A DNA stretch of 56,782 bases, the filler included, from Circinaria calcarea (taxonomy: Eukaryota): assembly GCA_051942165.1 (NCBI GenBank). It is 5 parts of 5 records of this genome, joined end to end, with 100 filler letters (N's around TTAATTAATTAA, not from the genome) between each part and the next. Parts side by side here need not be neighbours in the genome. Positions count along the whole stretch, not along the records: positions 22,778 to 34,047 come from JAVECS010000695.1; 4 more parts are not named here. The stretch is one strand, 5' to 3'. Position numbers and translations under genes: made by a program. The notes beneath the pieces were generated by a model. The model saw only the letters and a list, made by a program, of their open reading frames with translations. It searched no databases and was not told the DNA's origin. Of the stretch, positions 1-56,782 are shown one piece after another. The number at the start of each line of letters is the position of its first letter. Position 1 is the first letter of the stretch.

Positions 1-600
1 TCAAAATATATTTATTACCCATCCCCATCCCCATCCCCATCTCCATCACATCAACAAAGGGGAACTTGAACTTGAACTTGGGGGCATGTCGGCGCATGTC
101 GGCGTCGCATCACGCATAATTTTTTAGGAAAAATATTCCAGTATTCTATTCTATTCTATTCTATTGAATTCTATTCTATTGAATGGCGTCCCAATTAATA
201 TACAAAACTTTGGGGGTCTGTCAGTCAGTCAGTTCTGGTTCGGGGGGAAGGGGGGGGAGGGAACAATAATTAATTCCATGAGCGAGTGATGTTTTTCAGA
301 CACCAACCAGCAAAAGGTATTTCTATTCTCTGTTTAAACACTAAAAAAAATCAATAACTGGAACTCGACTTAGAACCGGTAAACTAAACCAAACCGAATC
401 GAATCGAATCAAATCAAATCAAATCACAAGGATCCAAAAACACCCCTATCCTGCCTGCTCCTCCGCATCTGCTAGCAAACTTCTTCTCCCACATCAAAGC
501 TCAAAAAGCCAAACGTATAATGTTTGAGAATCACCCCATCCCACCAAAAAAAAAAAAAAACCAAACCGAACCAAGCAAATTTTCTACATTCCTCAGGGTT
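1..600. repeat. Low-complexity / microsatellite-rich stretch
   Basis: Short tandem arrays (CCCCAT)n at ~17-46, (GAACTT)n at ~62-79, (ATTCT)n at ~143-180, (AATCG/AATCA)n at ~397-425, poly-A at 546-560. Confidence 0.8.
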
Positions 601-1016
601 TGTCACGGCAGATTATGAATGGATCAAGGAATAGAATAGATTGATTCTATGACTGTCTATTCTGAGGTTATGTAGCCCCGCAGGCCCGCCTGCTCCTTCC
701 CATAAAAGGGTTGTGTGTGATCTCCGCAATAAAAGCAGGAAGAGCGTGCCAAAACAGAGGTTGGGGGGGGTTGGGAGAAATCGCAAAAGGGGCATTTAAC
801 TCCCCCTTTCTTATGGTTGGGGAAAAAAAACTAGAAAAAGACAGAAAGTTCAACTGGATTCTGACTGAGAAACGACTCAAGGTACTTGTAAAACTTAAAA
901 TCCAGATAGATAGCTTACCGTTTTCGAAAATGTAAAAAAAATCTATACAAAGATCCCAAAAAATAAAAATAAAAACTCCCAAAACTCCATGCTTACCTAA
1001 AAGAAGGTCCTCCTCC

Positions 1017-4000
1017 TCATACCTCCCTTTCCTTTGCCTTTTCCTTTCTCTCCCGTCCGCTCCTCGACTTCCTCCTCCTCGTAAAAAGATCCTTTTCGCC
1101 ATCCTCTTCTCTCTCCGAGCTCGGCGAAGATGACGATAGTCTGTAGCGGCTCTGCCCGTTCGGCCTCGCCGACTTCGAGCTGTCGGGGATATCCAGCTTC
1201 GTTGAGCTCTGCGGAGGCGACTTTAATTTGTAGATGCGCTTCTGCCAATTCGGGATCGGGCTATCCGGGATCGTCGCGGGTCTCCGGGGAAAGCGACGCT
1301 TCTTGGCTAGTTTTGATTTCGTTTGAGGAGACTCGGGCTGCTGGGACGATTCCTCTTTGGCGAAGAGGGGATGTTTGTCGCACCAGACAATCCGCCTGCA
1401 CTCTTTGGTCAAAGCACGATATCGTATCTTTCGGCGTGCGTACTTGTTCTTCAGCGCGGTCCACTCGTCCACGAGACCGTTGTACTCGGACGCTAGCTCG
1501 CGGTTGAGGCCGTGCAGGTCAACATAGTCGCGCGTGATGTTGACGTGCGTGATGCTCGGTGCGGGCGGGGTATCCGGGACATTCAGCGCATCTGCGACTG
1601 CGGTTTCGGATATGGCATTGAGCCGTTTGCGGAATCTCGTGTTTTCGTTGATGAGACTGTTGTTCTCGGTCACGAGATTACTGTAGTAGGGGTCTTCGGG
1701 GACGGGCCGGTTGTTAATTGGGGGAGCAACGACACATCTGATACGGCCCCAAGAGTCGCGGGAGACAATGGTACCGGGAGGGAAGGGACTTCTGGGGACT
1801 TCCATTTCTGGAGACGCTTTAGGGCTTTGGGCGCCTTCAAGAACTGCCGGTGATGCCTGAAGATCCAGGGTGCCTTCAACGGCTGCTGGTGACCCCTTAG
1901 GGGAGACCATAGTAGATTGACGGCGGGGATTTGGACGGCCACGGTCTTTGAGCGCGGTGACTTCTTGTTGAAGGGCGGTTTTCTCTTGTTTGAGAGTATT
2001 ATTCTCGAATCCGAGCTCTTGGAAGGCGGCACGAGCAGTTTGGTATTTGGTTTCGGCGGCATGACTGGCGGCGACGTAGTCCAGAGCTTGCTTTCGGAAC
2101 GTGGTGTCTTGGGTATCGAGTCTGTCTTGCAGATCAGCATTATCTTTTTGCAGAGATGTCACCTGAGCTGTGAGATTAGCGAGTTCCTCACAGCATTTGT
2201 CCAGGGCTTTTGTAAGGCCAGCACACTTGCTTTTGCAGTCGGGGTTGGAAGGTGAAGGGGGGTTTGGTAGAGATGGGGATGGAGCCTTTTGGTGGGTCTT
2301 CTCGGTGGTGACCTGTTCCATTGGCTTAAAGAAGCTAGCGATGATGCTTTTCCCTTTATGTGCGATACTTGTTTCCTTTGTGGCTACGGAGACGATTCCC
2401 TCGGGCAAATTATCTGGCTTTTTCAGGTGCGCCTGCATTAGCTCATCTTGCTGCTGCAGATATAGCCAAGCATGATCGATGTCGTGACTTACCGCGTCAA
2501 TCTCGTTTGAGTAACGGGTGTGTAATGCCTTGAGGTCCTTCCCCGCCTGTATGTCGCGCTCTCGGATAAAGGCATTGTTGGGGCCCGTCAGCTTATCCTG
2601 CTCAAGAATCGTCGCGGCACGATAGATATCTTCATCTACCGCTTTAATTTCTTTTTCATAGCACCTATGCAGCATGAGAAGGTCTCTTTCTGCCTGGGCA
2701 ATGTGTTCCCTGGCGAACTCAAAATCCGGAGACCGATCTTGTAAAGATGCTACCAGTCTGATTATGATAGCGTTGATGGAGCGTTGGTGCTTTCTCCACC
2801 TATGGCTTAGCTCCTGATCCTTGAGCTCTCTATTCGCCTTCTCGTGCTTGTATATGCTGGTTGAGAGTCCCCTGAGTTGTTTGTGCGATGTGGCAATCTC
2901 GTTCATTAGCTCCTTAATCTCTTCTCTGCATGATTCGATTTGCTCTTCTAGCTTTGCAATCCTTTTAGCTTGATGTTCAGCCTCCTGTCGCTTGTCCTTG
3001 TATGAAACGCCAAATTCATCATCGGCTTTAGCATTTGCTGCTACTTCGATGAGTCTGTTCATTTCCTCTCCTTGCGAATCAAGCTGTTCCGTCAGTTTCT
3101 TAACTTGCTTAGCAAGCTCATTCTTCTCTACCGTCAAGTCAATCCAGATCTGTGAACCGGATTTACTTGACGGCTTCCCTGCTCCGGTGTATAGATCCCG
3201 GAGTGCGTCAAGTTCCTGTCTAAGACCCTCTGCCATCTCCTGGAAGCGGCGAGTGTTACCCTTTTCTTCTACAAGCTTCTTCTCGAGTTTCTTGCCGTGG
3301 TTTCTGCATATTTTTAGCTCCTTGTTCGAGTTGTCGTTCCGTAAATCTTTTTGGGTTGGTCCGGCTTGCTGACTGTGCTCGAGCTCTTCCGCAACGTTCT
3401 TCATGGATTCTCTAAGCAAGTTACCAGTCTCCTTCTCCCTTGTGAGATCGCTTTCCGTCGCTTGGAGTTTTCTGAGAAGGCCTTCACAGTTCTTCCTGTA
3501 GCGCGCGATGGACTGGTCTTTCGTATCTTGCCTGTTCTTTTCAGTTCGTTGAGACTCTTGTTCCTTTTCTTCAAGCTGCTGTTTCAGAACACCATTTACA
3601 TGGGTCAGCCCCCGATTGTCACGCTGCAGGGTCCTAAGTCGATCGTTGAGATCAAGGACTTCTCTCTGTGACTGTGCGGAAGCGTTTCCCTCATCCGCGA
3701 GCTCTTTATCCTTTTCGAGATCAGCCACTTGTGTCAAGAGTTTAGCAATAGTATCCTGCGATTCCGCAAGTCTCTTCTCGAGGTCGTTGCTGTGCTCCTC
3801 GCACTGTCTAAGGTCTTTCTCCAAATCATCATTTTTGAGCTTAAGTTCACTGATCTCTCCCTCCTGTACTCCATTAGTGGCCTGTACACTTTTCAGTAGA
3901 CTATCTTGGTCTTCAAGCTTTCGCGTGAGGTCGTCTCGAACGTCTGAAATCTGATTCTCAAGACCTTGACGGTGCTTTTGGCAAAGCTCCAGCTCCACCT

Positions 4001-4850
4001 TGAGCTGTCCAACCCTGCTTTCGAGTGTCTCAACTTCGCTATACAACTTTTGGTTTCGCTTTTCAACAAGATCTTTTGACAATTCCACTGTTCCGAGCCG
4101 GGCGAGCTCATTTTGCAAATATTTGTTTTGAGCCTCGAGCTCTGTTTGATCATTTTTCTTAGCCTCGATGTCCTTGGCGAATTGTCCCCAATTACTCACT
4201 TTCTTGTCCTCATCGAGAAGATTCAGTTTAGCAGTAAGAGCCGCAACTTCGTCCTCGAGCTCATCATTTCGGCTACCTAAGCTTTCGTTTGCTTCCATAG
4301 CCTCGAAAAGTTTGAAATCAGTGTTGTTATAATGCGCCTTCAAGGCGTTGTGCGTCTTGATGGGTGGGATGAAATCTCGTATCGCTCTAACTAGCGATGG
4401 GGTGTCAAATTCTTCCACCTCTCGCAGCTCTTCGATTGTTTGTCCTAAGTCTTCGATAGCGAGCGGAGACGCGGAGTGCCTTCTTCCAGGAGTTGGAAGG
4501 CGTTCTGTCTGGGGAGTTGCAGAGTGCCTTCTCTGGTTCCCTAGACGCCTTGGGGAGTTGAATTCAGGTATTAGCACGGGACCTAACTTCTGGCGGGCTC
4601 GTTCGAGTTTCTGAGCGTAACTCTGTTGAAGCGTAAACGGGGGGATGTACATTTCCCAGATGGCTTTTCTGAACGACTGATGGAAGGCAGGCCATATCGG
4701 AAGAATGGGGTGTGCCGAGGATGTGGGAACAGAACTCTGATTGACGGGTAGTGGAGTTGAAAGTGGTGAACTGGGTGGTGCTGGTCGTCTAAAACGGGTT
4801 ATTGCAGCATTCCTGGTAGGATCAGCTGGGTGGTACTCTGGGTAAACCAT
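1017..4850 (-). CDS. Large coiled-coil protein, 1277 aa, function unknown
   Basis: Uninterrupted 3.8-kb ORF. Long E/K/Q/L heptad-rich central region with Pro/Ser-rich disordered ends. The extreme C-terminus lies in low-complexity sequence and may be unreliable. Confidence 0.8.
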   Translation of the reverse strand: MVYPEYHPADPTRNAAITRFRRPAPPSSPLSTPLPVNQSSVPTSSAHPILPIWPAFHQSFRKAIWEMYIPPFTLQQSYAQKLERARQKLGPVLIPEFNSPRRLGNQRRHSATPQTERLPTPGRRHSASPLAIEDLGQTIEELREVEEFDTPSLVRAIRDFIPPIKTHNALKAHYNNTDFKLFEAMEANESLGSRNDELEDEVAALTAKLNLLDEDKKVSNWGQFAKDIEAKKNDQTELEAQNKYLQNELARLGTVELSKDLVEKRNQKLYSEVETLESRVGQLKVELELCQKHRQGLENQISDVRDDLTRKLEDQDSLLKSVQATNGVQEGEISELKLKNDDLEKDLRQCEEHSNDLEKRLAESQDTIAKLLTQVADLEKDKELADEGNASAQSQREVLDLNDRLRTLQRDNRGLTHVNGVLKQQLEEKEQESQRTEKNRQDTKDQSIARYRKNCEGLLRKLQATESDLTREKETGNLLRESMKNVAEELEHSQQAGPTQKDLRNDNSNKELKICRNHGKKLEKKLVEEKGNTRRFQEMAEGLRQELDALRDLYTGAGKPSSKSGSQIWIDLTVEKNELAKQVKKLTEQLDSQGEEMNRLIEVAANAKADDEFGVSYKDKRQEAEHQAKRIAKLEEQIESCREEIKELMNEIATSHKQLRGLSTSIYKHEKANRELKDQELSHRWRKHQRSINAIIIRLVASLQDRSPDFEFAREHIAQAERDLLMLHRCYEKEIKAVDEDIYRAATILEQDKLTGPNNAFIRERDIQAGKDLKALHTRYSNEIDAVSHDIDHAWLYLQQQDELMQAHLKKPDNLPEGIVSVATKETSIAHKGKSIIASFFKPMEQVTTEKTHQKAPSPSLPNPPSPSNPDCKSKCAGLTKALDKCCEELANLTAQVTSLQKDNADLQDRLDTQDTTFRKQALDYVAASHAAETKYQTARAAFQELGFENNTLKQEKTALQQEVTALKDRGRPNPRRQSTMVSPKGSPAAVEGTLDLQASPAVLEGAQSPKASPEMEVPRSPFPPGTIVSRDSWGRIRCVVAPPINNRPVPEDPYYSNLVTENNSLINENTRFRKRLNAISETAVADALNVPDTPPAPSITHVNITRDYVDLHGLNRELASEYNGLVDEWTALKNKYARRKIRYRALTKECRRIVWCDKHPLFAKEESSQQPESPQTKSKLAKKRRFPRRPATIPDSPIPNWQKRIYKLKSPPQSSTKLDIPDSSKSARPNGQSRYRLSSSSPSSEREEDGEKDLFTRRRKSRSGRERKEKAKEREV

Positions 4851-5294
4851 TCTCTCCTTCTTACGGTTGTTACTTTCAACCTTGGATCTAATTTAACGTC
4901 TCTTGCGGTAAATGTTAGTTAAAATACTGAACAAATGGGTAGTATACCTAATCGGATCACAGAATCAATCTGTTATATAGCTTGCCAATAGGGGACGATG
5001 TGTAATTGGTGAAAAATTGGAAAAGTAATCTGAGATTTCATGGATGTGGTAATAACAGGCTTATAAGGGATTGTGTATCCTTTGTCATCGTGACAATGAT
5101 GTTGACATCAAAGCGTAATCTTTATCTTGTGGTTCGAACAAGGTAAACAATGAAACATTAAGACAAGAAACTTCTTTATCAAGCATTTTTAACCCTTTCC
5201 CGAAATAACAAAATTGACGAGTCGACCGCATGTATAGGAAAGGTCTTCCATAGAATTTATACTTAGCTCTAGAATATCCGGATACACGCCCGCA

Positions 5295-6302
5295 ATGTCC
5301 CTCGAAAGTCCCCTTAGGAGTGAAAATCGAATACGTTGCCAAATGTTCACCCATCCAGGTCGAGATAGCAAGAAGAACCGTTCATCCCCAACGGTTCCAG
5401 GAAGAAAGAAAAGGCATCACAAATGTCATTTATGGTCTGCTCGTGGCTGCACAGATTCCGGTGAACGACCTATTTGATATATATGCTGGACCTAATTATC
5501 TCAAATGGACCATCTCGGAAGACCTAGTATTCGAGAAGAAGAGGAATGCCGAGGACAGGTTGAAACCCACCATTATTTTGGCTTCGAAATTATATCCAGA
5601 ATACTGCAACCGGATGCTGAGGGTCTCCAAGAAACTGTGGGTGTACTTGATGTAGTCGGGACTCAATTTGACCTTATAACAAACAGATCAACAGGCTTGC
5701 ATGTCCATGTCGGAAACGGACACAGGGGATTTCCCATTTCAACTATCAAGAGGCTAGCAGCCCAGCTCGTTACCGGCTTTGAGCGCATCATCCACAGCAT
5801 TCATCCGGATTACCGACTTGAAGGACGTAAAGTATCGCGATTGTGCCGGCCTCCCTCGGAGAGCAAGTACCTCTGGATCTAGAATCCTTTTGAGAAGATA
5901 CTTTGTATTGAGGAAGCCGGTGAGTTGGAAGGATTTCTCGAGGTAATGAATCCAGGAAATGTCCCGGGCTTTCGCATATAATGTTCAGAATCTCGATCCT
6001 TGGGAGATATCTGAAGTAAGAGCACTGAGTTCCGTCAGCACATGGGTAGTACAGATGCTACCCAGATCACCGCCTGGATCGAGTTCGTGACCGCATTGGT
6101 GAGCTTTAGTCACGAAGTATCCTCGGCCCAGCATATCGGAATATGCATGATACATATGACTGACGATACTTTTTCGGTTCTAGATCTCATGAGACTCATC
6201 TGTAAGAAATACCCGGTTGACTATTACTGGGACAAGCTTTACATACGACAGCGACCTGAGAATATAGTAAATTGGACAAAGATGATCAGAAACATCTCGT
6301 GA
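5295..6302 (+). pseudogene. Disrupted putative amidoligase (Amidoligase_2-like COOH-NH2 ligase family)
   Basis: Family-type motifs occur in order across frames: LGVKIEYVA, WTISED/xSI, GFEIISRIL, STGLHVHVG, EFRQHMGS...AWIEFV. Frameshifts near 5310, 5525 and ~5970-6020; in-frame TAG at 5880. Confidence 0.7.
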
Positions 6303-6683
6303 TGCTATTTGCTTGTACACAGGATAGCTGACTGCGGAGAGATGAAAAGAAATTCTGAATAGTAATAAGATGCAAACCTTGGAGTCTTGGATCGTCAACT
6401 TCTTGTCTGGGCCATGTTCCAGTCCGCATATGATAACCGAATATTAGTTGATCATTCACTCAAGTGAGATTTCTTTATAGATTCAACAAAGCATCCCACC
6501 ACTCATGAAACAAGTCATGTAAAACAAAGAATTCTGTACCTGATAGTGGCATAGGTGTTGGTTTACATGTTGTGCTAAAGCTCGCCAGGACTTTTCGCTA
6601 CTTCAAATTAATCACTCACCGTGATAGAACAGTATTACAAAAAAGCGATGCACTGTAAGACCAGTCAAATTTTCCGTATAATT

Positions 6684-8134
6684 CTAGTGATACCCTCCGG
6701 GATTATCAAAGATCTGCTGAGGGGAATAACGTTGGTGGGAAGAGTGCCCCTCAGGAATACTACCGTATGTACCTGTGCGAGTGTCTTAGCCTTCTAAATT
6801 GAGATTGACGTCGGCTTAGAACGGAATATACCTTGCTGCCTTCCCACTTTCAATCCTGCACTCATTCCATACCCACTAACGCCAGTTTTACTGGAGCTAT
6901 TCCCATTGAGACCACCAAGTGGACGCCTTTGGGCGGGTGTCTGGGTTTGCGAGGTTCCCGTTGCAAGTGCACCTAGGCTACGAACTCCACTGGTACCCTG
7001 CTGAGTAATGGTTTGCGTTGGCTGTCCAAGTCGTGTACGGTGCAAGGATGGTGTCATGTTCACCTCATGATCTAAGCCGCTTTCCGTAAGCATCAGCCTA
7101 GGCGTGTCAGAAATTGTACTTACGGGAGCCAGGTGCGTGGGCGCTATAGCCTTGCGCTGGACGCTGGATCGGCGGTGGCATCAACCGCCCACTGCCTACG
7201 CTGCCATTACTTCCATCCCTTTGGCGGTTATGTTCCTCGGGGTTGCCGTCCAGAGCAAAGTGCCCTGATGTAGCTTGGCCTCGATTTACAGGCCGTAAAT
7301 GAGTGCCGTAAGACGGACGGTTGTTACCTACATGAGCTTGATTCCCAGTTACTGACTGCAGCACTTCGTCGACCGTGTCATATGCAGCTGATTGGGTGAT
7401 AGCGGTCATCTCCTTCCTCCTTACTTTATCGTATAGTTCTTGGGTCTGTTGATGTTTTCGGGCTTTCTCACGGTAAGCAGCGGCGAGGTTCGCGTTCTCT
7501 GTTTTCAGTTTGTCTTGGTCGATTTGCATAGCTATAGGACCGTCAGCTGGGCGCATTCAAGGTTCCTGAGTGAGACTGCAGACTGGTCAACCTCTGATTT
7601 AGATTATCGATCTCAGCATTAGCATCATGGATGATCTTATCCATCTGCATGCTCAGTTTTGCGTATTTATCCGTCCAGGTTCTGGCAAGATACTCCTGAT
7701 AAACGCTAACTTGGGTCAGCCGAAGCCAAAGTGCAGATACCAAATTTCCCTGCACATTTCTTGCGTTGATTGGTAACTCCAAAAGGCCAAACCTCTACCT
7801 GCACATTCCATGATGGCGGTCGGACTTAAGCCACTGAGAACACTAGTTTTGTAGTCCTCGCTGGGATTAAGCTGAGTTGACACAGCATCGTCGGGGTTGG
7901 CAAGGACGGTTTGGCATGCGGGACAGACTCGTTGTCCGCCAGTTGGGTTCGAGAGGCCGAGATCATTCGAACAGGGAATGCAGAAGATGTGGCTTTGGGG
8001 AATCCCTTAGCGATGTGATCCGAGAAGAGGTTCGCTGGCTCTTCTCTCGTCTCTTACCTGCATGTGGTCACAACTGCCCTCTCTGTCAGCGGCACACGGC
8101 ATTTGAGAGAATTACAGCGTAGAGAGAAGTCCAT
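6684..8134 (-). CDS. HEI10: Meiotic RING E3 ligase HEI10/CCNB1IP1 homolog, multi-exon
   Basis: Spliced N-terminus MDFSLRCNSLKCR...AVVTTCS|HIFCIPC...CPACQT...LNPSEDYKTSVLSGLSP, then a coiled coil (DKIIHDANAEI...YREKARKHQQTQELYDK). Intron 1 is 8057-7993 (GTAAGA...AAG). The later exon boundaries and the stop are approximate. Confidence 0.85.
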
Positions 8135-8789
8135 AGCTCCAGATTGTGATGAGAGAGACGAGGCTAAGTTCACTTCAATAAGGACGTCGTGGGTAATGGA
8201 AGATTTCCAAAACAACAAACGGTGGGGTCTTGGAAAGGAAGGAGAAACGTCGGCTACTGTCAACAATGCCGTCATGGCGGAAATGTATGGGCCATATAAT
8301 ATTCGTGAGTATAGCAACAGTGGATTTGAGATGGATGGCGTATAAGTGGAGTAATTCTTCCATGATAGACCTTCGATTATGGCTATGCACGTCTTGGCAG
8401 TAGCAGCGAAAGCTGTGTCTAGATCTTTGCACAAGGGAGGTAAGGGAATGTCAGCCAAGGAAAGGCGGGCGTATGGATTGACAGCATCCGCCTTGATACC
8501 ACTTCAAGACCTGGGATTCTGAAGCTATATATGCATTTAACTCGCGTGATCCATACGGAGTCTCGGAGCATCAAGCAGACACAGCAGTAACAAATCCCTA
8601 GTATACCCTCAGTCTCTACAGAACGAAGCTGAGAAAACCACGCGGTTAGGAATGACAGGCCCAGACCCTTTGATTCGGCAGTCAAGAAAGCCACTAAGCC
8701 CTATCCCTGTTGTGTATAACATTTCTGTCTTGTCGAGCACAACTGAACTCTTCGCCGCGGGTCAAGCGCCCCCCAGCGTCCTCTTAATT

Positions 8790-10107
8790 ATGGCTGTTTC
8801 TAATCAATCCTCGACCGTACCTTCGCGGACATCCACCCCCAACCCAATCTCGACGCCCAACTCCCGCTTCACCTCGCAAGCCTCTACGGCCGAGGACCTG
8901 CTAAAATCTCAGACGGTAGGCTTAGTCCACCTCTCCGACTTTCGCAAACGCCGCGCCGAGGCTCTCGAACAGAAAGAACGCGAAGCACATAACCGGAGCC
9001 TTGGGCGCTTCACCCCAGCCAGCGGATCTGGAGCTGTGACTCCGAGCGACGGGTAGGTAATCGGTGGGAGGAATTGAAAGAGAAGCCAGGGCTAACGGTC
9101 AAAGCACAGTGCCTCGACACCGCAACGGCCGTCGAAGAAGCAGCGGAAGAATGTCGCAAAGGGGAAGTTGTCCTTTGGGGTAGATGGCGAGGAGGAAAGC
9201 GATGTGACGGACTCGAAAGCGCCCACGCCCAGGTCGGATTCCCCAGCCAATGGCGCGACGGAGAAAGCAGCCCCCACGCCGGACGACGGTGACATTCCTC
9301 CAAAAAGACGTCTTGGGCCGAATACAAATGTCACCATCACCCCCAAAGCCATGACGAAATCCGCTCTGCTCAGGGAAGCGCAGACGCGGGAGCAACTGCG
9401 CAAGGAATTCCTATCGCTCCAAGAAGCCGTCAAGGCTACGGAGATTCTGATACCCTTCGTCTTCTACGACGGGACCAACATACCGGGCGGGGTCTGTAAG
9501 GTCAAGAAAGGAGACTACATATGGGTGTTCCTCGACCGCAGTCGAAAGCTTGGGGCAGAACTCGGGGTCGGCGCAAGCGGAGAGAAAGCCAACAGCAAAC
9601 GAGAATGGGCAAGAGTTGGTGTCGATGACTTGATGCTCGTGAGAGGCGAGGTCATTATACCGCATGTGAGTAAATCACGCTCACGGGAGCATTGCTCCGG
9701 CTAACCTTTTTCGGTACCAGCACTACGAATTCTACTACTTCATCGTCAACAAAACCCTCGGCCCCAACTCCGCCCCTTTGTTCCCTTACACCGCCCAGCC
9801 TCCCAGCCTCCCCTCTCGCTCCAACACCTCATCCCCATCACCCGATCTCGTAAACTACAATCCTCTCTCCCGTCCCTCCCAGAGTTCCGTGTCCAAAAAA
9901 TCAAATAACTTTTCGGCGAATTCCTCTGATCTCGGCCTCGAAGGCTACAGCGACGACCCGAACTTGACGAAAGTGGTGGACAGGCGATGGTACGAGCGGA
10001 ATAAACACATCTTTCCCGCGAGCGTGTGGGAGGAGTTTGATCCGGCGAAGGATTATTCCAAGGGAATGAGAAGGGATGCGGAGGGCAATGCATTTTTCTT
10101 CTCGTAG
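8790..10107 (+). CDS. XAP5: FAM50/XAP5 family nuclear protein, 3 exons
   Basis: Motifs EDLLKSQTVGLVHLSDFRKRR, IPFVFYDGT, DDLMLVRGEVIIPH|HYEFYYF, TKVVDRRWYERNKHIFPASVWEEFDP. Introns at ~9053-9108 and 9666-9720. Confidence 0.9.
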
Positions 10108-10554
10108 ACCTAGAGGGCATTGGAGAAAAACCAATAAAGGAGCAGGACAAAATCAATCCGCTTAAAGAACATACCCAACAAGCCCTTCCCTCTCTTCTAG
10201 GATCGAAAATCATTTAATCAGAGTGACCTTTCGCCCATAAAAAATCATTTCATCCCCTACGGAAGTTATCTACCAAGACATGAATCCCCCGCGCGATCTG
10301 GACCAGATCACTTCATCGGTCCAGATCATACTGCCAATCGACCCTCTCTCCACCCACACCAGAAGAGAACCCTCTACGTAGACTCCGCCGCCTCCTCCTT
10401 GTGCAGAACAACTTTTGACCTTTGCCTTGGGCAGCTCGGCAGCCCGGCAGCATGTTTCTACCTGGATATATCAAATCGAATCAGAGCGGCAATTTTCCGT
10501 GTGTCCTACCAAGGATTCGCGGTTCGCTGGCTTTGAGGGAGGAAGGGTAGTAGC

Positions 10555-10605
10555 TCTGGGGATATGGATATGGATAGGGGTGTGAATATGGGTATGGGTA
10601 TGATG
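10555..10605. repeat. Degenerate hexamer microsatellite (GGATAT/GGGTAT)n
   Basis: ggatatggatatggatag...gaatatgggtatgggtatg is visible directly. Confidence 0.7.
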
Positions 10606-11294
10606 AGAAGGGATAAGAAATGGTTACTTGGTAAGCTTTCAGGAGATTTGTGGAAGGGGAAAAGGGGTTCGATCTTTTTTCCCCCCCACAGCGCTCCTGC
10701 ATGTCTGTCTAGGGACCAAAGTTGGTACTCCTGACTTTGGGAATCCACTTTTTGGAAACACATCTAGGAGCGAGGAGATATCTAAGGGGAATTGGGGATT
10801 CGTCGAGTATCTATCCCACCCCGAGTAAAAAGGAAACTGCCCAAGATCTAGATACTCTGCTGGCCATTTCTACTTCCCCTGATTGAACTGCATACTATAC
10901 CCCCCCGTGCCCGGGTCCTGGTTCAGCTGGAACATATCCGTCGAGAGCCCAAAGGGCTTCAAGATGCCATTCCCCAGCTACAGCGCAACACCGATTCAGC
11001 TCCAATCCTAGAAGCAACAACACGGATAAGCTAGAAAAATAGCGAGGAACTCACCTCCTTCAGCTTCCCCATCATCTCGCCCATTTCCTTTTCCTTGGCC
11101 GCACTGATTCGGAGCGGTAGTGTCGACAGAGCCCGGCGGACGACGGTCATGTCCAGAGCGGGTAGATTCGGCATTCGGGCGAGCTGTTTGTAGTCTGGTT
11201 TGTGGAACCGTAAGCCCCTGCGCGTTTGTTTGTGGGCGTCTTGGATGGGTGTAGTTTTCCATCCTCACCTTCCTCCGCCCCCGCCAAATTCCCC

Positions 11295-11394
11295 NNNNNN
11301 NNNNNNNNNNNNNNNNNNNNNNNNNNNNNNNNNNNNNNTTAATTAATTAANNNNNNNNNNNNNNNNNNNNNNNNNNNNNNNNNNNNNNNNNNNN
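11295..11394. other. Artificial scaffold spacer (N44-TTAATTAATTAA-N44)
   Basis: 100-nt N run with a central all-frame stop linker, identical to the other three spacers. Confidence 0.97.
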
Positions 11395-12267
11395 GTGGAG
11401 AGGGAGGGAGAGGGAGAGAGGTTGAAACCTCAGCAAGGATGGTTTGGTATTCTTGAGTAGGTTGGGAAAGGGAAAGCAAAAACCGATGAGGTTGAGAGAG
11501 ATATGGGAGGGGAGGACGGTGGTTGGGAAAGACTAGGATTGGAGAAGTTATGAAGGAGAAGGAGGAGAGGAGGAAGAGGGAGAGGAGGAAGGGGGAAAGA
11601 GTGTATTTAGTAGTATTGACTTTTTTCTTCGTTTACGGGCTCGAATTCTCTACAAGGATGTATTTGAGTCTCTGTGGTTATTGGGGGGGTCTTAAAGCCG
11701 GTGCGAAGCAAAAACAACCGAGTACAGCAAATGGGAAGTTAGGGATGGGACGACTAGGATTAGAAAAGTTTTGAACGGAAGGAAGGAGAGGAAGCAGGAG
11801 TGGTTCATGTCATATGACAGCCAAAATGCTAGCCAAAGCAATAATAACAAGAAACTTTTCTTTTGGTTTTCGTACCTGAACCTCTGGAAAGCTAGCGTGA
11901 GTGTCAAAGACAAGGGGTACAAGTACGAGTACCGATAGCGACAGTGGATATCACCAAAAATAAGAATAAACCGAAGAAAGAGAAATACACGCTGAAAAAC
12001 GCCCCAACTGATGCGTATCCGCTGCTATCCAAAAGCCGTACAAGCGGGTACACCGTCCGTAATCCTACATGATGCTGGTGGTACACGAAATACCGGTCGT
12101 AACGTCGTTTGCCCATTTGGGCCTTGTTTTTGGAGAGAACGGAGAGAGATAGGAAGAAATGGAAATGTCAAGTCGTAGGGTTGCTTTAGGAATTGGTGGG
12201 ACAACACTTAGGAGCACATGGATCGACATTGTGAAGCCGACTGGAGCTAAGGTTGGATAAAGAAAGG

Positions 12268-13236
12268 CTATGAGCAATAAGCTGTATTCTGATATGGTCT
12301 GTCCATCGACCCAAAATTGGCAAAAGTATCAAAGCTCGGCAGCGCAGGTAGCGTGTGGCTCGAATGCCTCGAGTCCGGTGCCATAACCGGTGCTGGATTG
12401 AATGGGTAAGGCGCTGATGTAGCCAGACTCGCGGACGGCAATGCAGCGGATGAACAGCTACTGCTGTACGCTTGACGAATTGAGGGAGATGGATATGTCG
12501 GGCCAGAGGAAGCACGCGAGTGAGTGCTGGTATATGAGTGCTCTAGGACGGAGTCGCGGGAGTGGTCAGGACCTAAGCCGCTGTCCCGGAACTTATCCTG
12601 GTCGGAACTATGGCTCACGGGTGAAGTGGAAGGGCCTCTGTTGGAGCGACGGGAAACGCTACGCCCAACGGATGTGAGGGTTTTGAGGCCTTTCTCCATG
12701 CACTATTTTTTGAACGTTAGCCGCGGTCATGTGACTTGACTTTCTTTTCTTGGAGTAGGGAAGAAAGGAACGAGAGGAGGGCAATGGATGTCACAGTCAA
12801 AACGTACCTTGCTTTCCAGAGTTTGCCACTTCTCGTTCATGTCTAACTTCTCTCTGACTTTAGTGGCCAGAAGCTGCCACATTTCTTCGTGACACTCGAG
12901 ATAGACGGTTGCTAACTCCTCGAGCTTAACACCGTCCCATCCTTCCTGCTTTTTCTTTTCCATCAAGCGTTCATGCCGTTTCCGGCAGGCATTTGGAGTC
13001 TTGCTCGGGAAATACTGCGTAGCAATAGGTCCCCAATTCATGTTTTCCTTGCGGCATGCAATCAGTCGTTCGTCATCCTCAGCGGACCAGGCAATGGAAG
13101 GCCGGTCATGAGATGGTAAAGCATGTGAGGGTACTCGAGACGCCCTAGACTGCGGGACCGTACTAGACGAGGCGTAGGGGTGAGGATGATATGCATTGTG
13201 GCTCGACGACGCTTTTTCTGCTTTCCCCATATTCAT
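12268..13236 (-). CDS. Myb/SANT-like DNA-binding domain protein, 2 exons
   Basis: WSAEDDERLIACRKENMNWGPIATQYFPSKTPNACRKRHERL is a Myb-type repeat. Intron 12807-12703 (GTACGT...GCTAAC...TAG) joins ESK|CMEKGLKTL in frame. Confidence 0.85.
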
Positions 13237-15499
13237 CGACGGAGGGATGGTGATGGTGGTAATGGTAGTAGATAATCTTCTAGCAAGGCACCTTGCTGGA
13301 GACAGAGAGGAAGAGCTAAGACTGGAGCCGATATGGAAACGGGGTTTATGAAAGGAATGATTGGCCAGGACCAGGATTAGGATTATGATATATTGTGAGA
13401 GGGAAGACTTGACGAAGGAAAGACCGGAACCCAGGTCAATGAAAGTGAAAGATAGGAAATTGTTGATGTTCTAATAATGACATTACCGTTTATCCTGATG
13501 GGCCGTGGTGGTCGGAAGGGCGAAGCCTACCTTATACCACTGACCTTTCGGGTTCATGCATAAGATCGAGAGGTTATTTTCCTTGACGCCAGATGATACA
13601 GACGTTGGAGAACCAGGGGAGCTTTCTTTAGCATGTCAGGAAGGCTGAAACATGGTCCCTTCATGACCTCTGTTTCCGGACGGTATACTCATCGCCTTGA
13701 GCGAGCCTCTGGGAGGACGATAGGGTCGTGGGGGTGCGACCCGTACTGTTTTTAGACGGCTGCGGGCGGTTGCACCCATGGACTTGCGATTAAACCGTTG
13801 AGCAGGTAGGTCAGAAATGGGGCAGGGCTCTCTGACGATGCCCCTCGAGCAGATGTCGGCGGTTACGGTTGCGGTATTTTGGCGCGGCTCCGGCAGAGAG
13901 ATGTCGACCATTCCCCTCTCGGCCTAAGAGGATCATCCGAAAATAGAAATCGAATAGGAAACCACCTTACGTTCTGACAATTGGCTGCGGCCGCCTGGGC
14001 TGACCTGCATGCCGCCCAAAATACTATGGTGTCCAGATGGGAATTGTAGGTCTACGGATGAGAGAGAGAGAGAGTCGGGAGTTATACACGCGGTATCAAC
14101 AAGTAGTTATATATTGTCGGTTTGGTGGTGGGAATATGGTGTGCTATCGTCGCTGATCTCTCTGTCGATCAACGGGAAGATCTCGACTATCCCGAGCGAC
14201 TGCCCTTATCCAGCTCTGTTGACACCACAAGCGGGAGCTGTTCTACTGCCTCGTCTGACAGGATGAGAATTCTTCTCGGTCAAGGAGCTCTCTGCTCTGG
14301 TTCTGCCGTAGGATGGCTTGGGCGGCGTAGAGGCCGGATCCCAAGGTCTTTGTCAACCGTACCTTTCACAGCCTCCACGACATCGTCGACTTGCTCGGGG
14401 CCGGTGCCTCACAAACTGGCATATTTGGCGCGCTGCTACTCAAACATCGGACGATGAATAAGATGCTGACCACTCAAATCGATTGTTTCACCAGCTTAGG
14501 GCTGCTGATTACGGTTGCGGTGATAAGCTCCGGCCTCCCGGATGCCTGTGGGTAACCGGAAACTTCTCGAAGGGGCGGAGTTAATCTTCTATCTCCCAGC
14601 CTGCCCTTTCGTGACTGATGGTGGGGATATTTGTCATGCTAAATATACATATACTAGAGAGTACCTGATGCTGACTTCAAGGCTCAAGTATACTAACATC
14701 GCACTGCATGACTAGTCTGCCCATACAGATCCCACATGGGTGCGGCATTTGAGTGTTGAGGCGGAGCACAGATAGCAGATATCCCCACAGAACTTCGATG
14801 CGATTTCCAGGGGCCGCTCTACCGGGTAAACGAACCCCCATGGATGCTCTACCTGGGTCCCAGAGTCTCCAGCTTTAGGACTCTGCCATTTTATGCACCT
14901 GTAGGTCGCTTTTCATGCAGCTACTTTTCATCGTTCATAACCTTGGGTGAGGGTGAGGTAGGCTATTTAATCGTAGTCAGAGGTCGATAGCGATAAACCG
15001 GGCGTAGAGTCTGCACGCTTGCATCGGGAGAGAGTTACACAACACTTCTTTATAGAAATGTTTCTATTTCCTGAGCCTTGCGACCCATCCAACCTCCAGA
15101 GGCTATATTTATTAATGGACGGTTGATGGGTTTGCGCTTGAATCGCAGCGTGCTCCATTGAGATGTCTGTTATCATGGAGCTTCGATTACATATGGAGTC
15201 GGCATAAGGGCGCACTTCTAGAGCAAAAGGGTGAAACTTATCGTCCAAATTGCCATTAACATAGTACACAGTATCATTATCTCGTTATCATCAATATTAG
15301 CAGCACTCGAGGCCTCCATTTATACAGCAACCTGCCGAGTCTTCCACACCGTCTGTCCGTGTTCCCTCACTCAAGAGTGTAGAACCCCGACCAACTCACA
15401 ATTTCAATCCACGACCTGAACCCACAATCTGGAACGCTCAGTCAACCCTGCCTCCAACCGGCATGTGCATGCATAGCATGATGTTACACCTTCCTCATC

Positions 15500-15865
15500 T
15501 TAAGTTAATCTTGACCATCGCTTCTCATCCCTACTCATCTGGAAATATTCGCCGTGGTACCCCGGCGGCATCGGCGATAAGCAGGTCACCGTAGGCGTCT
15601 CTTTGAACTGGATCTTCTTGCTCGTGGTTGTGGTATTTGTTTGATCTTTCTTCAGGATGCTTTTTGTATCGGCTGACTGCGAGTATGAAAAACTGGGTGG
15701 CTGTAGGGTGGAAAGCCCACGTTGATTGAGGAGAGTGTTTCGAGCGGTCGGACTGTTGATCGGTGATGGAGAGATGGGTTTTGGGAAAGGCGACTTAGGG
15801 GCGCCGTGGCCAGAAGTGCCGGTAGGTACAGCAAGGGAGAGTTTGGGTTTGACGGCGCGAAGCAT
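15500..15865 (-). CDS. Small 121-aa Ser/Pro-rich protein with PP1-docking-like motifs
   Basis: Single-exon ORF with a good start context (CAACATG). Contains KSILK and KKIQF motifs and several SP/TP sites. Confidence 0.7.
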   Translation of the reverse strand: MLRAVKPKLSLAVPTGTSGHGAPKSPFPKPISPSPINSPTARNTLLNQRGLSTLQPPSFSYSQSADTKSILKKDQTNTTTTSKKIQFKETPTVTCLSPMPPGYHGEYFQMSRDEKRWSRLT

Positions 15866-17143
15866 GTTGATTACTCGACTGGGAATGGACTTGTCTGGAT
15901 GTCAAGAGCTAGACTTTTTTGAACGCCGCTCGTCTCGTGCAACTGGAGATTGCCGAACACGGAAACCCACTGTCCTGATCAACAGACGATTCAAGGAGAG
16001 GGAGGAGGCGTCTTATGCAGAGTCTCCAGGTACTAAATTGCGAGAGTTGAAATAGAAACAAATTGGACCAGCCAATCAAAGACAACTGAGATACAGAATG
16101 CACAAGTAACAATTGCAGAGACGGCGACTGATCAAACCTGCATCGACGGGGAAAGTAAATGGATTATGAGGCAGAGCGCCAATATTATATTAAGTCGCAG
16201 AATGTGACTCTTCCTTGATTGCTGTTGGTTGTTGGAATCGAACATCACAAGTACCGATGCACTTAAGCGCCAACGACCGTGTTTTGGATGTTTGGCTTGA
16301 AGCCTCATCGAGCGGGGTAGCTCATCTGGTTGGGTTTGAAGCTTCGTGCTCGGCATGACGATGCAACCTGCATGGCGGAACCTCTCTTGCATCACGTCGA
16401 CCATTCGATGGCTGCACTGCCCACAACCCACTAATCCGTGGGCATGCATAACTCCTCGACTGCTCAAAAGCTCGCGGCAATTCTAAGTATAGCTACATTT
16501 TCGAGTACCCGGTTATCGCCAGAAGATTGCTTGGTCTGTCTCCGATATGGACTTACAATATACTCTGGATGAAGCTCATCGCTCTGATGTTAGAGGCTCG
16601 AGGCGCATCTCCGAAAGGGTTACGACCGTCACGCACCGGAAATCTCAGAAATACTCTGCGAGACGAAACCAACTCGATACAGTAACGAAACCAAGTACAG
16701 GTAAGGATACCTGGAATAGAGGGAAAACCAAGAATATACGACAGTATATCGTGCGGTATTATTTTTACACCAAAAATTGATCTTAGAGCTACACCAATAG
16801 ATCGCCATGTGAGCATGTGCATATGGGCATTTAATGCTTATCAACTGTGTCGATGCAATGGTGGGATCGAAGAATGAACATTCACCGCCTCACAACATCA
16901 TTGGGTGGCTTTTTAGGGCTGAAACGGCATCCGTCAAGAGCCTCTGCCCAAATCCATCCGCAACTCAGGGAGCAGCCAATTCCAAATGTTTGTAGATACT
17001 TAGTTTAGGCAGCTGGTGAAGGTCTGTAGTACAGATTCTTGGGTAAAAGTTGTGCAGTAAGCTACAAAGGCAAGCTACACTTGCGCATACTACCGAGTTG
17101 TCCAGTCCCAAGGCACTGTTACTGTGGGAGACTTCTCATAATT

Positions 17144-18051
17144 ATGTCTGAAAAAGCCCGAGAAGCTATTGAGCAGGTTGATGTTACGGCCAACAACAAC
17201 GCTGCCGGCACGGGGCCTCCGGCTTACAGTCTCCATGAATACGATCAAGTCTATACTGCCAATGATGTCGCCTTATCGCAAGAGTCGCACCTATCCTCAC
17301 TTGGTGTTCCACTCGATGAAATCGCATCAACTTCAAACTCGGGAAGGTCACCGGTACCGTTGGCCGAACCTTTATCCCTGACCATGGACGAAGAACTGAT
17401 ATACCCTACCTTGCCACCATCGAGTGCATTGTACTATATTCCCCAGCGTCTCACCTGGACGGGGTTTCAGATCTCTTTGCAGAGATCCTTACCTGGGAGA
17501 AAGAAACGAGACGGCACAATCGTACCTACGGACGACCAGGATCTGTATCAGATTAACTCGCCACCTTTTTTAACAACAGTTGAGCTGGTCCCAAAACGAG
17601 CCAGCTGCTTCGGTAAAGGAAAAGCAACCATGACGAGATCAAGTATATTCAGCGACCGCTGGGAGGTATCCTTTCACAGGGAGGTTGCCATAAAATTCAA
17701 GAAAGGGCAGTGGACGGATGCTCAAGGCAAAGCCCTCGCAACCGAGGAGAAGATTGAGAACAGTAGAGATGAGACTGGGTACAAGCAACGGCGGACGATG
17801 ACAATCGAGGCTGGAGTGGACCCAAAGATGATGAATCTCTTGGTAGCATGCTGGACGGCAAAAGTGTGGCGGGAAGTCCAGGTTGCTCTGACCAAAGACC
17901 AAACAAGCAACAAGTTCAAGGAGGTGATCAAGACAGGAAGTAAGCTTTAGATAAAATGGGGTGACCTTTACTACCTACGCTGACGCTGTGATATTTAGAG
18001 ATGACTACAGTTGACAGCGTGGAAGGAAAACCCAGATTCAACTCGAGATAA
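17144..18051 (+). CDS. Hypothetical protein, 2 exons
   Basis: ORF from ATG 17144 with a PPAY motif near the N-terminus. Intron 17940-17998 (GTAAGC...GCTGAC...TAG) gives a short final exon ending at TAA 18051. Confidence 0.7.
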
Positions 18052-18311
18052 GGTCATCGAGTAGCTCCATTTTAGCAAAATCATTTAAAACGTAAAGTTA
18101 GGTTTCACAACTTGATTGATACCTAACTAACAGCACAGAATGGTGCTAGCTTTCCTCATGGCACCACATTATCTCATAGTGCTCCATCGAAGTCAACAGA
18201 TAATATATGTATCTCAAAACCTTGATTTCGTTACGGGTATCTCTATGCTATTGCATCAGCGCCTCTAATGCTTCAAAGGAGCTCCGATCATGATTTCTTT
18301 CCGACCCACTC

Positions 18312-19009
18312 CTAGCCTCCGGCGCGTTCGTTCACATGTTGCAAGGCCGCCATCTGTTTGCGGAGTTCGAGGAAGAAGTCCTTTCCGCTACTCATTGTGT
18401 TTACTGCTGAATTGTTAGGGAACGGGTCTGGATGGTGGTACAGAATTGGGACACGAACCTTTGGAAGCCCATGGTCCGCCAGTTTTGACATTGGCAGCTG
18501 GACCTCCGGTGGCTTTATAGCGCAACGATTTTAAGTCCTCGGCGGCTACCGAAGCAATGGCTAGATGATAGCATGTCAACTATACTCCGGCAAAGATCAT
18601 AGGTCCGAAGCCATACCCTTCTTCAGAGCGTCTCGTGTTTCCTGCGCATTGAACCCCTTCACGGGAATGTGCTGTTCTTGCGTAGGGCTATCGCGACTTC
18701 TTCGATTATTCGTCGTCCATGCGTTACCAGACATTTCTGTCATTCCTCCTTGCATCTCACCACTAAGACGCTCCTGCGATAGAGCGTTTGCGTATGGAGT
18801 CCCGCTTGGCTGGCGTTTCTGGTTGGATTGAGCCGATGGAGTCTGTGATGACTGAGGTCCGCGAGAACCGCGCCAGCTATCTCCAGTATGTTAGTAGAGG
18901 TCTTGAGTAGAGTGTTGCGAGTTATGGGTTTCAAAGCAGTTTAGAGTGATAAGAAATGGATGTGGATAGTTTGGTGATAGACCTACCGCTCTTCTCCGCC
19001 AGTTCCCAT
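18312..19009 (-). CDS. Small hypothetical protein (~159 aa), 4 exons, absent from ORF track
   Basis: Exons 19009-18987, 18876-18617, 18560-18459 and 18406-18312, joined by canonical GT-AG introns, splice in frame: MGTGGEERWRGSRG...QEQHIPVKGFNAQETRDALKK...GGPWASKAVNTMSSGKDFFLELRKQ...GG*. Confidence 0.8.
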
Positions 19010-19363
19010 ACCCTGGCTTTCAACAAGTGAATAGAAAACCGAAAGTGGAGAGAATTAAGGTTTCATAGGGCTCCTAGCGCGATGGGCACGTGTGGCGCTA
19101 CTGAGACTTGGCGATCATTCCCGAGACCGCATGTCAACCTGTACTCCTTCTCTGGCTTCATCGGTTGACTTCAGCTTCAGAGCGCATATTGAAAGGAAAC
19201 GGACCTATCTTTGTCCAAATGACAGCTCTGTACTTGTGGGCTAAGCAGGTGCTGCATGAAAATAGCGCGTCACATTAGTAAGAGCTCCAGGCTTACTTTA
19301 TCCGGTAAATGGTCTTGCCTTCCTCCCCACTTCGTGAGCTCGTGAAGAGTCTCTACAGCAGCG

Positions 19364-22300
19364 ATGCCCGGCATACCTGCAGCCCGTCGGCGACCCCAGA
19401 ACGCGCGGGTTAGGAGTGGCCGCCAGCCGCCAGCGCGTCCCGCCACGTCTGAAGCCCCTGTCGCAGACGAACCGCCTCCCAAGAAGCGAAGATATATTCC
19501 AGGGGGGCCAGGTGGAGGTGGAAGATACGTTGACGCGGATGGAACTGAGATACCCGTTGGAGGAACAGGCCCAGGGGGTTACAACTATGTTGGGCCTAGA
19601 GGCCGTATAGGGCGGGAGAATGCGGCCAACGGGGTTCAGCCTGTCACATACGAGCGACCTCGCCGTGAAAGCAGAAGAGAACGGCCTGTTGCCAGACCAA
19701 GATATAGCTCGGCCGCTGCTGCTGCCGCTGCTGTGGTGCAGGGTGATGGATTCAAGCCTAGGGAAGAGAGAAGCTGGGAGGAGTTTCATCAGACTTTAGA
19801 CATCGAAGCAAAGTTTCCGGTTTTTAGTGCAGACGAGGTTGATGGGATTGTGCAAGACGCGCCGTTCAATGCAGCTCATTTCTTTCCTACCGAAGGAGCC
19901 CCTGCAGATGGCAACGATATTCCCGAAGCCACTGCTTATGCTGAACAAAAAGAGATACCTGCAAACGGGGAGGACGTTGAGACGCCTATAAAGAGCGATT
20001 CTGCCTTTGAGCTTGTCGACCGTAATGATTCATCAGTCTCCAAGACTCCATTAACAGCCAGACGACGCCCTGGAAGACCTCCGCGCAGGCCTGACTCGAT
20101 GCTGAAGGGAATAGGCACACCTGATACTCCGAAGATCGTTCCTCTTCCTGGTCCAAATCCTCGGGAGAGGCTCACATTACCAAAGCCTTCGTTTCGACGA
20201 GCAGACCCATTCCTTTCATATGAACAAAAGGCCGCCGGCCAGCTCAATTATGTTGATCGTACCATGGCGAACGTTGGCTATCAAGAAAGTGACATTTACA
20301 TTCGGCCGGAGAAGAACCTGATTAGAGTAACTGAGGGTACCATTGAGGAAGAGCTAGATGTTACAGCCAGCACAAAGACCGATGGAGATAACAATGCAGC
20401 CATTGGAGGTGTGGGTGTTGGTAGGGTGGAGTACGACATGGACGAGCAAGACCAGAAATGGCTTGATGACTACAACGCGCAGAGGAAGACTGAGCAGGTT
20501 GAACCCATTAAACCTGCCATCTTTGAAATCACAATGACAAAGATCGAGAAAGAGTGGCATGCTCTAGAGAAACGGATTCCGAAGCCCAACCCAAAACCTC
20601 CACAGACACAACGCCCACGATCAAGTTCTGCAGCAGCTGTCAACGGTGAGCCAAACGGTGTTGGTGAAGAACAAGATAGTAAATGTGCTATATGCGATGA
20701 TGGAGATTGCGAGAACACAAATGCAATTGTCTTCTGTGACGGATGTGACCTTGCCGTCCATCAGGAGTGCTATGGTGTACCGTATATCCCCGAGGGCCAA
20801 TGGCTATGTCGCAAATGTCAATTAATTGGCCGAGGAACGCCGACATGCATCTTTTGTCCAAACACCGAAGGCGCGTTCAAGCAGACGAACTCATCGAAGT
20901 GGTCCCATTTGCTGTGCGCAATCTGGATACCAGAAGTATCACTCGGCAATCCTACCTTCATGGAACCGGTAATGGAGGTTGAAAAGGTCCCCAAGCAGAG
21001 ATGGAAACTGACATGCTATATTTGCCGTCAGAAAATGGGAGCCTGTATCCAATGTGGAAATAAGAATTGTTTTGTCGCATTTCATGTCACTTGCGCCAGA
21101 AAAGCCAAGTTGTTCCTTCAAATGAAAACAACGCATGGAGGACCTGCGAGCTTTGACTCAAGCCATCTCAAAGCTTACTGCGATAAGCACGTGCCGAACG
21201 ATTGGAGGAAGGACAATGATGTGGATGCTGCCACGGCGGATGCAATCGACTATTATCGGTATACTATGCGTGGTAGATTATGGGCGGATAGCCAGCAATC
21301 TGCCATGAACATGTCTACGACACAAGGTCAGCCACCACCAGAAACCGCAGAGGAAGAGCCTCATCTGAAGATTAACCTCATTGTGGGGGGAAACAAGCGT
21401 AAGCGAAACCAGCCCCAAAAGACGGTCTGGAGATTGCCCTCCGGAGCACCGGTAATTCCAGCGGTTGTATATGATTCGGTCGAAAGCTCTCTACAGCGCT
21501 TCACGGTGCGTAAGAGAAGAGACTACGCGGCCGATATGTGCAAGTATTGGACGTTGAAGAGAGAGGCGAGACGGGGAGCGGCCTTACTCAAGCGCCTCCA
21601 GTTACAAATGGAGACGTTCTCATCGATGGAGATAACGCGTCGCAATTTCGCAGGTATGGGGGCAGCTGGTAGGGTTCGACTGCAGCGCCGTATAGACTTT
21701 GCAGAGAAGCTCCTGTCAGACGTTGATAAGTTACGATTGTTGTGTGACGAGATCAGGAAAAGAGAGCGAGAGAAACTGAAAGATGCAGAGATGCTAAAGG
21801 ATATCATCGACACAGTCTACTTTCCAATTCCTCCCCTTCTCTGGCCAATCATAGACAAGGCTCAAGCGTAAGTGATGAAATATTTCCTAAGGATATAATG
21901 CTCAGACTGACGTCTCCTAGTCTCGATGGAAAAGGCACTTTCCGTGCTGGTCTAGCCAAAATCCGAGAGAGACTTGAAGAACGCTTCTATACCTCAGTTG
22001 CTACATTCTCCGCAGATTTAGGCACCGTGTTCAGTAGTGTGATTGGCATGCCAACTACCATTGACGCAACGGATGTCCACTCACACATTAATGATGACAT
22101 GCGGAGGAAAGATCTGAGTGCAGAGCAAAAGGAAAAGAGGAAATTGGCCAAGCGCATCATCAAGGCTGTGCAAGGCGCGCTTGAAGATGCTATGCGCAAG
22201 GAGAGCGAGCTATGCCGAAAACCCTTTGAGAAGGAGCTGAGAGATCTTGACTTGCTCTTGGAGGCTAGCATTTCGTCTCGGCGTGACTCCATGACGGGAT

Positions 22301-22677
22301 CACACCTTCTCGACGGCAGCGAAGATGAGACTGCGGAACAGAAGCAGTCCAGCCTGAAAGAATCACGTGGAGAGATAATGCCCGGTCCTCTACCTGCAGC
22401 TGATACCAATGGTGACATTACGGAAATTCACCATAGCCCTCCATCCCACCAACTAATCAACGAAGCCACCTTAATACCTAACCCCAACCACATTCTCAGT
22501 CAACTGTTACCACCAACCGATTGCGACACGACCAAGCCAACCATCCCACCCCATCATCTTACCCCGTCCGACTCCATCGCCACGCCCGCAACCGCTGGTA
22601 TTCCCATCCCCGTCCCCAGCCACATCCTCAAACCCGCCACTCGCCCTTCCCACCCTCCCTCCCTTCCCACCCACACC
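19364..22677 (+). CDS. NTO1: NuA3 histone acetyltransferase subunit NTO1 / BRPF-type PHD finger protein (3' end lost in gap)
   Basis: EPL-like VEYDMDEQDQKWL, PHD CAICDDGDCENTNAIVFCDGCDLAVHQECYG, extended PHD (CIFCP...FHVTCARK) and YWTLKREARRGAALLKRL. Intron ~21868-21920. The ORF runs into the N spacer. Confidence 0.92.
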
Positions 22678-22777
22678 NNNNNNNNNNNNNNNNNNNNNNN
22701 NNNNNNNNNNNNNNNNNNNNNTTAATTAATTAANNNNNNNNNNNNNNNNNNNNNNNNNNNNNNNNNNNNNNNNNNNN
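22678..22777. other. Artificial scaffold spacer
   Basis: N44-TTAATTAATTAA-N44. Confidence 0.97.
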
Positions 22778-23245
22778 GCTCGGCATGGAAAATGTGAGAA
22801 GAGGGACGAAGGGGGAGGGAAGCGGGTCCCTGGTTAGGCAGTGAACTTTTGTGTGACATGGGTGGAACAGGTATAAATGGTAAAGGGGGGAGAGACACCC
22901 GGTTTGAGGGAATCTTCAGACGACTCCTTGGAAGGGGGGGCCTTCTCAATTAGTACACACAATCTACGTAAGCGGTGGAGACGTAACAACCGGTACCGAT
23001 TACATGGGTCTAAGTTCTTTTAAAAAGTAGATTATAAGAATACAGGGGCCCTGCGTGGTAAATAGAGTAAATCTATCGAAGTTTTTTCTTCTTCTTCCCA
23101 TATCCAAATCCCAATTTTTATCGAGCGGACGATTTTAATAGTGTCGTAGCGAATAACTAGAGTGTTAGAGTTGAGGTATTTTAGTCTTTGTTTTTTTATA
23201 TTTTGAGATTATTATTGTTATATAAACATATATTCATATATAACA

Positions 23246-23420
23246 TCCGGTATGGTCTAGGGGTTAGGATATTTCGCTCTCAGGTTAGTGTTGCCCCTCT
23301 GTCGATTCATTAATTCCTTCGACTCCCAGGGAAAAACATTCAAGCTAACAACCATAATCAAGTTACCAATCATAGTAATAGCGGGCCGAAGAGGCCCGGG
23401 TTCGATTCCCGGTACCGGAA
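23246..23420 (+). tRNA. tRNA-Glu(CTC) with 103-nt intron (23283-23385)
   Basis: Acceptor stem TCCGGTA/TACCGGA, A-box TGGTCTAGGGG, anticodon stem TTTCG/CGAAG with loop CT-CTC-A^C, T-arm CCGGG-TTCGATT-CCCGG. The intron follows position 37. Confidence 0.92.
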
Positions 23421-23430
23421 AGAAATTTCG

Positions 23431-23438
23431 TTTTTTTT
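23431..23438 (+). terminator. RNA polymerase III terminator of tRNA-Glu
   Basis: T8 run about 10 nt after the tRNA 3' end. Confidence 0.75.
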
Positions 23439-26400
23439 CCTATGATTTTTAAATTACAAATCAAATTAAGGCTCCTTTCCCCACCCCGCGTAGGAAAAAT
23501 ACTCCACAGTATTTAATTTTCAAAAAAGCACGGGAAAGGGTAGTTTTCTTATTTATTATATTTCTAAATATTATATCGCGGGGGTCCCCCGGACCTTTTT
23601 ATTAAGCTGTTGCTTTGACGGACAGAGAACCGTGCGTTGTTTGAATACAAGGTTGGAATTGATTAGCCTAGGCTAGCCCGGATTGGAGGTGGGGTGACAC
23701 GGTTTTGACCGCCAGAGCAACACCTTAAGGTATATTATATTGATAGTTGTAAGATAGCCGTAATATGAACCATTTTATCTCCATTATATAATAATGATTT
23801 TATTATATCGGCAGAACCTATTAACAACTCTATTTAAATATTAACGCTGGGTTAGTACCTCTGTTGTTAAACAGGCACGACTTTCGGTTCTTGCCATACC
23901 AGGCAGCAATAGTATTGAGACACAGAAAAGAGTTATTTGGCTGAGCGTTGCTTGGCCTTGTCTTGCAAGATTTGGGTGTACTAGTAGTAGCCCTCCTTCC
24001 AGGGTGCCCAATTCGGCGAATTATGTCAGCGTGTTGGAAAGGCATGCCGAAGGAGCCATGTTTGACGCTCCGAACCGTAGCCGGTTGGAACTCTCCAATA
24101 AGCCCATTGTTCTCTTGGATAGCGCTTGTGGAGATGCTGGCTGAGGAGCCAATCTTGACGGAGGCTGGACCTGCTTCGCCTGGCCATAACCAGTCACGGT
24201 GCAGCTGGGAGGAGCTCTTGGTGTTGACTGTTGTACCTTGACATGGTCAAAGCCCGGCTGACCAAGCCGTATATCTTGTGAGCGGCGAGGCAGGAGACTG
24301 GCGTTTGAATCCAGCCAAGAACCGTATATATGATCTCGGCGGCGACCACTTTCCTAGATGCGGACGTCGAGAACGACTCGACGGAATTTCAGAAGTCCAG
24401 CTTGGTGCTGCTGTTCTCATCGCAGAGGGAACTGCCGGCGGCAGTTCGGAGCTCGCAGATGGGAAATTGACTTGAATATCAATGCCGCCTTGATTGTTAC
24501 CGAACACGGAAGCAGTCTCGAAAGCCTCCAGCTAATATCGAGACGGAAAGGAGACGCGGGCTGGAACTTCTCGACCATGGTATTGGACCGCGAGACTCCA
24601 AAATATGGTTCTTAGTTTAATTCGAATATAAGTGGCGTATATACCTGATTACCCCGTTCCATTCTTTAGGAACTCTGGCAGCCTTATCTTGTACTCATGC
24701 CGGACAATTGCCAAAGAAAATGTCAAGATAATAGGCACTATCGTGCTCTATTATAGGCGATTGATCTTGCGATATTGAGCGGTCGACTTGATCCGATAGG
24801 GAGTCCTTCAAGATATTCCACCTCCCCAATCCTACCCCGTCTCCTATCTTCCGTCTCTTCACCTGGCCACACTCACTCAGGGCCCCAGTTGCAGGCCCGC
24901 TGAGCCTGGGAGCCTTGATCTCTCCAACCTTCTGCCCCCTACCCGAGAATATATCCTCTTGCCCGTTCTTCACGGTCCCATACGGTATCTTCTCTCTCCT
25001 TCTCTTCTCTTCATCCTCCCGCTCCCTCTTCCTCACCAACTCTTCCATTTCCCTATTTTCCTTACCTCCTTGGGGACACGCACTGGAGCAGGTTTAGGCT
25101 TGAACTTTAGGGTTGGGGGAGCCATTCTTATGGAAATCGACCGTATTTGCTGTAAATGAGTCTATCCACCTGTGTATCTCGTTGTATAGAAAATGGAGGG
25201 AAGATAGTAGTCTCACAGTACCTGGACAGTAGAAAGAACTCGGAAAAGAGTGAAACCAAACCCACAGTCCCATTCACCACACGAATATGGCTATGTCCCA
25301 CGTCACTCAGGGTGAAAATGGCAGTCGCTCTGGACATTCCCAGGAATTCGGTGTTGCCATTGGCTCCCGATAAGCTTGGCGTATTAGTTGCCCCGCTAAG
25401 TCTTACCATTCCGAGAGAATCTTTACTACCCATACCAATTGACTGAAACCTCGACAATGATAATGAGCGTAGCATGCGGCTAGTATGACCGAAGCTGCGA
25501 GGATCCTTATAGAGACAAAGCTGATGTGTATTGGACAAGCATTGGTGGAGAACCGCTGTTACGAGTAGCGACTGCTGCGAACCAATTTATGGTGTTGGGC
25601 GAATTTGGCGGTCAGGATAAATGTTATAAAGCAATGAAAGAAGTAAGTATCATATATAGTATATCTCTTGCTGTCTTTCATATTGTATAAAGTCGTTGTG
25701 CCAACACGTATGCACGTGCAAAAATACAGGTCTCCGGAAATTTAGAAACGGGGTGAATATTAGCTTCATCATCCTCTGAGGGAATTCTTGTTGGAGAGCA
25801 TCGGGCGGGGAAGGAGCTTTAACAGTTTGATTTGAAACAGAAACTACAATATACACCCCTCCATATTACTCCTCCTTTTTCTAGGAATTTATACAGCCGC
25901 CTTTGCTGAGGATATCAGGATTAGTGTCGAAAAACGCGTTGACCCTGCGACCACAGAGTAATTAAGCCCACTCCGTGCCTATACTCATTCAAGAAAGCCG
26001 CTGGTTTGGGTGGCCTAGGTATCTCTATTCGCAATTTCAAGTACCCATACAACCGGAACGCCTCAATTATTTGAGATTCTTGCCTGTCCAATATTCATTT
26101 TCCCCCCTACCACCCCCATCTCCCCTTGCAGTAAATGTTAGAATCGGTTCCATTTTCGCCAGGAGGATGGCATTACATGCCAGATGGATCGTCGCGAGTC
26201 CCGGCAATCTCCACTGCGTTAAATTGCATGGCGATAAGGAGGTACAGATGCGGGGGCTCTCTTTGCATAATTTCCGATTAGGTACATGGGCTATCATTTG
26301 ATAAGGAGTGTCGTAGCACGGGTTGAACACATGTCAGCCATGCAACTCCTCTTCCTTGACGTCAGGTCGGCTCCAATCTGCTGGGCTCTGTCTAGAGTAT

Positions 26401-28539
26401 CGTCGACGAGAAACCGTCATTTCTCATCCATGGCACACCATCCAAAAGTCCTCACTCTGCGAAAGTATCTGCACGACCATACTTGCTTGACTACAGAGCT
26501 GTCTTTTAGCTGCTGTACCAGTCCAGAGGAGCCACCTGAACGGCCATCACATTTGAACGTTCATCGGTTGGGGCCTTTTGCATGCATTATCCTTATCGGT
26601 AGTAGTGATACGTGATACCAGTGTACCTTTGTTCTTGAATCTCACCGACCTTGGTGCGACTTGATGGCTGACTTGGTACATGGGAGACACGTCCCTTACT
26701 AATGTGACGGCATTCAAGGGATGACTACCAGTAAATATCTAGGTGGTAGGATTCTGGAATCAACTGCTAGATCTTGGGAGCCGGCAACGAGTAATGCTTT
26801 TTGCTGGAGATTTCTTTTCATCCTGCCGCTTCGATTCCCGTGTTTTCTCGAGCGCCCTGTACAAGTCGTTTGCTAGGAGGGCGCTAACCGATGCGACTCT
26901 GTCTTACTGTATCATCAACCGAAGTGTTCGACTCGACGGACGATTAGGCAATCCAGCGGTTGTTTACTGTGGGCACCACGATTTAGACAAACATTTACTC
27001 GTTATTGTAAACTACAGAGAATTTCCAAAATTAGATAGCAGACTGTTTTGCACAGAGCGACTATCAAGTGGTTCCACATTATCTCAAGTGCCATGTCCGT
27101 TGAGAAACTGGCCTGTCAGACTTTTCCCCAATATAGCTTAACGGGAGTATTGGTGGATGCTCTAATTATACCAATAGAGTTCAATGATCGTCGTTGATGA
27201 ACTTGATAGGGATATCGAGCAGCCTTGATCTCCGAAATCTGTTGGATCTGGACGGGTCTCGGAGCATTCATACCGCAGCGAGCCGATGCAAAAGTCATTC
27301 TCTAGCGCGCTTCCTAACTTAAAGCTCACTGCCGCTCGAGTCATGACTTGGCAGATGTCCGATGCGTTTTGCCCATGCACCAAACAGGCTGATGCCTCAC
27401 TAGTGACAGCCTAGCGCACCACAAGGTTCTGCACTTTGCCCCAAAAGACGGCCCATGTCCGCCCGATATCTCCCAGGTCCATGGATAGGAGTCGTCTTCT
27501 GCTGCTATGACCAGTCCAAGGATATCGCTTTTTCCCATGCAAACTTTTATGACAACGATGAGCCAAAATCTGCCGACTTCCTCGGCATCAGCAACGTGTA
27601 TGCAGTTGCTCCGTACAAAGCTCCAAGCGAAGTGCATCGCAGGTAACTCTACTCACTCCGTACTGCATACGTGCTGTGCACCCCATCATCACCTTGGCGG
27701 CCCGATTGCTTTGGTCCTCCCCTCCTCCTCCGTATTCGGGATTCCGTATTCCGTAGAATTGTGGCGCTTCAGTCCACGTTCTTCGCGTATCGCTTTGAGG
27801 CAAGCAAGGTCAATGAGAGCGAGATTTCATTTCCGCCATCAATCACAAAGACTGCGTAGGACCGGGGTCGCTTTCCAAGTTCCAGCACACGGCAAGGCTG
27901 TTTGACTCCCACCCCCCCTGACTAGCCATCTCCTGAACCGTCCAGAATGGAAGGATGGTGATGAGGGGTCTCGATCTTGGTATGGTCATCCAACCGAATC
28001 CAGCATGCTCTCGGCCGCTAGATCTGAAGGGCCCCTGTTTCGGGAGCAAAGTGTAAAATAGTGAGGACCGAAAGATATCTAGTTCAATGATTGGCCTATC
28101 CTCTTTCGAGCAGCCTACCCACGGAACCTGGACCGGCAATCCATCCAGTGGGAATTTCAGCTCGCCACACAGGAGGTTCCGGCTGGGGACCCTGCGCGTA
28201 CTGAGCACTGATGGGCCGTACTAGCAGGAACCGGGCTTATGAAGTCGGCCGCCCGCCTTTCTTACTCGCTTTCTCTCTCTTTGTCTTTCGTTTGGTACTG
28301 TATCATCCCGCCTGCGCTCGAGCCCGGCTTCTACGGGTGTCGTCCTTCGTTCTCTCTGGTATTCGCTGAACATCGTACCATATGTAATTGGGTCTGTCCG
28401 CACTTTTTCTACATCATTCGCTTACCGAACTATTTTTAATTCCGACTGGCCCTCATTCGCTTGGGCTTGACCTGAAGGTTCATTTCGAGAATACATTCAA
28501 GAATACACTGGGCGTGTGTGCTCCGACTCTACCGCCATC

Positions 28540-31326
28540 ATGAAAGGCTTCAAATCGTATTTCCATCCGGCGGACAAGAAGAAAGCTGCCTCCGCTGCAG
28601 CTTCCAGTGTGGAAATGACCAACTCGCCTCATTCCCCAGTAACGCCATCGTTTTCAGGAGCCGCGACGCCAGCCTACTCGGGATCTCGACCCGCCTCCTT
28701 GTATCCCTCTGGGGATTTCAGAAACTCTACCATGGACGACATAATGGAGATCAAGGCCGATGTCATGGTTAACTGGCTACACCAGCAGCAATTGGAACGT
28801 ATGTGGACCAACGGTGGTGTTGGCGAGGGTGTTGTCCTCAAGAAGGGGCGTGACGCCTACACGGCGTGTCCAGGAGAGCTTTCCAATCACCGAGGCGACC
28901 TCTTCGACGCAGTAACTAGACTTAATGTCAGGGTATGTGGTGCTCATCTCGGGATTGCGGTCTCCTTATCGGACTAATGTACGAGTACAGACTGCCATGA
29001 CGGTTAACACTCGTGTCATCAAACTCTTCCTGCGGCGTCAGGACCTTCCGTACGTTCCGCTAAAGGACGGTCTGCGCATTCAGATTCTACCTAACATCAC
29101 CTTTCTCCCCACATGTCAGAAGCATCACTTCGCAGCTTTCATCAAGGACACCTCAATTCTCGTGGTGTGGGACGATGAACCCAAACACCTGTTATCCCGC
29201 GCACAAAAAATCGAAGAACAGTTGATGTCTATGATCTGGGATAGCGGCTCCGAATTCGATGAGAAGACGAACAAAAGCCAAAGCGTGCTCATAACAGAAG
29301 TTCCCCAAGAAGGACCAGATGGCGAGATTGTTTACGAGGAACTCATCACCGAAAAACCACGGAAACTGGTGCTGATCCAGGCTACCATAACCGCTCTCAC
29401 ATTGATCATCTTAGTAGCTGCTATTGGCGCCGGTTGGCGGAATATTGTTATCGAAATCGCAGTTGACAAGTCCATGATGCGGCTAGTTTTCGCCGCTGTG
29501 GTACCCCTCCAAATGTGGCTTGCTCTGGTATGTTTAGCATGCTCTCTCTCCTTTGGAAATATTTATGAGCTAATTCGATTCTCTAGTTTTTCATGCAGTC
29601 AGTTATTGGTTGCCTGGCTCAAATGATTGGGCCAATCAGTCAGATCAATGAAAACTCGAAATTCTATTCTGGCGTAGCCCCAGTTCGTATTTCAAAAGGT
29701 GACCTTCCACACGTCACCATCCAATGTCCGGTCTACAAGGAGGGTCTCTACTCTGTCATCGAACCGACTATTCGATCTTTGAAATCCGCCATATCCACAT
29801 ATGAGATGCAAGGTGGCTCTGCAAACATCTTCGTCAACGATGATGGGATGCAGATAATATCTAATGAAGACGCCCAGGCCAGGAGGGACTTTTATGACGA
29901 GCATAACATCGGCTGGGTTGCACGACCAAAGCACAACCCGAAGCCAGCCGAAGGCGAGAGAGGATTCATCCGCCCTGGGAAATTCAAGAAGGCTTCGAAT
30001 ATGAATTACGCTATGGCTGTCAGCGCAAGAGTTGAAGATAAGCTTGCAAACATTGAACGGCCCACCACATGGACTCACGACGATGAAATGGACGCCTATT
30101 ACAGCTCGTTGCAGCAGGTTGTCGCTGAAGACGAAGGCGTCACTTGGGCAGAAGGCAATATTCGGATCGGGGACTACATTCTCATCGTGGATTCAGATAC
30201 TCGTGTTCCGGAAGATTGCTTCCTAGACGCCGTTAGCGAAATGGAACACTCTCCTCAGGTTGCTATTATTCAATTCACCGCCGGTGTCCTGAACGTTACT
30301 ACTAGTTTCTTCGAGAACGGTATCACTTTCTTCACAAATCTTATTTATACAGCCATCACCTTTGCTGTTGCCAATGGCGATGTTGCTCCCTTTGTCGGTC
30401 ACAACGCTCTTCTACGATGGTCTGCTATGCAAGACATTGCATACAACGATGAGGTAGATGGAACTGAGAAATATTGGTCCGAGAAAACAGTGTCAGAAGA
30501 CTTCGATATGGCACTAAGGCTTCAAAGCGTCGGCTACATTGTTCGCCTAGCTGCATATACCGGCCAAGGCTTCAAAGAGGGTGTTTCCCTTACCGTGTAC
30601 GATGAACTTGCTCGTTGGGAGAAGTATGCCTATGGCTGCAACGAACTCATCTTTCACCCTCTCCGATATTGGTTCGTCCGAGGCCCCTTCACTCCACTGT
30701 TCAAGAATTTCATCAAATCTAGAATGCCCCTGCCATCTAAGCTTACCATCATGGCCTACATCGGAACTTATTACGCTATTGGGTCTGCCTGGCTATTGAC
30801 CTTGATGAATTACTGTGTCGTTGGATGGTTCAATGGATGGCTAGATAAATACTACATCGACTCCTTCAAAATTTTCTTTTCGATCATCATTGTTTTTACG
30901 GCAATCGGTAACCTTGCCCTCGCAATCTTACGGTATCGACTCGGCGAGCAAAGCCTGTTAGCCGCGCTGTGGGGAAACTTCAAATGGGTTTTCCTCCTCG
31001 CCATTTTCCTTGGTGGTATTTCTCTCCACGTCAGCCAAGCTCTTCTCTCCCACATGTTCTCCATTGATATGAGTTGGGGTGCCACTGCCAAGGAAGTCGA
31101 CAACACCACCTTCTTCCAGGAAATACCTAAGTTATTGAAGAAGTTCAAGTTTATGTTCCTGTGGACCATCGTCACTACCGCTGGTATCATCGTACTCGCC
31201 ACCATCGCCCCTCCTTTATGGCGCATCACCACCTTCCAAGCCATCTTCCCGTTGGCGATATGTGTGTTCTCGCACTTCGCGTTACCGATCGCACTGAATC
31301 CCGGGCTGATGCTGTTCACATTTTAA
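28540..31326 (+). CDS. Multi-pass membrane glycosyltransferase family 2 (processive, cellulose-synthase-like fold), 3 exons
   Basis: Motifs IQCPVYKE, VNDDG, KKASNMN, VDSDT, FVGHNA, VSEDF and ELARW, with several hydrophobic TM segments. Introns 28933-28990 and 29528-29586 join the three ORFs in frame. Confidence 0.9.
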
Positions 31327-33141
31327 GATGTGCTGGGTGATTTTGCAGTAGCGGCCTCATTACTAAGGAGGCGCAATAATAGATGGGAACTTGGGAGGAG
31401 TGTGCAGCGGATTTTTGGCGTTCTAAGCATGAGCGGAGCGGTTAATGATTTCGATATACCAAGTGAAGTTACGGAGTCGATCGAGATGTACAGTGGTCTA
31501 GGGCGCCTCAAGGCTTGGATACTTTCCCCACATATAGACGTCTAATTCTATGATTAACATTGACTGGAATATCCGTGTCCTTGCTTTTCTCAGTGTCCTC
31601 GCATTCGGATTTGTTAGATTGTTCTCGGGTCTGGTCCGACCGACCCTGTTCAGATTGCATGCAGAATGGCGAGCGTAGCTGTAAGGAAGGCCATAGTGTG
31701 TACATGGAACCTGCACTGTTTTACCCACCTGGTCCAATTTGAATCCTTGGCCTCGTCGTACCATGCCTCACATATATGATAAGCCATGGTACTTTCCTAC
31801 ATCTATTCCCAGTTCCCGTGGTTCAAAGTTGCGGGGACCTGAACACCATGAGGCGATCACATGGCTTATCCAATTAGGGTTTGCTTAAGACCTCGTAGCG
31901 TAGGTATAAACCCCCCCCCTCTCCCTTGTCTCTCCGAATGGCCCGCCTTCTATTGTGTCTGTTCTTTCCGTTGAGGAATTTTTAGATATCCAAGATGGAA
32001 TTGCAGCTGTCGTGGCAGGTTGGCTGCACGCTGTATTAGGCATTGGAGGAGAAGAGATCTGCTGTGCTCCGTAGTGGGATTGTCGAGGAGCGATCTTCCT
32101 GCGAATGGGGATGGGGGACTGGAGGAGAGGGTCTACATTTAGATGATGCTTATGAGCTGCATTTCACTAGGATCCTGCTTGGGATATTCGATCTCCAATT
32201 CGTTTGTGTGTGCGTAGTCCGTACTCGATCTGACAGTTGTCCGGCAAGGTACCGATCGGACTCTTTCGAGGCTGAGGGGTAACGGAGTGGAGGTTGCCAC
32301 CAAAACACAGATGCGTTATTTCATCGGAGTTCTACGACTTGAAGACATTGGCATGGTGCTGTGAAGAGCCAAGTCCACTCACGATGCACTCCATATATAG
32401 CTACTTCCTATTAGTAGTGGCTTCTATACTGTGATGTATTGGTAGCGACTCCTACTCCTACACTCCATCCCGCCGGCCGTTGCAGTGTCAATTTGGAATA
32501 GCGGCCAGCCATTCAGATAGCAACAAGTGCTACTGCGGAGGGCCTCCGGGCCCTTGCAGGTGACAGTTCATTTGTCGCCCTTCATCGGATACCGAAACAC
32601 TACGTATGCTGCAGAGTACCTCCGTCCGCGTTGTAATTTATGGGTCGAGAGCGTTCGCCCCCGCACCAGGCACTCGTCCCAAGTAGCTCGAGCTATAGCT
32701 GATAGGTCACACATGGCGGCATTGGCGAGCGGAGCTGAAACCTAATCGAGCCGACGGTTGCCATCCAAAAACGCCACATATGCGCTGGCTCTCCAATGAC
32801 TGGGCTCTTGCATCAGTCCGAGATCCTGTTTTTGGCAGAGCCGGCGCCGGCGCTAGGCTCATAGCTAAATTAATTTGCCTTTCGTCATTTCCTTCGGGAT
32901 TTTTTCGTTCGCTCTGCGGTCGCAACTGATTTACGGGGAGAGTCTCCTGCAATTTCGAGATGTGTCAGGTAGCCGATCATCAAACTTGGATTGGTCCTGC
33001 CCGCACGGATTGACCCATCTCCAGTTCTCAAACGATTATTCTTCTCACTTCATCATGTCTCTATGAGAGTTGGCACCATACTATTGCCACCGGCTGTTGG
33101 ATATTTTCGAGTTCATCTCCATTCCCTTGGCTCCCTTTGCC

Positions 33142-34047
33142 ATGGCGTCGTTACGCGCCGGTTCTTTCGAGGAGCCAACACCACTTCTACCTGCTGATCA
33201 TCGTTTGTGCACGCAATTTCCTTCGACCGTTCCCTCTCTCTCATCATCCGAAGCGCTTCCGAAAAACCGAAGAACGTCGGTATTCACGGAGCTCGACACA
33301 AGTAGCTACATGGAGGATGACACGACGACACGACTGCCACGTACAGCGAGGTCAGGGAAACAGGTTCGTTTTCGCAACCGACTAGACGTACAAGAGGCAC
33401 CCGACTCTGGTAGAAGCGGTTCATCCGCCGTGGAGATAGCAAACATCTCAATGGCTCGGAAACCTCTGCATTCAGCCCTTGTATCAACGACTTCATCCGT
33501 ATCGCAGCGGCAAAGTCTACTTTCGTCTATCCCTCGACTCTACTACTTTACGCTATTTTTTGCAATCTTCTTACCTCTGCTACACAATTCGCCTTTGGTT
33601 GGAAAGGCTGGATACCTAGCGATCGGAGTGGAGGCGTCAGTCGTGCGAACCCCAGTCGCGGAAAGAAGGGTCCTTGATGAAACGAATGTAGAGCTCGTTG
33701 AGAGGGATGATAGCCCTACGGATATCTGCAAACGATGGTCCCATCAAACTGCGATAGTGAATGGGACAATATATATCTATGGAGGGCAGTCGAGCACCGC
33801 CCTGAGGCAAACCAACGACACTTGGAACAACGATTTATCCACGCTCAATTTGACTAAGAAATGGGATATTTCGGCGCCAGCTCTAAAGGCACAGTCGCAG
33901 CCAGCTGGACCTCCTCCAGTTGCTAACGCTTTTCTCTGGAACTCGTTAACTTCCTTGTTTCTTTATGGCGGATTGTACGCTGACAACGAGGACCCATTGC
34001 CCTCGCCTGCGCCTTTTTCTTTATGGGAATACGATATCGCATCATCA
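33142..34047 (+). CDS. Kelch-repeat membrane/cell-surface protein, 5' part (truncated by gap)
   Basis: Hydrophobic segment YYFTLFFAIFLPLL followed by Kelch-like blades (RWSHQTAIVNGTIYIYGG; SLFLYGG; LWEYDI). Confidence 0.75.
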
Positions 34048-34147
34048 NNNNNNNNNNNNNNNNNNNNNNNNNNNNNNNNNNNNNNNNNNNNTTAATTAAT
34101 TAANNNNNNNNNNNNNNNNNNNNNNNNNNNNNNNNNNNNNNNNNNNN
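34048..34147. other. Artificial scaffold spacer
   Basis: N44-TTAATTAATTAA-N44. Different genes lie on either side. Confidence 0.97.
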
Positions 34148-34841
34148 CGCCGCAGCCATGAATGCCTGGCGAGATCATCTTGCTGCTCAGATCCAGCACT
34201 TTCAACAAAGCGTGAACTGGACACTGCCAAATTTACAACTCCCCACGTTACCGCCCATGCCTAATTTACCGGACTATCAAACCTACCCGATGGTTCGGCG
34301 GTTCAGTGCCCTTGTCCCTCAACGGAACAGTCGTCCGAGTGCTTCGGCTGGTGATGAAAAGGAGAATGACCATCGATGGTGGGATTTGCTGACGGGTGCT
34401 GCGTCATCGCCTCCAGCTTATGAAGAGATATATCCTGCGAAGCAGCAACATGAGGATCGTGAGACGAAGCAAGCTTCGGTTGTTCAAGCAGCTACCGACA
34501 CTCTCCTTGACCAAAAATGTTCCGATGCCTTCGATGAGCATCAGGCCGGAAGTCCCACCAAAGCTATCATGGCCAACTTTGTCGGGGAAGTAGCGCCCGA
34601 TAACAATCATGAAATGAAAGTGAAGAGACTACGGAGCGACCGGAAATTATTCTTTGTCTGGGTATGTACTTATTCCCCTGTGGATTCATAGCTTAATACT
34701 GACCAAGTTTAGATTCCTTTACTTATTCTTGTCGTGGTGGCGATGCTCAAAGATCGGGTACCGCAGGTCTGGTGTGGAGCTCGGCATGCGTATGGTCTTT
34801 TCCAAGCCCGGCATCCCGAGAGGATCGTGGAGGTATTTTAG
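34148..34841 (+). CDS. SPT23: 3' end of SPT23/MGA2-like membrane-tethered transcription factor
   Basis: PPAY (Rsp5-binding PY-type) motif, then KRLRSDRKLFFVW|IPLLILVVVAML C-terminal TM anchor. Intron 34662-34712; stop 34839-34841. Confidence 0.75.
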
Positions 34842-36202
34842 TTTTTGCACTACTACTTCTCGAGATTATTCTTGCCAGTGGAATCTTTCTGTAGCGGTGG
34901 CGTTTTTGGGTCTTTGACTGATTTCCGGGATCTAAGATGAAAACGATGAAACGAACGGCAGCCACAGAACGTTTCGAAACGGGATAATGAAAGGAACCTA
35001 AGGGCGTTCTGGTCTGTCTTTACTACTACACCTGTTATCTGACTTTATGTCTGCTGCATATGCTGGGCACCTAAGCTTCCGGCTTGATAATTGACACGAT
35101 TTATGATTAAACTTATCCTTTATGATTATGGGTGTTTGTACTACCTAGATTTCGGAAATACTTAATTTCGACTTCCCTTGGCAGATAGTAAAGCACTATT
35201 TGGTGACTGAGTGGTACCACTATCATGAGGGATAAGATGCAAGTGAACATCAAAGGCTAACGTTGTAGGCATGGAAGAATTGCCAGGAACAAGGTAGCCA
35301 TTTGTCCCTCCGATGGTGACGTTGGTCCTGGTTGCCTTCTGCTAATTACTTAACCCACAACCGTTGATAGGCTGCCATCACCACGTCGATGTCCGTAAAT
35401 TACCCCCTTAACACTATAACTAGCTTAAATACCACGTCTGGCTCAAAATGGTATTTCGTAACAGACAGCTCTCGTCGTTTGGCCCTGTGGTACTATTGTT
35501 ATAACTCCTGGTTACCATCAGCCGGCTTGATGGTCAGTACGAGAACTGAGTCAGCGAAAGAGGTTTTTGTAGTCTTTTTATGTGGTGATTATTACGCATA
35601 AGCGAGTCGTATGTTATCGCAGTTGAAGATGATAGTACCGAAGAAAGGGAATGGGAAGGCATTAATGGGGATGAGAGGTGAGCGGTTCAAGAGATTTACC
35701 ACTAGAGCTAGCTTGAGCACCCAAATAGTTTTGCCGCTAAGCCAGTGGGATTTTTGTCCCTGCGCTCGGTAGGTGTCTACCACAAACTCTCGGGGTTTAG
35801 ATTCTTGCCTAATACCCCGCCTGTTAGTTAGATGGTCGCCATGGTTAGTCTAGGAATGCTAGTCTGTTCGCGATCCGCGACTTTTGTGATAAGCGTTCGA
35901 CAGCAGTTCAGTTTATGGATAAAGTCTTATACGAAACCTTCTATGATCGCTTTGGGATGAAAATAGCACTAGTTCTTCACAGCAGTTGCCTCAGAAGTAG
36001 GGGCAGTTCTTTGGGGCTGTCAGATCTGACGTGTTAGGCTCTGATAGGTTTGTGCAGTCGGCCACGTCACGTGTGCTCAGCCCGCCATGCATTGTAGGAT
36101 AGAACATAAGTTGTCGTACACGATGCCGTATGTTAAGAATATGAGCTATCCGCCCTAAGCACTCGGCCCCTGTGGTGAGTGGGACACCGCCAGTTAGCCA
36201 TA

Positions 36203-39200
36203 ATGCATCGTCCATCATGGTGGCCGAAAAGGGACAAGAAGGTCATCGTGGACGCGGTGGCAGCCTCGACGAATACCTCAACGAATACCTCGCCGGTCAT
36301 ATCGAGTTCGACAACTGGCACAACAACCAAAGCTTCAGAGGTTCGTCGAGAGTAACGACAGATGGCCGGTAAACGCTGACCTATTGTTGTATAGGCCACG
36401 CCCCAGAAAATTGAGCCTCGCGAGAGCTTATGGGACCGGGCATATGAGGATTTACGAAGGGAACAGAAAGATCTTATCGATGCATACGAGAAGCTGCTAG
36501 ATGCTGAGATCAGTACTAAGCCTTCGAATTCTATCAAACTTGGAGATCCTACCGGAAGGGAACACCAGATGTCAAGTTTTGTTGAGGAAAAACTGGCGAT
36601 TATGAACAAGGAGCAATGGAGGTTCCAGGTTGGAGACAAGTCAGTGGAAGTCAGACAGCAAGTGGACCGGATTGTCAAAGTTGTCTTGGTAGCGAAAGAC
36701 TTCATCTCCAGCGTGGCTAGTATGGACCCAATCCATGCTGGACTTCCTTGGGCTGGGGTCTGCATGTTGCTTCCTGTAAGTACCACTGTGTTTACCTCCA
36801 TTGGCATATATAAGCGCTCACGACTGCAGTTGGTCGTGAATGACAGTAAGCAGCGGGCGGAGGCGATTGATGGACTTGAGTACGTCTCCAAGCTTGTTCG
36901 TCGCTGTACTGAGATCGAGCACATCTATCTCCAGGACAGCGATATCATACTGAAAGAAGATCTTGAGGCTGTAATGATAAAACTTTATAGTCAAGTTTTG
37001 GAATATGAAGCGAGAGCTACGTGCCAGTTCACCCGGAATGGAGCTCTTCAGTTTGCGAGGAATCTTGTCGAAGCTGATGGGTGGAAAGGTATCATTGATA
37101 ATGCCAAATCATTAGAGACGGAGTGTGATAGTCTTTTACGCATTATCGATGCAAAAGACCAAAGAGAATGCTTGAAACGACTAGAGCTTCGAATAGATAA
37201 TCAAACGCAAAAAGTCCAGGAGCGTCTTGAAGAGTCTCACATACAGGATCAAGCATTCATTCTAACAGAGCTGAAGGCCAGCAGGGCAGAGCAGGAGCTG
37301 TACCATACAACTTCGGAGGAGTCCGACTGCTATGAATGTCTCCGGACGACGGATTACGAGTCGAACAAAAACAAGAACCCAGACCGTATCCCAGGAACCT
37401 GTGAGTGGTTTTTAGGGCACATGAAATATCGGAATTGGTTGGATGAGCAGGCATCCGCGTGGCTCTGGGTCACTGCAGACCCAGGGTGCGGGAAGTCCGT
37501 TTTGTCCAAGTCCTTGGTCAACAACTTCCAGAATACGAACTCTACAGAAAGAACGAGTGTTTGTTATTACTTCTTCAAGGACGATAGCGACAATAACAGA
37601 AGCGCGTCGCATGCTATGTGCGCAATCCTACATCAGCTTTTCTCGCAAAATCAGGCTCTCATGAAGCACGCCATGCCGGCTTTTCGCCGGAACGGAAAGG
37701 AGCTACCTCAATTATTCGAAACGCTTTGGAATGTACTTATATCGGCTGCGGCAGACCCAGGTGCCGGGACCGTGATATGTATCCTAGACGCTCTTGACGA
37801 ATGTGCAGAGTCAAGTCGACTTCCACTAATCCGGGAACTAGCAAGGTTCTACAAGAATCAAGGACAGACATCCAAGTTGAAGTTCATCTTCACCAGCCGC
37901 CCGTATTCTTCCATAAGTCATGCACTGTGGTGGGAAAATCCGAATGTAAAATCTATTCAGTTGGCCGGTGAGAATGAGAATGAACTGGAGGTTATCCGCA
38001 CTGAGATAGCCTTGGTTATCGAGGTGAAGGTGAAGCGATTTCATGAGCTACGGTGTTCGAAAGGGATCCGTGATGATGCTCATATTGCCATTCGAGCGAA
38101 GCTGGACGAGATCGAGAACCGGACTTACCTTTGGGTGGCGCTTATCTTCCCGGAACTGGAAAGGAATGCCGGGCTGGCCAAGGCTAAGCTACTCCGGACC
38201 ATCCAGGCCATACCCGCTACTGTCAATGAGGCATATGAAGCAATCCTAGCACGAAGCTCGGACGCTGATCAAGCAGAGAAGTTGCTGCATATCGTCGTTG
38301 CAGCCATCAGACCACTTACTCTTGCAGAGATGAACATAGCCTTGTCGATACGAGAGGGGAGCAGCTCAATGGATGAACTTCAACTTGAACTTGTGCCGGA
38401 GTCATCCTTTGAGGAGACGATCCGTGAGCTCTGCGGACTTTTTGTAAGCATCATAGACGAGGAGATCTATCTCATTCATCAGACAGCCAAAGAATTCCTC
38501 GTCGCTGAACGAAATCCAGCTCAGCCTGCGGCCACGGGGAAGGGTATTTCAGAAAGGAAAGAATGGAAGCACTCTTTACATCCTATTGAATCCAATATCA
38601 TACTCGCAAGAATCTGCATTTCCTACCTCCAGCTTGATGTCTTCGGAAGTCATCCTCTAATCACAAGTCAATGTTCTAGCTGCGTGGATTCTATGGATTA
38701 CGAATACTCGAATACTTCGGAAACATCGACCAATGCTGATGAATCAAGTATTTCATCCACATACCAGCCTAACATTCATGTATATATCAACCGCTATCTT
38801 TTGTTAGATTATGCTTCGAATTACTGGGCCCTTCATTACCGCGAAGCTGACATCCGGATTGATATGGCCCTATTCAGATCATCTAGCGCAATTTGCGACA
38901 GTCAATCGCAAACCTTTAAGATATGGTCGGAGATTTACGACGATGAACACTTTACAACAAATGCTTCAGAGGTCATGTTAAGATCACATTTTGGCCATGA
39001 GGGAGCGGTGAAGCTATTGCTTGATCGGGGCGTTGATCCGAACATAAAAACCGGGCGATTCAAAGAGACAGCGCTCGCTTGCGCTGCACGGGCAGGGCAT
39101 GACGTGATTGTCGCGATGCTGCTTGAAAGGGGGGCTGATGTAGATTCTCAAGATGATCACGGTTATACCCCATTGTTTTTCTCCACGGGTGCAAACCAGG

Positions 39201-41323
39201 AGAAGATCACATCACTGCTATTGGAGAACGGAGCCAATCCGAATTTTCAATATTCTAAAGGTAAAACGGCATTGAGGCATGCTGTGGAATATAGATATGA
39301 AGAAATAATAGCGATGCTAGTTGAGAAAGGAGCAAGTTCGAATATTTCAGACTTTGAAGGCAAGACACCATTGATGTGTGCTGCGGGTAAAAGATTTGAG
39401 GGAGCGGAAAAAGCCATGAAATTACTATTAGAAAAAGGAGCCAATCCGAATTCTCAAGATTCTCGAGGTAAAACGGCATTGATGTTGGCAGTGAAAAACG
39501 GAGATAGAAAAGTAGTAGCAATGCTACTTGAAAAAGGAGCAAGTCTAAATATGTCAGACTTCGAAGGCAAGACACTATTAATGTATGCTGCGGGCAGCAG
39601 ATTCGAGGGAACGGTGGGAGTAATAAGATTACTACTGCAGAAAGGAGCTAATCCGAATGCTCAAAATTCCAATGGTGAAACGGCATTGATGCATGCAGCA
39701 GATTGCGAAAATGAAAAAGCAGTAATAATACATGAGTATGGAGCAAGTCGAATATATGTTATAGGTGAAGGATTCGAAGGATTCAGGGAATTTGACAAAT
39801 TCGAGAGAGCGGTGGGAGTGGTGGGATTGCTCCTGGAAAAGGGAGCCAATCTGAACGCTCAAGATTCTAAAGATAGAACGGCATTGATATATGCTGTAAA
39901 ACACGGACCTGAAAAACTGATAACGACACTACTTGAGAAAGGAGCAAGTCTAAATATTTCAGACTTCGAAGGCAAGACACCATTGATGTATGCTATAGGT
40001 AAAATATACTGGGAAGCGGAGGGAGCGGTGCGATTATTACTAGAGAAGGGTGCTGATACGAAAGCTCAAGATCTTGAAGGTAAAACGGCATTGATGTATG
40101 CAGCGAAATATGAACGTGAAGAAATTTTTATAATGCTACTTGAAAAAGGAGCCAACCCGAATACTCAAGATTTTGAAGGTAAAACGGTAATGATGTATGC
40201 AGCGAAATATGGACGTGAAGAAATGGTAGCAATGCTACTTGTAAAAGGGGTCAACGCGAATGCCCAAGATTCCAAGGGCGCAACCCCGTTGTTGCATGCA
40301 GGAGATGGAGAATATAAGAGAATAATGGTATTGCTGCTTGAAAAGGGAACTAGTCCAAACATTTCAGACTTCGAAGGCAGAACACCGTTGATATGTGCTG
40401 CAAACGGAGGGCACGAAGAGGTTGTGAAATTATTACTTGAAAAAGGAGCAAGTCCAAACATTTCAGATTTAGAAGGCAAGACACCATTGATGTGTGCTGC
40501 GAACGAAGGGCACGAAGAGGTTGTGAAATTGCTACTTGAGAATGGAGCAAGTCCAAATATTTCAGACTTCGAAGGCAAAACACCGTTGATATGTGCTGCA
40601 AACGGAGGGCACGAAGAGGTTGTGAAATTACTACTTGAAAAAGGAGTAAGTCCAAACATTTCAGATTTAGAAGGCAAGACACCATTGATGTGTGCTGCGA
40701 ACATGGGGTACAAAGAAGTTGTGGAATTGCTCCTTGAAGAAGGCGCAGAGATTAATGCCGCATTCATGGATGGAATAACCGCGTTTTCGTTGGCAGACAT
40801 GAATGGACATGACACCATTGCAAAGCGATTGCTTGACGAAGGGAGCGATGGGAAATTGATCAATTGGGAAACGCAGACAAACTTACATATGGCGCTGTTC
40901 GATGCGTGGGACCACCAGGTAGAAGAAGGGATTGAAAGAACCGCTAATTTGAATTGCAAGGGTGGTAATGGTTGGACTCCGTTGCATTATGTTGCATTTA
41001 GGGGATGGACGGGGATGATGGAGCTCTTGCTTGACCGCAGCGCTGACCCCGACCTTGAAAACAATGCAGGCGAAACGCCATTACTTTTGGCTGTGCGAAG
41101 TGATGAGGTATACTCCGTGAGATTGCTCGCGCATTACTGTTTACGAAAGAAGGGCGTATGGCTCGATCTCAGTATGATGATAGACCTGGACATGCCAACA
41201 CTCAAGCTCGCTGCTCAAAAGGACGGCCATAACGGGGTCTTGAGGACAATCTATCCAGCGTTTGATTTGGTCGATCAAGACAGTGCTCCCCCAAGTCCTA
41301 GGACTACAGAACCAGGTTCTTAA
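36203..41323 (+). CDS. Fungal NLR: NWD-NACHT N-terminal domain + NACHT NTPase + winged helix + long ankyrin-repeat array
   Basis: Exon 1 is 36203-36340; introns 36341-36394 and 36776-36829. Motifs SLWDRAYEDL, AGLPWAGVCMLLP, Walker A ADPGCGKS, Walker B ICILDALDEC, FIFTSRPY, IHQTAKEFL, then roughly 20 ankyrin repeats (GKTPL/GKTAL...LLLEKGA). Confidence 0.93.
39200..40750 (+). repeat. Tandem 99/108-bp ankyrin-coding repeats with high DNA identity
   Basis: Recurring ATTTCAGACTTCGAAGGCAAGACACCATTGAT and GGTAAAACGGCATTGATG. Near-perfect 198-bp-period duplication at ~40352-40703. Confidence 0.9.
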
Positions 41324-43021
41324 TCTCGCGCGGCTTATTCCTGAAATCTCTCAAGGTCCGAGTCTTCGCTTATCGATGCCGTGGCAGACTTCATTTAGTG
41401 TGGATATCAACAAATAAGTTATCCGACAGTCGTTTCCAGAAATCCTGATCGTCCATCTAATCTGAACTTGTACTTGACTTTTCGACCTTGAGTGGATTAC
41501 CATATAGTTGAGATTCAACCAAAGCTGCACCTCTACTTTCACTACAAGACTTGTCAAATACGTTACTATACGGAGTAGCGCTCGTATCATTGCTCTCTTA
41601 GGAAGGAATGAAGCATTCGCCGCTTTGCTATAAGCATTCGATTTTCAACTGTCGACGAGCCTGGTACTCGCAAAACGGCACGAGCTAATCTCAAGCACAG
41701 CCTTATCATTGGGAATTGGCAATGCGGCGCTGTATTCACATAACAGCATCATCTTTATAGGGGTCTATTTATTTCTTCCTCTGCTCTTGTATTTATTACG
41801 ATATATTTATGACTTGTCACTCAACCATCAATGAACAAATACCTTAGTCATCTTTTATTTGAACTCCACATTACAAGCATTTAATCAAAAGATAGGAGCA
41901 AACAACCACGGTAAACTCTGCACTGGAGTAAGAACAAATTTCGTCCCAAGGTGAGACTGTCTTGAATTTCAGCTTTTCATAAAGAGTTTCCAACAGGGCG
42001 CGGTTGCTTGAAGTTATAGTAATCTGACGAGTCTTCTCTTTCACTTTGCTCATGTATCTACGCAAAAACCCTTCAGGTCTTGAGCACGTCTCATAATGCC
42101 ATCACCAGGAAAAGATGTGGTAGATCCCAAGATCTTAGCACGTATGAGATCTGAAAAAAGGGTAACCAGCTGTAGTGTACTCCCTCCCATGCAATAGTTA
42201 TGACACGACTATATCCAATAATCCCCCCCAGTATCTCAAATTCCCAACATTCCACCCCTATGACGATGCAAACCACAGCGCCGAGATATCCCAACCACTC
42301 CACCCCCGCCTCTCCAAAACTACAAAGTATCCTACGCCTCAAATCCTATCTATCCCCTAATCTTTACATTGCCTTACAATTACATTCACTTTTCATAGCG
42401 GATCAGTTGGAGGGTTTGCTCTGACGGGATGGAGTGTGGTGAGTGAGTGGATGTTGAGGGAGTGTGGTGAGTGGTGAGTAACTGGGGTTTGAGGGAGTGG
42501 GGTATGGGTTGATTCAGGACGAGATTTCTAGAATAGCGTCGATATTGAGGACTGCGTGCGGGTGGTAGTATGATGAGCTACTACCACCTATCTAAGGATC
42601 TAAAGATCTAAGGTTTTCCGTCTATTCAAGTCTTCGCTTTCTCGCCTTTATCATCTTAGCATCCCTATCCTCCGCTTTCCATCCCCCAACCCCAAGGTTT
42701 CACCGGTCTCAGGCTCACTGTTCAGCCCGAAAAGGTCTGGGCATAAGCTGCTAGTACATTGGGACGTATTTCCACCACCAAGTGATCCGGCCAAGCAAGC
42801 GAGATGCATTTTTGGGTACTCCAGTTACTTTAGAGCCTTTGAAAGCTTATATCACTCCATCCGCACCGGTTTCATCGTCAGGTCCAGTTCCGGCAGACGA
42901 TATCACTGGGTCTCTCCCTGTTTTGGTCCTCTAAGCCGGGCAGTCCTTGTAACGGTGGTCAAAGCGTTAGGATCCAAGGAAGCTACTAATGCGTCATCGT
43001 CCGAAAACGTATATTTCCAAC

Positions 43022-44406
43022 TCATGTCAAAAGTATATCATAGCCGTCTTTTTCGATTCTCACAGCCTCGGATTCATCGGCATATCTTCGTCGGACAAGC
43101 TCGAAAATGACAAGTCCAGCACTGGTGCTGGGAACTTGCCTGAGGGTGTTTGTCAGAAACCGCCGGTAAAGCCATATTCTCCAGCCTCCAAAACGCCGTG
43201 CTAGCACAGAACATTCTAAATATGTTTTCTCATAAGCTTGACGGTAGTTTCTCACTGTCTGCGATCTTGAAGCTGTGGATCGCGCGAGGAGCTCAAGTGA
43301 CTCTAGTCTACCATAATGAACTTCTTGAATTAAAGCCAATGGATACTGGACCAGCTGCTGAATAGTTGTGGCAGACATACCAGCTAGGAGTAAGAATGTC
43401 GGCTCAATAGTATAGTGAGGTTTAATCGTCTTCGTGCCACCCTCACTATCCGGTCCACGTCGATACGAATCGTCGATTGTATGCGGCTGAATGCCACCGT
43501 AGTATCTTGTGACGAAGGCGTAGAAGCTTTGCGCCTTCACATACTCAAAGGTCGAAAAGAAGACCCCGAATCCTAGAGAATCTTTTAAGAAGGATAAGCC
43601 CCACCCGGCATAAGCACCGCGAACTCCAATGTCTTGCAGCTTGTGTTTCCCATACTGCCATGTATGTTTGTAACGCCCTTCTATTATTTCGCTAGTTTTG
43701 AAACGAACCTGTAAAGCATCGAGGGGAGCAGCAACGACTGATTGTATAGTTCCAGCAGCAAACCCAGCTCTAAAGGTGTCTCGAACTGGTGGTGGGGGAT
43801 GTATCCGTTTGGTTGACTCAGAGGATGGACCATAAAGAGACCCTAATATTTGGAGGTAGGAGGTGTAGAGAACCGCCCCAATGCTAAAAAGTCGTCAATG
43901 ACACCGTATTTTCGTTAGCACTCTGACTTACCTGATATTAGCCAAGAGTGGAGGCAATACCTGATTTGGAATGAAAGCCCAACCATAAGTTTTGACGGCG
44001 TGACCCAGTAAACCCGGTGTGCTCATGCGCCATGACCACGATTCCTTTGCTTGAACGCGTGGGTTTATCGCCTTCGCAAATGCCTCGAGTTCGATGTTAG
44101 CCCATTTCAGGGCTGAGGCTGAAAAGCTCTATCATACCAGATAACTGTTAACTAATGAGCTTGAAATCGGCCAAGTCTCGATGTATCCTAGACTTACTCC
44201 ACACGAGTCCGGAAGAAGGCTTTTGCGGGTGCTCTGAAGTAGAATGCTACCATCCGTGAAGCAACAGCTCGTACACCCGCAGCAGATGCACCCGTGGCAG
44301 CATTGCTCTTAGTATCCTTCTGTTGCACCTGTTCGGATTTTGGAACCAATCGAGGTGATTGGTCCTTGCTGATCTGCGTCGTGGATGCAACTCTCCCTTC
44401 GACCAT
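43022..44406 (-). CDS. Mitochondrial carrier family protein, 4 exons including a 7-nt microexon
   Basis: FRAPAKAFFRTRVD|YL|AFAKAINP, carrier signature VAAPLDALQVRF and QYPLAL, C-terminal RQVPSTSAGLVIFELVRR. Introns 44197-44145, 44137-44084 and 43931-43884. Confidence 0.85.
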
Positions 44407-44776
44407 ACTGATATGGAATGAATGGCCTCGAATGTCATGGTCAATGCCTAGCCATTGGTACGATTGGATATCACAGCCGAACCCTCATGGTGACAGTATA
44501 TTCTTCTTGAGCGGTTTCAACTTATCCAGACATCCTCTCTCACATGTGATAGAATATGTCGTCCAGCGTCAAAGAAACGCCAAATTATGACGCTAAACGC
44601 TATTGAGCAAGCTGCCGCCCGCCACTTAAACGCGCTTCACGACATTTCACATATTGTTGCTGCCGATCATCCTCATCTTCTGTTCACTTCATTCCTTTCT
44701 TTTCCTTCAATACCTCATCCAGACTTGGTTACCAGGTCGCTCACACCCATTCTCTTACATTTGTAAGTTTGAGAAA

Positions 44777-45415
44777 ATGGCGGACGAGGTCAAAATCGAC
44801 AAGCAGACTTTCCAGGATCGGCTGTCACAATTCATTTCAGCATGGAAAGCGGACAAGAGATCAGGCGACGCCCTGTTCGGAGGCGTGGGATCGATAGTCA
44901 TCTTGATGGGCAAGGTCGAAGATCCATCCACTTCGACCTTCAAAAAGAACAATGCTATGCATGTAAGGGCTTCTCTTCGTAAACTGGGGTTTCTCTTGTG
45001 CTGACTTTTCTGTACAGTTCTGGCTCCTTGGATACGAATTCCCTGCGACACTCCTAGTCTTTACCACTGAAACCCTCTTTACCATCACCACAATCAAAAA
45101 AGGTGCGGTTGAATACTCAGAGCTACGTTTAGTTTTGGCTAAATTATGGTGTCGCAATTAGCGAAGCATCTTGAGCCTCTTAAAGGTGGCAAAATACCTA
45201 TCGAGATTCTCGTGCGAGGCAAGGATGCGGAGCAAAACAACAAGCATTGGGAAACATGCATAGATGCGATCAAGGCTGCCGGGGTAGGCTAGATTTGTAT
45301 GGCAGCTCTGCAGTAGCTAACATGGTAGTAGAATAAAGTCGGTACGATCGCAAAGGACACATCTTCCGGCCCATTCGCAGACGAATGGAGAAAGGCATTC
45401 AGCGAGCATTCGAAA
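44777..45415 (+). CDS. SPT16: FACT complex subunit SPT16, 5' part (truncated by gap)
   Basis: MADEVKIDKQTFQDRL...KNNAMH|FWLLGYEFPATL...K|AKHLEPLKGGKIPIE...|NKVGTIAKDTSSGPF, with three short GT-AG introns. Confidence 0.92.
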
Positions 45416-45515
45416 NNNNNNNNNNNNNNNNNNNNNNNNNNNNNNNNNNNNNNNNNNNNTTAATTAATTAANNNNNNNNNNNNNNNNNNNNNNNNNNNNN
45501 NNNNNNNNNNNNNNN
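45416..45515. other. Artificial scaffold spacer
   Basis: N44-TTAATTAATTAA-N44. Confidence 0.97.
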
Positions 45516-46074
45516 ATGTGCGTATCTGATATGGGATTGATCATTACTGCAGTTCCCCGAGAAGGAAGGTCAAAAGTCCCAGAGGAATGCTAAGCGAGCC
45601 AACCAGTTATTGAATCATCAAATGGCCCAGTCAAGGCAACGTTGGCAGCAGTTCGATCCAGCAATGAATTCGATGCTTTCAAGCGTGCCACCCTGTCCCA
45701 AACATGCATTTGTAGGCCAATTGGGATTCACAAAACTCTAGAGAGGGGGTGGGCGGGAAGCTTGATATAAAAAACAGTGATCATGCTTACTTCTTCATGA
45801 CCATCATCCGCTATTCTACACCGAGTTGACCAAGATACGTAATCGTCAAGCGTGCACGAGTTCTGGCAGGACCTTTTTGTCCGTCTTCAGTCATCTCTTG
45901 GCATGCATTATGGCAAAATCTGCCGCTGCATTTTATCCAGTCTATCAAACAGGTGGAAACTCGTTCCTGGGTATAATCGCATAAAACAAGCGTGCATCCC
46001 GCATACGCCCTTGGCACCGGACTCCGAATCGCTATGCCTGTTGTCTCAACATCGTCAAACAGAGGAACTCTCAA

Positions 46075-47208
46075 TCAATTCGTAAGCCCCCTCCATTTCC
46101 GTCCCTTTGCAGGGAAACAAGTCCACGAGGTCTTTGATCTGTTCAGGCGCGGCCGCACCTCCTTCTCCTGAACCCTGACGTCTGCATCGGTATGATTTTT
46201 CTGATCGGGAATCTTCTGGATATCTACTCGATACCTCCTTACACTTCCAGCATCGCTGTCGTTGTCGCTGTTGTAAAAGCTCAGTCGACTGTTTCGCTTA
46301 CACCATCGAGGAGCAAGACGTCGCCATAATCCCCGGACGCCTTGACACGATCTATCAATCTCATCATACTCCCGCCGTCGCGTGGATGGAGACGTCCAGT
46401 CGATGATGGTTGCAGGAGTGTAACTGGCAATACCTTCTTCCTTCTCCAGAGACTCGCATCCAGGTGAAGCACCATGCACTTCGAGAGTCGAGCATTTGGA
46501 TAGGTTGGGTAGAGCGGAGAGACTTGATGTGAGAAGCGGTTCTTGATACTCGATAGACACGGTCTGAAACGTAGCCAACGTGCCTTCGAGAGAGCCGAAA
46601 AGCTCTTTTCCTCTTCGGTGGATCACATAAGGGCTGTCGCGGTAATCTCTATTGTATACAGTACTGCTACTTCGGGAAGGTGTTGTGCGGCTCGTCATCC
46701 GAGACTGCTTTGTCCTTTCCGACACGGACCTCCTTGATGGTGGACGGCTGGAACGAGGTGTTGCTGTTGGTCTTTGAGTCGTTGAGCTGCGGCGGCTTGA
46801 AATGGTGGAAGGTCTCGTGGGTTTCGAGAATGCTGGTGGAATGCAGTTGCTTGTACCATCTGACTGCGAAGCTGCTATAGGTGAGAACTTCCGTTCGGTG
46901 AGCTTTGTTGGGTTACTGTGTTGTCCCCCATCGGTTATCAATTGATGTAATGCTGCTGCTTGAAATAATCCTCCCTCTGTAGCAGATAATCCGGCTTGCG
47001 GGTCTGTTTGTATTGTCGAAAATCTCTCGGTGCCACTGTCGATTCGGCTCTGGCGCTTTTGTCCAATCTGTTCGGTGGTGGCATTTCCCTTCCAGTCAAG
47101 TTCGTGTGTGACACTGAGGGCAGAATGATAGGAGGCTGTGGTGGAGATGACACTCGAGGCGCTGTGAACCTTATGTAAGTCGGTGGCGACCTCGAGCGAC
47201 GGTTTCAT
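46075..47208 (-). CDS. Hypothetical Ser/Thr/Arg-rich protein, 377 aa
   Basis: Single long ORF with GCCATG start. Ordered-looking C-terminal block TIIDWTSPSTRRREYDEIDRSCQGVRGLWRRLAPRW...DAGSVRRYRV. Confidence 0.75.
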   Translation of the reverse strand: MKPSLEVATDLHKVHSASSVISTTASYHSALSVTHELDWKGNATTEQIGQKRQSRIDSGTERFSTIQTDPQAGLSATEGGLFQAAALHQLITDGGQHSNPTKLTERKFSPIAASQSDGTSNCIPPAFSKPTRPSTISSRRSSTTQRPTATPRSSRPPSRRSVSERTKQSRMTSRTTPSRSSSTVYNRDYRDSPYVIHRRGKELFGSLEGTLATFQTVSIEYQEPLLTSSLSALPNLSKCSTLEVHGASPGCESLEKEEGIASYTPATIIDWTSPSTRRREYDEIDRSCQGVRGLWRRLAPRWCKRNSRLSFYNSDNDSDAGSVRRYRVDIQKIPDQKNHTDADVRVQEKEVRPRLNRSKTSWTCFPAKGRKWRGLTN

Positions 47209-48749
47209 GGCTGCACTCTATCCGGTGGAGGCTCTTGGATGAGTGGGAGATGTAATGAGCGCTCAGATGTGGAGGCTCCAATCATCAGTCCAGTCGAGAG
47301 CTCTGTTTGGGGAGCGCCAAGATGCAGAATCTGTCAATGCATTAGATACGACGCCGAGGAAAGGGTAAAAGTCCCCGGAACCTTTGACATGCTCACGGTT
47401 TCATCATGGCAAACAACACGCCCTGAGTGAATGTGCCATTCACCGTCCACTCGTCCAAGGTGAGAAGAGGATCTCCTTAAGACGGGCTTTGCTCTTCTAA
47501 GCAGACGAACTAATATCCACGTGAGAGAAGTCTTGTGGGGGGCCACCCGATGATGCTTGATATTCCTTCTGGCTCGCACCGAAAATAGGTGAAGTCGTGA
47601 TCCAGTAAACGATTAGGGCAAGCCCGTGACTATCGATAGCAAACGGAGCGACCAATGGGACTGCTTCCATCCAGATAGCGGGAGCAGACCAGAGGGAAAG
47701 TAGACTAGTGTGGAGGCTATGCCCGGAGCACTAAGGCAAGGGCATTCACTTTCTTTTCAGGGTTGGTCCGATGGTGGCGTCCAACGGATGCCCCCACGGG
47801 AAGGGAAGAAGGGAAAAGGAATCAATCAGAAGACCTCGATCATCCTCTGCCCCAAATCCATTAATGATTGTTTTTACTCAAACCGCGGTTGACCGCCATG
47901 TTTGGAGGACTTCACATGCAAATAAAAGTTGCCCCGCGTTAACTGGATAGACAGGGTTTTTGGCCGTGAAACCGATGAGGTCGCACACGGCTTGCGTGCC
48001 AGTGCTACTACCCTCGATGAACCTGCCGGCATGAAACCGAGTAACGATTCTGGCCGAGGTCGAAGGCGCATATCGAGCACATGGATGCACGTCGTCTCGC
48101 TACTGTACCTGGACAGGATCGAGACTGCAGACTATCCGCTGGATGGTCACACCGCTTCTGGACACACACGCCTGTTTGAGACTCGACCACTGTGATACAC
48201 GCAGCGGTTAGAGCCATCCGCAGGGAAAATTCCGAGTTTGAATGAGATTAATCATACGGCATTCGTCCACATGGGTGAAAATTATTCAGAGTGTGCTTGA
48301 CTGGACGGCGACGTGAGAAGGAGAGATGAATGGGAGAACTCGAGAAGCTGGTGGGGCTGGGAAGTACTCGGTAAGCCCGGACTTGCGGGCTTGGCACGCG
48401 CCCCATGTCGACGTTTGAGATTCGCAGGTTCGCATCCACAACGAACATGCTGCAGCTCTCAAGATCTCTTTCGTCAGAACGAGAGAGCCTTCCAAGGGGA
48501 GAGACCCAGCTAGGACAACCAGAGGAAGACCATACTTGGTACATCCCGCGACTCCAGACATCTTGACGTACGTTACAACAGGCTGATATCAACGGCAATG
48601 ATTCTATGAGGTGACTGAGTCGACAGTATGGCTCTACACTGTTGGAATGTATGATCATGAGGGGAAGGGACCTTTTTATTTTGTAGAAAACTGCCATGGG
48701 GAAAGATTACGCTCATTATCATGCCCCACCACGGAAAGAATACGCTAGC

Positions 48750-49808
48750 TTATACCCAGCCAATGTCTGAGGCGCAGAACATGACATCCCCCGGGCCACG
48801 AATACCGAATAGGGTCCTGATCGATAGATTTAGACCTACAGCATGCCCACCGGTTTCTCGAAGGACTCCCTTTGGTAAACCCGTTGTACCTACGAAGCAA
48901 CTATTAGCCGACACTGATAAAATAAGCTGAGTGAAAGCTGCAAACGCGTGTCAAGTGATATATTCAAAGTCCTCGGTGTTCTATTTAATACATATCTGAC
49001 CGAGCTTGAATGGTAGTAATTTTGAATTGCTCATATGTATTAAACTCTAGATGGTGTAACTGACCGCTCGTATAGATTATGTACAGGCCGTTATTACTGT
49101 CGACGGGTACCGCATCTGCCTTGAGACCATTGATCTCTCCGCCAAACTATAACTTTCTCTGGCTTAAAGCGACTCTTTTCCAAGGCTCCTTCAACAAACG
49201 GCTTATAGTCCATTGGTCCTTTCGTACCTTCGATCCCACAGGATGCTGTTATGATAGCCCGGGGTTTCGATGCTTCGATGCGCTGGGCATGAGCTCGGGG
49301 GGCGAATCCCCCAAAGACCACTGTATGAATGGCTCCGAGCCGTATTATAGAAAGAATAGCATATAGAGCAACGGGAATCATAGGCACTGGGCAGCTTTAG
49401 CATCGAACTCAGGATGGTGGCTTGTTGACTGACTATAGATAAGCACTACATCACCTTTTTTGACGCCCTCTTGCCGTAATACGCCAGCGAGTGTCTCCAC
49501 TTCCAATAATAGTTGGATGTATGTATATTTCTCCTTCGCCCCTGTGATGGGGAATCCCAGATGATTGCTGTCGCATTGCCATTGCCATTCTTGACATGCC
49601 TATCGACACAGTTGTAGGACGTTGATATCTTCCCGTCAGGAAACCAAGCCCAATGAGCATGTGCAACTCCGCTAGGTAGCTTCTTGGTAGTCTTCTTCAG
49701 GGCCTGTGACGGTCTCTTATGCCAATAAAGGTGTTCCGCCTGCCGGGTCCAGAATGTTTCGGGGTCCTGGCCTGAGAGTGCTTGAACTTGATCCTGCAGA
49801 TGAGGCAT
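48750..49808 (-). pseudogene. Truncated, frameshifted propionyl-CoA/acetyl-CoA synthetase (PrpE/ACSS3-like)
   Basis: DPETFW...WFPDGKISTSYNCVDRHV...AIIWDSP, frameshift, then GVKKGDVVLIY|MPMIP...RLGAIHTVVFGGFA and GTTGLPKGVLR...FCASDIGWV* (TAA 48750-48752). Only the N-terminal part of the enzyme is present. Confidence 0.85.
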
Positions 49809-50033
49809 GGTGCAAGCGTGACTACCGTGGTACCTCGTTTCACCCAACGGGTATGATCCGAAGAACGAGAGGATCAGCTTCAGCGGCTCTTAGAGGACTG
49901 CTTGTCTCCCTAGATGTCTGACAATCATCCAGATTCTCGAGGGAGGGAGATGCGAAGGCCGACTCTCCTATCGAAATGATGGAGTGACACACATCACATC
50001 AATTGAACTATGGGTTGCCGAGGGATCGTTTGC

Positions 50034-50627
50034 CTATGTGCCCCAGGGAAGAAGATACAAGTTACACTGGTGGTATGCTGTGCTCGAGCCAATCGTCCCC
50101 TCGAGTCGGATCAATGGATCGGTCTGCACCCACGGATCAAGGAATAAGAAGTCGGCCAGGGTCGATGGGTGTTCCTTATTCCGGAGTATGGGGATGTATA
50201 CATTACCAGTCGAAATGTCCTCGATGCTTGGCAAGGCTCTTCCCCGCAGCTCATGGCTGGGAAATTCTCCGGACGGCAGCCTTTGTGTAGCCCGCCATAC
50301 ATGGTCCTCCCAAATACATGTGACCAAGGGAAAGCTCATGGTCATGACATGATTGAAAATAATGAGCTTAATAGAGGTGCCTGGTTCTGGTCTCCCCCTG
50401 ATATCGTTCCTTTGGAGGATGGGGACTCGTGTGGGACTGGTGCCTGAATGTACACCTGGCTTCGTAAACATCATCCTGAAAGCCTTTACAAGACCGGAGT
50501 GCCAGTCGGGGCAAAAGCCATTTGGTTCCAAAGTATGAAAGTTGGCGTAGTCTTGAATACAGCCAGTTAACCCGTACTTGTACAAGCTCTGGTGCATTTG
50601 TAGTAGTTCGGTATAAGGTCCTTTCAT
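50034..50627 (-). CDS. Possible hypothetical protein or gene remnant, 197 aa
   Basis: Longest ORF in an otherwise non-coding stretch. No motif recognised. Confidence 0.25.
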   Translation of the reverse strand: MKGPYTELLQMHQSLYKYGLTGCIQDYANFHTLEPNGFCPDWHSGLVKAFRMMFTKPGVHSGTSPTRVPILQRNDIRGRPEPGTSIKLIIFNHVMTMSFPLVTCIWEDHVWRATQRLPSGEFPSHELRGRALPSIEDISTGNVYIPILRNKEHPSTLADFLFLDPWVQTDPLIRLEGTIGSSTAYHQCNLYLLPWGT

Positions 50628-53505
50628 CCATAAGAGTCAACGGTTAGGTCGAGAGAGCTTTGGTGCATAAAACCCGCAATTGGCTAAGCGTAAAGTCAAG
50701 GGTTAGGGTACCGCGAAACAAATGTGGATTGATAGATGGATAGGCTCCAGTTCTTCCTGGGCGAGGGGGTGTTACTGATTTTATCAAGCTAGATAGTCAC
50801 TTATGAACGAGTCAGTTTCACTATCCCACGCGAACCTTGCACGTTCCTTCGTTTCTCGACCACTCGCGTCGACTGCCTGGCGTGGGAAGCAAGCCAACAG
50901 CACATGATGATGATTTCATGCATGCAACCGCATGTGGCGCCGAAGGCTATTGCACTCGGCGAGGATTGTGTGGTGATGTGAACAATGCGTCCAAAGAAGA
51001 GTACGAAGACCTACCTTCACGTGTTCGACTCCTTAACAGATGGGAAGCTGACCTTATCGCGAGGATGATCTCCATGCTGGCGGGAAGGATGCGGGAGAGA
51101 GGAGAGCATTTTGGTACTTGGCAATGCATCCCAGGAGTTAGAATATTACTGGGGTGGGAAATCAAAAGAGGCCGACAGCAGAATACCGTAATGGCGTATG
51201 CGCACCGGGGACTGAGTCGAGCCAGTCCGCTTGAGTATCAGCGGGGTGACAGGGGCCTTTGGAACAGCCCGTGTACTTTGGTTACCTTAACCTTACGCAG
51301 TAGGCAGGACCACGTCTACTCGTTGCAGGAGGAATCATCAGAATCCTCTCCTCCTTGACTCGCCATCATTGCCTACGTTACTTCAACGTCCTCCAACCCG
51401 CTTGGCCTGCCCGTAACCCAATCCCCTAGATTTCTCCGATAGGCGTTGAGGGAGGGTCATGTTCGCAAAGACGATGGAGTGGGCTGACAGCTGCATGATA
51501 GGATTTGTCATGTCGGGGCTTTTATCTGTTGAGGGAATGGGATCCTTGCCGTCTGCCGCAGCGGAAACCGCATTGCGTCGAGCTCTCGACGCTAACCTGC
51601 CTCGAACGGTGTGCGCCAACCATGGGCCCGCAAGCACTCGATGGGGGTAATCTGCGTTCGACTGCCTGATGGAGTTTGTTGACTGCTGTCACTTTGCCTT
51701 CACCTCCGGTTTCTCCCATCCATCTCATCAAGACTCGAGTTCCGGTTAGCAGATGTCATTGCCGGCATTAGATCATGCCAGCCTGCGTGGCACTTTGTAT
51801 ATCCATCAGACGTCGTCGAGTATCCAAACCTTTTCAGGGACGTCTCGATTATGGGCGTGTAAGGTGGAGGGCACTGTATCTGTCGACAAGTGATTATCTA
51901 TCGGCCACGCATTCGCGTTTCCGCGGCTTCAATTGGATACTTTATGCAGCGCACTGGCTTCCCTGAAAGCGTGGGTAGGTAGTTGGACGGATGTAGTCCC
52001 TCCTCCGTCTTTCCCACTGCCACCAGAATATCCAGGTATGCAGGAATGAGTGATTTAACCAGTACTGCTGTCGCCTGAACCAATCAAAAGCGGCCGGAAA
52101 ACATCTTTGCCTTTTTTCCTGACTTTTCGCTACTTCGCTTCTAAGCCAGCCGGAGGAGCGATGATGGGTATCGCCCAGGGTGGAGGAGACCCAGTCATCA
52201 GTAACGCCCTACGGCTTTTGGCGCCGTCGTAACCCAGTCGCGGCGACAAGCTTAGCTCTAGTCCCTGCTCTTTCTCGACGACGGCCTCTGTTTGGCCTGG
52301 AGTGCTGGGAAGCTCTAAGCCCCGCAGACGGTCGAAGCCAGCGGGCAGCTTTGCCAGCGTCGTAGCAAGCTGCGTGCGGCAACTCGGCCAATATCCATCC
52401 TCGACCAAGTACCGTCCCACCGTTTCTGTCGTCCCACCACCCATCGCGTTGGATCGTTAGCCCGATTAATCGTCAGCACGATTCGTATGCTGCCCAGTGC
52501 TCAAGCAAATACGTACCGTAAACCCGAGTTCAGGCTCGGGCTTAGGCTCAAGCTCAGGCACTGGTACTGGCACTGGCAGGCTTCAGGGGAGCTTGGATGG
52601 CACAAAAACTCTGGGTTGCAAGCCAACACCCCCGCCCCATTATCACAAATCCCCATTACGACCAGTCATCCAGTATAATAACTGTCGGCAGCCATCACCC
52701 ATCCTGAGAAAAGTCTCCCCTCCCTTCTCACCTCAGATCGCTCTACGCATCTTACGTTGATTGCTGGTTCCCAGCTGAAACCCCCACGAAGTGCTTCTTC
52801 GGCATCTGTCTTCCCTGGCTGTCAGAAGAGCCGGCCCTGAATTATTAACCTATCCCACGCGCTGATCGCGTGGTTGTACGCCGCCAGATTTTACCCGGTA
52901 CGTACTAAGTGGGGGATTTTCCAGAGCTTCACCGCTGGAGACAGAAAAGAAGAAAATCTTCCCCAACGGGCCAATCACCCCGTCCACTACTTTCGCATTT
53001 CCGAACTTGCATCACAAACTCGGTGAGCAGACATGACATAGACAGCCGCCAATATCCGACGCTGCCAATCACAATTGAACCTCAGACTTCTTCTCGATGC
53101 CGGACTTGGGAGCATAAAGTTGTTCTATACTAAAATTCTCTCGGAACCCATTTTTAGCCAGTCAAATACTATTCTAGGAGTAACCCTTTCACGTCCTAAC
53201 TCGATTCAAGCTTTACTTTATTGACATTCTCAACACATGAGTGGCCCGCAGTCACCTTTCATTGATCTTCTGAACCATCGATAGCTAAATAATAGCCTCA
53301 ATTTTTTACCGCGAGCGGTCCAATTTCTGAGGATTGACTTCGACATCGCAACTCAGTATATTTTCTCATCATAGCATATTTTGGGGTTCCTGGCTAAGGA
53401 AGCTGTGTCTTCGACGACATTCTACCCAAGTACCCATCCAAGCTAGGAACTGTCCTTTGAGAGATATCTTCCTGGCCAGCGGACTTGTCCTGGAGGCTGC
53501 CTAGC

Positions 53506-54278
53506 ATGGCTGGGAAGATGACGCTGTACGAGCTGGTGGTGTTGGGAGATGGGGGCGTCGGGAAGACTGCTCTGACGATACAAGTAAGCGACTAAGTCGG
53601 AAACCTTAAACACTCTGGTTGACTCGAACTTAGCTTTGCCTGAACCATTTTGTCGAAACCTATGATCCCACAATAGAAGACTCGTATCGGAAGCAAGTAG
53701 TCATTGACGCGCAATCCTGCATGCTGGAGGTTCTGGATACAGCCGGACAAGAGGAATACACAGCACTGAGAGATCAGTGGATTCGAGACGGTGAAGGGTT
53801 TGTCTTGGTGTACGACATCACGTCAAGGTCATCGTTTTCGCGGATCCAGAGGTTTCACAATCAGATTCAAAGGGTCAAAGATTCATCCAATGCAGGATCC
53901 CCCACCGCCGGCGGTTATTTGGCGTCGCCGATGTCCTCTACCCTGATGAGCGCAAGAAACGGACCAGCACCGGTGATGCTGGTGGGCAACAAAAGTGATC
54001 GGGTTACGGCGCGGGAGGTATCCACCCAGGAAGGTAATGCTCTTGCCAAGGAGCTTGGATGCGACTTTGTCGAAGCCTCAGCTAAGAACTGCATCAATGT
54101 GGAAAAGGCATTCTATGATGTTGTGAGGAATCTACGAAAGCAAAGACAGGAACACACGCGTCTCGAGAGACGAGGCACAACCCATGGAACAGTGGGTGGA
54201 CTCTCACATCAAGACCTTCGAGCTCCTCGGCCAGCGCGGAAAAGGTCTGGTAAAGATAGGCCATGCGTCATCTTGTGA
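53506..54278 (+). CDS. RAS2: Ras2/RasB small GTPase, 2 exons
   Basis: LVVLGDGGVGKTALTIQ|LCLNHFVETYDPTIEDSYRKQ, DTAGQEEY, NKSD, EASAK and CAAX box CVIL. Intron 53584-53633. Confidence 0.96.
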
Positions 54279-54839
54279 TAGAAGCCAAAGCATACAGAAG
54301 CACTGGCGACTGAGACCGCGCCGCCGGAATGACGAGGGATGTGCTGACATGGTGAATCTGAACCTCTCATTTATCCGCGCTAGGCACCGTCCACTCGAAC
54401 CCTTCATGTTGCTGATCCTATAATGGCAATATCTCCTCGCTGATATCGGGGGAGAATGGATGTACCGTCGGGGGTTGCCGTCACGTCTTCAAGGTTCCAG
54501 GGTGGACTTGGCGACGGCCAATAAAGCTACCTGCTCCATCTGCACGAGCATATCTGTGTATCTAAGTATACATACAGTGCCACTGAGCCTGCAAGACTCC
54601 ACGGTATGGCGCTCGGACCGAGTATAGATAAGGGGTGTATTGGAGTTTGGGACGGTCAACGAAGGACGATTCATGAAGGTCATATAACATGGGTGGTGGG
54701 CATTTGCTCTTTGATATCAGGCGCCTCGTTGACAACACTTGTTTATCATATAGCGTGATACCCTCAAAAGTATTCCCTTTGACGGCTCCCAATATACTAA
54801 GTGCTTGCCGTTCCGCTCTATCTCGGCAGCGATAACGAT

Positions 54840-55260
54840 AATGATTAAATCATACCTTTTAATTTTTATTATAATAATAAAGATTAATTATTTCCGTATA
54901 TAAAATTGTCCCCATCACTGTTATCCGTCCCATTTGATGCGAATGGCGCCTAAATTTAAGGTTCGCGCTAGCACCATATGCACACGCTAGCGATTTTTTA
55001 TTCGATGAAGTCGGAACACCTCGCAACTGAATTTAAATATTATTCGATTTCCAAAATCATTATAAATAGGTCCGGACTTATTTATATTAAGGTATTAAAT
55101 TTTATATATTCGCAAAAATAATTCTAATAATTATTTTTGGCAAAATCAAAATCGTTGTTTATTAAACGTTTACTTAACAATTTTCAGAGTCCAAAAATAA
55201 TTATAATAATCGATTCCAATAAAAGGGGGTTATTTAAACAGGCTCTTAGTTACTTGCTCC
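54840..55260. repeat. AT-rich RIP-like degenerate repeat/transposon relic
   Basis: Abrupt AT/TpA-rich island (tttttattataataataaag, tttatattaaggtattaaattttatatat) in otherwise ~50% GC sequence. Confidence 0.5.
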
Positions 55261-56684
55261 GGGCATTTGAATATGCAGGGGGTATTGAACGCTTGCTCCG
55301 CCATTCCTTAGTAGCTGTAAAGCTGGGGGGTCGGTAGACTACCTGAGTAAATAGTGGTCTTGAGTTAGTCGCTCTATTATAGGATCAGGGAAGTTTTTCA
55401 AAGGATTCGCTGAAGAGTAGCGTGGCTCCCGTTATGTCTCCGTGGTGTCTTCAGCTTTGGATGAACAATGTTCTGGCGGGTTTGGCGAAGCTCTCGGTAG
55501 TTTCGGCGAGCAGTTACTGCCCGTCATGTATCTGCCTGTCGCCTGCGCCATCTTGGTCGTTCCTACCATATTAATGCTATATCTTAGTTCATTGACGCCG
55601 GTGAAACGCAAGGCCTAGGTCGCTCCAATTCAGCTGTTGCAGGGAGTGCTTTAGGATGGGGTGCGAACGGCTAATAGCATTGATAGTGCTCATGATATCT
55701 TTAATCCCTTGGATTCCAACGGCGAGCAAGTACAGGTTATCAGCTGCTTGAGACTCTCGGTAGAGCTAGATAAGGTTAATTGTGTCGAGGCGGAGCGCTC
55801 CTGGGATTGGAGAGGGTGGTGGCCTACGGAGCTTGCTCATCCTGAATCGGTTCCTCTTCGGAATCGTTAGATATGCGCACTATCGCGATGCCTCCATATC
55901 TGGTAGTCATAGATAAGAGTCGCGACGGTTCGAGGAGATTGGTACTCATGCCTTGGTCGACCGTCATCATGCGTTTCCACTTGGGGCCTTACTAAAAGTA
56001 GGCTCGAAGGGTCTTGGCTTGATGGGGGCGCCTAACTTTACATCATGAAAATCGATGGTGCAATTAGATACTATCCGCCATCAATGCTCTGCGTCCCAGT
56101 GAACCAACTCCTTATGCCATACGCGTCGGAGGGTATTAGGCTCTTGTGGTAGCTCTCCTACGGGCATTGTGAAGCCTGGGTGTGCTTTCTGCGTCTCGTT
56201 GTCTTCGCAGCAGTGATCCAACGTTGAAGATTTGTCTGCTCGAAGGTGCGAATGTTGGTGTCTCGATGGATACACCTCTTTGCATTTTTCACCTCTTGAC
56301 TGCCGTCTTTGTTACCCAGTGCCATTAACGGCTTTCTTTCAAGTCATTGGGCGAGGTTCTTGGATGTGGGAGACGATTGGCTGGATTGCTCTGGAAACGG
56401 TGGAAGTGTCGTGTCATTTCGGTCTTCCTGTCTCGTCATTAGCCCTACTCGCCCACTGCCTTGACTCTCGCTTTCGAGAGAATATCGCTGGGGTTTGGTT
56501 TAGCTGTTTCTTCACTTCCCTTATTCCCTCACTTTTCCTCGTTGCCCATTAGGTGCGCAGGGTATGCTCGGAATAGCTCTTAACAGCAATTCAGGAGTGT
56601 TATGGCGCAACGCCATACCCTAGCAGGCCGAGTGCCGGAACGGGGGAACCAGAGAGCCGAGTGCTCCCAGGTGCTCCCAGAACT

Positions 56685-56782
56685 TAATAAGAAATAATAA
56701 AAATATATCACGTATTATATTCCCGGTGGCTCTTAGAGATTCTAAAAGATAATAAAATTATTAAAAAATATTATTATTATAT
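56685..56782. repeat. Start of AT-rich RIP-like region at window end
   Basis: Almost pure A/T sequence, preceded by short direct repeats (gccgagtgc x2, gtgctcccag x2). Confidence 0.45.

Follow-up and report, generated by a model that had tools for sequence, protein, structure and literature searches.

The tRNA-Glu(CTC) gene and its setting

The window, that is, the whole 56.8-kb stretch of Circinaria calcarea DNA that was analysed, strings together five contigs, each about 11.27 kb long, with N44-TTAATTAATTAA-N44 linkers between them (Table 1). A tRNA-Glu(CTC) gene lies on the third of these contigs (22778-34047), 469 nt from the contig start; because the five contigs were joined, genes on the other four are not necessarily its neighbours. 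The gene was matched by Rfam RF00005 over model positions 1-71 of 71 (43.6 bits, E 5.2e-06), and no further Rfam match was found in the 56.8-kb window, either at the gathering threshold or at E<=1. ARAGORN run with the intron search called the same gene as tRNA-Glu(ctc), i(37,103), and its default run, in which introns are not searched for, returned 0 genes in the window.

All stems of the tRNA, as read from the sequence, are intact, and the acceptor and T stems are perfect. The A+T-rich, TATA-like stretch directly 5' of the gene is presumably an upstream Pol III promoter element, and the T8 run that begins 11 nt beyond the 3' end is a putative Pol III terminator. The gene looks functional because its body is intact, the intron follows position 37, the C32/G(-3) pair can form, no T run longer than 2 occurs within the intron, and both the T8 run and the TATA-like stretch are present. 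These features suggest that tRNA-Glu(CTC) is probably an intact, active nuclear gene transcribed by Pol III.

Table 1. Coordinates of the tRNA-Glu(CTC) gene, its intron and related features in the window.
Feature	Position	Strand	Basis or remark
tRNA-Glu(CTC) gene with intron	23246..23420	+	Rfam RF00005 and ARAGORN -i
A+T-rich TATA-like stretch, directly 5' of tRNA	23220..23245	+	Sequence reading
5' exon, tRNA positions 1-37	23246..23282	+	Rfam, ARAGORN, sequence reading
A-box region	from about 23253	+	tRNA-Glu(CTC)
C32	23277	+	Within 5' exon
Anticodon CTC	23279-23281	+	Within 5' exon
Direct repeat, left copy TCAGGTTA	23280..23287	+	Imperfect, 8 nt, period 78
Intron, 103 nt, canonical 37/38 site	23283..23385	+	ARAGORN -i; sequence reading
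Donor-like hexamer GTTAGT, context CAG/GT, after initial intron G	23284..23289	+	7.5 bits, Fusarium-based matrix
Branch-like GCTAAC, putative branch A at 23348	23344..23349	+	8.3 bits
Direct repeat, right copy TCAAGTTA	23358..23365	+	Matches left copy 7/8
First AG past branch-like motif, AAG/T	23361..23362	+	Acceptor score 0.27 bits
Two further acceptor-like TAGs	23373-23375 and 23379-23381	+	Candidate unit would then be 92 or 98 nt
3' exon, positions 38-73	23386..23420	+	Rfam, ARAGORN, sequence reading
B box	23399-23409	+	tRNA-Glu(CTC)
T8 run, begins 11 nt beyond tRNA 3' end	23431..23438	+	Sequence reading
HEI10-like RING gene, intron 1	7993-8057	-	GTAAGA donor, CTAAG branch-like motif, AAG acceptor
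Linkers between contigs	11295-11394, 22678-22777, 34048-34147, 45416-45515

The remainder of the window holds genes whose predicted Pfam content is typical of fungi, namely those for an XAP5 protein, a Myb protein, an EPL1/PHD protein, a NACHT-ankyrin NLR, a mitochondrial carrier, an acetyl-CoA synthetase, a Ras GTPase, a GT2/DUF7928 glycosyltransferase and a Kelch protein. For the glycosyltransferase gene (28398-31515, + strand), relatives with about 90% DNA similarity occur among biocrust metagenome and metatranscriptome contigs, and its best named protein relatives, 60-66% identical, are scattered over several ascomycete classes, some being fused to dynamin-type GTPase domains. These protein matches point to an ascomycete-like fungus with no closely related sequenced species in the protein database. 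The NLR-type gene (36395-41320, + strand), with NACHT_N, NPHP3_N and ankyrin-repeat domains, has an open frame of 1642 aa, ahead of which lies a 54-nt intron (36341-36394) whose donor is GTTCGT. ARAGORN also called a tRNA-Ile(gat) at 17270-17914 on the minus strand, with a 554-nt intron at a non-canonical site; this call has no Rfam match and is probably a false positive.

A complete set of spliceosome-like signals in a tRNA intron

The first-pass annotation had placed a 103-nt intron at the canonical 37/38 site of the gene, and the ARAGORN result bore this out; in the Rfam alignment, the insert falls in the anticodon loop. The third-last base of the intron is a G (23383) able to pair with C32, in agreement with the earlier reading, and the longest T run within the 103 nt is 2, so that the annotated lack of a T run that would stop Pol III also held. 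Re-reading of the sequence recovered the annotated donor-like hexamer in its CAG/GT context, the branch-like GCTAAC (its CTAAC core at 23345-23349) and, 13 nt farther on, the first AG. Removal of a candidate nested unit ending at this AG (23284-23362, 79 nt) leaves, as had been claimed, a remainder of 24 nt, which retains the G(-3)/C32 pair and for which RNAfold predicts the small GTTAC/GTAAT stem that the annotation had described. The two TAG acceptors that lie 13 and 19 nt downstream of the first AG would define longer units.

The signals were set against the consensus of fungal U2-type introns. The branch motif is of the CTRAY form and is suitably distant from the AG that follows. The first AG, which reads AAG/T, is not a YAG, and the donor GTTAGT departs from GTRNGT by its T at +3; among the likely real introns of the window, the one that precedes the NLR-type gene has a GTT donor as well. 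The candidate unit is sub-par as a spliceosomal intron, with an AAG/T acceptor, a T at +3, a score of 16.08 bits when the first AG is used, and a length of 79 nt.

Ordinary introns of the window

Likely real introns of the window were screened by pattern matching plus the joining of open reading frames. About 12 introns have support from ORF joining, Pfam continuity or the RNA contig of a relative; they measure about 46-114 nt, mostly 50-66 nt, and the 79-nt unit is longer than most of them. The likely real introns have a branch-to-AG spacing of 4-17 nt, a range that includes the 13 nt of the tRNA intron and upholds the annotated likeness to the mRNA introns of the window. Two introns of the glycosyltransferase gene (about 28933-28990 and 29528-29586) were confirmed by a metatranscriptome contig, and both have a GTATGT donor, a CTAAT branch motif and a YAG acceptor.

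The annotation had also pointed to an intron ending in AAG in a HEI10-like gene, and such an intron was indeed found on the minus strand (Table 1). Its removal joins a RING-type reading (...TTC/SHIFC...), the SHIFC-containing motif being that of HEI10. Because this intron ends in AAG, non-YAG acceptors are used in the genome.

A strict pattern (GT[AGT]AGT, CTAAC, first AG 5-25 nt on, length 45-130) occurs three times on both strands of the window, the tRNA intron included. Another occurrence, in the XAP5 gene (9666-9720), is a real intron across which the Pfam profile continues, and the third begins at the likely real donor in a mitochondrial-carrier gene, with an ambiguous acceptor (44127 or 44084). 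A relaxed pattern occurs 32 times, and about ten of these occurrences join long open frames.

Chance expectation of the signals

Among 200000 shuffles of the intron, the strict pattern was obtained at a rate of 1.0e-3 anywhere and of 1.25e-4 when the donor had to fall within the first 3 nt; the corresponding rates for the relaxed pattern, again in 200000 shuffles, were 7.2e-3 and 6.5e-4. A position-weighted score was also calculated from the splice-site frequencies of 2022 Fusarium introns (the available part of PMC5677156), with the split within CTRAY assumed. In that set, as given in the same part of the source, T at donor +3 is present in 6% of introns and RAG/Y acceptors in 2.18% (PMC5677156), and the score penalises both the +3 T and the AAG/T acceptor of the candidate. 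Under the model in which the first AG is used, the candidate reached 16.08 bits, a value attained by 2705 of 100000 shuffles and by 87.8% of the model introns. When any AG 5-35 nt past the branch motif was allowed, the TAG acceptors scored best; their 20.2-20.5 bits lie near the model median (20.3), and 238 of 60000 shuffles did as well. Of the donor sites in the whole window, 29 have at least 20.2 bits, with the candidate in the tRNA intron ranking 23rd.

The signal set is thus real and uncommon, at about 0.1-3% per intron of such length, which is suggestive. Depending on the model, p is about 0.001-0.03, which speaks only moderately for a non-random origin, and a likelihood ratio of about 5-50 for an intron-like origin, a rough estimate and not a computed value, is likewise suggestive. 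Since very many windows were scanned, the chance rate cannot carry the claim alone.

Folding and repeats

Neither the intron nor its precursor folds better than shuffled sequence (z -1.3 and -1.6, respectively). A local hairpin is predicted inside the intron at 23301-23323, and the constrained minimum-energy fold, a prediction only, pairs the last three intron G with positions 32-34 and leaves C38 unpaired.

An imperfect 8-nt direct repeat flanks the candidate unit (Table 1). An 8-nt repeat at 7/8 or better was found at 2.2% of random positions with the same search space, and the repeat was spotted post hoc; none of the nine likely real introns tested in the window has a comparable flanking repeat. 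As evidence of insertion, the repeat is weak. No second copy of the intron was detected in the 56.8-kb window, where the best other blastn-short match is 12 nt, and no terminal inverted repeat of the unit was seen by eye, the best match of the intron to its own reverse complement being an internal one of 9 nt. Local alignments of the intron to the exons, to the flanks and to its own reverse complement gave scores of 12-18, which is noise level. A B-box-like stretch in the intron (23317-23327) matches the T-loop region of the gene itself at 9 of 10 bases, also with a noise-level score.

Comparison with other tRNA-Glu(CTC) genes

Four biocrust metagenome runs were compared with the contig that carries the tRNA gene. 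Two of the four held small shares (0.10 and 0.07), and their matches came only from relatives with about 90% similarity, at 27.1-31.5 kb and 33-34 kb, where the glycosyltransferase and Kelch genes lie. A single match of 39 nt covers the 3' exon (23382-23420), and the intron at 23283-23381 has no coverage. A search of the metagenomes with a narrow pattern from the D arm to the anticodon yielded four loci from other organisms, of which three are intron-less tRNA-Glu(CTC) genes and one has a 34-nt intron. With a wider pattern, 28 loci were found in a prokaryote genome collection, apparently representing eukaryotic DNA in MAG bins, and those called tRNA-Glu(CTC) by ARAGORN are all intron-less. In all, tRNA-Glu(CTC) is intron-less in 31 of these 32 loci, the exception being the 34-nt intron; no orthologue or paralogue of the gene with the 103-nt intron occurs among the 4 metagenome and 28 genome-collection loci, and as none of them is related to it they are silent on conservation. 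A 14.4-kb contig with some of these loci (L012-L017, L020-L027), in a MAG labelled Rubritalea, carries tRNA-Glu(CTC) and an intron-bearing tRNA-Lys(TTT) in a tandem array whose period is about 1054 bp; it seems to be eukaryotic DNA that was assigned to a bacterial bin.

The published record consulted here points in the same direction for this isoacceptor. In Aspergillus niger, 12 of 12 tRNA-Glu(CTC) genes are intron-less (available part of the PMC6108506 supplement), and the tRNA introns of this species measure 12-27 nt, with 16 intron-bearing genes among the 37 in Table 1 of that study, as far as its accessible text goes (PMC6108506). The length of the intron described here needs explaining, because fungal tRNA introns longer than 100 nt were unknown according to that same accessible text (PMC6108506); 103 nt does lie inside the 6-133 nt on record for canonical eukaryotic tRNA introns in the portion of PMC4090602 that is available.

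Probable removal of the intron as a single piece

The reading that we favour, with some confidence, is that of a long canonical tRNA intron that leaves as one piece, for which the spliceosome would not be required and whose inner signals would be a coincidence or an inert fossil. In eukaryotes, the tRNA endonuclease finds its cutting sites by their fixed distance from the folded tRNA body, with the anticodon-intron pair as a further cue, and the sequence and length of the intron carry little weight. Because the intact body, the 37/38 site and C32/G(-3) are all present, SEN can remove the whole 103 nt. In the proposed sequence of events, SEN/TSEN would cut both exon-intron borders, measuring from the folded tRNA body and relying on the anticodon-intron pair C32/G(-3); the two halves would then be joined by the fungal tRNA ligase, and the entire 103 nt would be released in one piece. 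A purely spliceosomal removal was considered and rejected, as no GT...AG pair in the intron restores the 7-nt anticodon loop; a SEN-type cut is therefore needed whatever the spliceosome does. We infer that SEN/TSEN is most likely the enzyme acting at this intron.

Since SEN can take out the whole intron, the inner signals are dispensable and are not protected by selection. It follows that, if they do derive from a real intron, either the insertion should be recent or a shorter precursor should be advantageous. More probably than not, the GT/CTAAC/AG signals are a coincidence, or at most the fossil of inserted DNA, and not a working nested intron.

The signals could alternatively have a nested, spliceosomal-type origin, in which an mRNA-type intron of about 79 nt (or 92 or 98 nt) entered a short intron already present in the ancestral tRNA gene, either by reverse splicing and subsequent reverse transcription or through an insertion at the DNA level. 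We regard this origin as possible, although doubtful. The donor, a perfect CTAAC and an AG stand in the right order and at a spacing, 13 nt, that ordinary introns of the window also use, and the combination is rare in shuffles under both the strict pattern (1.0e-3) and the weighted score with any AG (4.0e-3). With a TAG acceptor, the unit scores near the model median, and the strict pattern occurs only three times in the window, once as the real XAP5 intron and once from a likely real donor; the HEI10-like intron shows that an AAG acceptor is used elsewhere in the genome. The 24-nt remainder keeps G(-3)/C32 and falls in the size range of A. niger tRNA introns (12-27 nt, in the accessible text of PMC6108506), the flanking 7/8 repeat (p about 0.022, post hoc) fits an insertion, and there are precedents outside Pol II mRNA in S. 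pombe U6 and in U1/U2/U5 snRNA and rRNA genes, as listed in the available part of PMC5855946. Against this origin, the first AG is poor and the donor has a T at +3, both minority forms in Fusarium (available part of PMC5677156), and with the first AG 2.7% of shuffles score as well. The unit is also longer than most supported introns of the window and has no second copy in the 56.8 kb, and no selection would keep its signals inside an intron that SEN can remove. Moreover, because tRNA-Glu(CTC) is usually intron-less, the nested model needs two separate gains. The first-pass annotation had allowed for two outcomes, the use of both machineries or the action of SEN alone. A two-machinery twintron, whose nested unit the spliceosome would still excise from the Pol III precursor, either ahead of the tRNA endonuclease or competing with it, appears unlikely; here the spliceosome may leave a short remainder for SEN, and either order of removal would give the same mature tRNA.

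Two other explanations concern the gene or the intron as a whole. An inactive or decaying copy, poorly transcribed or left unprocessed while other tRNA-Glu(CTC) copies supply the cell, would be consistent with the intron pushing the A and B boxes about 134 nt apart and with the single tRNA gene visible in the window, which makes other genomic copies possible. Natural A-B box spacings in yeast are much shorter than about 134 nt, and TFIIIC tolerates long ones. With its stems intact, an Rfam score well above threshold, a T8 terminator-like run, a TATA-like leader and no internal T run, such a copy is very improbable. Farthest from what we expect is an intron that hosts another functional RNA, snoRNA-like or regulatory, of which the box C/D RNA in archaeal tRNA-Trp introns is an example; the unusual length and the predicted hairpin at 23301-23323 would suit it, yet the intron contains no Rfam family even at E<=1, its fold z-score is -1.3, and no C/D or H/ACA box motifs were seen on reading the sequence.

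Relation to known systems and implications

Removal in one piece, the reading preferred here, would place the intron among canonical SEN/TSEN tRNA introns, whose flanking halves are joined in fungi by Trl1 ligase and which likewise lie at 37/38, leave the mature domain intact and may form C32/G(-3). It differs from canonical tRNA introns in that tRNA-Glu(CTC) is usually intron-less and in the complete spliceosome-like signal set, and at 103 nt it is much longer than the 12-27 nt seen among filamentous ascomycetes in A. niger (accessible text of PMC6108506).

The nearest likeness to a nested intron is the mRNA-type intron of S. pombe U6, a spliceosomal-type intron that the spliceosome excises from a Pol III transcript and for which an origin by reverse splicing and then reverse transcription has been proposed; further reported hosts of spliceosomal introns are the genes for U1, U2 and U5 snRNA and for rRNA (available part of PMC5855946, citing Tani and Ohshima 1989, 1991 and Bhattacharya et al. 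2000). These U6, U-snRNA and rRNA introns interrupt the mature RNA and must be spliced, as was shown experimentally for S. pombe U6, whereas the tRNA candidate lies inside another intron and is dispensable. Nesting of one intron in another is shared with the known twintrons, which comprise group II/III twintrons, fungal stwintrons, and rDNA group I introns whose homing-endonuclease genes hold spliceosomal introns, the rDNA case bringing two splicing systems together on a transcript not made by Pol II (available parts of PMC9548176 and PMC5587772). True twintrons require a fixed order of removal, and the tRNA-Glu(CTC) candidate does not. In the full-text literature searched, from which subscription journals are largely absent, we found neither a tRNA gene or tRNA intron described as containing a spliceosomal intron nor a tRNA-endonuclease intron paired with a spliceosomal one.

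If the signals are a coincidence, a regex-level GT/CTAAC/AG match overstates significance by one to two orders of magnitude relative to a position-weighted score, and long tRNA introns need comparison with paralogues and RNA before twintrons are claimed. If the nested unit is instead what it resembles, it would bring together, in a new combination, two unrelated splicing systems on a single small Pol III transcript, and would be a snapshot of the spread of mRNA-type introns into non-coding RNAs. It would imply that reverse-spliced or inserted mRNA-type introns can colonise pre-tRNAs, even at selectively neutral sites, and would offer a ready explanation for the rare, very long tRNA introns of fungi.
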